64,000 nucleotides of DNA from the NCBI GenBank assembly GCA_001179505.1, contig CDMY01000299.1, forward strand, positions 66,319 through 130,318, written 5' to 3'. The stretch's first letter is position 1. The number at the start of each line of letters is the position of its first letter. Made by a program: the position numbers and the translations under genes. Of the stretch, positions 1-64,000 are shown one piece after another. This stretch comes from Vitrella brassicaformis CCMP3155 (Eukaryota; Protista; Chromerida). A model generated the notes under the pieces. That model was not told the origin of the DNA and ran no database searches. It worked only from the letters and a program-made list of their open reading frames with translations.

Positions 1-312
1 GAATCAGGAATCCGGACATAGGAATCGACCCGTGACCCCCCTGTAGAGGGCGAAGTAGCCATCACACGCCGAAACCGACTTCAGCACGTGAAAGAGCGCC
101 TTCGATTTGCTTAGGGGCCGGTCGATCAGCCCCTGAAACTCAGTAGTTGTCGAGATATGAATCCGTACCGGTCGGAATCATGGTGCCCGATTCCTCTATG
201 GCCATTCCTTGCCCAGACGGGCATTTCGATTCCTATGGAATCGTCTGATTCGTGTGTGATATTGTTGATTCTTGGGTGCAATGTTCCGATTCCAAAGAGA
301 CCGACATGATTC
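1..312. repeat. GAATC/GATTC motif cluster 1 with orientation switch and internal hairpin
   Basis: GAATC at 1, 8, 22, 159, 175, 238; GATTC at 189, 228, 247, 267, 288, 308; perfect hairpin CGATTCC-TAT-GGAATCG at 227-243. Confidence 0.7.
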
Positions 313-339
313 CATGCGTGTGTCCGACACTCTGGGCAT

Positions 340-492
340 CAGCGACCGACCGACAGACCGACAGACACTCGGACCGACCGACCGACCGACCGACCGACCG
401 ACAGGCAGACAGGCAGACAGGCAGACAGCCAGACAGGCAGACAGGCAGACAGCCAGACAGGCAGACAGGCAGACAGCCAGACAGCCAGACAT
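340..492. repeat. (GACC)n/(GACA-GGCA)n microsatellite
   Basis: Visible tandem tetranucleotide runs; they generate the spurious repetitive ORFs 196-609, 252-494 and 272-508. Confidence 0.9.
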
Positions 493-1659
493 AGTCAGGT
501 ATACGTGATTGTCTCTCTCTCCATGAGACTCAGAGAGTCTTTCGACATAAGAAAACGCCGCGTGTCTCTCCAAACAAGCCGCCAAACTCCCACCCCATGA
601 TCCCCCCAACTACCGGCCTTCTGCAGAGATATCAACAACTGCCCTCCCGAGAGAATGCCAGAGAAGAGGAAGGAAAACGGAAACAAGAGAGACAGGGAAG
701 GTGTGTTCGATCAGCCGCATCTAATCTTCCTCCATGTTGCAGGGTGCCTGAAATGACACACCAATCATTGAGTGCATGCATGTGAGTGAGAGAGTGGTCC
801 CCTGTGTACACGCTGCAATGGTGTATCGCTGCGCTGATGAAGGGAGGGAAGATCCGTCTCCATGCTTTCGTTCATCAGCGCATGCTACTCTCTCGCATGT
901 GTTTGTGTTGTGTTTGCTTTGCTTTTGCCATCTTGTGCATGTGTTGTGACGTGTGTTGCCTTGTGTTGTGTCCCGCGATGAGTTGGGGGGCCAGTTTCCG
1001 TAAAACAGACTCTAGCGGCCGGGGGAGACAAAACGGCTCGGAGGGGGCGAGCCACAGCGACAGAACGCCGGAGCGAGCTCTTCTTTTGCCATTGCGCCTC
1101 CCCTTATTCTGACTGGCGGACTTCTGTGTTGTTTCGTTTCTTTGTTTGCGGCTTGAATAAGCATTGGGCAGTCCTTCCCAGCATCCCTGTGTGTGTGCGG
1201 ACATCCATCTTGATTGATTCTGCACCTCAGACCCACACTCGACAAGACGTCTGATATCCCTCACTTCACATCACATCACATCCTCCACAGCATTCTCCAC
1301 TAAGACCCGCTCGCTGAGAGAGAGTCAACAGATACGAAGCAGCGCGAGCACCGCAACATTCCTGTTACCCCTCTTTCACGAGCGCTGAGCTCCATCCAAC
1401 GCCCACCCTCAGAGGTCACATACTCCCGACGGCTGCCTGGATGTTAGGCCTCCTGGACGGTATACCAAATGCTCTAGGGTCCCCTCCCCCGCTCTCCGTA
1501 GCGGCCAGGCCATTTGGGACCCCAGGCGGGTTGAAACGGCCGAGCTAGAATGACGGCCAACCTGAGATCCGCCACCAATAGACTATATAGCCGAGTTACT
1601 CTCCTGAGCACCCGGTGGCCCTCGTCATTGTCATGTGACCTCTTTCACGCTACCCTGTA

Positions 1660-1871
1660 GCATCCATGAGGGGGAGGGAGGGGAGGGCAACGGCATGGAC
1701 ATAGATGATGGTGAGATGCCTGAGATCGAGTTGCAGAGAGGTGCAGGTGTCAAGCGGGGAAGGGGTCGCGGCAGAGGGCGTGGCAGAGGGCGTGGCAGAG
1801 TGGCAGAGGGCGTGGCAGAGGGCGTGGCAGAGGGCGTGGCCGAGGGCGAGGGGGACAGACACAGCGGATGA
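1660..1871 (+). other. Exon-like low-complexity segment (acidic + RG repeats + VAEG repeats) containing a 12-bp tandem repeat; gene not identified
   Basis: Acceptor-like CTGTAG at about 1655-1660, then IHEGEGGEGNGMDIDDGEMPEIEL..RGRGRGRG..VAEGVAEG; GGCAGAGGGCGT tandem units at about 1769-1850. Confidence 0.3.
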
Positions 1872-2133
1872 TTAGCGATGATGAATACGAGCTGCCGCGG
1901 GGGAGGGGGGTGAAGAGAAAAGGGGGCGAGTGACATTATGTGAATAGATGATTGAGGAGACACCAGAGACATGTGTGTGAATAGTGCGTTGGATTATACA
2001 TGTGTGGACAGGGAGGGAATGTGCGGAGATGTGTGAGATGGTTGACAGTTTGCTTGCACATGTCAATGTTCCATTGCAATGTCTGTTATCGTGTCCAGCA
2101 CTTGGAGGAAGGAAACAAAGGTCATTGGCAGAC

Positions 2134-2302
2134 GAATCAGGCAGTACTGCAGCAGGAATCAAGCTATACATACACGAATCAGCACGAATCAGCAGTCTTG
2201 CAGCGGAATCAACGGAATCACGGAATCTGCTCTGAGGCCTATTTCGATTCCTTCGGATTCCGACTGGTACGGTAACGATTCCTTAGTCAGCCCATACGAT
2301 TC
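2134..2302. repeat. GAATC/GATTC motif cluster 2 with orientation switch
   Basis: GAATC at 2134, 2156, 2176, 2186, 2206, 2215, 2223, then GATTC at 2246, 2256, 2277, 2298. Confidence 0.75.
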
Positions 2303-3091
2303 CAAGATCGAGTGGTGACCCGTAGGAGTGGATGTGGGGGTGGGCGGAAGTCATTGCAGTTCTCGTTGATGGTTTCTCGTGCTGACCGACCAGTTAGCAC
2401 GGCGACACGTCGACTGAGGCAGTGTGAAGACGGAAAGACCCTCCCAGCACACGCGTACCGAGATATGGACAACAGCATGTCAGTGTGGGTGTGTGTACAG
2501 CTTCATCAGACTTGAGTGGATGTGTGTGCGGGCGGGTGGACGTCATCGCATAACTCAGTACACATACGCAAGCTTCACGAAGCATCGTCTGTCATTCGAC
2601 GCAGATGTGTCCTGTGAGACAGAGAGACTGCGATCAGAGAGAAGGCACCACCGACTCTGTCCACCGGCTGGCCCACGTGCAGACAGACCAACAGCTATAC
2701 ACCCACAGACCAGCACGACACTCACTTATCCATCTGACTTAGTCTTGTTCGTCACTCTCTGTACACGAGCAGCCCCCTCCTCACTTCATCACCAAAACGA
2801 CTGTGTCCATCAAGACTCTCACTCTCGCTCTCACACCCGCCCCAATGTTGGAGAAGCGATGCACAGCGCAAAACAATGTGTCTTGAGGTGGTCGTGATTC
2901 GTCAAGCGGCAGCAGGTCAGACAAGAGGGGAGAGACGACCTCGATCCCTCCCCATTCGCGTCACCCACGCCTACTACACGAATCAACGGCCACAACACGA
3001 CACAAACATCTTCGAGAGAAACAACCAGCAGCGACAGCAGCAGAAAGTGAGAACAGGCTCCTGCCCCACGCCTGACTGCCCTTCCATTGTC

Positions 3092-4026
3092 TCATGCACT
3101 CTCCTCCGCCGCTTCCTCTTCAGCCATGCCGCTGCCACACCCAACGTGCCACATCGTCTTCACACAGAACGCCTCAGCCCTCGTCCAGTGCCACAGGGTG
3201 CCGGCAACGCATCCGCTGATGCACTTGGCGAGGTTGGTGTACACCCGGCCGATACCGAGGGCAGCATTGCCAAGCAGCAGGAAGGTCAGCGCCCACGCCC
3301 GATGCCGGTCCCAAAAATGATAGAAGACCGTCAGACACAAGACGCCGAACAAGATGAAATGCGCCTCCCGACGCCAGCCAAGATGCTGGAGATACGCAAT
3401 ACACACAGACAGGCAACGTGGTGGCATCAGAGACGCATGTGTCCTTCTCTTCACCCGTCCGCCGCCCATTTGGTTCTGATCTTCCGCCTCAGTCTCCATC
3501 TCCTGGTCATGGCCCTCGCGCCGCATGGCCGTCACAAAGCGGTCCCGCCTGTCAGGAATGATGCCGCCCGTTGAGCCGTCGATGTGGAAGGCGACAAGGG
3601 TGGCCGCCATCGTCCCACTAATGCGATAGACGTCAGGTCGCTCGTCAGCCGCGAGTTCCCCGGCAGTTACCTTCTGCAATGCGCTCTCCAGCTTGACGTA
3701 GATCTGGCCCATGGTGGGCTGATGCACAAGGCACCGAAAAGACCTGGAGCAATGCAACCACGGGCACACACAGATAACACACAGACGAAGTGCGTGAGTG
3801 TGATGATTGGCTTCGTTCTCACCTTCAGTCGTTGTCAGCTGACGTGTGAGTTCCAAGAGTGTGCATCGTCGAGAGAGTGCGGCGCATCAGGCTGTGAAGC
3901 GTTGCGTGATCTTCCCTTGACGACATCGAGCACGCAACGCAAAAAGGGACCAAACGTGTCAGATGGGGCACGCTTACGGGAAAAAAAGGTCTTAATTCCT
4001 TGGAGTGGCGACCTCATTGGTTTCAT
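3092..4026 (-). CDS. Multi-exon hypothetical membrane protein (about 3-4 C-terminal TM helices); 5' exons uncertain
   Basis: ORF 3092-3856 has a soluble part (MGQIYVKLESALQ..), a phase-0 intron (GTGAAG..CTCCAG), then hydrophobic segments AHFILFGVLCLTVFYHFW, AWALTFLLLGNAALGIG, CISGCVAGTLWHW; head-to-head with the RluA gene. Confidence 0.55.
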
Positions 4027-4228
4027 CTGTGTCCGTAGAGTCGTCGCTCACCCGTGATTTTATCGTAAGCTACGGCGGATGCAGATCTTCAACTGACGAG
4101 AGCATCGACGTGCTGATCTGAGGCTCCTGGGGCGCTTTGCTTTGCTCCTCACCCACACCTGTCATCTGACGACGCGCTTTTCTTTATCGAATCAAGTTGA
4201 GTCCGCTGGCGCTGGAATCCCGCCCGGC

Positions 4229-7200
4229 AATGGATGCGTCGGTTGCGGACAACGGCAAGGGCGAGGCGGCGGCCGGCGAGGGAGCCGTCATGAATGGCGT
4301 GGAGGAGGGAAACAAAGACCACCAGACGGCGAAAGGTGGGAAGACCGATGCACCCACACACGAGATGTCGTCATGTGATCGGTGTTGCTCGTCAGGTTCG
4401 CCAGCGGCCGACTCGACCTCTCCCCAGACCGACAAGAGCGCCTCGCGCCCCCTCCCCGCTCAGGAGCAGCCGCAACCAACACCCAAAGCCACCGACCAAG
4501 ACGCCACGATGGAAGACGCCAGTGCTCATCCAAACAACAGCAGCAAGGACGCCCCATCGGAGTCTCCCTTCCCCTCACTCAGCGGCGCAGCACTCGACCT
4601 GCAGGCGGACAAAGACAAGGACGCAGACAAAGGGAAAGAGGCAGACAAGACAGACAAGTCCGTAGCCTCCCCGTCAGGTGCCTCAGTGCGGCCGAGCAAG
4701 ACCAACAGCGGTCTGCCCAACTGGGGCGAGGGGCTGGAGGAGGCGTCGGCCGTCATCGGGTGTGCGTACGACGAGCACCGGTGGATTCGGGAGAGGTTCG
4801 CCTGTGCGGCCGACATGATGTTTGGGAGTGACGAGGGCGGCTACTGGTTCGCCAACGCCATGCACAGCTTGTGCAGCTGGATACAGGAGCTGCCCAAATG
4901 GTCGGTGGGGTGGGCCGGTGGGCACGTGGAGGGAGGGAGGGAGGGAGGGAGGGCGCAGGGGAGAGATGTGTTTGCCTGGATGCACTTGTTGTCCTTTCTG
5001 TCTGCCGCCATGTCAGGCCGGCCATCCGCTCGTTTCGGCTCAAGCACGCGCTGGTGAAGCTGCAGCAGGCCACGAGTGCGCCCTTCCTGCGGTCGTGCAT
5101 CATCTTCTCGCCCCCCGTGTCCATCTCCATCTGCGGCGCCCAGGTGCTCCCCCACACCCTCACCCTCTTTCAGCACCTGACGGCCCCCACCGACCAGCCC
5201 TCCGAGGGGATACTGGTGGGCCGATCATTTGTCGACATGCTGCGCGAGTTCGAGCAGCGGGGGCTGAAGAACGGCAACGCGCTGAATCTCGAGTACACGG
5301 ACAGCAATGGGGGCGTGCTGAGGCCGCGTGAGGTGTATTCGCTGAAGAAGAGCGACGTGCCTGAGGTCAAGGAGGAGCCGGGGCTCATGTACGAGAACAA
5401 ACACTTCTTCGTGCTCTACAAGCCGCCCTTCTACAAGTGCGACACCAAGAGGATCTACACGGGGTAAGAGGAGAGGAGAGGAGCGGATCGAGCTCAAAAG
5501 AGAGAGATGGGATGGGCGAGGGGAGGGACCAAAGGCGTCGTGGAATGTGCATCTATTCTTCTGCCTGTATGTGTGTGTATGCAGGCAAGCTGAGCGGTCC
5601 ACAGCTGAGATCCTTATCAGCCGTGAGGTCGAGCCCTTCCAGGTAAACACACACACAGATACACAGACAGACAGACAGACAGGCAAGCCGGTCTCTATGT
5701 GTGTGCACGTCATGTGTGCAGGTGTATGTGTCGCTGACGTGGAACCACCCGTTGAGCAAGAATGTCGAGGAGGACTACGGCCTGTGTCACCGGCTCGACA
5801 AGGAGACCTCGGGGCCCGTACTCATCGCCAAGTACAAGGGGGCGCTGGAGGCTCTCAAGTCGCAAATCAGACGACACGAAGTCACCAAGGTGAGTGACCG
5901 AGATACCTTAAGAGAGGCGTGTGTGAGAGGGGGATGAGAATGTATGCTGATCTGTGTGTGTCACCCTTCCCTGTCTGCAGGAGTATTTGTGTTTGGTCCA
6001 TGGTGCGATGTCGCCCGGCACGGGACACATCGAAGCGCCCATACGGAACTTCAAAATCGGTAGACACAGACAGACAGATAGACGGCAGACAGGCATTTGT
6101 GACCGGCCTCGACCGTATCTCTCCTCTGTGTGTGTGTGCGTGTGTCAGGTCAGCGTAAGGGCCAGTCGCTGGTGCTTTGGGGGGAGGATGCCCTCCCCTC
6201 CTACACCATGTACACCGTTCTCGGACACTACCGAATGTACGCACGCATCGCATCGCATACCAGACACATACCAACACCCACACCCACACACACCACACCA
6301 TCCCTCCCTCCGTGTGTCGGTGTCCCAGGAAGCGGTCGGACCGTCCATCCAACACGCCGACACCGACCGCAGGCCGCAACACCCCTACACCCACACCAGG
6401 GCCCCGCAGGGTGCTGCAGATGGACCGGGAGATGGCGGCGGCTGGTGGTGGTGGTGGTGGTGCGTTGGAGGGGCATGACGACCGGTACACCCTCCTCAAG
6501 TGTCAGATCATCACGGGGCGGACGCACCAGATTCGCGTGCACATGCTCTACGCGGGGCACCCACTTGTGGCTGGTCAGCAGGCAGGGAAGGAGGGAGGGA
6601 GGGAGGGATCTTTGTCACATGTGTGTTGTCTTGTGTTGCTGTGATGGTACATTTGCAGACCCGAATTATTTGTCGGATGAGCAGTTGCGTCGCGACCGCA
6701 AGTGGTGCCGCAGGAACTTCCTCCACGAGTTCCACCTCGGATGGCGGTAAGCAAACCAAACCAAACCACAGACACACCACACCCACGCACAAGCATCCGT
6801 GTCCGTGTCTTGCGCCTCTCAGCGATCCCATCAATGCGCGTAAGTTTGCCGTCAAGTGCGAGCTGCCCCCCGACCTCAAGCAGGCCCTCTCCTACCTGGA
6901 GGAGGACCTCAGCCCACCGCCGCCCAGCCACATGTCGTACATCCCACCGCAGCCACAGCCATCGCCCTCACCCATCACCCAGGAGGAGAGCAAGCCGGCG
7001 GCAATAGACGAGCAGGAGGACAGCGTCATGGTCGATGGAGAGAGGAAGGAGGAGGACCAGAATCAGTCACCTGTGGACAAGGACGGCAAACAAGATGGAG
7101 GACAGGGGGAGGGTGACGGGGCACGAGTAGAGGATGTCGAGATGGCGCCCGCATCAGCGGCAGCCGATGACAATGGAGCGGACAGCAAGGACGAGGCGGC

Positions 7201-9019
7201 CGAGGAGCCTAAGAAGAGTGACGAGAAATCGGCGGAAGGGGAACGTGACAGGCCCGCCCTCCCCACTCCAGCAGCAGCAGCGGCACCAGTGGTCCCGCCC
7301 GAGTGGTCCTCATATCCCTTCTACGACATCTGCCGCAGCCACGGCCCCCTTACCGAGATGCAGGCCCTGGCCGCATCCGTAGACGCAGAGATCGAGGTGG
7401 AGCTCAAGAAGGAGAGAGAGCGGCTCGACGAGGAGAGGCAGCGGCGGGACAAGGAGCGATCCGTCAAGATGGAGAGGGAGCGGGTCAAGCGGGAGAAAGA
7501 CGCGGCGGACAAGGACAAGAAGGACAAGACACCAGTACCACCCAAGCGGGGCGACTCCCCATCCAAGATGACGAGCGCGAGCAGGAGAAAGAAGAAGCTG
7601 GGGGATCTGGCGGCCAGGGGCGGCAGGTCCGAGGGCTCGCCGGAGGGGGAGAGGGGTGGAGAGGAGGATGCTGACGGTCGTGGCAGGAAGCGCCAGCGAA
7701 GTGCGCCGCGGTCCGCCAAGGACAGTGAGGAGATCACACCCAGCAATCGGAGAAAGGCCAACGGCATCAAAGACGTGAGCATAGCATTGAGGGGGGNNNN
7801 NNNNNNNNNNNNNNNNNNNNNNNNNNNNNNNNNNNNNNNNNNNNNNNNNNNNNNNNNNNNNNNNNNNNNNNNNNNNNNNNNNNNNNNNNNNNNNNNNNNN
7901 NNNNNNNNNNNNNNNNNNNNNNNNNNNNNNNNNNNNNNNNNNNNNNNNNNNNNNNNNNNNNNNNNNNNNNNNNNNNNNNNNNNNNNNNNNNNNNNNNNNN
8001 NNNNNNNNNNNNNNNNNNNNNNNNNNNNNNNNNNNNNNNNNNNNNNNNNNNNNNNNNNNNNNNNNNNNNNNNNNNNNNNNNNNNNNNNNNNNNNNNATTG
8101 GGGGGGGGGGGGGGCCAGACACAGGGACACGCACTCATGTCCGCATCTATCGTCCTGTATGTTTCTTGTCCTTCGTTGGTTGGTTCAGATGGATGTGTCC
8201 CCGACGCACAAGGAGATCTACCAGCGGCTCTTGTCATCCGATGGTGGGTCTCCCGGCAGCTCCTCCCGCGCCAATCCCAATCCCCTCCCCATCCCCTCTC
8301 GCCGCCCGCAGAGGGACGTCGAGCCTATCACACCCCCAGGCACACCACCAGACAAGGACAAGAAGGAGCCGGCCGACAACAAAGACCAGAACAACGATGC
8401 CAAGAGGCGCCGCACTGATGGCGATGGCGTTGGCGAAAAGGGTGACAAGAAGGGTGATGAGGCCAAGGACAACAAGATGAAGGAGGAGAAGGAGAAGCAG
8501 GGTGCATCGCCGAAGGGCAGCACTCCTGTGGCCGGCGGGCAAGGCTCGCCCAGGTCGGCGAATGTGATGCCGTTGCCCATGGTCAAGACGGAGAGGCTGC
8601 CTGACGGTCCTCTGGAGCCGGCGCCGCCCCAGTCGCCGCACGCCAACCCCTTCAAAGTGCCGTCGGTGCCTCCCCCGCACCCCCCTCCCCCACACGCACC
8701 CACCACCCCTCAGCGACGGACGAGCGGCATCGTACTGAAGCCAAACCCTCACACGCAGAGGCAGATGGCCATGCAGCAGCACCACCACCAGCAGCAGCAG
8801 CAGCAGCAGAGGGGGCGGGGCGGCCACATCACTCTGTCGCCCAACCCGCACGTTCTGATGAGGGGTGCGGTTCATCCGCAGAACGGCCCTGGGCTGCCGA
8901 TGGGTCCCCACGGGCATGGCCGTGGTGCGGGGTCGCCGATGGGCCGGGGCGGCAGGGGCCGAGGGCATTACTCGCCAGCCAGTGGGCCTTATGGGATGCG
9001 GCAGCATCCGGGGTGCTGA
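4229..9019 (+). CDS. RluA/RluD-family RNA pseudouridine synthase with long N-terminal extension and long charged/Pro-Gln-RG-rich C-terminal tail
   Basis: Spliced exons give ENKHFFVLYKPP, CHRLDKETSG (catalytic Asp motif), EYLCLVHG, QIITGRTHQIRVHM..GHPL and RNFLH; intron phases checked for the first several junctions. Confidence 0.9.
7797..8096. other. Assembly gap (300 N) flanked by poly-G, inside an intron of the RluA-like gene
   Basis: Run of N; donor GTGAGC at about 7774 and acceptor TTCAG at about 8188 bracket it. Confidence 0.9.
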
Positions 9020-9344
9020 CTCTGAGACTCAGAGATAGGTAGATGGCCTAGGGGAAGCTGTGAGGGAGTGAGGGAGGGAAGGATGAGTGGTTCGTGTTTT
9101 AATGGATGGATGGATGGATGGTGTGTGGGGTTGGCTGTTGCCTGATGGATGGATGGATTTGGTTGATGATCGATCCTTTGAGTGAGTGAGTGACGTGACT
9201 CGTTTATTGATTGATCAATGTGGTCTGTGCATGTTGCAAAGAAAGAAACCGGTCCATAGAGTACAAATGCCAGGTCACACACTTCGTTAGCAGACACCGA
9301 CCCACACACATCGTCTCACATCGTTCCCAGCACCATCCGTCACA

Positions 9345-11039
9345 TCACCCCTTAGTATACGACGGCGCCCCGCCCCACCCACTGCTCTCGCGATAGTCCT
9401 GGTACCGCTGGGGCTCGCCCTCAAACCGGCCGAACTCCGCCCGCATGCTGAGCGGATGAAACCAACACACACGGCAGGGCAGGATGTGAGAAGACAGGAT
9501 GCTGCATATGTGCGTTTGGCACTTACGCAGGATCGCTGCGGCTGTACTTGGGCAGCAAGACCTGACAATACACACACACATAGCAACAATCCCATACACA
9601 CGCTGGCGCTCTCTCTGTGTGTGGGTGGTGTGACCTTGTCGACGACGCCGTAGAGTTTGGCCTCGTTTGCCGTCAGGTAAAAGTCACGCTGCAACACACA
9701 CACCCATACCCACAATCGTCACGGTCTCTCAATCACATGAAGGCCATCTCCTGTGTGTGACCTCGAAGTCCTTCTTGATCTTGGTCAGCGACTGTCCGGT
9801 GTGCTGTGCCAGCTTGGCCAGCATCTACACATCCATCCATCCACATATTGCACTGGGACATTGCTCCTCCCTTTCTCCGCCCTCCCTGTCTGTGTCTGTG
9901 TGTCGTTTACCCGTTCGTTATCCTTATAGTTTTCGGCCACGTCGATGGCGAGGTCGGTGGCCTGCCCCCGCATGCCCTCCTCCATGCCCGTCTTCTGCAT
10001 CAAGAAACGCGCGTTGGGCAGACAGAATCGCTGGCCCTGCACACAAACACCCACACACACACACACAGCAACAAGTCGCTCGGATAAGTGCGCATCGGAG
10101 GCTTGATTTGGTTGCATGCGTATCTACCGGTGTCCCCGCGGCGCAGAGGAAGGCACCCATCCCGGTGGCCAGACCTGGCACAGAGGGAGAATCCGACAGG
10201 CAGGGTTCTCAGACGAGCTTGTGTATGCGTGTGATCTCTCTCTCTCTCTGTCCTACCAAGGTTGAGTGTGCTGATGGGGCACTCGACGCCTATCATGGCG
10301 TCGTAAATGGCCAATGACGGCTTCATCAGTGCGCCCTGATAGACAGACACCATACACAAAACAAGCGCACACAAACATAGTGATTGCACGTCAGGAGAGT
10401 CGCATGAGCGTTGGCTGGCTAAGAAGTGCTCCCTCCCTCCCTCCCTCCCTCCCTCACCGGCACGTTCATGTAGAGACTGATTGGCCGCGTGGAGTCCTCA
10501 GACCTCAGGTAAAGCAATGTGGCGATGATCTGCACACATACGCAACGCATCAATTGCTTGACGCACTGCAGTTATCCCTCTCATTTCCACGCACACAGAC
10601 ACCCACCTGATTCGCGGCCTCCTCGTCTAGGAATCTTCCGACAAAGATTACCCGGTCGCGCAGCAGCCGCGTGTTGAGATCCACCCACGTATAAAAGTCA
10701 GATCCAGGCGGTTTGTAAGGCACCTGAACACAACACATCCAGAAGAGTCGTGTTGCTGATCTCTCGATGATTGCGCACCTGTGGCGTTGTGCTGGGCATC
10801 ATCACAGGCGTCCTCCTCGCTCCCATCTGTGTCCTCCCTCGCCGCCTTCTCATTGACTCGCGCAATGAAGAGCCGCCCAGCGACCTGAAAGCTGCCTCTG
10901 ATCCCCTTGATCTTGCCCATGGAGCGTCTGTGGTGCTTGCCAATGAGCTGACAGCACTGCACAGGCAGAGGCAAGCGAGAAATCTGCGGGATAGATGGGA
11001 TGAGGTCGGTCGGGAGGAAGATGCAGGTGACGGCTCCAT
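9345..11039 (-). CDS. clpR: Clp protease non-catalytic subunit (ClpR-like) with bipartite plastid-targeting leader; multi-exon
   Basis: Exons encode VPYKPPGSDFYTWVDLNTRLLRDRVIFVG, LYMNVPG, GLATGMGAFL (Gly at the catalytic Ser site), NARFLMQK (Gln at the catalytic His site), RDFYLTANEAKLYG; N-terminus has a hydrophobic stretch followed by an S/R-rich transit-like peptide. Confidence 0.85.
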
Positions 11040-11246
11040 AGCGGACGATGAAGGGCGTGGTACTAAGCACATGGCAGCGCCAAACGGGCCCAGATCAGCT
11101 GACCTCTTTTTTCAAGCTCGCCAGAGGCTAAGCTCGCAGACGTCGAGAGGCAAGAAGCAGCCGTAGCACTTGTGCAGCCGTGCAACAACACACACTGCCT
11201 GTCCAGTCACACCGCAGCATGGATCTTTGCTGAATGAGTGAAGATC

Positions 11247-14200
11247 ATGTCGGCTGTAGCGCGGCGGCTGGCTCGTTTGCACCGGCAACTCATCACCACT
11301 GCAGTCCGCCCTCCCCAGCCCCTCCCAGCGCCCTCCTTCCCCTGCACCACGCCCCGAAGAGCCGACGAGTGGCACTCGGCATTCATCGACAGGGATGCTG
11401 AGCCGCTGCACCAGTTCATCCAGGACGAGAAGAAGCTCTTCACCGCCTACATGGAGGAGCACCGCGACTTCCAGGATGCTCTCTATGACGAGAGCGCCAG
11501 CCTGGTGCAGGAGGAGTCGCTCATCCTGCCGGAGATCGTCAACGACTACATGTACTATCAGCGGTTTGTGGAGGGGTATCCCGTCTACTGCAGAAGGCTC
11601 GTGCCTGTCGAGTACAGACACCAGAGACGAGGTGAGTGAGGCGGGATGCATTGCATGCTCACCCCGTGATATGGCTCTCTCTCTCTCTCTCTGTCTGTGT
11701 GTGTGTGTGTGTGTCAGTGCCTGATCCGTTGTTCCAGCTGCATGACATGGAGGAGGCCGCGTCGATAGGGAGGGAGGAGGTGCTGCTCAACCTGGAGCAG
11801 CTCGCCAAACACCACTCAGAGGCGGGATACGCAGAGGCGTCCGTCTGCAAACTCGACGCCAGCCAGGCGGTGCTCGCATTCATCGTCGACTTCACCGGTC
11901 AGCCTGTCGGCCTGTCGGCCTGTCGGCCTGTCGGCCTGTCGAGCAGCCCCCATTTGCCCTCTCCTACCTATTGTCCGTGTGCTTGTCTGTGTGCAGGCGA
12001 TGAGTCCTACGAGCTGCGCTTCAAGAACCTGCACAACGGGTACCACCTGCCCTTCACCCTCCCCAACGCCCGCAACATCGAGTGGGCCAGCGACCCCATA
12101 GCCCTCCAGATCGACAGACACAGGCGGCACGTCACCGAGGACAAGCCGCACGAGCTCGTCTACCGCGACGAAAAGGGCAACGTCGTGAGAGACCCCGACA
12201 CGATGGTCAAGAGGGCGCTGAAGGCCAAGTGGCAGGCGAGTGAGCAGCTGATGGGGGGCATCCCGCTGCCGCAGACGTTCTACTACACTATGCCGATCGA
12301 GGAGGAGGGCACCGGCAGGACGGCGCGCATCTATCGCGCTAAGATGACCGAAAGGGGGATTGAGGACCAGGAGCTGCTGCTGGAAGAGGTAGGTAGGTGC
12401 GCAGAGAGACGGGGCAGACACAGACGACACCAATCTTCTGCGTGAACGTGCAGCGGAATTCGGCGGCGTATGTGGATCTGTTCAAGACGCGTGACAGCGA
12501 GTACATCTTCCTCACCTCAAACACCAAGACGACCTCAGCCGTCTATGTCGTCAGGTACACACCGATTCCAGCCAGCCTCTGTTTGCGCATATGCCAAATG
12601 GTGTGTCTGTCTGTCTGTCTGTGTGTGTGTGTGTGTTTCAGGGCATGGTTCTCTGAGGATGTGCCCCGGTTGCTGCGGCCACCCATGGAGGGAGTCGAAT
12701 ACTACGCAGAACACAGGTACAACCGCCACACACACACACACATACACACACACACGCATCGACTGCTCTCACACATGCCCGCAGGTCTGGATACTTCTAC
12801 ATCGTGGCCAACGACCGCCGGCCCGACTTCGAGGTCACCCGCATCCCCACACAGAAGTTCTTCCGCCGCCCGCACAAAGGCTCCTCAGGCCAGTGGGAGC
12901 CCCCGCCCGTCAGCGACTACGAGCTCTTCTTCGACCCCACGCAGCACCACATGAAGATCCAGGACATTGACATGAACCACAGGGCGCTGGTGCTCTACGG
13001 CTGGCGGGAGCCGTCGCACCCCGCCGTGTGTGTGGTGGACTTCAACGATGACGACGAGTACCTGGGCTATGACGACGACGACCGGCCCAAGGAGGCGTAT
13101 GACATGTCCGACGACCAGGGGGAGTTCGAGTACTTCCCCGACCCCAACGACCCCACCAAAGTCATCAGGAGGAGGCGGCAGAAGGATGAAAGGAGGTGGG
13201 AGGGAGGGAGGAGCGTGTGGCAGAATTGATGACGTCTCTATCTGTCTACGTGTGTGTGTGTCAGGTACTTCGCGTGGCTGCCTCTGGAGGGTGGTGTGGG
13301 CGTCGTGGAGCCCGGCGTGAATGCGGCTTTTGACGCACCCGTCATCCGATTCACCCTTCGATCGCCCCTGGGTAGGCAACCGACATCAGACGGATCCAAT
13401 CAATGCATGCAGGCATCCATCCATCCTTCGCTGTCTGTGTGGCATGCCATGGGCACACGTGCATGTCAGAGCCTGGAATTGTGTGTGACATCGATTTGTC
13501 CAAGGGGACGACCCACTGGAGACGCACCAAGGGATTCGACAAGAAGGAATTCGATGTCAAGCAGTAAGGAGATAGATACGTGCAGCACCGAGCGACTTGC
13601 ACTCTTTACCTTCTCATGCACACTTGGTGCAGGTACGTGTCTGAGGTGCACTATGTAGCCAGCCACGACGCACAAGTCGCCGTGCCGATGACCGTCGTCA
13701 GGTGACCGTGTAGGGCCAACTAAGGCTAGCTGAAGCCATGTGTGTTTGACACGTGTGTGTGTGTGTGTGTGTGTCATGTGTGGCAGGAAGAAGGACCTGC
13801 CGCGGCACGAGGCGCAGCCCTGTCTGATGTACATATACGGCGCATACGGGGCCATTCTCCACCCGGACTTCAAGATCGAACACATCTGTCTGCTCAAAAG
13901 AGGATGGGTGAGCGGAACAAAGCGCATCAATCGCGGGCGGCATCTCCCTGCCTCTCCGCATTCATTCAGATGATTGCATTCGCGCATGTGCGCGGCGGTG
14001 GGGAGGGCGGCAAGGCGCCGAGCGACGATCCAGACAGGTTCATGGGCTTCATCCAGGGCGGCGAGTGGCACGCCATGGGCAAGGGGCTGGTCAAGGCCAA
14101 CACCTTCCACGACCTCGTCAGCTGTGCCCACTACCTCATAGGCATGGGCTGGACGAAGCGGTCCCTCCTTGCCGTCAAGGGCAGCTCGGCAGGCGGCCTG

Positions 14201-15509
14201 CCGGTGGGCTGGATCGTCAACTACCACCCAGAGCTCTTCAAGTGAGAGAAAGACGCAGACAATGAGAAGACACACGATGATTGCTGGGTGTCACGTGTGA
14301 CGCAGGTGTTGCATCCTGGACGTGCCGTTTGTGGACCCTTTGACGGCGATGCTCGACCCGTCTTTGCCTCTGACGGTGCCCGAGTACGACGAGTGGGGCA
14401 ACCCCACCGTCGATCCGGGAGCCTTCCAGGCCATCCTCTCATACAGCCCCTACGACAACCTCCCTCTCACCGGCACTAGCACTGCCGCTGCCACTGGTGG
14501 CGGCAAGAGGGGCGCGGCCAGGCTGATCGACAGACAAGGCGCTGTCAAGACGGACAGTGCCTCGGCAAGACGCCAGCAGCAGCAGCAGCAGCAGTATCCC
14601 AGTATGCTCATCACGACCTCAGTCGACGATACCAGGTAGAGAGAAACAAATGAAGACACGATACACACAGGGCTGACTGGTTCATTCATTGGTATGTGCG
14701 TGTTGTGTTTGCTGTGCAGGGTGCCGTATTGGCAGGCCGTCAAGTACGCCGCCCGCCTCCGCATCCTTTCGAGCCCCCTGGTGTCCCTCTCGCCACCACA
14801 GGAGCAGCCAAGCAAGGACAGAGAGGCCAAGAGAAGGAGGCAGCAGTCGCCCGAAGGTCCCGATGACGACACACCCATCGACACACCAGCACGAGCCCCC
14901 CTTCACGTGGCCGAGACCCGGACGGCTCCAGCCCCTGCACCCAGCAGAGAAGCCGATCGCTCCCCCACTGACGATGCGTCGACGCCCGCACCCCAAGAGA
15001 GCAAGACGTCTCGAGTAATGGGGACGCGGCGGTGGCCGAGGGAAGTCGAAGAACATGTCGGGGAGCCCAAGGCCTTATCAGAAATACCACGCACAGCAGG
15101 AGAAGCCATCGACAGCCTCCCCATCTCTGACTCCACCCCGCCACCGTCACTAGCCAAGAAGCACGACCGCCGATCTGCAGACCGGCAGCCGACGCCCGAG
15201 GTCGACACGAGTGACGTGTCCATCGACGACTCGCTCATGAGTGGCGGCAGCAGCCGGCTGCTCATCCGTGTGCGGGAGGAGGGGCAGGGCGGGCACTTTG
15301 GTTCGTCGAGCGAGGCGGTTGCTTATGGGGAGGTGTGTGAGGAGATATCATTTCTGTTTGATGCGATGGGCCTGGAGATGATGGACGAGGAGATGAGGTC
15401 GAGGGCTGAGGGGAGGGTGTGGCGGGGGGGTGTGATGCAGAGGCTGCCGCAGATAGAGTCGCAGAGGGACGTGTTCGAGATCAAGCAAGACATACATCGA
15501 AAGGAGTGA
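11247..15509 (+). CDS. Oligopeptidase B / prolyl oligopeptidase family S9A; multi-exon; possible mitochondrial presequence
   Basis: YIYGAYG, HVRGGGE, GSSAGG (Ser), DVPFVD..PLTVPEYDEWGNP, DDTRV (Asp), GGHFG (His); Arg-rich amphipathic N-terminus MSAVARRLARLHRQL. Confidence 0.92.
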
Positions 15510-15714
15510 TGCATACATAGATGCGTGTGTGTGTTGACGCGCCTGCAGCTGCCGAAGCTGCTGTGTTTGCATGTAATGCCCTGGCAAAGCACGCAACAAG
15601 AAAGTAAGTCTCCCTGTGTGTGTCGCGTCTCTATCATCTTCTGTCACGTCTCTATCATCTTCTTTCGCTGTCATACCACAGCACGAAGAACAACGCAGAA
15701 AGTGAGTGTCTATC

Positions 15715-16525
15715 ATGGCCACCATGGCAGGCAAGGGCACACGAGACTATGCAAGGCATGTGCTGGACCGGGTCTTCGACATCGAGGCGGAGCAATCCTT
15801 TCGCAAGGAGATTCTGTCCGACTTTCACCTCAACAACTATCTTTTCTGTCTGGAGAGCGGCTTCAGCGACCGCAAACAGTCGGCCCTCTGCTCGTTGATG
15901 GCGCATCTCTTTTGGCAGGCAGTCAGGACCGCCTGGTCTGTGGGTGTCTCCTCGACCCAGGACGTCAAGGACGTCACCAACTACGTGCTGGACACTTTCT
16001 TCCGGCACTTCAAGCTGTATCAGTATGTGTATGTGACAAGGGAGGAGGTGCGTGTGGTGCCTGCGAGGAGCCTTATGCCCGCAATGCCGTCTGTGGTGGC
16101 GTTTGAGGAGAAGCAATCAATGAAATGGCTCGCTCCGTCTGATTGCGTGGCCCTCTCTCTGTACTGTATGGCCTCCCGTCTTCACTCTGTCCAAACGACC
16201 AGCGGCCGAGACGCAGGTTCCCAATGTGGAGGACTTCCCGACAGACGTGCCGGCACCAGCAGTTGACAAGAGAGTGAGCAGACACTCGTGGATGCAGTCA
16301 GGTGGTGTCTCTGCCTTGTGCATGTGGCCGCCCGTCTGTGTGTGGCTGCAGGAGAGCGGCCTGAGTGCATCTGAGAGCGTGGAGGCTTCCCTGCAGGCGT
16401 GGCAGGCCAAACTGGTGGCAGATTTCGAGAGCAGGCTGGAGAAACAGGATGCCGAGTTTCAGAGGAGGATCGATGCAGTGCAGGCTGCCAAGGGGGCAAG
16501 AAATGAGACAGACCTACATCTGTAA
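15715..16525 (+). CDS. CLAMP / flagellar C1a-32 (CFAP119-like) protein, apparently internally shortened; possibly degenerate
   Basis: ILSDFHLNNYLFCLESGFS..KQSALCS, SVGV..QDVKDVTNYVLDTFFRHFKLYQYVY, and a C-terminal coiled coil (ADFESRLEKQDAEF); family match recalled from memory. Confidence 0.6.
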
Positions 16526-17679
16526 GTGCCACTGGATGGATAGATGGATGGATGGACGATGATTGGGTGGAAGCATGCCATCCAGTGTATCCATTGTACA
16601 TACTGTATCTTTATGTGTCTCTTATCTATCGCGTCTCGTACGTCCATCCCTCGCACGTCCATTCCTATCATTCGTTTTTTGTGTGTACCCCCACCTCCCA
16701 GCGCCAGCGTCACATCACCGCTCCTCGCTTCAACACGCGAGGGGCGTGGTCATGGACAAAGAAGGAAAAGGCAGTAATGGCCTGACTGTGGTGGGAGGTG
16801 GGTGGTGTAGAGACGAACTTGAACCAACCACACACACAACCAAAAGAAAAACTTCGCATGACGACCCACCATTCATCGAGACAGAGACAACACTGACTCC
16901 CAACTGACGCACCACACACACATCCGCACACAAGGAGGGAGACACGTGAGTATGCAAGTCAATCAACACACTGAATGCAACACTACAATAGCACGTCAGT
17001 CAGTCAGTGAGTATGTATTTTTGGAAGAGATGAAGCCATGCACACACAGAGGGTCTCTCCCTCTCCCCTCCTCCCTGCCCTGCCCTTATCACAATTGACG
17101 CATGCATGCGCCCACCGACTACTTCACCGACAGTAGGTGCAGGCGCACCGTCCTGGGCATCTCCCGCCCGCCGTCTTGACCCTTTCCTCCACACGATGAA
17201 CCATTCGATGCCGTCGCAGCCGCCGGGCCGTGCGTCCCTGCCGCATCGATGGGTTTGGCCGAGGGCGCAAGAGAAGGCGCCACAGGGCCAGGGGGGTTTG
17301 GGGGGTTGCTGGGGGTGTTGTTGGGGCTTTCGGCCATGTGCATCACATCACCGCTATCTCATCACCATCCATGAACTCGATGAACGTGCCACCCATCTCG
17401 CCACACACCACACTCCCTCCCCCCTTCTCTTTCCCCTCACTGCTTGTCGAGTTCGAGGGCCTGCCGCATCGCCCTCGTCATCACGCCCTCCCGCGCTGCT
17501 TTGCCGCCTCGGTCGTCGGCCGCATGCTGCTGCTGCCCGGCCTTGCGCTTCCTGACGTTCTGTGGCTGCTGCGGCTGATACTGCTGCTGCTGCTGGAGGG
17601 GTGGGGGTGGCTGCTGCGCCTCTGGCTTGGGCGGCTTGGTGGCCTTGGTGACTTTGGCCTTGCTGCTGCGATTCCTCTG

Positions 17680-20600
17680 TCAGGCGGCCTTGTCCTTGAC
17701 GATGGCTTTCTTGGCCTTTTTCCCCTTCGCCTCCTTGGCCTCCTTGCCTCCCTTGCGCCCTCCCGTGGGCCCCGCGGCCTTCTTGCGGTCGGCGGCCTTC
17801 TGGGCGGGCGGTTGCGGCTTGGCGGCCTTGCGGGGCTTCTTCTTGCTTTTGGGCTTGGCCTTCTCGGCGGGTGGCTGGGGAATGGCGGCAGCGTGATCGC
17901 CGGCCTGTGTGGGTCCGGTAGGGAGCGGCTTCTTGCCCTGCAGCATGGCCTTGGGCTTGGGCGCCGGCTTGCCGCCCTTGCCTTTGCTCTTGCCCTTGTC
18001 GCCGCCCTGCTTGGCGGGCTTGTTCTTGCTGATCTCTTTCTTGACCTTGGCGAGGTCTGGCTCAGCAAGAAGGCGGGGCGATCTGCGCTTCTTGCCGCCC
18101 GCCTTCTCCTTCTCTGCCCTCTCCTGTGTCTCCACCTTCTCCTCCTTGACCAGCAGCTCGTTCCCAGCCCGCAGCCGTCCCTCCCATTTGCCTTTCTTGG
18201 GCGCCGTGTCCTCCTTCTCCTTGCCCTTCTCGTCCTTGTCCTCACATCGACCCTTGCGCTTCTTGCCGCCCGCCTTCTTGTTGTCATCCGCCTTGACGAT
18301 GGGCGGGTTGGCAGGGGCGGCGGGCGCGGCAGGGGGAGCATCCTCGTCATTCACCACGATGGCGGGTGGGTCGTTGATGGGGGGAGGGGGGGCGTCGGCG
18401 AGGTCGGGCGGGGAGACGGCGGCGAGGGCATTGGGCTGCACGTACTCGGCCATATACGCCTGCATATGACGGATCGACAATAGACAGAGACACGCATGAA
18501 TGGGTGGATGGGTGGATGGCTGGCTGGCTTCATGAGGACGGCCACTAGGCTGCTCACCTGGCGGCCAAGGACGAATTCGAGGGACACTTCCCTGATGTAG
18601 CCCACCTGGTCGTCGTAGACGAACCATTTGGCTGCATCATTCAAGAGAGAGGATCCACAGGCAGATCATCCATCTGTCCAGATGCCTGGTCGGATGGATG
18701 GATTGCTTACATTGGCCATTGGGGAGGGTTTTGCATTTATACGTACGATAGTGGCCCCCATGCCTCGTCCTGCCCTCATGCTCAACTACAGCTGCAGTCA
18801 GGACAAGACACAGGCACATTCGGCACATGTTCACTGTCAATTTCAGTGCACACGTACACATGAGTTTGTGCTTCTCCATCGGTGGTGCGCCCTCCTGCTG
18901 ATCGGCAAACGGGCTGAAGTCCAACTCCTCAGGAAGCTGTACGTGTGTCTGATTCTGGACACACACAGACAGACAGACAGACACGCACCGACGCAAATGA
19001 GAAAGGTGCGTATGTGTGAGCCTGTGTGTACCTTGCTGAGCCCCGCGAAGCGTTCGAAGTTGACGCTCACATCGGGCGGCACGGTGGGCATAGAGATTTG
19101 GACGGTCGCGTTGCACTTCTTGCCACAACAGGCGCAGAAGTACCTGTATGTACACATACGACACACAGATACAGGTGCGTGTCTGTCTAGCAATACACAC
19201 GTACTGGTTGTCGCCCTTCATCTCCTCGGGGGCAAAGAACGACTGCACGCAGGCCAGCCCGTCGATGCTCGCCCTCCCGCCGTTGCCCCCATCCGTCAGG
19301 TCGACTACGCAGTCCTACATTTATACATGAAAAGAACACAGGGACAGCCATGTGCACACAATTCTTAGGCACATTTTGGCTGCGGGCACTAAGCGTCCTT
19401 ACCAGCATCGGCACATTCAGCGACCAGGTCACTTCCCTGTCTCTGTCGGACTTCGTGCCGCAGTCCCCACACGTGACGGTGGACTTGAGGACACCTGGCA
19501 GTCGTTTCAACGTGTGTATCTCTCCCTCTCCCCCTGTGTGTGTGTCTGTATGCGGCATACCTCTGAAGATATCCGAGACGGCCGTCCCCGTGTTGGCGTC
19601 TCTACTGGCCTGGTCGAGGGTCATGTCGCGCGGCGCGTCGGTATTCCTTGTCCTGGCCAGCTCAGTCGCTGCAATGTACACACAAAGACGCACACGGACA
19701 CAGGCATAGACACAGATGCAGCTTGCACACACGGGTGCGTACACGTACCCGCGACCAGTTCTGAGTGCAGGCCCTCGAGGAGGAACTCCCGGGCCTCTGT
19801 GGCGTCTTCCTGGCGGCCAACAACTGCACACGTCTCGCACATACATAGACGACAAAAGTGCACGCACGGGTTTTGTATGTCGACATGAGCTACGTGCTGT
19901 GTGTGTCTCTGGTGGCTCACCGAAGTCATTCGAAGAGCGAACCATCGTAGTGTACATACTCTCCGCCCTCAGCGACACCACAGCACCTTCCTCCTTCTTG
20001 CGCCCTTTCTTGGCCTTCTGCCCCCTCTGCCCCTTGCCCTTCTTATCGGCCAGCTCCAGCTCCCGTGGTGTGGGCAGATACATGTGCCTGACCAAACAAG
20101 GCAAGAGAAGGGCGAATGCATGTAGAGGTAATCAAATAGATATTTCATACGATAGGAGCAGCAGGGTCTCCAAGAGAAGGGACGTCTTGGGGTCTCTGTG
20201 CGGCTCGCGAACCAGCGTTCCGGCCGGCCTTTGCGACGCACTCTCTAGGCGGCCTGTGGATTGATTAAGTGGAGAGGCAAAGACCAAGACACAAACAAAC
20301 AAACAAACAAAAATCCATCCATGCATCCATCCACGCCTCAATTGTCCTTGTGGATGCGTACGCGTGAGCGTGCGGTAGTGGTCTTCGTACCGCTTGATGA
20401 GCTCGGCCTTGTAGGTGACTAGATATTCTGCCTCTGAAGACACACACGGGAGGGTACGGGAGGGTAAGAGAGGGACCAACACAGCAGGGATGTCTGGATT
20501 TCTGCATAGATGATGATGTATTGTGCCAATGTTCACGTTTGAGTATGTATTTGGCCAGAGGAGGCACGCGCAGAACCGACTGCAGAGTTGCGCCTGCAAA

Positions 20601-20968
20601 ACAGCCGTTGCCCCCGACATTCTCCAACAGAACACACGGAAACTGCAAAGAAAGGCACACACATGGGCAAATACGATATCCGTGTACACAACAATTGTCC
20701 ATTCGTAAGTGCAGCTGACCTCCTTGAGCAGCGTCGCATCATATGGAAGTGGCAACTTGTCGACAGAATCGATGACGAGCCGCAGGGCCTTGCCGTCTCC
20801 CTCTCCCTCCCTCTTCCCCTCCGGTGACGGCTTCTTGGGCGGCGAATCGAAAGGCGAATCGCCGATATTCGGTACCCGCACGTTGCCGGGGAGCCCGCCC
20901 AGTCCGCCCGGCGGCGGTGGGCAATTGCAAAACGGGTTGGCAACTAACGGCGGAGGCGTACCCGCCAT
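17680..20968 (-). CDS. Ubiquitin-specific protease (peptidase C19) with Lys/Ala/Pro-rich histone H1-like C-terminal tail; multi-exon
   Basis: Cys box LENVGGNGCFAGATLQ; GRQEDA..EFLLEGLHSEL; IFRGVLKSTVTCGDC; FFAPEEMKGDNQYFCACC; His box VVEHEGRTRHGGHY; WFVYDD; intron phases consistent through the QEDA exon. Confidence 0.88.
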
Positions 20969-21479
20969 GGCTGGCACCAGCTAACGACGAAACTGGTGCT
21001 GTAAGTGTTATCACTTCGCGACTGCTTCGCGAACGCCTCGCAGTGAGTCGGCAACTGTGAGACTGTCTTGGCCACTGAGATGGGGGCCCACGCATGCATG
21101 TGATGGCTCCGGGGGCTGGGGGTTTTGCCGTCTCATCTCCGTCTCAGGGCACTTCTGTAATTGATGCCGGCACTTTCATTTGTCCTCTTATTCACATGCA
21201 TGCATGTAATCGCCATCACACAAGACCAGCCCATCAAGACACGGCAGAGAGACGTGTTCGACAGACACGAAACTGATGCATTTGCAAAGCCATGTTCTCG
21301 AGACTCGAGCCTGTTCTCACTTGCACACGTGTGCTATCCACACGTTTATCAGCGTGGCGGCGTGTTGGCGGCACTTTCGAATGGAAGAGACGCTACCGAT
21401 ATAAAATGCAAACAACGCCTGCATCCACAACCATCCTGACATTCATCAAGCAATAGGTTTGTTCATGCGATGAATGTCA

Positions 21480-21822
21480 GTACTCACGTTGGAGTATGCG
21501 GGGTTGACCGAATTCGGATTAACTGCAGCGTGGCATGCGCTTGGAAAGTGCCTAGAGTATAATAAGACACATTCGACACATAAGGACACATAAGGACATG
21601 TGTTCATTCGTGAGTGCAGCTGACATCTTTGAGCAGCATCTCCTTGTAGGCCAGAGGTGCCTTGTCGACGCAGTGGACGATGAACGCACATCCTTGTTCC
21701 CGGAAGGGCTGGCTGTTTAAGGGCGAATCGTTCACGTTTGGCACGGGAGGGTTGCCCGGCAGGCAAAACAGGGCGTTGCCTCTTCTGCCAGCAGGAACAA
21801 TCAGCGGGTGCGTCCCCGCTAT
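21480..21822 (-). pseudogene. Degenerate tandem duplicate of USP exons 1-2
   Basis: IAGTHP..LPGNPPVPNVNDSP..VDKAPLAYKEMLLKD versus MAGTPP..LPGNVRVPNIGDSP..VDKLPLPYDATLLKE; start ATG changed to ATA; shared intron start GTCAGCTGCAC; in-frame stop in exon 2. Confidence 0.75.
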
Positions 21823-22099
21823 GGCGCGATGAGCTGACTCAGTGAGCCGACAGTTCTCCCTCGTTCGTCCGGTCAACAACGTCGGGCTGCAAAGAGGGGG
21901 AAAAGGGACAGCCATCCGCAACGTATGTGGCACTGTTGCTCTGGAACACGACATACCGAACACCGCCTCCTCTCATGCCAATTTGCTCCACAAATGTCAG
22001 GCAGGGAGACGGCCGCGAAAGCCTTGGGCTGCACGGAGGTCGCCATGTAGGAAGACAGATAGAGACATTTGCGGTTGGGCGAATGGGGATGGCTTGAGG

Positions 22100-22900
22100 A
22101 CGGCCATCTACTCACCTGGAGCGTCACTACGAAGTCCATACGGGATGAAGTCAGCTCCTCGTTCTGGACACGCCCCTGTGGAAGCACGTGTCAGATACGC
22201 TGATCACTAAACGGAAGCACGTGTCGGTCAATCTGGTATGTGTGTGCATACCTACCTTGTCGGCACTGTTGTTGAATCTCTTGTGTTGACGCACACAACA
22301 GGGCAAGTTGCAACAGGGGGCCTCCCATGCACACACATGGCCATACATGTGTGCGTCCGTCATATAGGTGTGTGCAAAAGCGTACGGCCCGAAGAAGAAC
22401 ATACACAGTGTCTCGAGCAGGCATCCAAGGGCAGCGTGGGCGTCCTTCTTGCGACTAATCTCTGCGCAGCTGTCCTCATGGCGTCTCTGTCGATAGAAGA
22501 CCAGCAGAAACAAAGAGAGACACACGCAGCGTCCGTGCACCCCATGCGCCAACTCGTCGACGGCCTCGGCGCCTTAGTGGCTGGTCAGGCAACGTCACCG
22601 ATGATGATGGCGTTGAGGCCCACTTCTCTGCAGGAAATCACACATTTGTTTCACCGTGTTCTCACAGCCTTCGTTCCAGATGCCATTGGGACTTAAGTCG
22701 TTGTGATGACTGCTGCAGAACTCTTGAAGCTTCCCCTTTCTTCAATGAACACCAAGACTGTACACACGGCAGCGTCGACGGCAGCGAATTCCTGAAAGTG
22801 CAAGAATTCGCGCACTGCAGGTGCCGCGCACGGCAGTGGTGAGGGCGTCTCTTAAGGGGCCTTAGAGAGCCCAGCGCAGACCGAATGGCTTCAATGATGC
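22100..22900 (-). pseudogene. Second decayed USP-like relic (QEDA-box region)
   Basis: SRKKDAHAALGCLLETL aligns at codon level with GRQEDATEAREFLLEGL of the intact USP, and is preceded by a similar basic exon. Confidence 0.45.
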
Positions 22901-23112
22901 TCGAGGAGCTTACTTGTCGTCCTGCGAGGAAGAAGAGGGACAGCGCTGTACACACGACGTACAGTACGCGTGACCACCGCACTCCCTTGTTTGGAATCGG
23001 TGGGTACAATATTGCTGCCAGAAACGAAAGCCGTCAGACGCTCCGTCTCCTTTGTTTGAGACTCCAACGTCAGACAACGGCTGCCCCCACCCCCCAGTCT
23101 TCTCCCGACAAA

Positions 23113-23944
23113 ATGGGCTTTAGTCCGCGTTTCCTCATCCAAGCGTCCCTCACAGGGGCTGCACTGGCCACTGGGCTGGCTGCCCTGGTGCAGGCCATCC
23201 TTTTCCTCGTGAGTGTCAAGCAGGAGATGAACGAGAACTTCGAGGGCGAGTTGACCAAGAGCAAGAACATGCCGTGCGTCAGGAAGACACTCGACATATG
23301 CAGGCACGCAGACAAGAGAGAAGAAGCCCTTTGTTGTCCAGTGCCTTTGTTGTCTTCGTTTCTGTCTTCCCTTCAGCATTGACGTTGAGACAAAGTGCGG
23401 TCCGGCGTGCTGCCCTCTTCCCGACTACACGTGCGACATTGACCCTGCAATAGGGCTCAACTGCCGGCACGACGCGGGCTGCGGAGATGACCAGTGGTGC
23501 CTCGACTGGGCCGACATCCACGGCGAGTGCAAGACAGATGTTTGTCAGCAGGACCGCCTCGTGGAGAGCCTCGTCCTTTGGACAGTCATCACCTGTGGCA
23601 TCGGCTCGCTCGGCGACATGGTGGACATCCTGTTCTTCTTACGCTACAAGGACGCCAACATCATCAAGACCTCCATCAACGTGCTGACGGGATCGTTCAA
23701 GTTCATGTCTCTCTCCATCACCGTTGCTGCGGGGGCCAGCCATTTCATGGAGGATCTGAGCGAGGCCAAGTGCTATGCCGGCGGATCTGAGGGGGAGAAG
23801 ATGGTGGATTCGGCTGTGGCGTCGCTGCTGGGGTACACTGTTCTGATCATATGCTCGGCTGTGCTGTCGTTTGTCACATCGCCTTTCTCGGCGTACTTTG
23901 GGGGGAAGACAAGAGGGGTGCCCTATGTTAGGCAGATAAGATAG
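23113..23944 (+). CDS. Two-exon four-TM membrane protein with Cys-rich first extracellular loop (tetraspan/claudin-like topology); function unknown
   Basis: MGFSPRFLIQASLTGAALATGLAALVQAILFLV (TM1); loop C-x-LNCRHDAGCGDDQWCLDWADIHGECKTDVC; three further hydrophobic segments; intron at about 23276-23452. Confidence 0.75.
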
Positions 23945-24823
23945 ATAGGGAGGGGTGGTGGGGTGGTGCGGTGGGGTGCGGTGGACGAGGCATGACGGCT
24001 GGATGGACATCGCAGGGTCATTGACCATTGACGAATGGTTGACTGGCTGGTTGAATCCAGGTCTTAGATCACAACTGCTCCCCTGTAGCCATCCCTCCCT
24101 CTGCCTGGCTCCAGTCTCGCGCACACATGAATACTGTACAATCGTGCAGCAGTCTGTCTGCCCTGTGTGTTGCGGGCGCAAATCACACCGAATCAAAACC
24201 TCGCTCGTGTGCACACAAAGGCACATAGACTGACAGACATTGGCAATCGCGATTCGAACTGCAGCCAGCCAGCCCGCCCGCCAGCCAGACAGACAGGGTA
24301 ATGCCATGCTGTGCAATCGATGTCGATGTGTCTGTGGGTGTGCCATCTGTCTGCTGGTGTGTGTATATATCGGTGTTGCGAGCGATGTGGATATGTGGAC
24401 ATGATATGTGCGGATGCGCACTTGACCGATGATAGCTAAGATGTGATGTGATGCATTGAAGGCGACATGCACAGTGCATATGCATCAATCAACAAATCCA
24501 TCTACTGGTGGTCATCGACATGCACCTGTACACCCCACTCAGCAGTCGACACACAGCGCCCATTCCTCCTACACACACGGCTGGCCAACTCATCTTCAGC
24601 CGATCATTTTGCTCCACTGCCTGCCTGCCTCTCCATGTCAGCTACCCACCATCTAAGTACGTGGTCAGCCAACAGGCCAGCTACACAGATCCCTCAATTA
24701 CAGCTAGCTGCCCCGTTGTGTCTTGAGGGGATGGAGCGACGAGGCCGCCGGCCACCTGATCAATCAGATGCGTAACAAGGTAATGAAACGCGGGAAACGG
24801 GCGACGCTGTACAGCTCACCTGC

Positions 24824-26708
24824 TCAAGAGCGGCGGTGAGCCTCCAGGGAAAACCCGAGAGCGCCCGTTCGAATTGTGAAGCCGTGGAGAGTCGTGCCAT
24901 CCGCCACGGCTGTCATCTCGGTGAAAGTCACCAGGTACATGACCAGTCGCTGCAGACCTCTCAGCTGCTGCAGCAGTGACGAGAGGGTGTGACGCACGTA
25001 CTCGTCCTTGTCCGCCCGGTCTTCACGAACTGAAAGGACACAGACAGAGGCGTTGGATGTTTCATGGCATGTGGCGTCTTGTGTGCGCCTCTGACCCGTT
25101 AGATTAAAGCACAGTGAGTGGATGACGGGCAAGTCGGCCGCCGCCCCCACCAACTGATCGATGCTGCCCTCATCCATCACCGCAAATCCGAACTCCAACC
25201 ACTCCACCCTCCGGTCCCTCCCCAGCCCCCGCATGGCGCCCACCGCGTCACTGACCGGCATGCTTTTGATATCCATCCTGTGCAACTGTGTGGGCATTTT
25301 CGACGCCAGCAGCCGACTGCTTTCCTCATCCACACGGCCGAGCAGGCGCAGCACTTCACAGTTGGAGATGCGCTGCATGTGTCCGAAGATCGAGGGGCGG
25401 GGGACCGGGGAGTTGCGATCGACATGGGTGCTGTTGAACGTCACTGTCTTGGCGTTGGCGAAGGACAGCTGCCCGGCCAGGTCGATCGCTGACTGCTTGG
25501 GGGCGGGCGTGAGGGAGGGGTTGGGGGTGAGGTCGAACCGCACATCGTCTGTCTGCTCGGCGACCTGCTTCATGACGGAGGTGAGGGCGGGAGACGGATG
25601 GGCGGGGAAGTCGCTGTGGCAAAGGATCATGGGGTTGAATGTGACGAGGGAGGCGGCGAACGTGACTGGGATGTCGGGCGACGCACAGCAGGCAGCTACG
25701 AACCGATCAAGGGCCGACAGCAAGGCTATGTCGGAGCCCACCAGGCCAGACATGCTGAGGTCAAGCTGCTTGATGCTGTTCCGGCAGCCACGCGATGTCA
25801 GCGTCGCCTGCATGCAAGAACAGGACGACACGTGTGTGACACGGACCACTGTCGTGGGTGTTTTCCGATGATCCTACGTGGAGTTGGTCTAGCTCTTGCG
25901 CAGTGATGTTGATGGTGCCGATGGCCTCCAGCTGGCTCAGCGGGCCTGCCTCGCCAGGCCCTGCCACCGGCATGCCCTCGAAGGCTTCCACCCAGGACCA
26001 GAAGAGTTGTCCACTCACACGCCGCAGAGACCGGGACGACACGATGAGTCGCCCCAGTCTGTCGCCGGACCATCCCTCCTGCTCCACTCGGGCCAACGAG
26101 GGCATCTCCCAGCCTCTCTCAGCCAACGAGTCATGGACCACCTCCAGGCCCGTGATGGACGTGAGGGCGTCGAGGGTCGGCCGCATGACGACAGGCGGGG
26201 GACGATGTAGAGTCCTCAGGGGGAGGGTGCGTAGCTGTCGGTCTGTCAATTGGACGCCACGGATCATGCTGATGCTGGTGAGCGTCCCTCGGTGCATCCC
26301 CCTGGCCCGTCGCGCCTCGGCGTGCCCCTCAACGATCGTCACCATAACGTCGAAGCACCAGCCAGCGATACCGACTGGGCAGCGGAGGGTGATGGCCGTC
26401 AGCTGTGTGAGCCATGCGGCCAGTTCCTGGATGATTTCGAGGGGCAGTCGTCGCCAGAAAGACCGCTCGGCTGCCGTGGCCGTGCTGATGGTTTTGGTGA
26501 GGGACCGCTTGCTCCCGTGAGTGTCGCGACAGCTGCATAAGCAGGTGGAGCGGGAGGAAGGCGATGAAGCGAACAACGAGACCAGGCTGCAGACAACAAA
26601 GGAGGACAACCAATCGATCAGCTCATATCACCACGGCCTGCCTGATGCACTTGTGTTGATGCTTACCACTCTACCTATGACGTCGCGTACGACATCGTCG
26701 ACGGTCAT
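24824..26708 (-). pseudogene. Member of a large lineage-expanded LRR-like/F-box-like protein family, with a frameshift near 26500
   Basis: Family-like motifs QPGLVVRFIAFLPLHLLMQLSR, ISTATAAERSFWRRLPL, WCFDVMVTIVEGH, LTSITGL, GPLSQLEAIGTI, LQATLTSRGCR; the exon 1-2 splice enters a frame that stops at 26329 while the homology continues in another frame. Confidence 0.7.
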
Positions 26709-27247
26709 GGACGCTGAGGCAGCAGCCTGAACCAAACACGACGAGTCAGACAAGACAAAGCAGCCACTTCTGTTTGGTTGCAATGGAAGTGGATGTGCTG
26801 CCGGCTGTGTATGAGTGCATCGTGCACGCACCTGCTGTCCATTTGGCTGTGGTGGGTCTTCAGCGCCATCACCGTCACCAAGCAACGTCCCATCTACACC
26901 CTGATCAACAACACAGAGAGAAAACGGCCTGTTTGGGTGCGGCTGCTCCAGCTTTTTCGTCCCTCTCAGTCTGCCTCACCTCCTCTCTGCTTGGGCAGTG
27001 TCCTTTGGCCATCAGGACGGCCCTCCAACCGCTACAAAACCAATACTGCCGCCGATGAACGAAGGAATCTCGTTGCTGTGGATGAAGTGAAAGAGTATCC
27101 CCTGCTCGGCCACCAGGAACGCTCAAACGTCATATCAATTCATCTTGGCATCCTGATCGTTGCGAGCTTTGAAATGCAGAACGTAAGAGGATCTTTGGAG
27201 AGGATGATGAAGGAGATCTTGCGTGAAAGCGTTTGATTCATGAACAA

Positions 27248-30200
27248 ATGGCCATGAGCAGCCCGGCGTTTGCGTATCAGACCCTTCAGCCGTCGTCCGG
27301 CTGCCGAGGCGGGGTGGAAGGGCACTTTCTGTCGCGCCATGACACGCATCTGGTGCTCAATCAGGTGAGAAGACGATAACAATGGGCCAGTGTGATGTTT
27401 TTTAATGTGTGATTGTGTCATGTGTGTGTGTTGTGTGCAGGTATCTCGTCTCGAGGTGATTGTGTTGCGGCCGTCATGGTCGTCTCTCTATCGGCAGGCG
27501 ATGTTCGGCACCATCGTGGACATGCAGGTCAGCTGACCTGCCAGACAGTATACATGACCGCCGGGAATGCATGGCTGTAACGCTCCTGATGGCTTGGCTT
27601 GCACCCCCCTAGGTGGTGGAGGGCAGCGCCCTGTCTGACACTGACGAGACCGTCCCACTCGACACTCTTCTGGTAGCCATTCCTCCCCCGCCATTCAATG
27701 AGCGTCTGCTTGGCCTGCTTGTGCATCCATCGATCAGGTGCTGACAGCCCGCGGCGTCATCGCCCAGCTGGAGGTCACCCCCACGCACTTCCGCCAGCTG
27801 CGATCGTTTGGCAGGCTGCCGGTGCGGCCCCTGCCGTCACCCAGCCATTGGAAGGGGTCACACGGTGCTGTCGACGTCAGGGACGGGCTGTGCGAGGATG
27901 AGCGGCACATGCCGCGGTGCGACCTGATGCACAGTGCTGTCATGGCGGGCACTGCTTTAGCCGTCATGGCAAGGTCAGTGCACTCGTTGGGGTGCTGCAC
28001 GTGTGCAAGAAGCACCTACCTCGTCACTTCTGTGTGTGTGTGTGTTCGCTTGCAGGCAGGGCTTGTTTGCCGTGGCCAGCCTGACGCACCGCATCTATGT
28101 GCTCCCGCTGTCGTCGTCTCGGCCGCCGCTGCCCCTGAATGCGTTTGGGGTGGTGCGGTCCGTCGCGTGGCTGGAACTGGGCAAGAGGGGAGACGTCGAC
28201 GACGAACTCGTCCTGGTGCTGACGGCCCTCTGTCTTGCTGGTCCGTCGAGCCGTGTGTACTTCTTTTTGGTCCCTCCTTCGTGGCCGTCGGGTGCTCGTG
28301 GTGGCGTGGCCGACCTCGACCCAGTGTTCCGCCTGCAGGTGACGGGCGCGGCGACCGGTCTCGCTGTGGCGCCGAGGGAAGACAACTCAGACAGCGGGTG
28401 CCTCATCGTTATGGGGGAGGGCCGGATGGGCGTGCTCAGAGTCAGCCCCGAGGCGCCAGGGGCCATCGACGTGACCCACATGTCCACCGTCGACCTGTCG
28501 ACCGCTGCCATCACACACCCGTCAGTTGCCTCACCGGCCCCCATGGCCGCCGACCTCACCCCACCGCCCGCCCCACCCCCCGGCGGGCCACAAGACGACC
28601 GCTGGATCATCCCGCACCCCCCATTCCCCAAGCCAGCCAAGCCGTCGCGACGAAAGCGACACAGTGAGGACAGGACGTCGGACGAGAACTCGCGGCCGGC
28701 CCTCAAGGAGAGGTGTCGATCGTTCCCCCCGCACGCGCCGCCACAGAGACGCAGTGGGCCGAGAAGTGCTTTGTGGCGGCTGTTTCGTCGGTCGTTTCAC
28801 CGGCTGAATGAGAGGCTGCCGTCAGCTATGACGAGGGACGATTCGTCTGCACGGCCGCCGCCTTTTGACGAGTCGCTCCTTCACATCGAGGAGGACCGGG
28901 AGGCCACGCCCCCACAGCCCCACTCGCGCATCGTGGCTTGCCACATGTGGGTCCGGAAAAGCCTTCTCCTAGCGGTGAGCCACACAGACACGTCCATGGC
29001 AACTCAGTTTTCTTCTCTCATCGTGTGCATTTATTTTCTCAGGACCAAGAGGGTCGCATGATGATGATTCGGTCGGTTCGCGACCCTGTTGCCATCCACG
29101 CGACTTGGATTGGCGGCCACACAGAGAAGACCCTCAGTCTCCCGCCAAGCGCAACTCTGACCGGCATTGCGCCCCCACCCGCCATCTCTCCCTGCCAGTG
29201 CATGGTCAGCCTGGGGGCTGTGGGCGGCGGTGTGCGCAAGGCGAGAGGGCGGGACTGGGAAGGAACGGAAGTCGTGATGATCGGGGCGGCGGGCAGCCAT
29301 CGGCTGATGCATCTGTGGATGGAAGTGAGCCCACTCGGGCAGATTGAGGCGACGTTTGCACCACTGCCGCTGCCGTGCCCTGTCCCTCTCGGGCCATGGT
29401 CGTCTGTGGCGCACATGAGTGGGCGTGTGCCGATGCGAGAGCTGATAGGAACTGGTGGAGGGGATGGCGGGGAGAGCGATGTGATGGTGGACTCTCTTTG
29501 TGAGGAGATCCCGCGTGTCGTGGGCCTGGCCGGGAGGTACCCCTCGTCGGCTATTCAGATCATCGCACCAGGTAGACAGACAGATGGGGCAGAGAGAGGC
29601 ATTCGTGTGCGCAGTGTCCATCCATATGTGCGTGTGTCGGTGTGTCCGTCAGGACATCCTGCGGTCGATGGCCCGGCAGAGCTGGAGTTGGAGGCGAGGG
29701 CGCGGGGCGTCACTGCCATCGCTCTTTCTGACGGTGGCAGCACCGAGGACAAGAACTCCAAGTGAGCATGGAGAGCACTGAACACAGACAGGGCATTGAT
29801 GTCATACGACCTTTCGTCCCCCCGTGTCTGTCTGTCCGTCCCCAGACCAGCATCCACCCTTCTCGTCCTGTCTTTCGTCGCCGAGACGAGATTCCTACTC
29901 GTAAGCCCCACCCGCACCCACATGACATGACATGCACACATACCCCCACACTGTCATCGGCTCCTGTTCTCTCAGATGACGGCCGGCCAAGCCCCCCAAG
30001 AGAGCACTGACGTCGCCCCCACCCCTGCTCCCGCCCCGATGGATGCGGAGACCAACGAGGCGCCGCCCACCTATCCATTGGCCCCCGAGGGTCAGCGATC
30101 GATGTCCATCGACGAGGAGATTGAGGAGAACATGGATGCGGCCGTGGAGGGGGTGCCGACCATCATGGAAGTCGATGCAAATGACCTCGGTGAGACACAT

Positions 30201-33200
30201 GGCACCAGGGCATGGCACACCCGTCCATCTCTCCCCTGTCTGCCTGTTTGTCAGGTCTGGTGGGGTCTGATCCCTCTCTGTGGACAGCGATCCGGTCGTT
30301 TCGGCGTCAGACATCGGGAGCATCAGCGAGCGCAAGACCGTCACCACCACCATCGCAGGCCGTCATCCAAGTGACGTCCCACCAAGTGCGGCTGAGCATC
30401 CTCGAGAGCGACCCCTCATCGCCTCTCGCTGGGCTCACATGCACCGGTCGCTTCACCTGGACCCCGCACGCCATGGGCGGGGGGACGGTGGGGGCGGCCG
30501 GCGGAGAGGGCAATGTGGTGGTCGTGGCCTTGAACGGCGCGAGGGGAGGCGCTGGACCAGGTGCGTGCGTCCACAGAACAGAACACCACACCACACGAAT
30601 GGCCCCGAGTTCCGCTCTGTGTTGTTGAACTTGCAGCCCTTGCGTTCCTGAGTGTGGATCCGACCGACCCGTCCGGCATCCGCCCGCTCCCCCTGCCCTC
30701 TGCGCCATCGCTCTCACTCCCCGCTGAGACCACAGCCGTCCTCCTACACACACTCGGGCCGTCCCTCTCCCTGCTCGCTGCCGGCCTGGTCACATCGGAA
30801 CTGCACGTCCATGTGGTGGGGTATGTGGGTGGCGGTGTGGAGGTGCGCGAGGGGGTTGGCGTCAAGGTGGACAAGGGGACGGGTGACGGCGGAGACCCCG
30901 GAGTGCCGGAAGCCATCGCGTGAGCGAGAAGCCCGAGGAGGGGAAAGAAACGCGGCTTCTGCATGTCATGTGCGCATGTGTGTTGTACGTTTCATTTCAG
31001 TGTGTGTGGGCCGTATGTGTTTGTGGGGTTGAGGAACGGGTGTGTCCGCGGGTGGCCGATTCCTGCGATGAGCATCGATCGCACTCAGGGAGTCGACCAG
31101 TGGATTGAACAGTTGCAGACAAGTGAGTGAGCCAACACGCAGACCAGACCATATGACGCATGAAACCCACAGCGTGTCTGTCTGTCTCTCACCCATCCAT
31201 CGCATCCATCGCTGTAGGTATGGGGTCGCCCCCGATCTCTCTGACGCTGGGCATCCATCCAGTGTCCCTCTCGCCCATCCCTCCGGCCTCCCTTCTGGCC
31301 CTCACGGACCAGCCCTGGATGCTGCACGTCGACAGCCAACATCAGGCCGACCAGACGGCGTCGATTCCATGGCCAGCACTGCCTCCCTCACTGCAAGCCA
31401 TGCCCGTCTGGCTGCCCGCCACAGACCGGGTGAGCCGTCTGCGTGGTTCGGTTCGTTGATGGATCTGTGTGCATGTCTGTGTCTGTGTCTGTGTGTTGGT
31501 GTGGCAGCTGATTGGGGGTGCGGTGATGGCTGGCATGGACGGGCTGCTGGCCTACACGGAGGGTAGCCGTCTCAAGTTCTTCAGGGTCGACAAGGCAACC
31601 ATGGCCACGGTGCGTGAGGGAGGAAACAGACAAACACAAATCACAAAATTCCCGGGCCCGTTCATGTGTCGCTTTCTGTCTGTCCCTGCTCAGAGCCACC
31701 AGCTCTCACTGCCTCTAGCCGCTTCCACCTTGGCCGTGCACCCCTTTGTGCCCCAGTGCTGCGTCGTCACCGGCAGATACCTGCCCCCAGGCCCGCTCCC
31801 GCCATCGCCCCGGTTCTCGGCAGCCGACCTGACTCCACGGACACTGCGGATGCTGCAGGGGCCGCTGGAATCGGTCCCGTCGATTGTTGGCGGCGGCGAG
31901 TGGGGCGTGGGTGTGGGGCGGATGCCCATCACTGCCATGGCCGGACAGTGCAGGGTGAGTAGCATAGAGATACAGAGCACCGGAGGGTGGGTGGGTACTT
32001 ACACACATGCAATCTGCCTTTCGCATCTTGTCTTGTCTTGTCTGTCCTGTCGATCAGCCTGAATCGCCCCCGTCCTCGGGGCCGTCAGCGGCCTCAGACG
32101 CCTTCACGCTCGACCACTTCCTGCCCTTCGCTTCACACCGGCGTGACGACAGCTCCTCTCAGCGGCAGGGCCCCATCGCCAAGTGGCCGCCGGGCCACGG
32201 CTACGAGCGACCTGAGGCGACATGCTTCTGGACCCCACACCCATACCTCATCGAAAAGGTCACGAATGGTGGACACAATCTCACCATCACCAGCCATTCT
32301 GCATCGTTCCCACGTTGGATGCAGCTTCAGAAGCGCATGGATCTCTCGGTGTCATCTCCGCCCAAGCCGTCCCTCTGTCCCGACGGCCCACGCGCCCCGT
32401 CATCTCTGCTGACGTCGGCCCTGCTGGTGGTGGGCACGGCGGTGGGAGCTGCGGGGGGTGAGGTGATCGATGGCGTGGAGTACCTGGTGGGCGAGGGGCG
32501 GCAGGAGGCCAAGCAGGGGAGGGTGCTGCTGTTCTCCGTCGGATACAGGGAGGAGGTGGGCAAAGGGCTGGTGGGATGCGGGGTGCTTGGTTGGGATGGA
32601 TGGATGGATGTGCTGCGTGCAGCCTGCTGACGATGGTGAGGTGCGGCGGTGTGTGGTGCGGCTGCCAGACGTACGTGGGCGGACAGACAGACAGTCTGGG
32701 AGCACGTCAGAGCCTTCCAAATGTATGGATGGATGCATCTATTGTGTGCAGGTCGGGGAGGTGCCCCCTGATGTCCCTCCGATTGACGGCCTCAGTGTCG
32801 GCGAGTCCCTCAAAGTCATCGCACGAACCGCAACGGGCCTCTGCTACTGCAAGTGAGCACGAAAGACCACCGAGCCGGCCGCCAAAGCAAAGCAAGCATT
32901 TATCGTTTTTCTCTTCCACTGCAGGCGCCCCGCATCATCGTCTTTGTCGCCGTGCACTGGGTGGTTGCCCGACACGTGTCTGGAGGGCTTCGGCGACACC
33001 GAGAGTGGTGGTGCAGAGATCCCCCCGCCCCGATGGCTGCAGCTCAACATTGTGGCCAAGGTCATGCTCGAGAGGCCCGTGCAGTGCGTCTGCCCATTCA
33101 TGGTGAGAAATGACAACAACACGGCAGAGAGGCTGGAGGCATTGCTGTGACCTCTCCTTCCAGGTTGACTTTCTCGCCGTGGCTGCCGAGAGACTGGTCA

Positions 33201-35450
33201 GTTGCTGCAAACGCATCATATCTGTGGGCACATGCATTGTTGCTTTGTGTGTGTATGCGTGCAGGTGCTGTTGTTCGCCCTGGCCCTGCACGACCATGAC
33301 TCCGACGTGGCCGACGGCACGGCAGCACACGAGGGAGGCGTGTCGCTACGGCTTGTCACCTTCCTCCCAATGGGCCAACGGGTCAGCAGCCATCCATCCA
33401 TCCATCCATACACAAGACACAGACAGAAAGATGCCGGATGGGCACTGTTGTGTTGTGTGTGCTTCAGGTGGTGTCCCTGTCTGCCTATGGGAGCGTGCTG
33501 ATGGTCCTCGACGCATGGGTGGGCAGCCAATACCAAACACGAACGCACACACACACACATACTCATTGATGTGTTCGTTGCGTTGTATGCGTGTGTGCAG
33601 GAGGGCATGACACTGCTCGAGTATGACGAGGAGACGGCCAAGCTGGTCGCCTGCTCCGTCCACGAACACCCGAGAAAATTCCACACAGGTACACGACCTG
33701 GCTGCCCCAACGCCCTCCTCCCCCTCCCCCCCCGCCCCACAGACACACACACGCATCCCTTTGTGTGTGTGTGTGTCTGTGTGTGTCTCTCAGGCATTGT
33801 CCTGCCCCTCCGTGACGTCCCGACACAGTCCGGCACGGCCGACAACACCCATGGCGAGCCGGACCTGGAGGGCGATTTCGTGTGTGTGTTGGCCGACGGC
33901 TATGGCGACATAGTGGTGAGCCAGCCGCCGCCTGAGAGCAGCAACCCCGATGAGCCCATCGCGCGAGAGCAGCAGGAGGTCGTCAGGTTCAATTTGGGCG
34001 GGGACTGCGCTCTGGCCTTCCTGCCCACCCAGCCGCCACCAGAGCTGCGGCCGAGGTCAGCAAGGGGCCTAGCGGGAGGCATATGTGCTTCGTGGACTCG
34101 CGTGTTTTACTGTGTGTGTGTGCAGGATATTGCGAGATCCGTCATCGGTAGTGCTGTGTCCGACGCGTGAAGGCGCACTGGGCTGTCTGTGGCAGGTACG
34201 TCTGCGTCGGTCGCATCATGAGTACATATTGCGATTATTATGTTTTTCGTGGGCGCCGGGCTGCTTGTTCAGGTGAACGGGCTGTTTGACATCTGCGACG
34301 AGTCCAAGCCCCTCTCCCGCCCGACGCACGTGCACATCCCAGCGGTGGACGACATTGACACGATGGACGCCAGCAAGACCGACACCAAAACACCACCCCG
34401 CCTCCCCTCCCCGCCGCCGTCGCCCCCACTGCCGGCCCTCTCGTCATACCACCCCTACCTCTCATCAGCCACCATCGACGCATCAGGCCTCCCGCCACTC
34501 GGCGACCCACGAATCGCCACGCCGGCCCCCCCACTGGCGTCATTCCATCCTGCCCGGTCACTCGCCATCTGCCGGGATCTGCAGCTGTGTCTGCGGCTCA
34601 TTGGCCGGTCGCTCCTGAGGGGGTGGGCGCAGCAGGGGCTGGGCTGGCCGGTGCCTCCAGCACCTGCTGGTGGTGGTCCTGGGAAAGGAGAGGACGCAGC
34701 GGATGACAACAACGGCAACATGGATGAGGAGAAACAGCCAGAGGGAGAAGAGCAAGAGGGTGAGGGAGAGAGTGGCAAGGGCACTAAGGACGGCTCCCCG
34801 ACCAAGCAGAGGAGGGCCACAGGCACAGCAACAAGGAGGCCTGCCCCCTTTACGAAGGAGCGGTGGACCACTCTCGAGCTCTACGGGCCAGGACTCCCCC
34901 CCGACCATGCAGCAGACGATGCCCCTGACGCGCCGGTGCCGCCCTTGCCGGTGCTGGGTGGGTGGGGCGGCTGGAGCCAGTCGTCGGGTATGTCGATGTG
35001 GCAGCTCGGGGAGGAGGCGGACAGGTGCGGCACCGTGAGGGAGGAGGTCTTCTGCGCAGGCGAGCCGCTCGAGGCGTGCAGGAGCACGTTCTCAAAGACC
35101 AAGGGACTGGTCGGTGCATACACACACACACACACACGAGAGACAAAGGACACATGAGCGGGGTGTGTGTGTGTGTGCAATGTCAGTTGGATGTTGACTT
35201 GTTGGCTCGTGTGTTGAGCCTGTCCGCTGCTGCATGGGACGAGCTCGTGACGCTATTGCAGCACACCGCCACACAACCCGACAAACAAGAGGTCCGTACG
35301 CGCATGTGCCGAGCACAAAGGCAGACAGGCACACAGAGACGTATGCCAACCATTACTGTGTGTGTGGCGGCTTCCTGGTCTCGTGTGTGTGTGATTGCAA
35401 TGCAGGTTGAGCAAGCAATTCGGTTGTTGGCCTTTCCTTTTCGGCCGTAG
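27248..35450 (+). CDS. Large divergent RSE1/DDB1/CPSF1-family (MMS1_N + CPSF_A) beta-propeller protein; many exons
   Basis: N-terminal YQTLQPSSG..EGHF, RLEVIVL..QAMFGTIVDM; C-terminal LLVVGTA..QGRVLLFSV, EGMTLLEYDEETAKLVA..PRK, VLADGYGDIVV, FNLGGDC. Confidence 0.7.
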
Positions 35451-37794
35451 AGGGACAGACGCGTGTAAGACGATTGATTGAACATGTCAGTGTATACATA
35501 TATCTCCTTCAACACAAACATGATCTCGTGTTCGCTCGCCACGGACTCATTCAACACGCTTTGGTCAAGGCATCCATCCACACATTCATGTGCTGTCCGC
35601 CTGCATGTCAACCTTCCAGTCCTCGTGCAAAAGTCAGTTGCACTGACTGTGATAAGTACCAAAGCTGTCCGCAGAGCGACCGTTCAACCATCACATGGAG
35701 TCCAAGTTCGTGATGCAGACGGGCAAGGCACTCCCGGCCAGCGCAGACGCCAGCAGCAAGAAAACCCGCCAAAAAAGTGTGTCAGTCCAGCTCCTTGCAA
35801 AATAGATATACATATGCCGGTTCAAGCGTGTCGTTCTCGTCCACCAAGCCGTAACGCTGTGATGCACTGAGACGATTCACTCGTGCACCAGTGCGCTACG
35901 GTTCTCTGAGTCAGACACCACCACGCTCGCCGGATACCAACCACCGCAAGGTCGTCCGAGCGATGAGACCCCATCACGGTGAGAGGGACGGCACCCATTC
36001 TAGCTACTAGGCAGCAAACCTTCATCCTCCCATCCAGACTACAAAAAACACCAAAAAGCCGTCCTGTCCTCTCTGTCTGCCTGTCTGCTGAAAAGGCCCA
36101 ACGGCGGCGGACAACACAGTGGTGTGGACACGGAACGTCATGCAGCTCGTCCATCGAAAACCCTCTCAGGATAGCTGGGTCAGGCAGAGAGGCAGACACA
36201 ACAGACAGATGTGAATATGGCGCCACGCTGTGGCGCATCGACGTCGTCACAAGACCCCACCACGGCGAGCACCGCATCGCGTCTACGCCACACACCACAG
36301 TACTTTCTGTCTGCCCTGCCCTACGACGAAAATGGCGCTGTAAGCAGACACATCGCCGATCGGCAACAGGACGGAAAACAAGATGGTGTCACACTAAACA
36401 CCGGCCGGCAGACACAGCCGAGTACAGTTACACACGACACGCCGTCGTCGGCAGCCCGTCCATCTGCATTGCCTTCGCTGCCCCGTGTGTCGGACCAGTC
36501 GTGTGATGTGATGGACAGGCCAGCCTGCTGCTGGTAACGCTGGAGCCCGTAGACACACATAGTTGGGGGACACACCAAACAGTCAACACCAGTGTGTGTG
36601 TGGTGTGTGTGTGTGTGTCTGTGTGGTGTTAGCTACGTACAGGAGCATGACGAAACCGACGAGCGTGACAGTGCCCAGCGGCAGCCGATACGCGTCACTC
36701 TGAGTCTGATGATGCACACGCACACATCGAAGCCGCACACTCGAACACCTGGCCCCCCCCTCCTCCCGTCGATTCTCTATCTGTCTACTTACCAGGTCGA
36801 ATTTGTCCTTAGTGAGTGTGACGAGGTCGGGCTGGACCTCCTCGGGCCGCCTTTGCCGCAGATATGGTCTCCATCTGAAATTTACGGGAGCTCTCCACAG
36901 CCTTGGGCAAAGTCGCACACTGACACATGTGAACAGCCAACAAGAGAGCGGGTGTCAGGGTGGTTGTCTGTGTGTGCGTTACATCGAATTCCTCCAGTTT
37001 GGTTCGCATCATCGTCTTCTCGCGACCAACTGGTCCAAATCCTGCAGGCAGCGCGCACACACACACACACGTCCTCCTGGCACCTAGCCATTGTCTTTGT
37101 CAGCTTACCTCCCTGACGCATGACACGAGGCACAGCTGCACGCGACGCTCGTCAGCAGCCCCAGCGGTGCCCTTCAACACAGGCGTGCTGCACGACACAC
37201 ACGCACACACACAAGTCATGAAGCAGAAATTTCATTGCTGTGTGTTCATTGCTGATAAGGCCTTTTGCACCAAATGTTGCCTTTGGCTTGGAGTGTTGCA
37301 GTCCGGGGAAGAAGAAGGGAAAGATCTTCTTGTCGTTGCCGCGGAAGAGCTCCACCATCGTCACAAGCCCAGGGATGTCCATGAAAGACGGTCGGCATCC
37401 CGCCGAAGGGCCGCGACGCATCTCGCTGTCCGTGCAGCCCGCCCTGCGCAACAAAAGGAAAATCGCCTCAGCAAAAGCTCGCCCTTTGCAAGCTCGCAAA
37501 GGTCGAACGAATCGCTTCAAACGACCTGGTCTGCTGCGTGTGCACAGTTTATTCACTCCTCTCACGCACAAGAAAGAGCAGATCAAACGAATGAGAGCAC
37601 ATCCGCCCCGCCCGATAGATCTCTCTTCTCTCCTTCCACCGCTCTCTTCTCTCTTGTCGTCACTTTCTGTCGTGGTGTCTCTGTCTTGGCCTGAGATCCC
37701 TCCCGGCTCGTCGGCATCTGATCCATCATCAGTCCCTTAAGTTCTCTGCGGCAGCGAAACGACTTCATCTTAAAGCTTCTCTCTCTCGACGATC

Positions 37795-38731
37795 ATGAAG
37801 GTTCTTCTGTGCCTTGTTGGCGCCGCCCTCCTGCCGACAGCCTTGCCTGTGTGCGCTGACCTCGGCGCGAAGTCATCGCTGCGGGGCAATGGGGCCGCCG
37901 CTGATGCCGCCGTCGCTGATTCGGGGCCGGTAGGGAACACGCAGCCCTCTCGGACGCCATGCGCCTACTTGTCTGTCTGTCTGTCTGTCTTTCTGTCTGT
38001 CTGTCAGACCGTCCCCCCCGAGGAAGACCGCGGCGAGGGCGAGTCTGTGGAGGTTATGGAGCTGCAAGACGATGAAGATGAGGTGGATGAAGATGAGGTG
38101 GATGAAGATGAGGTGGGCACCGGGCGCTAGCACAAACACACACGCACGCATAAATATGTACAGATACAATGTACACACACTGGAGCTCTCTGTGTGCGGG
38201 GTGTGCAGGTTGATGGTGATGAGTCGGCTGTCGATGAGCCTCAGCCACAGACCCCAATCGGTGAGTGAGGCGCACATCCAGTCACTGACATTGACGAGCC
38301 GTCGGCTGTATGTGCGTGTTCATGGATGTGTGTGTGCAGGTGATCTGTCCCTCCGGGCGTTGCAGCGGACGCCAAGGTCGGCGCCAGCCATATTTGCGAT
38401 GGCGCTTGCCGGTGGGAAATGCAACGGAAGACATTATGTCTATTTGAGCCGCCACCCCAAGATGAGCTACGCCCGAAGTCGCGCCCTTGCCGGTTGTAAA
38501 AAACAATGCGCAAGGTGCGAGGTCCGCTGGGCGAAAGGCCGCACCGATCGTCAATGGTGCATCGCAGTCGACTTGTACAATGACCGTCGCGGCATCAAGT
38601 TCGGGGATGGGCCAATCGCATTAAACCCCAAATACCACCGTGCCACTGCTGCCATGAGAAAAACGTGCCACAAGCGAGGGAAACCCCCCAACTGCGACAC
38701 ACACAACCTTGTTGCATGCGCCAACGACTAG
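37795..38731 (+). CDS. Secreted protein: signal peptide + acidic spacer + cationic 8-Cys C-terminal domain; 4 exons
   Basis: MKVLLCLVGAALLPTALPVCA; DEDEVDEDEV repeats; final exon KCNGRH..GCKKQCARC..WCIAVDLY..TCHKR..NC..AC; splice phases reconcile using a GTGAGG donor for exon 3. Confidence 0.75.
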
Positions 38732-39671
38732 TACCTGTCTGTTTGTGCCTGGCGGCGGCTGTCTGGTGTCGATAAGGGAGTGACTGTCTGTGTCTGAACA
38801 CATCTATGAACAGTTTTCATCTATAGCTGTTCTGTGTAGCTTCAAATCTGTACATATTGCTTCCGTGATCCTTTTGCGCTTTTGTCTGTCCGCCTGCCTC
38901 TCTGTCTGCCATTCGTCCGGTTGTCTTGCAATTGGATGACAGGGCACTGTCTTTCGTCTCGTTTGCGTGCACGCAATCTGCCTTGCCTCTCTCTCTCTCG
39001 AGCTCTCTTGATACGTTTGTGTGTACATATATGTGTCTGTGTGTGTGCGTGAATCATTTGCGCACGAGTGGGACGATTATCATTCAGTGCAGAGTAATCA
39101 CTCTCAGAGTAATTCGGGCCGTGCAAGTCCATGTTTGTCCCATGCACACAATGTCATGTACGCGACAGACAGACAGAGAACAAAGACACCACACACACAC
39201 ACGATAGCCATGCACCTGCACATATGCAGCACCCGGACGCCTCTTCACAGTCAATGAAGCCTCCACTTGACTCCATGTACATCTATTCATCACCCCACCT
39301 CACCGCACCAAGATGCACACATTCGGACGGAAAGAATACACACACATCCCACGGCTGTATCTGTCTGCCCCGCGGCTGTATCTGTCTGTACACCTACGAA
39401 GACGCATAAACAAACGGCTGCGGACCCCTTGATTGTGTCACGCTACCGGCCGGAAGGCTCCTACGGCTGTCTACGATTGGAAAGCTGGATGGCTGTCTGT
39501 GTGGACAGCATTTCTTGTCGCCAATACTAGTTCTGATGGCGATGCACTGCAGGCAGAAACAAACACAAAAGACGAGAGGAGAAAAGAGAGCAGTCCCAGC
39601 AATGCATCCATCTGTTTATCTGTCTGTCCACCTGTCCCTGCGCACCTGTGGGTCGGTCTTCCCGTCTCTCC

Positions 39672-42116
39672 TTACTCACTGCGTGGTGCTGCAGTGCAGT
39701 CGGTTGCCAAAGAGATGTGGAACTGGGGACCTGACCTGCCGCCTGATCGAACACCCACCCAAGCAACATACGTGACTCGTGTATTGCGGTCTCTCTGTGG
39801 ACGCACCTTTTTCTGTCTTCAGATTGACGACGCGCAGTGGGTAGAGCGGCGGCAGGAGGATCTCCTCTTCGTGTGTGTAGAAGGATATGCGCGACAGCAG
39901 CCGGGGGGCGTACACGTGCACACGCTGCTGTTGGCGGCACGGCTCCAGCGATATCCGAAAGAACACATTCATGTACGCCAAGCCCCAGGGCATACTGAAC
40001 TTGAACCCGCCGCCATGCCGCCCTGGCCGGACATCGAAGTTCACCGTCGCGATCTTTTCCGCCAAGCCTCCGGTGAAGTTCTTTCCCAACGATTCGCTGA
40101 GTGTGGTAGAGGCGAAGGTCGGCCACGAGACCCGCATGCCCTTCTGGTACGCGAGATCGATGAGCCGTCGCGATGCCGTCGCTATGCGATAGACGTCGTC
40201 GTAGTCGTCCAGGCTGGAGGGCACCAGGCTGTCCAGATGGGTCAGGTCCGATCGGAAGAACACACGGAAGAGCGTCGCGATCCGATGGGCCGCTGCTGCA
40301 TCTGTCCAGCGCTTCTCTGGCGATGCGAGGGCTTTGTTGACATAGGTCAAGCTGCCCAAACTGTACAGGACGAACAGGTCCCTCCCGACTCCCAGCCACC
40401 GCTCCGTCAGCTGCTTCAGCACGCTATTAACCTCTCTATGCGGGGACTGGCCATAAGTGTCACGCCATAGCCGCGCGAAGGCGGTCTGGAAGCTCAATTG
40501 CAGTGGGTGCAACGACGCGTCGGTGTGGAAAATTTCCATAAACGCAGGGGGCACTCCCGTGGACTCGGAGGACTGCTTCTGGATGAGCTTGCGCAGCTGT
40601 TCCTGTGCGTCGAGCAGGCCGGTGAGGTGGTCCTTGAGTGACCGGAAATGTTCCGAGCTCTCGGTGTAGTTGTAGTCGCCGTAGTCCATTTCCTGCACAC
40701 TTCCTGTCGTGTAGTCAATACTTACTTTCCTATGGACAGCAATTTGTGCACACGCATATAGACACAAACACAATTGCTGTCCACAGGTATCTAATGTCCC
40801 ACGTGCCCTCTCACAATGTCTGCATTTCGACGGCGTCCGTGGCATCAATCAACTCAGGGCCGATCGTGAATGCCGTGTTGTTGGCGAACATGTCTGGCAC
40901 AATGTCAGTCCTCGGCGGCCAGCTCAACTGTCCGGCGCTGTAGAAAGACGGCAGGCTCTTGCTTGCACTGAAGGGCAGGAAACACGCAGGAAGAGAGACG
41001 CCGAATGCGAGCCAATCAAATGCGTACGGATGCATGGACGGGACGGGTGTCACCTGAACCGAGGCCGGAAGAGGCTGAACGCGCCGCATCGCAGAGAAGT
41101 CATGGCAGCGGCCAAGTAGCAGTCATCCACAATCAGGCCTTGCTTCAGGGCGAGCTTGCCCAGGAAGCTATCAGAGATGGCGGGGGCATGAGAGATGGGG
41201 GGGGGCGGTGAAGTTGTGCACGTCGCAGTGGTAGTGGAAGGGGCACATCATGGAGCAGCCGGCGGTCTTGTGGGCGGCGGTTGCGACCCACCTCTTGTAC
41301 TTAGGCTCGAACACGTGACACACACTGCATCGAGGCACCCGCAGAAGACCTGAGATGGTGGGCACACACACACACAGACCCCAACAGCCACGAGGTTGTG
41401 TCATTGCCGCCACACACAGCAGCCCGCTCTCCCACCTGCCAGCTGCGATTTGTCAGGATATGTCAATGGTGTGGTCACATTCGAGAAGGGAGAATGGGCG
41501 TCGACAATCCAGCCTGCAGCCAAAACACACACACACACACACACACAAGGCAGGCAGATCTTTCATCGGTGTGTGAGTAGATCTGCCTGCCATCTCTCAC
41601 GAAGGGTCAGGGATCCTCACTCACCATCTTGATGTGTCTGTTGGTGCGTCGGTTGTTGCCGCCAGACGAGAGGAAAGCGAGAATTGAGAAGGAACGGGAC
41701 GGACATGGCCACTATGGCCACGACGATGACAAAGACAGCAGTGCCCGCCCAGCGCCAGTCCTTGTTTGCCGACACTGGGCTGGCCAGCACCAACACCTTG
41801 CTGCGCTCCTGGCACACACAAACACATACTCGCACTCATCACCATGGACTGCCTCTGTCTGTCTGCCTGCGTCCATGCACACCTCTATTCCAGCGTCTTT
41901 GAGGGTGTCTTCGGGCCTCAGCTCTCTTCCGAGGCATAGCAGCCGGATGTGCTGATGGCTGAAGTCAGGGAGCGCACATATGTGCGCAAACAGCTGGTCG
42001 CAGGTGCCATTCGGGTCAACGGGCACGCGAAAGGGCTTGCTCTTGTACGTCGCCGTCACCATGAGATCAGCGTGAGGACCGCTCGAACTCTGATCAGCCG
42101 GCAAGTCCCCTTCCAT
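39672..42116 (-). CDS. Ubiquitin-like domain + single TM + NAD:arginine-type (R-S-E) mono-ADP-ribosyltransferase; about 6-7 exons; start codon uncertain
   Basis: UBL: LMVTATYKSKPFRVPV..QLFAHIC..HIRLLCLGRELRPEDTLKDAGIEERSKVLVLAS; TM: WAGTAVFVIVVAIVAMSVPFLL; ART: LYS..LTYVNKAL, DVYRI (about 40190), FASTTLS (about 40110), ISFYTHEEEILLPP (39862-39870); internal intron phases (0,1,2,2,2) chain in frame. Confidence 0.8.
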
Positions 42117-42489
42117 GTATGGATCTTCCAAAGGCGTCAGTGTCGATGCGTCCTCAGGCTGCAAAGAGAAAGGGGAGAGAACGGAGAGGTGTGATTAGCT
42201 CGCATGCTCTCGCGATCAAAGAGCGACCGAGATGCGATGAATATCTTTGGCGTTTCAATGCTTCCAGCGGACGAGACGAAGGTGCTGATACTGCAGAGAG
42301 AGAAGCGAAAGGCACATCGCGGCATTTGGTGCACCTGTACTGACGAATGCACACACAGTCACCACACGACGTCTGTAGACTGACTGCAGCAGTCATAAAT
42401 GCACGCAGGTCATACTTCCCCATACCACACACACCGCCAAAAGGTCAAACAAATTGACCAGGTAGGAGAGAGAGAGAGGGAGAGGGGGC

Positions 42490-45400
42490 AGGTCGGCGGG
42501 GAGGCCGGTGTAATACATGGATTGTTTGGAAAAAACACCACGAATATAAAATGTAGGCAACGATTTCGAGCCTGTACCCACCAAACACACTCACACGCAC
42601 GCACACAGACACACACAAACAGACAGACGCACTGATCTTGAGTAATAAAACTTCAGAAGAGCAGTAGAGTCAGTCGAGTGTGATGGCGGGAGGGCAGATG
42701 GTGACGTGACGGCCGCCCGGCTACTGGCGGGCCTTTCTCCTCTTGCTGGGGGGGCCGGCCTGCTCGTCGCCCTTGCGCTTCCTATCGCCTCTGGCGGCTG
42801 CACACACGACGACACACACACAGCACTGTCTGTGTGCCTGATGCTGCTTCACCCTCAGCTCTACCACTTCATCGGCTACCACATCATCGGGGCCCGGAAA
42901 CGGCTGCAGGTTCTCGTCACACACACAGACAATTGGTGTGTTGTCTGCTCGCCATACAACACCCAATGCGCACCTTTTGGTCGAAGAACGTCAGAAATGG
43001 GCGGTCAGAGTGCGCTGCGCACCCCACGAAGGTTATAGCGACCACAGCTGCGATTATAGGCACACCACCTTCTTGGCATCCGGCGATGCTGTGACCACCC
43101 CCTGCCCGTGGGTGAACGTGGACACCAATCGCCATACACAATCGGTGTGGGTGTGTGCAGAGAAGTCGACGTGCTGTCGTGTACCTCCGATGGCTGTGAA
43201 TGCACACTGCGACACACAGAATGCAGGTATGGCGACGTTGGCCCTCCCCGTGCGCAGACCGCAATACAGAACCACTTGCTGTGCGGATGATACACACGAG
43301 ACACGAACAAAGAGGCCAGCAAGGCATTGGCGTGCACTCCTGCTTTCTCTTGATGGTTGCCTGCCTGGATGATGGCAGCTTCTATCACTCGCTCGGTGTG
43401 CTGCAGGCAGACAGACACACACATTGCTGCACGGTAAAGTGCTAAGGATGGCTTGTCGGCTCAGTATATAGTGTGTCGGCTGCCCCTCTCCTCACCTCGT
43501 TGCTGTTGTACGCAGTGGCCTGTTTGATCTCCAAAGGGCACTGACAAAACGCATGAAGAAAGGGCTGCACACACATCCACGCGAGGTAAAGCGCCGAGGA
43601 ATGTTTGCTGGTCGTCCTCTTCCCAACCTTATTTCTGTATGCGATGGCCTGCTTCACCTCCAATGGAAGCTGGCAGGTCGTAGAACATTGCTGACAACAA
43701 CAACGCAATGCCATACTTGTCTCGTCCATGTGTCAGGCGGTCGTCTGACCGTCTCTGGCAGGAAGCTAACCTTGATCGTCGTGTGATCCGCCCTAGCATA
43801 GCGATGAAAAGCGGAAGAACACACAGCTCTTCCGAGCCACAGAAGCAGGAACTCGGTGTAGGGGCATGTGGGGCTTTCCAAAGGAACTCCGATGTGATCA
43901 TGAGCAGAGAAGTATACGCACGCTGAGAGGACCGGTTGACCTAATAATACCCAAGACCCACTCCTTGATGCCCTTGACGCATTCTGTTGTCGACAGACAG
44001 CATGCGCACGCTTCAGCCCCAGTTGCCGGCGCAGCCGGCCTTGTGTGTGGCTGGCAAGGAGGGACTCGATGATGAGAGGGGGGAGCCTCAGGCACGACGG
44101 TGCGTCTGGCGATGAGTCGCAGAGTCGGCGATGATCCGGATGGACCTGCGTGCACTCCTCCGAGGGTCACCAGCTTGCGTATGGCTGTGTTGGTGTGGCA
44201 GCCTGGGGGAAGGATGTCTGTGACTGATCACCCGCTGTTGACGTCCAAAATGCAGGCCCCGATCGCGCCAAGGCACAGCAGATAGCCCGTAAGGTACGTC
44301 ATCGTCTTCTTGCTCCGAGAAGTCAGGCTGACATACAGGACAGCAGCCAGCCGAAGTCGAGAGAGGTGAAAGTCAAAGTGGGGCGGTCGCCTCTGCCAGG
44401 ACACTCAGTGTCGATTGCTTGCTTCACGTCCAGTGGCAACTGAAAAGCCACAAGCCCACTAAGGAAACCGTAGAGCATTGCTGACAACAACAATGCAATG
44501 GCAGACTTGTGTTATCCATGTATCAGGGACACTTCACTCACTCAACGTGGGGCGGTCGCCTCTGCCAGGACAAAGGGACCATAGGACAAAGGGACCATTA
44601 AAGATGCGCATGGAACCGCACTCAGTGTGTGAGAATCTGACCTTTCTCGTCGTGTGACGTATTCAAGGGCAGCGATGCAGCAACCGAGGATCAGAGCCGT
44701 TCCGAGCCACAGGAGAGGAAAGTCTGCGTACGTGCCTGTTGGGCTGTCGAGAGGAACTCCGATCTGATGACGAGCAGAGAAGCCGAGGTGAGCAACCAAC
44801 TAAATTTTCGTCTTCTGCTGACCTTGGTTGCAGCGTGGCGGCCGCCGGAGAACGCCTCCAGCAGCATGTACCCGAATTTGCCGGACGCAATCAGCGTCGT
44901 CGATCTCCACCTTCGCTCGTCAGACCGCTCACCATGCATATACTGAAAGGCACAAGAAAAGACAAACACAATGACGGGCACGGGCAAGGGCAAGATCTGT
45001 TCACCTTTCGATGACTGCAGAGATAATGAGTGACGTGCCATTCACCAGCGCCATTGCCGATGCAGGTGGAGTGCAGGTCGCCTCCCAGTTCACAGACAAT
45101 GTCTTCTTCTCCCACTGCATCCATCCTCACACATCAATCCATCTCATTGTTCATACATGCATACATTTATACCTGCTACTGAACCGCAGTGCCCTGTCAA
45201 ATGGGATCGATCGAGAGGGGCAAAGACGCACCACCGAATATAAAATGTCGACAGCGATTTCGAGCCTTGACACACATATACGCACAGACACATCGCTAGA
45301 AACGTCAGTTTGATTTCGCATCAAGGTGACCTTTGGCTGGCTGCAAGCAAGAAATGGTGGTGGTGGTGGTATTTGAGCTGGTACGCCCCACTTCCGTCGG

Positions 45401-46600
45401 CCTGCTTCCGCCGCCGTCCACTCGAAGGCATTTAGAATCAGACTTCTGGCGCCGGGCCGCTCGAGGACTGCAGGTGCCAGAAGGCCTCCTGCAATCTCCG
45501 CAGGATGGTCAGCCGCTTGTACCCGACACCCAAACCACCAGCAACAGCACCAACAGCACCAAGCAACATCACCTTAGCTCGCCTGACGTTCTCTTTTAAT
45601 TTGTCGAGGGCGCCCCATCGGCATCTCTTCTCCATCTTAGAGCGCAGGGCACAGGACAGGCTGAGGTGACTCAACTCACTGTGAGCACACAACACACGAC
45701 GTCAATCACAGTGGTGTGGTGTGGCCTGATGTGATTGCGTCATGCACCAACCTGTCCTGGAAGGTGGTGCAGGTGGCAGCGAATGCAGCGCGGCGAGGGC
45801 CCGAGTAGCCATTGATGTGGCGCAGCAGCGGCTCGATGCACAGCACTGTGACCAGGCCGTGCTGTACGGACAGAGAGACACCCACATGTGTGTGTGAGGG
45901 GATGGGCGGGTCGGTGGTGGGTGGGTGGGTGGGTTGGTGCGTTGCGCTGCGTACGTCATCGTTTTGTTCTTTGGCCCTTTCCCGCCAGGCACTGATGCGC
46001 TCCTGCTCTTCCTGCAGGCTCCTCTCTAAGGGCACGGGGACGCTCACCTCCTGCACACACAGAGTGCATCCATCGTTACTTTGCCTAAGTGACTCGGCTC
46101 TTAACTGACCCCGAGCAGTGCAGCCATGTTGGCGGCCTGGATGTACTGCAACACGTACGCGCTGCTCTTGCTGCACGCACACAGACGGACGGACAAGTAT
46201 CAATGAAAAACCATGATGCGACCCACACCACCCACCCGTGCTCAGCTCACCGTTTGTATGTGGGCGGTGCAGCGGCTTCAGCCCTCTGACTGTGCCCTCC
46301 ATGGAGTTGGACGGCAGTCCAACAACAACACCGAGGTTCTGCGGTTTGCGGTGCGCTCTGGCGGAGAAAGGACGGTGCGGGTTCAACTTGAAGAAGTCCC
46401 GGCAGCTGCGGGCTGATCGTCAGCCCTCCCGCCGTTGCAAACAGCGGCGGTGGCGCAGGGGTGGCAGAGGCGTAGCCTACCCCAGGCCTTTTCTCGAGGG
46501 TCACCATTGCCACGTCCGTCGGGGGACGGGCGACAGATGACGGCACAGATGAGGGGGACGGGGGGACTTCAGACGGATCAGAGGGTGGCGCACACACAAC
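42490..46600 (-). pseudogene. Array of decayed, tandemly duplicated gene relics of an unidentified lineage-specific family
   Basis: Paired sequences 43680-43760 ~ 44470-44570, 43810-43910 ~ 44690-44790, 42530-42575 ~ 45225-45270; recurring peptide QLPLEVKQAI / QCPLEIKQAT / FQLPLDVKQAI; stops and frame breaks. Confidence 0.55.
44378..44572. repeat. Exact 26-bp direct repeat pair
   Basis: GTGGGGCGGTCGCCTCTGCCAGGACA at 44378-44403 and 44547-44572. Confidence 0.85.
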
Positions 46601-46939
46601 AGGCGGTCCTTATGGAGGGAAGAACTGGGCTCACAAGAGAGAGATGGAGGAAGTTGGGAAGTGCAGAGCGTTTTGCGATGGTCCTGTCGGTTTCATTTGC
46701 ACCATCCGTAAGATGCCTCCGTCTCGTTTTTCGCCTTTTTCTCGCCGTCTTTTTTTGCGAGCTCGGACAGAAATAATTGGACAACGGCTGTTCAAGCGGG
46801 CACACTCGCCCACAGCAAGGGGCCGCGGTGCTGAAACACCCTGCGCTGCACTGAGATGGAGAGGAGGGGAGGAGGGGGAATGGAGTGCTGACAAAGACCA
46901 CAGGCGCCGCCCCTCTCCAGGCTCTATATTACTCAATCA

Positions 46940-49900
46940 ATGGCAGCCTCGAGGCTCCCATCACTGCTGGCACTCGCTCTGCTTTCTGCTGCGTCTGCTG
47001 CCGCCCTGGAGCACCGCCATTTGGTCACGAACGAGGAGATTCTCGCTGGTGCTTTTCACGATGCCGAGAAGGACGTGGTGGAGCAGTGCGGCGAAGACGA
47101 GTGCTGCTGTGTGGGCCCGTCACGGGCCTGCTGGGGCGTCTGCGGCCGAGAAATCAACTCAGGTGAGTGAGTGAGGGAGAGAAGCCCGATGAAAGACGAT
47201 GGAGTGCGGAATGTGCTGTCGTCTGTGCGAGCAGGTGAGATAATGACCCGCCAGAGCTTCTTCTACGGCCGTTTCGAGGCCACCTTTCGCGCCGCTGGTG
47301 CGCCGGGCACACTGTCGACGATCTTTCTGCTGTGGCCGCCGTCGAACCTGGAGGAGGGCTCCCAGTGGAAAGAAATCGACATCACCATCATGGGCAAAGG
47401 CGGCGGCGAGGAGCTGCACACCAACGTCGTCACGGGCAGCGCCTGGAGCGGCGACTTCGACAACTCCCTTGAGATCCACAAGCAGGACCCGCCACTGGCA
47501 GACGAGAGCAGCGGCGACGGCGGCTTCCACAACTACACTGTCGAGTGGACGCCCGAGCGTCTGCGGTGGATGGTGGACGACCAGCTGGTGCGGGAGGTGG
47601 AGGGCGACGTGGTGGAGAAGCTGGACCAGCCCATGCACCTGCACTTCTCTCTCTGGGCCGTCAAGAAGGAACTCGCCGAGTGGGCCGGGGAGTTCTCTGC
47701 GGCCAACCTGCCACTGGAAAACGGTGAGCATAGAGAAATGCGCGGCCTGGAGAGATTTCCTTTTCTGTCCACACGCAGAGTACAGGAGTGTGCGGATCTT
47801 CAGCTATGATCCCGAGTCGTCGTCTTTCTCTCACGAGTGGACGGATGACTTCAGCACCTTCAATGACGAGCGATGGGTGCGGCGGACGCACACCTTTCAC
47901 GTCAATCGGGCGCACTTCACTGCCGACGCCGTCACTGTCGACGGCGGCTCTCTTACGATCGGCATGAACGAGATCGATGGACTGGAACATGTGCTCACAG
48001 AAGACGAAATCGACAAGAGTGAGTCAGGACACACAGGCGAGAACCACCACCAGTATCCGACCATCCGTTTGGTCCGTCACGTGTGTCAGTTCTGGACACC
48101 TACGACTGCTTTGAGGAGGACACCGATTTCGATATCAAGCCCCTGGCGGATCACGACCCCCTGGGGGCTTCCGAGGCCTCGCCCCTCTCATGCGCCAAGA
48201 CTTGCCTGTCCACATCTGGATGCGAGTCGTGGTCACAAGGGCCGTGGGGGTGCTTCCTCAAAGGAGATGTCCCCGCCGACGCACAGCGTGTCAAGCGGGA
48301 CAACTACGTGTCGGGGCTCAGGAGGTGTCACGACGACGATGCCGATGACCAGACCGGCGTAACGACCACAGATGTGACAGAAGAATCGGCGGCCAAGTTC
48401 TCCCTCCCCGATTCGTGTTTCGAGAAGGGCCTCGTGTACGAGGGCGGCGACCTCCCGCTGCCCGCCAACATGACCGCCGTCGTGTCCAGCAAGGAGCAGT
48501 GCGCCGAGGCCTGCCACCTCATCAAGGAATGCGTCGCATTCACGTTCGTCCAGACCGACGACGAGAGCGACCAGCCGGAGTGCTCGGTGCACGACGAGAC
48601 GGCGAGTGAGAAGAAGGTCAACCTGGCTGGCACGGGCGTGTCTGGGCGGATGGCGTGCGGGGGCGAGGGCGATGAAGGTGAGGAAGGGGTGTTGGAGATT
48701 GATAGCGGTCCTGAACAGGTGGAGCTGCTGTCCTTGAGGGTGCTCGATTTGGACTTTGGAAAGGTCACCACGGTGAGCCGAGATGCATGGATGGATGGAT
48801 GGATCAAGAAATGTGTCGCTCGTGTGTGTCTTTCTGGTCAGCATGTGAGGAATCGCAAGGCGGCCGAGAGCCGGCTGCGCAAGACGCTGAGTGAGTCCTT
48901 CGGTGTGGGTCAAAAGGAGGTGGAGATATTCAGGCTCGTCGAAGGATCGGTCATCGTGCTCTTCAGGTGACCCGGACACGCACGCGCGGAGAGAGGAGCA
49001 TTCGGCAAAGCTGCATTGATTTGTGTATTCAGGATCGGCAGCAACGCCCCTACAGCCCTGTCCGAGACGTGGTTCAAGCTGATGCAGGACCCCTCGTCCC
49101 CGGTCAACCGCGACTTCATCATCGACCCGTCCTACCCACCCACGTCATTCGTCCTGCTCACACCCACGCCCTCCCCATCCACACCGCCCCCAGAGCTGGA
49201 AGAGCCGTCAGCCGCCGACAACGCATCGTCGACACTCACCAGCTCGAACGATCTGCAGCTGAAGCCGCCTTCAAATGAAGATGAGAGCCCGGAGGCGCCG
49301 TCAACAGAGGAGGGGGGAGGGGAGGGCGGGACGAATGGTGACACAGATGGCGGTGCTGATGGTGAGAAAGAAGGCGGGATGGGTCTGGGGCTCATCACTA
49401 CCGAGGGGGAGATCTCGCCGACGATGCGGTGGGTGCTGATCGGGGGCGGCGTACTGCTCTTCTGGATCGTCCTGGCGTCGTGCATCTGGTTCGTCTACCT
49501 CCGGTGCATGTGGTGGCGGCGGGCACTGGCTACAAGTGTGCGAACGTACTACCAGACCAACCAGAGGATCAAAACCCGCCAGCAGATGGCCGCCACACAC
49601 GCACACACACACCGGAGCGGCCACGGACGCACCCCCAAGAAGACGCGCACCCACCACACCAGCTCTCACTCCACCAACCTGGGCCACGCCTCTGTGTCGT
49701 CCATCTCATCCACCCCGCCATCAGCCACATGGTCCCCCTTCCCACAGACCCTGTCCGACGACGGCAGCATGACCCCTCCCCTGCAACGCCCCCCTCCCTC
49801 CTCGCCAATGCACCCCTCCTCACACGACCCCCGCAACAGCCCGGCAGCGGGCAGGGGGGTCGGGCACAACGACCTCTTCCCTTCGGATGAGGGCGATGAG

Positions 49901-50137
49901 CACGTGGCCGACGTCACCCCGGCCGAGAGGGGGCGTCCGACGGATAATGGTGGAGAGGCTGGGTACGGCCCCACACCGAGAAGCGTCGCGGACCGCACGC
50001 GGCGGGCGAGAGGTGACGATGGTGATGGTGTGGGTGGTGTGGAGGCTGTGGGGTTCCCCGATCCGGCTCCGTCGTCGACGAGGGCGGATCAGGAAGGGCT
50101 TGTGGAGTACCAGCCGGCGAGGATGCCCTCGGTTTGA
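46940..50137 (+). CDS. Type I membrane protein: signal peptide + circularly permuted GH16 (EIDIT) + 2 PAN/Apple + SEA-like + Ser/Thr/Pro stalk + TM + cytoplasmic tail; 6 exons
   Basis: MAASRLPSLLALALLSAASA; YGRFEATF, WKEIDITIMGK, FHNYTVEWTP..WMVD, then WTDDFSTFNDERW..FHVNR; PAN-like CFE..SCAKTCLSTSGCESWS..CFLK..VSG and SCFE..CAEACHLIKECVAF..C..VSG; RLVEGSVIV; TM WVLIGGGVLLFWIVLASCIWFVYL; intron phases consistent. Confidence 0.88.
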
Positions 50138-51720
50138 TGATGCGATCGATGACGGGAGGGGTGGTTGCGGCGCAGGAGTTTCTTTGCTTTGTTGTCGTGG
50201 TATGAGTCCATGGATGGATGGATGGATGGATAGAAGGAGGTGTGGGGGATTTTTCTCTTTTTGTTTGACGGATGGCCGCTGGTGCGGACAAACACGAAGG
50301 TCGGGTGTGGTGTGTGGTTGCGGCTGTTGATGGTTTGTGGTTGGTTGATGTGACAGTGAGTGAAGTCTTTCACCCACGCGCTCGCTCGCCCCTCTGTCGT
50401 GCTGATGTTTGGTCAACGCTGCATGTGCATGTGCGTGCAGGCCTCCTTCGTGGCTCCATGTCTCCATGTCTCCAGGTGTGTGCAGATGGATGGATGGATG
50501 GATGGGTGCTGCCATTACACTTAGGGCGTGGCGCGGCGTGGCCCTATGCAAACATGCAGTCGCTTGTGTTTTTTGAGCTCTGGTGGCTGCTGACATTGTC
50601 GATTGGTGCATGTGGTGTCTGCAACCAACTGCATCCACGGATCGGATCGGATGGCTTTTGTACGTATGTGTGTATGTGCAGGGGGCGTGGTGTTTTGTCC
50701 GAGTGCATAAGGAGGGCCCGATGTGTGTGTACAGGTAGCATCTTCCTTCCATTTGCGCATCGATGTGAGTGTGTGTACGAAAGAGACGTACACAAAGGGA
50801 TCATCACATATATACGTACGTACATACGACACATCCATAACGGTGCGGTGTGTGTGATTCATTCATTGATGTCATTGATGTGTGGCGCGTGTGTGTGTGG
50901 ATGCGACGAGGTAGGTCCTATCAAAATACGTGTGGATATTCCTTCCATCTCCATCCGATACTTCCTGTCTAATCCTTCCTCCTCCTGCTGCGCTTTGACT
51001 CACTCTTACATTGCTCATACACACACACATACATACACACATACGTACATACGTACACACGTACACACATAATCGTCTATCAACGATCGGTCGGTCTTTG
51101 TATCCATTCTATACACTCTCCCTCTCTCTCTCTCTCTCTAATAATTCACCCTCGATTGCATCATGTTGATTGAAAGTGGCGGATCTGCGATTGATAAGGC
51201 TGGCCCACCACCCCACAAAAATGCGATGCTAGCGTGTCCTTAGTCGCCCTGGATGCGCCTCTTTCTCTCTCTGTCGGTGAGTAAGACTGTGAATGAATGA
51301 ATGCGGGTGTTTCGTGCATTGCTGCTGTGTGCTGGGACCGGCTGCCACATGAATGGATGGATGGATGGATGCGTTGATGGGTGGACGTCGGCCGACCTTT
51401 TGTCTCTCCCTCTCTGTGTACTCCTACACTTGCCTACACTTGAGTGCTCGTTCTGATGAGCGACCAATACCTTCTCTTGACCGAGACACATCCATTCACG
51501 AGCCACACCCACACCACACACGGGAGTCCACACCCAACGACGCCAGCATCGCACGCATGATGTCTTTCCGCACCACGACCGAGCGAGCATGAAAATGCAG
51601 GCCACTCACGCACGGACAGCACGAGAAGGCAGGGAAAAAACGAGGCGCGACGACAGAAGCGAAAAGTCCCGTGTCGTGTGGTATGGCGAGATACCCCAAT
51701 ACGACGGGTTGCCCGTCAAG

Positions 51721-52968
51721 TCAGCTAAATGCCGACGGCTCCCCCCCGTCACCGTCACCGTCGTGTTGCTGGTGTTGCTCCCTCCCCCTCCTGGCCATGG
51801 CGGCCTCCCGCTGCTTCCGCTTGTACATCTCCCACAACAGCCGGTGCGTGTCGCTGATCGGCGACCCATCGGTACCCACTCCCTCGCCAATGTGCCGCGG
51901 ACTCGCCGTGGCGCCCGAAGACGAGTGCGACACAGTCGAAGACGTCTGCGAGATGTGGACACGCGGAAGAAGCTTGCGCGCCTCAGGAGAAGAAAGCAGC
52001 GGGTGCAGCGGTGGCGACGAGTACTGCTGGTGCTCGGCCACAGGTGGGAGGGCGGGGCGGCCCTGCTGTTGGTGGTGGTGCGGTCGTCTCGTGTGAGCCG
52101 TCAGCCATCTCCGCAGCCGCTGGTATGCTTTCCACTGGCGATAGAGACGGAAGAGAAGGTAGAGCCCCAACGCCACATAGATGGAGCTGCTGACCGAGGC
52201 CGTCACCGACCACCGATACTGCCGTCTTGACGCCGGTCCGCCCCCTCCCCCGCCGCCCCACACCCCCACACTCTCCTCCCAAGCACGGGTCAGCCCACCC
52301 CGCCCTGTCCCCCGCCCCTTGGCCCGCCTCCCTCCCACCAGCAGCCCCAGCCACCCCAGCAGGTAGCGCATGAGGAATCCCCTCTCTGCCACGCCGGCGC
52401 CAAACCCGCTCACCTCCCGGAACCACTGTGTGAGCGTCATGAGCATCAGCCGCAGACCCTCAATCACCGCCGCCGCCTCGGCAACCACCTTGAGCACGTC
52501 ACGCAGGAAGAACCCTGGCGGCTGCTGCTGCTGCTGCTGTTGCTGCTGCTGTTGGTGGTGGGGTCCTCCCTGCATCTCCCCCTGCTGCTGTGTCGGGTGC
52601 ATCGGTGGATATGGAAATCCTGGAGAGGGTGTGGGCTCCATCCATGGCGGCGGGGGCGGGGGATGGACGTACGGGGCGGCGGACGGCACCAGGCTGGGAG
52701 AGGGCTGCTCATACACTGTGTAGCTGGGCACTGCGGCTGCTGCTGCTGGTCCTTGTGCTTGTGCTGCTGGGCCGGGGGAGGGGGAGGGGGACGGGACGCT
52801 AGATGAGGTCCACTCAGGGGGAGGGACGGCATCAGACGATGATGCTGCAGCTGGCCGCTGCTCGGCAGATGGTGGCGCGTCATTGGTCGGCTGCCGCTTG
52901 TCGTCGCTGCCGCCACCCTTGGTGTCCCCGCGATGCCGCAGAAAAGGACAAGCCGACTCCTTCATCAC
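51721..52968 (-). CDS. Single-exon Pro/Gln-rich membrane protein; weak resemblance to peroxin PEX13-like proteins
   Basis: 415-aa ORF with coding-like composition, Pro-rich N-terminus, amphipathic FLRDVLKVV..FLMRYLLGWLG and TM-like SIYVALGLYLLFRLY; the PEX13 resemblance is impression only. Confidence 0.6.
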   Translation of the reverse strand: MMKESACPFLRHRGDTKGGGSDDKRQPTNDAPPSAEQRPAAASSSDAVPPPEWTSSSVPSPSPSPGPAAQAQGPAAAAAVPSYTVYEQPSPSLVPSAAPYVHPPPPPPWMEPTPSPGFPYPPMHPTQQQGEMQGGPHHQQQQQQQQQQQPPGFFLRDVLKVVAEAAAVIEGLRLMLMTLTQWFREVSGFGAGVAERGFLMRYLLGWLGLLVGGRRAKGRGTGRGGLTRAWEESVGVWGGGGGGGPASRRQYRWSVTASVSSSIYVALGLYLLFRLYRQWKAYQRLRRWLTAHTRRPHHHQQQGRPALPPVAEHQQYSSPPLHPLLSSPEARKLLPRVHISQTSSTVSHSSSGATASPRHIGEGVGTDGSPISDTHRLLWEMYKRKQREAAMARRGREQHQQHDGDGDGGEPSAFS

Positions 52969-53543
52969 GACATCAATCGGCTAGCCACCATTAGTCGTCT
53001 TGATCAGTAGCAGTAGCAGTGCTCCATGACCGTCAGAGAGGCCGTGGGAGCGCGTGGGAAGACAAAGAGTCGCTTTGCGAGTCCTTGTTCCTCAAAGATG
53101 GCTTTTAAGCTTCCACAAGTGTCCACAGGTGGCCGTCTTCACCCTCTGCAGACCTCCCTGCTGCCTCAGCTGGCTGTCACAGGCTCCGAGATGCCCAAGA
53201 AGTTCTAGAGAGTGCCGACACGGCTGGTGCTCACGGGATTTGATGGAGAAAGAACAGAAAAGAATTCCGACGCCGTGGAGAGAGCCCCGCGGAGCCAGAG
53301 AACAAAGAGAGAAACAGGGAAAGTCACCTCCACTCGTGAGAGCGGTTTCACGGAGCCTGCGCGAGCTTCAGAGTTTGAAACCAGGCGAGCGAGAAGGAAA
53401 ACGCAGGAGCTCCGCACCGTTTGGACAACAGATTCCTGCAGCAGATCTCCTAGACCTTCGTTCCATCTGATCTGGCGAGCATCTGAGCGAAGGCGCGACG
53501 TGACGCCGCTGCTGCTCCCTGAGGCAGGCAGACATCTCACATC

Positions 53544-54508
53544 ATGGTATGATGCATGACGCAGCACCATAGATCAGCGGCAATAACGCCGCTGCCCGCA
53601 TCTCACACACAACTTCCTCGTGTCTTGTCTGCTCTGCAGTCCATCTTCAGTTACAATGGCGCTGCCTTGGTGGGCATGGCCGGCAAGGACTGCGTGGCGG
53701 TGGCCGTCGACAAGCGGCTGGGCGTCAACCAGTTCCAGACCATCTCGGCCAACTTCCAAAGGGCATTCCAGGTCTCGGAGCGGTGCTTCGTGGCTCTCGG
53801 CGGCCTGGCATCCGACGTGCAGACAGTGTAAGCCACACTTGTGGCCACACCCACAGGTCTGCACATAGCTAGCTGTGGTGCGTGTGTCGTGTGTGTCGCA
53901 TGACTGAAGGCACAAGGAGATAGCGTATCGTATGAAGATGTATTCGCTTCGGGAGGAGCGTGAGATGGAGCCCAAGGTGGTGACGGCCCTGGTGGCGTCG
54001 ATGCTGTACGCCCGCCGCTTCGGGCCGTGGTTTGTGGACCCCGTCGTGGCGGGGCTCGACAAGGACAACAAGCCCGTCCTGGCGGGGTACGACTCCATCG
54101 GCGCCAAAAGCGAGGCTCACGACTTTGTGACGGGCGGGACGGCCAGCGACCAGCTCTTTGGCCTCTGCGAGCAGTTCTGGAAACCTGACATGGTGAGCGA
54201 GGCCAAAGATATATGGGCCATGTGGATGTGTGTGTCGGTGGGTGTGACGGGGTGTGTTGGTGGTCGGCCTCAGGATGCCGACCAGTTGTTTGAGACGATA
54301 TCGCAGTGTCTGCTCGCAGCCGTCGACCGGGACTGCGTCAGCGGATGGGGAGCCGACGTCTTCATCCTGTAAGCGCACTTCAGCCAGAGCAACCACAGAC
54401 AGACAGACAGACAGACGAGCACCTGCCGTGTGGGTGTGTCGTGTGTCGCTTTGCAGGACTGCTGACGGTACGGTGACCAAGAAGACACTCAAAGTGCGAC
54501 AAGACTGA
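53544..54508 (+). CDS. PSMB3: 20S proteasome subunit beta type-3; 5 exons, the first contributing only ATG
   Basis: ATG|GTATGA..CAG|SIFSYNGAALVGMAGKDCVAVAVDKRLG, GLASDVQT, LYARRFGPWFVDPVVAGL, LFGLCEQFWKPDM, AVDRDCVSGWG. Confidence 0.95.
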
Positions 54509-55278
54509 CCGATCCGTTGGCTGGCTGACTGTAGTTAGTGTATGAATGTGTGGCAAAACGTGACGAGGCAGGCAGCCTGTTGTTTTTGAATGGCTGTGCT
54601 GTGCATGACGGAAGAACACACAATGATGTGAGTGCGTGAATGACGCGACGATAACATGCTTAGGAAAACTGATTCATCTGACAGGTCACGTCGCATCAGG
54701 TCGTTTTGACTGCTTCACTCCCACCCACCTGAAGTGTGTGTGCATGCGCGTTGAGTCCCGTCCCCTCCCCTCCCGTCCATGTCTGTCCCCTTCTTCTGAC
54801 TGTCTGTCCGGCAACCCCACCATCACCCAGTCAGTCAGTCAGTCGGTCAGTCATCTGTACATGCATCCATTCACACACCCACACCCATCCATCCATCCAT
54901 CCACCCATTCGCCCATTCGCCCATCTGTGTGTGCAGGAGGGCTGACTATACACGATGATGACATCGAAGGAGGAGAGAGAACAAGACTGGCAGACAGACA
55001 GACTAGGGTGACGTGACGTCGGGTGAAGGAATGGATTCACCAAAGGGGAGGAGGACATGGCTGGCGCGACCACTCACAGATCGATCGGGGAAGAAGCAAA
55101 CACGAAACTACCATCCTTGCTCACCTCACCCGCACCGAAAAACTACACCCATCCTATCCACTCACGCCTTTGTCACTTGCTTTGCTCGACCATTTCGCCA
55201 TCCATCCATCCATCCATCCGTTGGGGCGGCGAAAAATAAAGCACCAGTGTCACTCACTCCAGTCTCTCTCTTGGTCGG

Positions 55279-56097
55279 TCATTTCCTTGCTCCCCGGTTG
55301 ATCATGTCCGACAGCACCGCCCTCTCGTCAGCCGCCACCTCACTGCCCTCATCCATCCACCCCAGCCCAAACGCGTTCGTCGCCCCGCCCACACCACCAG
55401 CACCAGATGGGTGACCGTCGCCCGGCTGGGTCTCGGGATGCCTCACCACCACAAGCACATGGTCGTCGCCCGCCTTATTGACGCACCGCACCGCTATCGA
55501 CAGCGCAATGGACGTCATCAGAAGAAAGATGGCCACGTCGGCGAACAGCACGTTCCGCCGCCGCACCTCGCGCGACCCCCGAGAGCTGCCGATGAGCGCC
55601 GCACAGATGGCGATGGCGGTGAAGCCGCAGGCTATCTTGACGCCCAAGAGAATCCGCGCCACAGCGGTCATGAGCGACACCGCAATGCAGAGATGGACGC
55701 CGCTGCCGATGACGAGCACGAACATCTCAACGGTGAGCCACTTCCACGGGCTCTCGGACAGCTCCTCCAGCACCGAATCGGCGTCCTCAAGGCCCGCAAT
55801 GTGCCTGTAGAGCACGACGCCGCCCGTGACGACCGAGAAGCCGACGATGTGGAGGGCCTGGGAGACTGCAATGAGCGGCTGGAACCTGGCGAAGCCGATG
55901 GAGACGGTGATGAAGAATAGCACCGATACGGGCACGCACATGACCCAGAAGGGCGTGACGGGCCCGCCGTAAGAGGACCGCCGATGCGTGGAAGCGATGT
56001 CGTGGCGCATGCGCTGCGGTGGGGTGACGATGGGCACTGAGGTGCTGGAGGACCGGGAGCCGGCCCGCATGTACTCGGCGGCGATGTCCTCCTTCAT
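55279..56097 (-). CDS. Single-exon multi-pass membrane protein (about 5 TM); function unknown
   Basis: Long ORF (open to 56259) with several hydrophobic segments; head-to-head with Cbf5. Confidence 0.65.
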   Translation of the reverse strand: MKEDIAAEYMRAGSRSSSTSVPIVTPPQRMRHDIASTHRRSSYGGPVTPFWVMCVPVSVLFFITVSIGFARFQPLIAVSQALHIVGFSVVTGGVVLYRHIAGLEDADSVLEELSESPWKWLTVEMFVLVIGSGVHLCIAVSLMTAVARILLGVKIACGFTAIAICAALIGSSRGSREVRRRNVLFADVAIFLLMTSIALSIAVRCVNKAGDDHVLVVVRHPETQPGDGHPSGAGGVGGATNAFGLGWMDEGSEVAADERAVLSDMINRGARK

Positions 56098-56392
56098 CCT
56101 GATATATGAGCTGCTCAGGGCGATGGTCTGAATGCACGCCGATGGACAGAGTGAGGCGACGACGGTCAAAGCGAGCTTGACGAGCTTCTTCGGCACATGA
56201 TCGGCATCACCATGGCATTCTCGAACGGATTTTGGCTCTTGCCTTTCGGCCTTTTTCACCGCGAGCTTTTTCTTTCGTTGCCTGGGTGGTGGTTAAGGGT
56301 AAGATTGTCGAGCGTTGCCATTTTTCGACGACGAGGCTGCTCAAGGTGCTGTGAGGGGCCCACTGTGGGCAGTTGGCGCTTTGGTCACGACA

Positions 56393-59148
56393 ATGGATGT
56401 GTCGGAAGATGCTCCGGTCAAGATCAAGAAGGGCAAGCGAAAGGCCAAGGAGGGCGCCACGGACGGACCCGAGGGAGGCCAGGAGCTGTTCATCAGACCC
56501 CAGAAGCTCAGCCCACCCATCGACACCTCCACGTGGCCGCTCCTGCTCAAGGTCGGCAGACTCAGTCTGGCCCATCCACACACGCGAGACAGAAGCACCG
56601 ACACCTGATGCGTGGGTATCTGGCTGCTTGTCTGGTTCAGAACTATGACAAGCTGAACGTGCGGACGGGCCACTACACGCCGCTGCCGCACGGCTGCTCC
56701 CCGCTGAACCGCCCGCTGTCCGAGTATCTGGCTTACGGCATCATCAACCTCGACAAGCCCGCCAACCCCTCCAGCCACGAGGTGGTCGCCTGGATCAAGA
56801 AGATACTCAGATGCGACAAGACCGGACACAGCGGCACGCTGGACCCCAAGGTCACGGGGTGCCTCCTCGTCTGCCTCAACCGGGCCACCAGACTCGTCAA
56901 GAGCCAGCAGGCTGCAGGTGGGCAGGGCATATAGCAAAGGAGGATGGGAGCTCATGGTGGAGCTGTGCTGCGTGTGTGTTCAGGCAAGGAGTACGTCGGT
57001 ATTGTGCGTTTCCACAGTGCAGTCGAGAGCAGGGCGAAAGTCGTCAGGGTCAGTCAGTCCAGTCAGCAACACACAGACATCGATGCACCCATCCCGTCGA
57101 CCATCTGCTCTGCTCTATGTGTGTCGTTTGTGTGAACAGGCGTTGGAGACGTTGACAGGCGCGCAGTTTCAGCGGCCACCCGTCATTGCAGCGGTCAAGA
57201 GACAACTGAGAATCAGGTGCGTATGTGTGATGACGGCACAGACCACACACAGGCAGCGTCGACCGCTGTCCTTTTTCTCATCCGGCCTGCAGAACCATCT
57301 ACGAGTCCAAGTTGCTGGATTACGACGAGCGTCGGCACCTGGCCGTGTTCTGGGTGTCGTGCGAGGCGGGCACTTACGTGCGGACGTTCTGTGTGCACCT
57401 GGGGCTCATCCTGGGCGTGGGCGCGCACATGCACGAGCTCAGAAGAGTCAGGTACGTGCGTGCAGCCACACACACGGAAGAGGCCACTCCATTTGTGCAT
57501 GTGGTGTGTCTTGTGGCCGTGTGTGTGTGGTCAGGTCTGGTTGCTTGAGTGAGAAGGACTGCATGACGACGATGCACGACGTGCTTGACGCACAGTGGGT
57601 CTACGACAGCTTCAGGGTGGGTGTGCGGGAGGGATGGGACATCTAGACACCACACCACACCCACCAGCAGTTGACAGACACATATGGTCTCTGTTGTGTC
57701 CGTCTGTCCATCACACAGGACGAGTCGTATCTTCGCCGTGTCGTGTTCCCTCTGGAGATGCTGCTCACCACCTACCCAAGGATAGTGGTGAGTGGAGGAA
57801 CGATAGACACACAAGGGAAGGCCTGTGTCAATGCCCTCTGTGTGGGTTTGTATCAGCTCAAGGACAGCGCCGTCAACGCCGTCTGCTATGGCGCCAAGCT
57901 CATGATTCCGGTGAAGACCCTCCCAACACACCGCACAAGGGAGGAAAGGCGTGAGACTGATTGCTGTGGCGGCTTTGTCTCTGTGTGCCAGGGTGTGTTG
58001 CGTTTCGACAACAATATCGACATCGGCACTGAGGTGGTGATGATGACCACCAAGGGAGAGGCCGTCGCCATCGGCATCGCACAGATGACCACTGCCGTCA
58101 TCGCCACCGTCGACCACGGTCAGCCATGACACATCCACCACCAAAGACAGTGAGGACACAGCTGCACTTTTCTCTTTGTGTGGATGTGTGTCGTTCAGGT
58201 GTTGTTTCGATCATCAAGCGTGTGATAATGGAGCGAGACACGTACGACATGCGCTGGGGCTACGGACCGAGGGCGGCCGAGAAGAAGAAACTCATCCTGG
58301 TCAGACACTGATGCACATTAACGTGTGAATGAATGCATGGATGGCTGCGTGACGACTGGTCAGGCTGGCAAGTTGGACAAGCACGGGAAGCCCAATGAGC
58401 AGACGCCGGAGTCGTGGCTGAAGGGAGAGGACGCCGCCAAGCTCCCCAAACTCACTGGAGGTACACGTGAATGCAGCTGAGACGCAGGCAAACACATCCC
58501 CTCTGGCCCCTTCCATCTGTGTGTCCAGCAGCCGCTATCAAAGATGAGATGAAGGAAGAGGACAAGGCGGACGCAGAGATGGCCCCAGCGGCTGCGGCTG
58601 CTGCCGCGGCGGCAGGCGAGGGGGCTGTCAGCGGACTGGAAGCACAGCCACAAAAGGAGGAGAAGAAAAGGAAGAAAAAGGTACACACACACACACCACA
58701 CCCCTCACACATCCATCCATCCATCCATCCACACGTGTACGTGTGTGTATGTGTGTCATGTGTGCTGTGTGTGTGTCAGAAGAAGGACGAGGATGCAATG
58801 GAGGAGGAGGAGGAGGAGCCGCCGGCAGAAGTGCCTGAGTAGGCCAAGCCGACCAATTACTATACAGTACACGAACGAATGTGTATGTGTGTGTGTGATA
58901 TGGGCAGGGATGAGGATGGCGCCAAGAAGAAAAAGAAGAAGCGGAAGCTCGATGAGGCACAAGCAGGTGAGAATGATCCATCCACCCACACAACGTACTC
59001 GTGCCGTCCACTCACCCTCATGGCTGGTGCGGTGCGTTCAGCTGATGAGGGCGAGGCTGCCGGTGCAGCAGCAGCTGCGGAGGAGCCCGAGAAGAAGGTC
59101 AAGAAGAAGAAGAAAAAGAAGCAACAGGAGACCGCAGAGGAGGAATGA
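56393..59148 (+). CDS. DKC1: H/ACA RNP pseudouridine synthase Cbf5/dyskerin; multi-exon; KKE-rich tail
   Basis: [43 protein letters not shown] (catalytic Asp), [25 protein letters not shown] region, IMERDTY..RWG. Confidence 0.97.
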
Positions 59149-59705
59149 ATGAATGGGTGCATGACGTGCATCACACCCACAGCACACATCACACGCGCAG
59201 CGAGAGATGAGAGAGACAGGGGGCGGGATAAGGCAGCCAGGCAGTCCTGTAGTGTATTGGTGTCATGGAAGGGTGAAGGCTCAGGGGCGAGAGATCTGTT
59301 TGTGCTTGTGAGAGAGAGGGTTTTAAGCCGTCCACCATCGCTGGCTGTCTGTCCATGGGTGTGAGCGGCGCACACGATCTGTGCGTCCATCGATACCCAT
59401 TCACTCACTGGCTGCACCATGTCTGTCTGGCTTGTCCAGGTTCGATGGTTTTCCCTTCACTCCGTACTAGTTGATGTGGATCATCCCTAGTGTCTTTTTC
59501 CTTGTCCGGCTGATTTTTGTGTGATGGCCGTGGTCAAGATTGTGTCCTATCACCACGCTTCTATTCACGAGACTGACGGGTCTGCGAAAAGCATCTCGAG
59601 AGCTTCCTTCCCTCCCCCTTGGACGAGGTACCACACTCGCGCGCAGATCCAGCCGCGGGCCGTTGGACAGCCGTTAGAGAAGCTAGCGCGGTACGGTGTG
59701 CGCGA

Positions 59706-61364
59706 ATGAAGAGCCCCCTGCCCCTCATCGTGGCCCTCGCCGCCGCCCTCTGCTGCAGCCAGGCTCTCCCGCCGGCGCCACCCGACCCCTCGAGCAACGG
59801 CACCAGCCGCCCCTTGACCACCAACTTGACCCGCTACTTCGAAGAGCACAACATCACCAGCCCCTTCTCCAACTTCACCGGCGCTCTTGAACCGCTTCAA
59901 GTAGAAGGAAAGCCCTGCGAAGAGGTACTGGTAGCAGACCTCGAGTGCAGGAAAAATCAGGGAGTTCGGGTCATCAATGGCGTTCAGATCGGAGGTATAG
60001 GGGGACTTCACGTTCTCCTCTCTCTTGCATCGTGGTATGCTCTTTTGTCTTGTGCAGGTGTGGAGGTGGGGGCCGGACAGTGCTTGATTCTCACGAGCGG
60101 CGCTAAAGTCTTCGGCGGCGTCCGCGTGTCAGATGGCGGTATTCTCTGCACAGAGAAAGACGCGTTCGTCAAGCTCAATGTGGAAGGGCACAATGCTGGT
60201 CCCATCCTCATACTTGGCGGGACATTCGGATGGAGGGTTCTCGGCAAAAAGGATAGTAGGAGGTGATATTGTACTGAAAGGAGAACTTCGGAGTCCAGGT
60301 AGCTACGGGAGTCGATTCATGAGAGTGGCATGTTTTGTGCTCCTTGCCGTTTCCTTTCTGCCAGATCTGCCAGGGGGCTTTCTCAGTGTCGCTGGCCTTC
60401 TCATAGAACAGGCGCCATCAGTCGACGACGGCACAGTTGCTCGGATCATTATTGCCGGCGATGTCAATGTCGAGGCCAAGGATGCGCCCGTCGAGGTTCA
60501 ACGTGCTATACCAACAGAGACGTCTCAAACGAAATCTGGCGACATCATCTTCATCGGAGGCGACTTCAAAGTGACGGACACAGGCTCCTCGCTTCAAATT
60601 GTTGACGTCGTCGGACCTCCTCCTCCTCCATTCAACTCGATACGCATCCGTGGAAAGCTTGTGACGGCAGCACTATCCGGAACTGCAGTCATAGGTGAGG
60701 GCCTGTGAGAGGCAGAAAGGAAGCCCCTCCACTGCGGAAGGCAGCGGAAAATGCATTGCACATGCGCAGTGATTGTGCGGCTGACAGGAGCATCCATTAA
60801 TAGAGGCGTGACGGTTGAGGGACAAGGGGGTCAACTTTTCCTGTCCGCAGGTATATGCTGTGAGCTACCTGCACATACCATAGTGTTTCACGTGTGCTTT
60901 CAGTCAACATCGGGCAAAAATTCTTTCCACACGGGAATAAAATTTTCGCTCGAGGCAGCTTTACGACCATCAACATCGGCAGTGTCATTTTCACCGGCAG
61001 AGGAGGCGGCATCATAGACTTAGCTTGCGAAGGTGGGACTCTGTCAACGTCAATTGCTACACTTCCCCTTGATACTGAATCTGCACTCGGAGAGCTCAGG
61101 ATCAGTCGTTGTGGTCCTAGTGGTTCCATGGCACGTCTTGTTGTGTTTGATTCCCGCATTCTGAAAGCCGACTTCATTGACAATCCCAATCTCGTCCTGT
61201 CAGGCGACTCGGACATCGGCACTGTCTTTGTGAGAGAGCTTAGATGCGAGAATCTCAACGAACTGACCAACGAAAAAGGTCACTTCATTGGGGGTGACGC
61301 TAAGTGTATGTGTGAGGCTGAGACGGTCTTAGAGGGGACCGACCCCATCTGTCCTGAAGCTTGA
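59706..61364 (+). pseudogene. Secreted Gly/Val/Ile-rich beta-solenoid-like protein interrupted by one frameshift near 60228 (pseudogene or sequence error); 5 exons
   Basis: Signal peptide MKSPLPLIVALAAALCCSQA; four N-glycosylation sequons (NGT, NLT, NIT, NFT); repeated GG(V/I)x(V/I)xG motifs; exon 2 frame stops at 60266 while the +1 frame continues to a donor at about 60298, and later exons splice in phase. Confidence 0.6.
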
Positions 61365-63099
61365 GGTGATGATAGGAGAGTATTATGTTGAGATCAGGCA
61401 GGTGGTGCATGTGATTTTTCTGACGCCTTCACGAATGACACGGTCCATTTTTGGGCTTGTTGGCTGTCCCAACTGTATGGTGTGGTGTTGAACCAGCCAT
61501 TTTTCGGCTGCTTGGCTGCCGTGATTATATTGTGTTGTACATGGACGGGTGAATGGCGGGCTGAATGGGCGAGCGAGCGATGAGATATAGATGTATGTCG
61601 CCTTGCAAGTGTTCTCACCTGCATACGGCTCATGGCGTTTTTCGACGACGCTTGTGGCCATTTGTTGCTGAGTTATCGCATAAGCGAGTGGATGGCTGAG
61701 TGATGGGTGGCTGGATGGATGAGAGAGCGACAGGAGACGGGTGTGTGCGGGAGTGCCGTGGAGACACGTATTCATTTACACGTTCGTTCATTCGATGTCG
61801 CCCTAGTGTGTCTGCCTTCTCCCTTCCTCCTGTGTGGCATCGTGTATAGTCAGCCTTCTCGCCCACGGATGGATGTGAGTGGGTGTGTGCATGGATGTAC
61901 AGATGACTGACTGACTGGGGCGTGGTAGGCGAGACAGACAAGAGAGAGATAGACAGACAGACAGACAGCAGAGACACCAGAGAGAGAGAGAGAGACGGAT
62001 GGACCCGTGTGACTAGATGGCCACTGATTAGTGTGTCTCTTTGCGTGGACAGCAGTAGCTACTTGAAGCGCACACCATCACTGACACGCTCTGTCAACCG
62101 CTGTGTCACTCTGAGTCACATTCGACATCACTTCGGCACAAGGCAAAAGCAGCTCCGTCCACACGAAGAAACGGCTGATGCTACAGGCCGCATCACCCCT
62201 TGCCCCTTCAGCAGTCGATCGAAAAAAAGGAGCGGCCCGAGACATGCGCATGTCATGCAACCAACATACACACAGCAAAGGTAAGGCACACTTCAGACAA
62301 CCCCAAAGAGAGCACGAGGCACCCAATCCCACAAGTCAAACACAGTCACCACGCAACCAAGAGAGCACTGCACAGGGAGGCGGACCTCTATCTCTCCTTG
62401 CTATGTCGGCAAGTCTCATTACGCATCACGTCGACACAGCCACAATGGCGCAAAGCCGATTGCTTATGCTCTCTTCAGAATCTGTCGAACGAGAAGAAAA
62501 TGGGCAGCAGACTGCAAAGCAAAAAGAAAGCTGCGCGAGTCGAAATGAGAAGTGGCGAGAGAGACACAAAAGCAAAAAGTTACCCGAGAGAGAAGGAAGA
62601 CGTATCGAGCATGCAGTACGTCTCCGAAGGCCCGCAATCCCGCAGGTCGAGCGTCAGCTCACAGCCACTCATCCAATCGACCGACAAAACAGGGAGGCGC
62701 ACAAGCCAAGAAAAAGGCGGCCCTGTCTCGCCCATACATGTAAGATGACTCAAACACAGCAGCGGTTATGTGCCAAACGAAAAAGAGCCCCATGAGCAGA
62801 AAAAAGAGCCCCCGAAAAGCGAAGAAACCCACAGAAGAGCGCGTGATGCCCCAAGCAGTGAAGAACGCGAGATGCCATGAAAAGTAATACAGGCCCTCAC
62901 TGGCGACACACGGTGCATGGCATGCAAGGTGTCAGCATGACGTAGAATGATGTTTGGATATGAATGAGTGGGGGCATGCAATGCATCCTAGGATGAAAAT
63001 GGATGCGTTGAGACCAAGAAAGCATGGTGCTCATCCTGTCAATGGCAATAGCACCGCGCCAATAATCCACTGCACCCATGCCACCGAAGATGTCTCCCC

Positions 63100-63720
63100 G
63101 ACCAGTATTGTCACATTTCTCTCGCTGGTACTGCTGCCCCTCAGCCACACTCGGGCTCTGTTTCCACAGCTCCAGGCAGTCTGTCTTACGGGTGGCAATC
63201 CGAGGCGACGTGGCCGATGTCGTGACCGCGATGATGAGTGTCTCCTCTGCACACCCATATCCTTCATCTGCAGACCCCAGCAACAGCATTCCATCGAGCA
63301 CGCGCGTCAGCGGCAGCTCGGCTGTGCGCACGCTGAGAGACACGACGAGCTTGCCCCGTTGTTGACGCCCAGGCCGAAGTCAGGTGGGCATTGTTTGCTC
63401 GACGGCACCAACACACCGGAAAGCGCCCCAGATCGCACAGCGGCCGGCCACACTTGTCTGGACAACAGACAGAGACACAGAGGGCCTTCTTCCTCGTGTG
63501 TGGGTGTACCTATGTGCCTACCTGCCCGCCCGCTGCGTGGTGGATACTTTTGTGAGGTCTGCGACCTTCAGCATGACGTAGCACGGGTCGACCGCAAATA
63601 CGAAGCCGTCAATTGTGGCGGACGCCTCGTACAGATTGGCGATCACCAGCACCTTGTGCACCGACCTCGGAAGCAGGGCGACGGCCGCCAGCTGACGACC
63701 AGCAGAACTCGTTGAGCTAT
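63100..63720 (-). pseudogene. Degenerate DEAH-box RNA helicase fragment (helicase C motifs V-VI + HA2)
   Basis: HKVLVIANLYEASATIDGFVFAVDPCY..QRAGR (compare [26 protein letters not shown]..QRAGR), followed by a donor GTAGGC; RTAELPL..MLL..GCAEETLII; frameshift and deletions between them. Confidence 0.7.
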
Positions 63721-64000
63721 CCACGACCCGTTCATGCGTCAATCCCAGAGAAAGTCAGACATGTAAGAGAAAGTCGGACACACGAATGATGAATGGATGG
63801 ATAAATGAGTGCGTGTTTGTTCCGACCTAGTGGGTAGACGCAAAGGCTCTGTGCTGTGCGGTCCTTCATGGGTCCTGCGACCTACCAACCACAAACTGAC
63901 AGATTCGCGATGGCCAGAATTGTTGCGAAGTGCTCACGATGCCCTTCGCCCCTGTCTGTGGCCCTGATGAAGGCGCTCGGCTCAGATGACTGGAAGTGTG

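What the first reader, a model, noticed from the sequence alone, without database searches (positions are those of the whole stretch)
46940..50137. Candidate beta-glucan receptor/adhesin: GH16 pseudo-enzyme + 2 PAN/Apple + SEA-like + TM
Seen in sequence: the catalytic motif reads E-I-D-I-T (47372-47386) instead of E-x-D-x-E. Known: in GH16 lichenases the first Glu is the nucleophile and the last the acid/base; inactive GH16 domains serve as glucan sensors in invertebrates; PAN/Apple domains are adhesive modules of apicomplexan microneme proteins. Inference: a surface glucan-binding receptor in a free-living relative of apicomplexans, with a long cytosolic tail ending in a PDZ-type motif (PSV).
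Basis: partly seen in the sequence, partly recalled or inferred. Interest (0 to 1): 0.8.

Follow-up and report, generated by a model that had tools for sequence, protein, structure and literature searches.

The report
Membrane-anchored lichenase relic lacking its acid/base
A nuclear gene of the alga Vitrella brassicaformis encodes a surface membrane protein whose bacterial-type beta-glucanase domain has lost one of its two catalytic glutamates but kept its sugar-binding groove, so it most likely binds rather than cuts a glucan; this is a plausible but untested reading.

Summary
Window 46940-50137 (+) is a six-exon, expressed gene, identical to Vitrella brassicaformis CEM00815.1 / A0A0G4ESG9 (954 aa).

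- **Splicing:** all five GT..AG introns (55-72 nt) appear as joints in transcript contigs.
- **Thr codon:** ACC at 47384-47386 is read unchanged in an independent contig.
- **GH16 domain:** it is a Fibrobacter-type, circularly permuted GH16 lichenase fold (AF2 pLDDT 93; TM 0.83-0.92 to 1MVE/1ZM1). E-I-D-I-T aligns on E-V-D-I-E. The acid/base Glu is present in 103 of 105 full-length relatives.
- **Retained features:** P0001 keeps 31 of 38 family-conserved positions, as many as its catalytically intact paralogues. These include the nucleophile, the Asp and the aromatic platform.
- **Paralogues:** Vitrella has at least five paralogues forming one clade, consistent with one old bacterial transfer. 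Three keep E-D-E. A second PAN-rich one (CEM00455.1) has Ala at the same site, probably an independent loss.

Two PAN/Apple domains, one TM helix and a 208-residue disordered tail are supported. The SEA-like module is only tentatively supported. The "PDZ motif" is not supported: position -2 is Pro.

Glucan binding and receptor function are inference. The scan noted this family on other pieces of the same genome. Verdict: a new variant of a known kind (non-catalytic GH16 binding proteins), of moderate interest.

The parts
46940..47162 (+). Exon 1: start codon, signal peptide (res 1-22, 46940-47005) and a 6-Cys pre-domain (res 49-68, 47084-47143)
   Evidence: ORF and translation. Hydropathy peak at res 5-24. 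The pre-domain matches those of paralogues P0099 (E 3e-6) and P0156 (E 1e-6). The exon end is seen as a joint in X6.
47163..47234 (+). Intron 1, 72 nt, GT..AG
   Evidence: Joint 47159->47232 (cut +3), skipping 72, in transcript contig X6 record 17.
47235..47723 (+). Exon 2: first, larger part of the circularly permuted GH16 domain (res 75-237)
   Evidence: Pfam PF00722 at 2.6e-23. PDB phmmer best hits are F. succinogenes glucanase 3axd/1mve/1zm1, residues 9-159.
47372..47386 (+). Catalytic-motif remnant E121-I-D123-I-T125. Thr codon ACC at 47384-47386 replaces the general acid/base Glu.
47724..47778 (+). Intron 2, 55 nt, GT..AG, inside the GH16 domain
   Evidence: Joint in X6 record 17.
47779..48018 (+). 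Exon 3: permuted C-terminal part of the GH16 domain. These strands are N-terminal in Bacillus-type lichenases. The domain ends near res 305 (47981).
   Evidence: phmmer aligns it to residues 166-226 of 3axd/1mve (E 8e-6). The AF2 model of res 66-322 has pLDDT 92.9. Foldseek TM is 0.83-0.92 to Fs glucanase.
48019..48089 (+). Intron 3, 71 nt, GT..AG, at the GH16/PAN1 junction
   Evidence: Joint in X6. An intron lies at the same domain junction in paralogues P0079 and P0026.
48107..48328 (+). PAN/Apple domain 1 (C324-C397, six Cys)
   Evidence: Alone it gives only a weak PAN_4 hit (17.9 bits, E 0.003). It was counted as a second PAN_4 stretch. It aligns with PAN domains of P0079 and P0026.
48416..48658 (+). 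PAN/Apple domain 2 (C427-C507, six Cys)
   Evidence: PAN_4 at 4.4e-12 and PAN_1 at 4e-8, both above cut-off. The best PDB sequence hit is Toxoplasma MIC4 apple domains, 4a5v, E 0.0018.
48659..49192 (+). SEA-like module (res 508-640), spanning exons 4-6 with introns 4 (48773-48841) and 5 (48967-49032). The G580-S581 turn in V-E-G-S-V-I-V lies at 48944-48949.
   Evidence: Atlas structure search gives SEA, MSB2_C and dystroglycan at TM 0.54-0.64. The strand and helix order comes from a low-confidence model. There is no Pfam or PDB sequence hit. The introns are seen in X1 and X6 contigs (tables 5, 8).
49193..49417 (+). Gly/Glu/Pro/Ser/Thr-rich stalk (res 641-715)
   Evidence: Composition.
49427..49510 (+). 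Single transmembrane helix (res 719-746), followed by W-W-R-R
   Evidence: Kyte-Doolittle maximum of 2.35 over res 716-747, the only internal peak. This stretch (49374-49490) is not covered by transcript contigs.
49511..50137 (+). Cytosolic tail (res 747-954), rich in Ser, Pro, Arg, Thr, Gly and His, with no domain found. It ends M-P-S-V, followed by the stop codon.
   Evidence: No Pfam family. Composition. Transcript contigs cover 49575-50072 without joints.

Best explanation
The gene encodes a type I surface membrane protein of Vitrella brassicaformis. Its outermost module descends from a bacterial, Fibrobacter-type circularly permuted GH16 lichenase. That module has lost the general acid/base Glu (now Thr125). 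It keeps the nucleophile Glu, the auxiliary Asp and the aromatic sugar-stacking platform. The most likely working mode follows. The GH16 module holds a beta-glucan chain in its groove without cleaving it, so it acts as a lectin. The two PAN/Apple modules add binding sites. A SEA-like module and a Gly/Glu/Pro/Ser/Thr-rich stalk hold the head away from the membrane. The 208-residue disordered tail links it to the cell interior. Shown here: the gene model, its expression, the fold, the loss of the acid/base, the retention of the other conserved positions, and the existence of catalytically intact paralogues. Inferred: loss of hydrolysis, glucan binding, surface location, and any signalling or adhesion role.
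For: The gene is real and expressed, with five introns seen in transcript contigs, and the model equals CEM00815.1. The fold is intact: AF2 pLDDT 92.9, and the top PDB folds are Fs 1,3-1,4-beta-glucanase at TM 0.83-0.92. The acid/base column is Glu in 103 of 105 relatives but Thr here. In GH16 the two Glu of E-x-D-x(x)-E are the nucleophile and the general acid/base (PMC4606783). Of 38 columns at least 80% conserved in 103 bacterial-type domains, this protein keeps 31. That equals intact paralogue P0099 (31) and exceeds intact P0026 (28). The retained positions include E11, F40, W54, E56, D58, N72, W141 and W148 in Fs numbering, which argues for continued constraint on the groove. A second PAN-rich paralogue (P0079) has Ala at the same column, while three paralogues keep E-D-E, so loss of the acid/base recurs in the large multi-lectin members. 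Non-catalytic GH16 binding proteins with mutated catalytic residues are an established kind (PMC6827312). A GH16 catalytic-Glu mutant still binds laminarin by ITC (PMC4606783). Signal peptide, single TM helix and PAN domains.
Against: No binding or activity data exist. Several groove residues differ from the family consensus: R137H, N139S, N215A, Y42L, Q70H and R26T. N139S and the loss of N215 are shared with the intact Vitrella paralogues. The ligand may therefore not be lichenan-type glucan. The terminal branch is 3-4 times the family median, which could also mean relaxed constraint. No orthologue was found in another species, so conservation of Thr cannot be tested. Rv0315 shows that a GH16 protein can be inactive and bind no glucan at all (PMC4606783). 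Surface location rests on hydropathy only. The TM region is not covered by transcript contigs.
Confidence: 0.55

Rival explanations
1. The GH16 module is a structural relic that binds no glucan. Binding, if any, comes from the PAN/Apple domains (to protein or another glycan), and the former enzyme serves as a spacer or has acquired a different ligand.
For: Groove substitutions R137H, Y42L, Q70H, R26T and N215A. Long terminal branch. Rv0315 is a precedent for a GH16 that binds no glucan (PMC4606783). PAN/Apple domains are themselves carbohydrate- or protein-binding modules, and PAN2 is nearest to the Toxoplasma MIC4 apple domain.
Against: It retains 31 of 38 family-conserved positions, as many as catalytically intact paralogues, including all the main aromatic platform residues. 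The fold is predicted with high confidence. A mere spacer would not be expected to keep E56, D58, W54, W141 and W148.
Confidence: 0.25
2. It is still an enzyme. Another group supplies the acid/base: His136 at the Q70 position on the neighbouring stretch, a loop Glu132/133, or an exogenous base. Alternatively it acts on substrates that need no acid catalysis, as plant myrosinase does (own knowledge).
For: The nucleophile and Asp are kept. The Q70 column is His here. The only other E-I-D-I-T protein found, P0030 (bacterial-looking and otherwise fully conserved), has Glu at the Q70 column, which could be a relocated acid/base.
Against: His, Glu and Leu at the Q70 column also occur together with an intact E60 in 4, 6 and 5 rows, so the pairing is not specific. 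Paralogue P0079 has Ala plus Leu, which cannot be catalytic. Acid/base mutants of GH16 lichenases are essentially inactive on polysaccharides (Viladot et al. 1998, as cited in PMC4606783). No model coordinates were available to check geometry.
Confidence: 0.12
3. An artefact: an assembly or base-calling error, a bacterial contaminant, or a decaying pseudogene.
For: None found.
Against: The Thr codon differs from Glu codons at three bases and is identical in an independent transcript contig. Five spliceosomal introns, two of them bordering or inside the GH16 domain, are removed in RNA-derived contigs. The reading frame is open over 954 codons. GC content matches the neighbourhood.
Confidence: 0.02

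Closest known systems
Fibrobacter succinogenes 1,3-1,4-beta-D-glucanase (PDB 1MVE, 1ZM1, 3AXD), the natural circularly permuted GH16 lichenase
   Same: Same fold and same permuted order of segments: exon 2 aligns to residues 9-159 and exon 3 to 166-226. TM is 0.83-0.92 and identity 33-34%. Same nucleophile Glu, Asp and aromatic platform.
   Different: The acid/base Glu60 is Thr. R137H, N139S, Q70H, N215A and Y42L also differ. The gene is eukaryotic and intron-bearing, and the domain is fused to PAN, SEA-like and TM modules instead of forming a secreted bacterial enzyme.
Non-catalytic GH16 beta-glucan binding proteins of invertebrates (betaGRP/GNBP/LGBP, within CAZy subfamily GH16_4; PMC6827312)
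   Same: A GH16 jelly-roll with mutated catalytic residues, proposed to bind rather than cut beta-glucan; extracellular.
   Different: Different GH16 branch. Here the nearest relatives are bacterial permuted lichenases, not metazoan beta-1,3-glucanases. Only the acid/base is lost. The protein is membrane-anchored with PAN/SEA-like modules. Binding is untested.
Vitrella paralogues CEM17572.1/A0A7S1PDF3 (P0153/P0026), CEM31690.1 (P0099), CEM35486.1 (P0114/P0156) and CEM00455.1 (P0079)
   Same: They form one clade of permuted GH16 domains (UFBoot 96 / SH-aLRT 86). They share N139S and the loss of N215. GH16 is followed by PAN in four of the five. They are membrane- or GPI-like anchored.
   Different: P0026, P0099 and P0156 keep E-x-D-x-E. 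P0079 has Ala at the acid/base site, about five PAN domains and a C-type lectin domain. Only the window's protein has the SEA-like module and a long cytosolic tail.
Signalling mucins and SEA-bearing receptors (MUC1, fungal Msb2, dystroglycan)
   Same: A juxtamembrane SEA-like fold, a Ser/Thr/Pro-containing stalk, a single TM helix and a cytosolic tail. The Atlas fold matches include SEA, MSB2_C and dystroglycan. A G-S-V-I-V turn resembles the SEA G/SVVV cleavage site (own knowledge).
   Different: No sequence-level SEA match. Autoproteolysis is untested. The head is a lichenase relic plus PAN domains, not a mucin repeat array.
Apicomplexan PAN/Apple microneme adhesins (e.g. Toxoplasma MIC4, PDB 4A5V)
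   Same: PAN2 is nearest to the MIC4 apple domains among solved structures. Tandem PAN modules sit on a secretory-pathway protein in a close relative of apicomplexans.
   Different: The similarity is weak (E 0.0018). No apicomplexan PAN protein with a GH16 module came up in the searches made here. There is no evidence of microneme targeting.

Membership tests
Glycoside hydrolase family 16 (fold and homology) | Beta-jelly-roll fold; Pfam PF00722 above the gathering score | tested here: met
   PF00722 at 82.8 bits against a cut-off of 22. AF2 pLDDT 92.9 and Foldseek hits to GH16 structures.
Glycoside hydrolase family 16 (catalytically competent member) | Motif E-x-D-x(x)-E with both the nucleophile and the acid/base Glu | tested here: not met
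   The motif is E-I-D-I-T, and there is no Glu at +4 or +5.
Fibrobacter-type circularly permuted lichenases | Permuted segment order: the catalytic strands come first and the Bacillus-type N-terminal strands come last | tested here: met
   Exon 2 aligns to Fs residues 9-159 and exon 3 to 166-226. The top fold hits are 1MVE/1ZM1/3AXD and the engineered permutants 1CPM/1CPN.
Fibrobacter-type circularly permuted lichenases | Hydrolysis of beta-1,3-1,4-glucan | not testable with these tools
   Needs an enzyme assay. The missing acid/base predicts a loss of activity.
PAN/Apple domain | Pfam PAN model above cut-off and the six-Cys pattern | tested here: met
   PAN2: PAN_4 at 46.3 bits (cut-off 27) and PAN_1 at 33.4 bits (cut-off 21.4). 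PAN1: only 17.9 bits alone, but it has six Cys and aligns with the paralogues' PAN domains.
SEA domain | Sequence match to PF01390 or to a solved SEA domain | tested here: not met
   No Pfam family at E up to 10. No PDB sequence hit at E up to 10.
SEA domain | Ferredoxin-like beta-alpha-beta-beta-alpha-beta fold with a G/S cleavage turn | tested here: inconclusive
   The Atlas model matches SEA domains at TM 0.59-0.60. My single-sequence AF2 model is poor (pLDDT 43), but it shows that order with G580-S581 between two strands.
Invertebrate betaGRP/GNBP-type non-catalytic GH16 (GH16_4) | Homology to the GH16_4 beta-1,3-glucanase branch | tested here: not met
   The nearest relatives are bacterial permuted lichenases from Fibrobacter, Chitinispirillaceae, Sorangium and Cellvibrionaceae. 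It works like this group, if at all, by convergence.
Class I PDZ-binding C-terminus | Ser/Thr at position -2 and a hydrophobic residue at position 0 | tested here: not met
   The C-terminus is M-P-S-V, with Pro at position -2. The consensus is from established knowledge.
Type I single-pass membrane protein | N-terminal signal peptide and one internal hydrophobic helix with flanking positive charges on the C-terminal side | tested here: met
   Two hydropathy peaks only, at res 5-24 and 716-747, the second followed by W-W-R-R. No dedicated predictor was available.

The most novel reading that the evidence does not exclude
A glucan-sensing receptor built from a horizontally acquired bacterial lichenase. 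The acid/base-less GH16 head, with its PAN domains, would grip a beta-glucan of the alga's own wall or of a partner organism. The SEA-like juxtamembrane module and long tail would report strain or occupancy to the cell. That would make it an alveolate counterpart of the fungal Msb2/Wsc sensors or of plant wall-sensing receptor kinases. The same enzyme-to-lectin conversion would have happened twice independently within one gene family, on the PAN-domain scaffold that apicomplexans later used for host adhesion.
Probability: 0.2. Interest if true: 0.75.

Novelty: new variant of a known kind. Interest (0 to 1): 0.55.

Why it matters
If the reading holds, it gives a clean natural example of an enzyme turned into a binding module. 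Active and inactive paralogues sit side by side in one genome as built-in controls. It also documents a bacterial lichenase gene transferred into a chromerid, where it acquired introns, was fused to PAN/Apple modules and multiplied. That bears on how the extracellular adhesion toolkit of apicomplexan parasites was assembled in their free-living relatives. It points as well to an unknown beta-glucan ligand at the Vitrella surface or in its coral-reef surroundings. If it fails, the protein is one more uncharacterised multidomain surface protein.

Tried and rejected
- **Word-based homologue searches.** Searches with the whole protein and with the GH16 region alone found only the protein itself and one distant 527-aa hit. 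The paralogues are too divergent (about 30% identity) for shared 5-mers. They came instead from the exhaustive representative search and the cluster look-ups.
- **Metagenome scan for orthologues.** It gave only GH16-region matches. The longer ones are at most 33% identical, and short segments of about 23-40 residues reach 40-61%. Conservation of Thr across species could therefore not be tested.
- **GH16-only phylogeny.** It cannot decide between one and two losses of the acid/base. The internal nodes have 25/0 and 82/45 support, and the AU test does not reject P0001+P0079 as sisters (p 0.32). The case for two losses rests on the two pre-domain types and on one shared PAN1/PAN2 intron.
- **Single-sequence AF2 of the SEA-like stretch.** The model was too poor (pLDDT 43) to use in a fold search, so none was run on it.
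- **Q70H as a specific partner of the E60 loss.** This was considered and weakened, because H, E and L occur at that column alongside an intact E60 in other family members.
- **N139S and N215A as signs of decay.** This was rejected, because the catalytically intact Vitrella paralogues share both changes.
- **Literature.** Searches for Vitrella wall glucans and for residue-level Fibrobacter enzyme papers found nothing usable. The residue roles of the Fs enzyme beyond the motif rest on my own knowledge and on PDB entry titles. The chromerid genome paper does not mention this architecture in its main text.
- **Model coordinates.** They were not available to scripts, so no geometry check of His136 was possible.
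Full report
**Gene model and identity**

The region 46940-50137 on the + strand holds one six-exon gene.
- The exons are 46940-47162, 47235-47723, 47779-48018, 48090-48772, 48842-48966 and 49033-50137.
- All five introns are short (72, 55, 71, 69 and 66 nt) and GT..AG.
- All five are removed in contigs of two public runs from different studies (X6 of 2013, X1 of 2015). These contigs must therefore derive from RNA (tables 5 and 8).
- The stretch 49374-49490, which holds the TM region, is not covered by those contigs.

The exhaustive protein search with exon 2 returned a 954-residue public protein, P0001. It is identical to the model: Vitrella brassicaformis CCMP3155 CEM00815.1 / UniProt A0A0G4ESG9, named only "GH16 domain-containing protein". 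All whole-protein work used that record.

**The observation**

E-I-D-I-T is encoded at 47372-47386, and the Thr codon is ACC at 47384-47386.
- It aligns on E-V-D-I-E of the Fibrobacter succinogenes 1,3-1,4-beta-glucanase (E 6e-29).
- ACC differs from GAA/GAG at three bases.
- X6 transcript contig 17 covers 47232-47722 with no differing letter.
- Among 105 full-length domains taken from the 150 best cluster representatives, this column is Glu in 103 and Asp in 2.
- In GH16 the two glutamates of E-x-D-x(x)-E are the nucleophile and the general acid/base (PMC4606783, citing Viladot et al. 1998).

**What the GH16 domain is**

It is the naturally circularly permuted, Fibrobacter-type lichenase.
- Exon 2 aligns to residues 9-159 of the solved enzyme, and exon 3 to residues 166-226.
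- An AlphaFold2 model built on a 101-sequence alignment has mean pLDDT 92.9.
- Its best PDB matches are 3AXE, 3AXD, 1MVE and 1ZM1 at TM 0.83-0.92, followed by the engineered permuted Bacillus enzymes 1CPM and 1CPN.
- The nearest relatives are bacterial and only 28-42% identical. They come from Fibrobacter, Chitinispirillales, Treponema, Sorangium/Polyangiaceae, Cellvibrionaceae, Bacteroidales and Cytophagales.
- Introns lie just before, inside and just after the domain. The gene is thus a long-resident nuclear gene of bacterial ancestry, not contamination.

**A family with internal controls**

The cluster look-ups showed at least five Vitrella paralogues.

| Protein | Accession | Motif | Architecture |
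|---|---|---|---|
| P0001 | CEM00815.1 (window gene) | E-I-D-I-T | pre-domain, GH16, PAN, PAN, SEA-like, TM, long tail |
| P0026 / P0153 | A0A7S1PDF3 / CEM17572.1 | E-I-D-I-E | GH16, PAN, PAN, TM |
| P0099 | CEM31690.1 | E-I-D-F-E | GH16 only |
| P0114 / P0156 | CEM35486.1 | E-I-D-F-E | GH16, one PAN, C-terminal hydrophobic stretch |
| P0079 | CEM00455.1 | E-I-D-F-A | GH16, about five PAN domains, a C-type lectin domain, GPI-like end |

- In a careful ML tree of 54 rows, the five Vitrella domains form one clade (UFBoot 96, SH-aLRT 86). This is consistent with one transfer followed by duplication.
- Inside the clade the order is unresolved. An AU test does not reject P0001 and P0079 as sisters (p 0.32).
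- Outside the domain the evidence splits the two acid/base-less proteins. The Cys-rich pre-domain of P0001 matches P0099 and P0156 (E 3e-6 and 1e-6). That of P0079 matches only P0026 (E 8e-7).
- P0079 and P0026 also share a PAN1/PAN2 intron.

I therefore think two independent losses (Thr and Ala) more likely than one, but this is not settled. An intron at the GH16/PAN1 junction in P0001, P0079 and P0026 suggests that the fusion itself is ancestral.

**Is the groove still constrained?**

I took the 38 columns that are at least 80% conserved in 103 bacterial-type domains.
- Retention is 31 for P0001, 24 for P0079, 28 for P0026, 31 for P0099 and 34 for P0156. The bacterial median is 36 and the minimum 26.
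- P0001 keeps E11, F40, W54, E56, D58, N72, W141 and W148 (Fs numbering).
- N139S and the loss of N215 occur in all five paralogues, so they are lineage traits and not decay.
- Among these 38 columns, only E60 and Q70 changed in both acid/base-less paralogues and in none of the three intact ones (H in P0001, L in P0079).
- The Q70 column also varies elsewhere with E60 intact, so I give that pairing little weight.
- R137H, Y42L and R26T are further differences. The ligand may thus differ from lichenan.
- The terminal branches of P0001 and P0079 are the longest in the tree, at 1.3-1.9 against a median of 0.4.

**The rest of the protein**

- **PAN2** (C427-C507) is a clear PAN/Apple domain. It is nearest to the Toxoplasma MIC4 apple domains among solved structures.
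- **PAN1** (C324-C397) is weak by Pfam alone. It has the six Cys and aligns with the PAN domains of the paralogues.
- **Residues 508-640** have no sequence-level family.
  - The ESM Atlas model of this protein matches SEA domains, fungal MSB2_C and dystroglycan at TM 0.54-0.64.
  - My low-confidence model shows a beta-alpha-beta-beta-alpha-beta order with G580-S581 in the turn of V-E-G-S-V-I-V. This recalls the SEA cleavage site (own knowledge). "SEA-like" is tentative.
- **Membrane topology.** Hydropathy gives one signal-like peak and one TM helix at res 716-747.
- **The tail** (res 747-954) has no domain and is rich in Ser, Pro, Arg, Thr, Gly and His. It ends M-P-S-V. With Pro at position -2 this does not fit the class I PDZ consensus.

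**Interpretation**

- Most likely (0.55): the protein displays a non-hydrolytic lichenase-derived lectin head with PAN modules on a stalked type I anchor.
- Precedents: the non-catalytic GH16 binding proteins with mutated catalytic residues (PMC6827312), and catalytic-Glu mutants that still bind laminarin (PMC4606783).
- Rivals: a relic head with another ligand or none (0.25; Rv0315 is a warning, PMC4606783); residual catalysis through His136 or another group (0.12); and an artefact (0.02).
- No orthologue was found in other organisms, so selection on Thr cannot be measured.
- The chromerid genome paper mentions many sugar-binding secreted proteins but not this architecture.

**Verdict**

This is a new variant of a known kind, the non-catalytic GH16 binding proteins. 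It arose here from a different, bacterial, circularly permuted branch and was built into a PAN/SEA-like/TM scaffold. The scan had already noted this stretch and two further paralogues on other pieces of this genome. Interest is moderate (0.55), because the function is untested and the protein is already in public databases. The paired active and inactive paralogues nevertheless make it directly testable.

Noticed in passing
P0030 (284 aa, JGI/IMG metagenome contig of 372 kb; not in the window): A bacterial-looking permuted GH16 carries the same E-I-D-I-T motif. It has Glu at the Q70 column and is otherwise almost fully conserved. It also has a signal peptide and a C-terminal hydrophobic anchor. 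This may be a relocated acid/base or a bacterial non-catalytic variant.
   Followed up: partly
L116 (Vitrella contig CDMY01000295.1), gene at 1501-5686: Paralogue CEM00455.1 (P0079) has 15 exons. It reads GH16 with E-I-D-F-A, about five PAN domains, a C-type lectin domain and a GPI-like C-terminus. It has lost more groove residues (E11S, N72S, W148E) than the window's protein.
   Followed up: partly
L117 (Vitrella contig CDMY01000491.1) and proteins P0153, P0026, P0155; also P0114 and P0156: The public gene models look truncated. CEM17572.1 stops at 412 aa, whereas transcript-derived versions (517 and 602 aa) continue through a second PAN domain and a TM helix. CEM35486.1 is a partial form of the 531-aa P0156.
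   Followed up: partly
window 46800-50300, runs X2 and X3: Both runs are listed as holding all sampled words of the stretch. When laid, however, they give only 18-24-nt pieces at simple repeats such as the CA run at 49594-49612. Presumably the genomic contigs were filtered out. This is unexplained.
   Followed up: no
window 48782-48804, 50210-50231, 50485-50505, 51349-51371: (GATG)n / (ATGG)n microsatellites recur in intron 4 and in the 3' flank. A CA/CATA-rich array lies at 51016-51071.
   Followed up: no
window 39527-42158: Earlier scan notes flag a neighbouring gene read as a ubiquitin-like domain, a TM helix and an Arg-type ADP-ribosyltransferase ectodomain. I did not examine it.
   Followed up: no
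window 47084-47143 (res 49-68): A small six-Cys pre-domain (C-x4-C-C-C-x6-C-x3-C) precedes the GH16 domain. It is shared with P0099 and P0156 and has no known family.
   Followed up: partly
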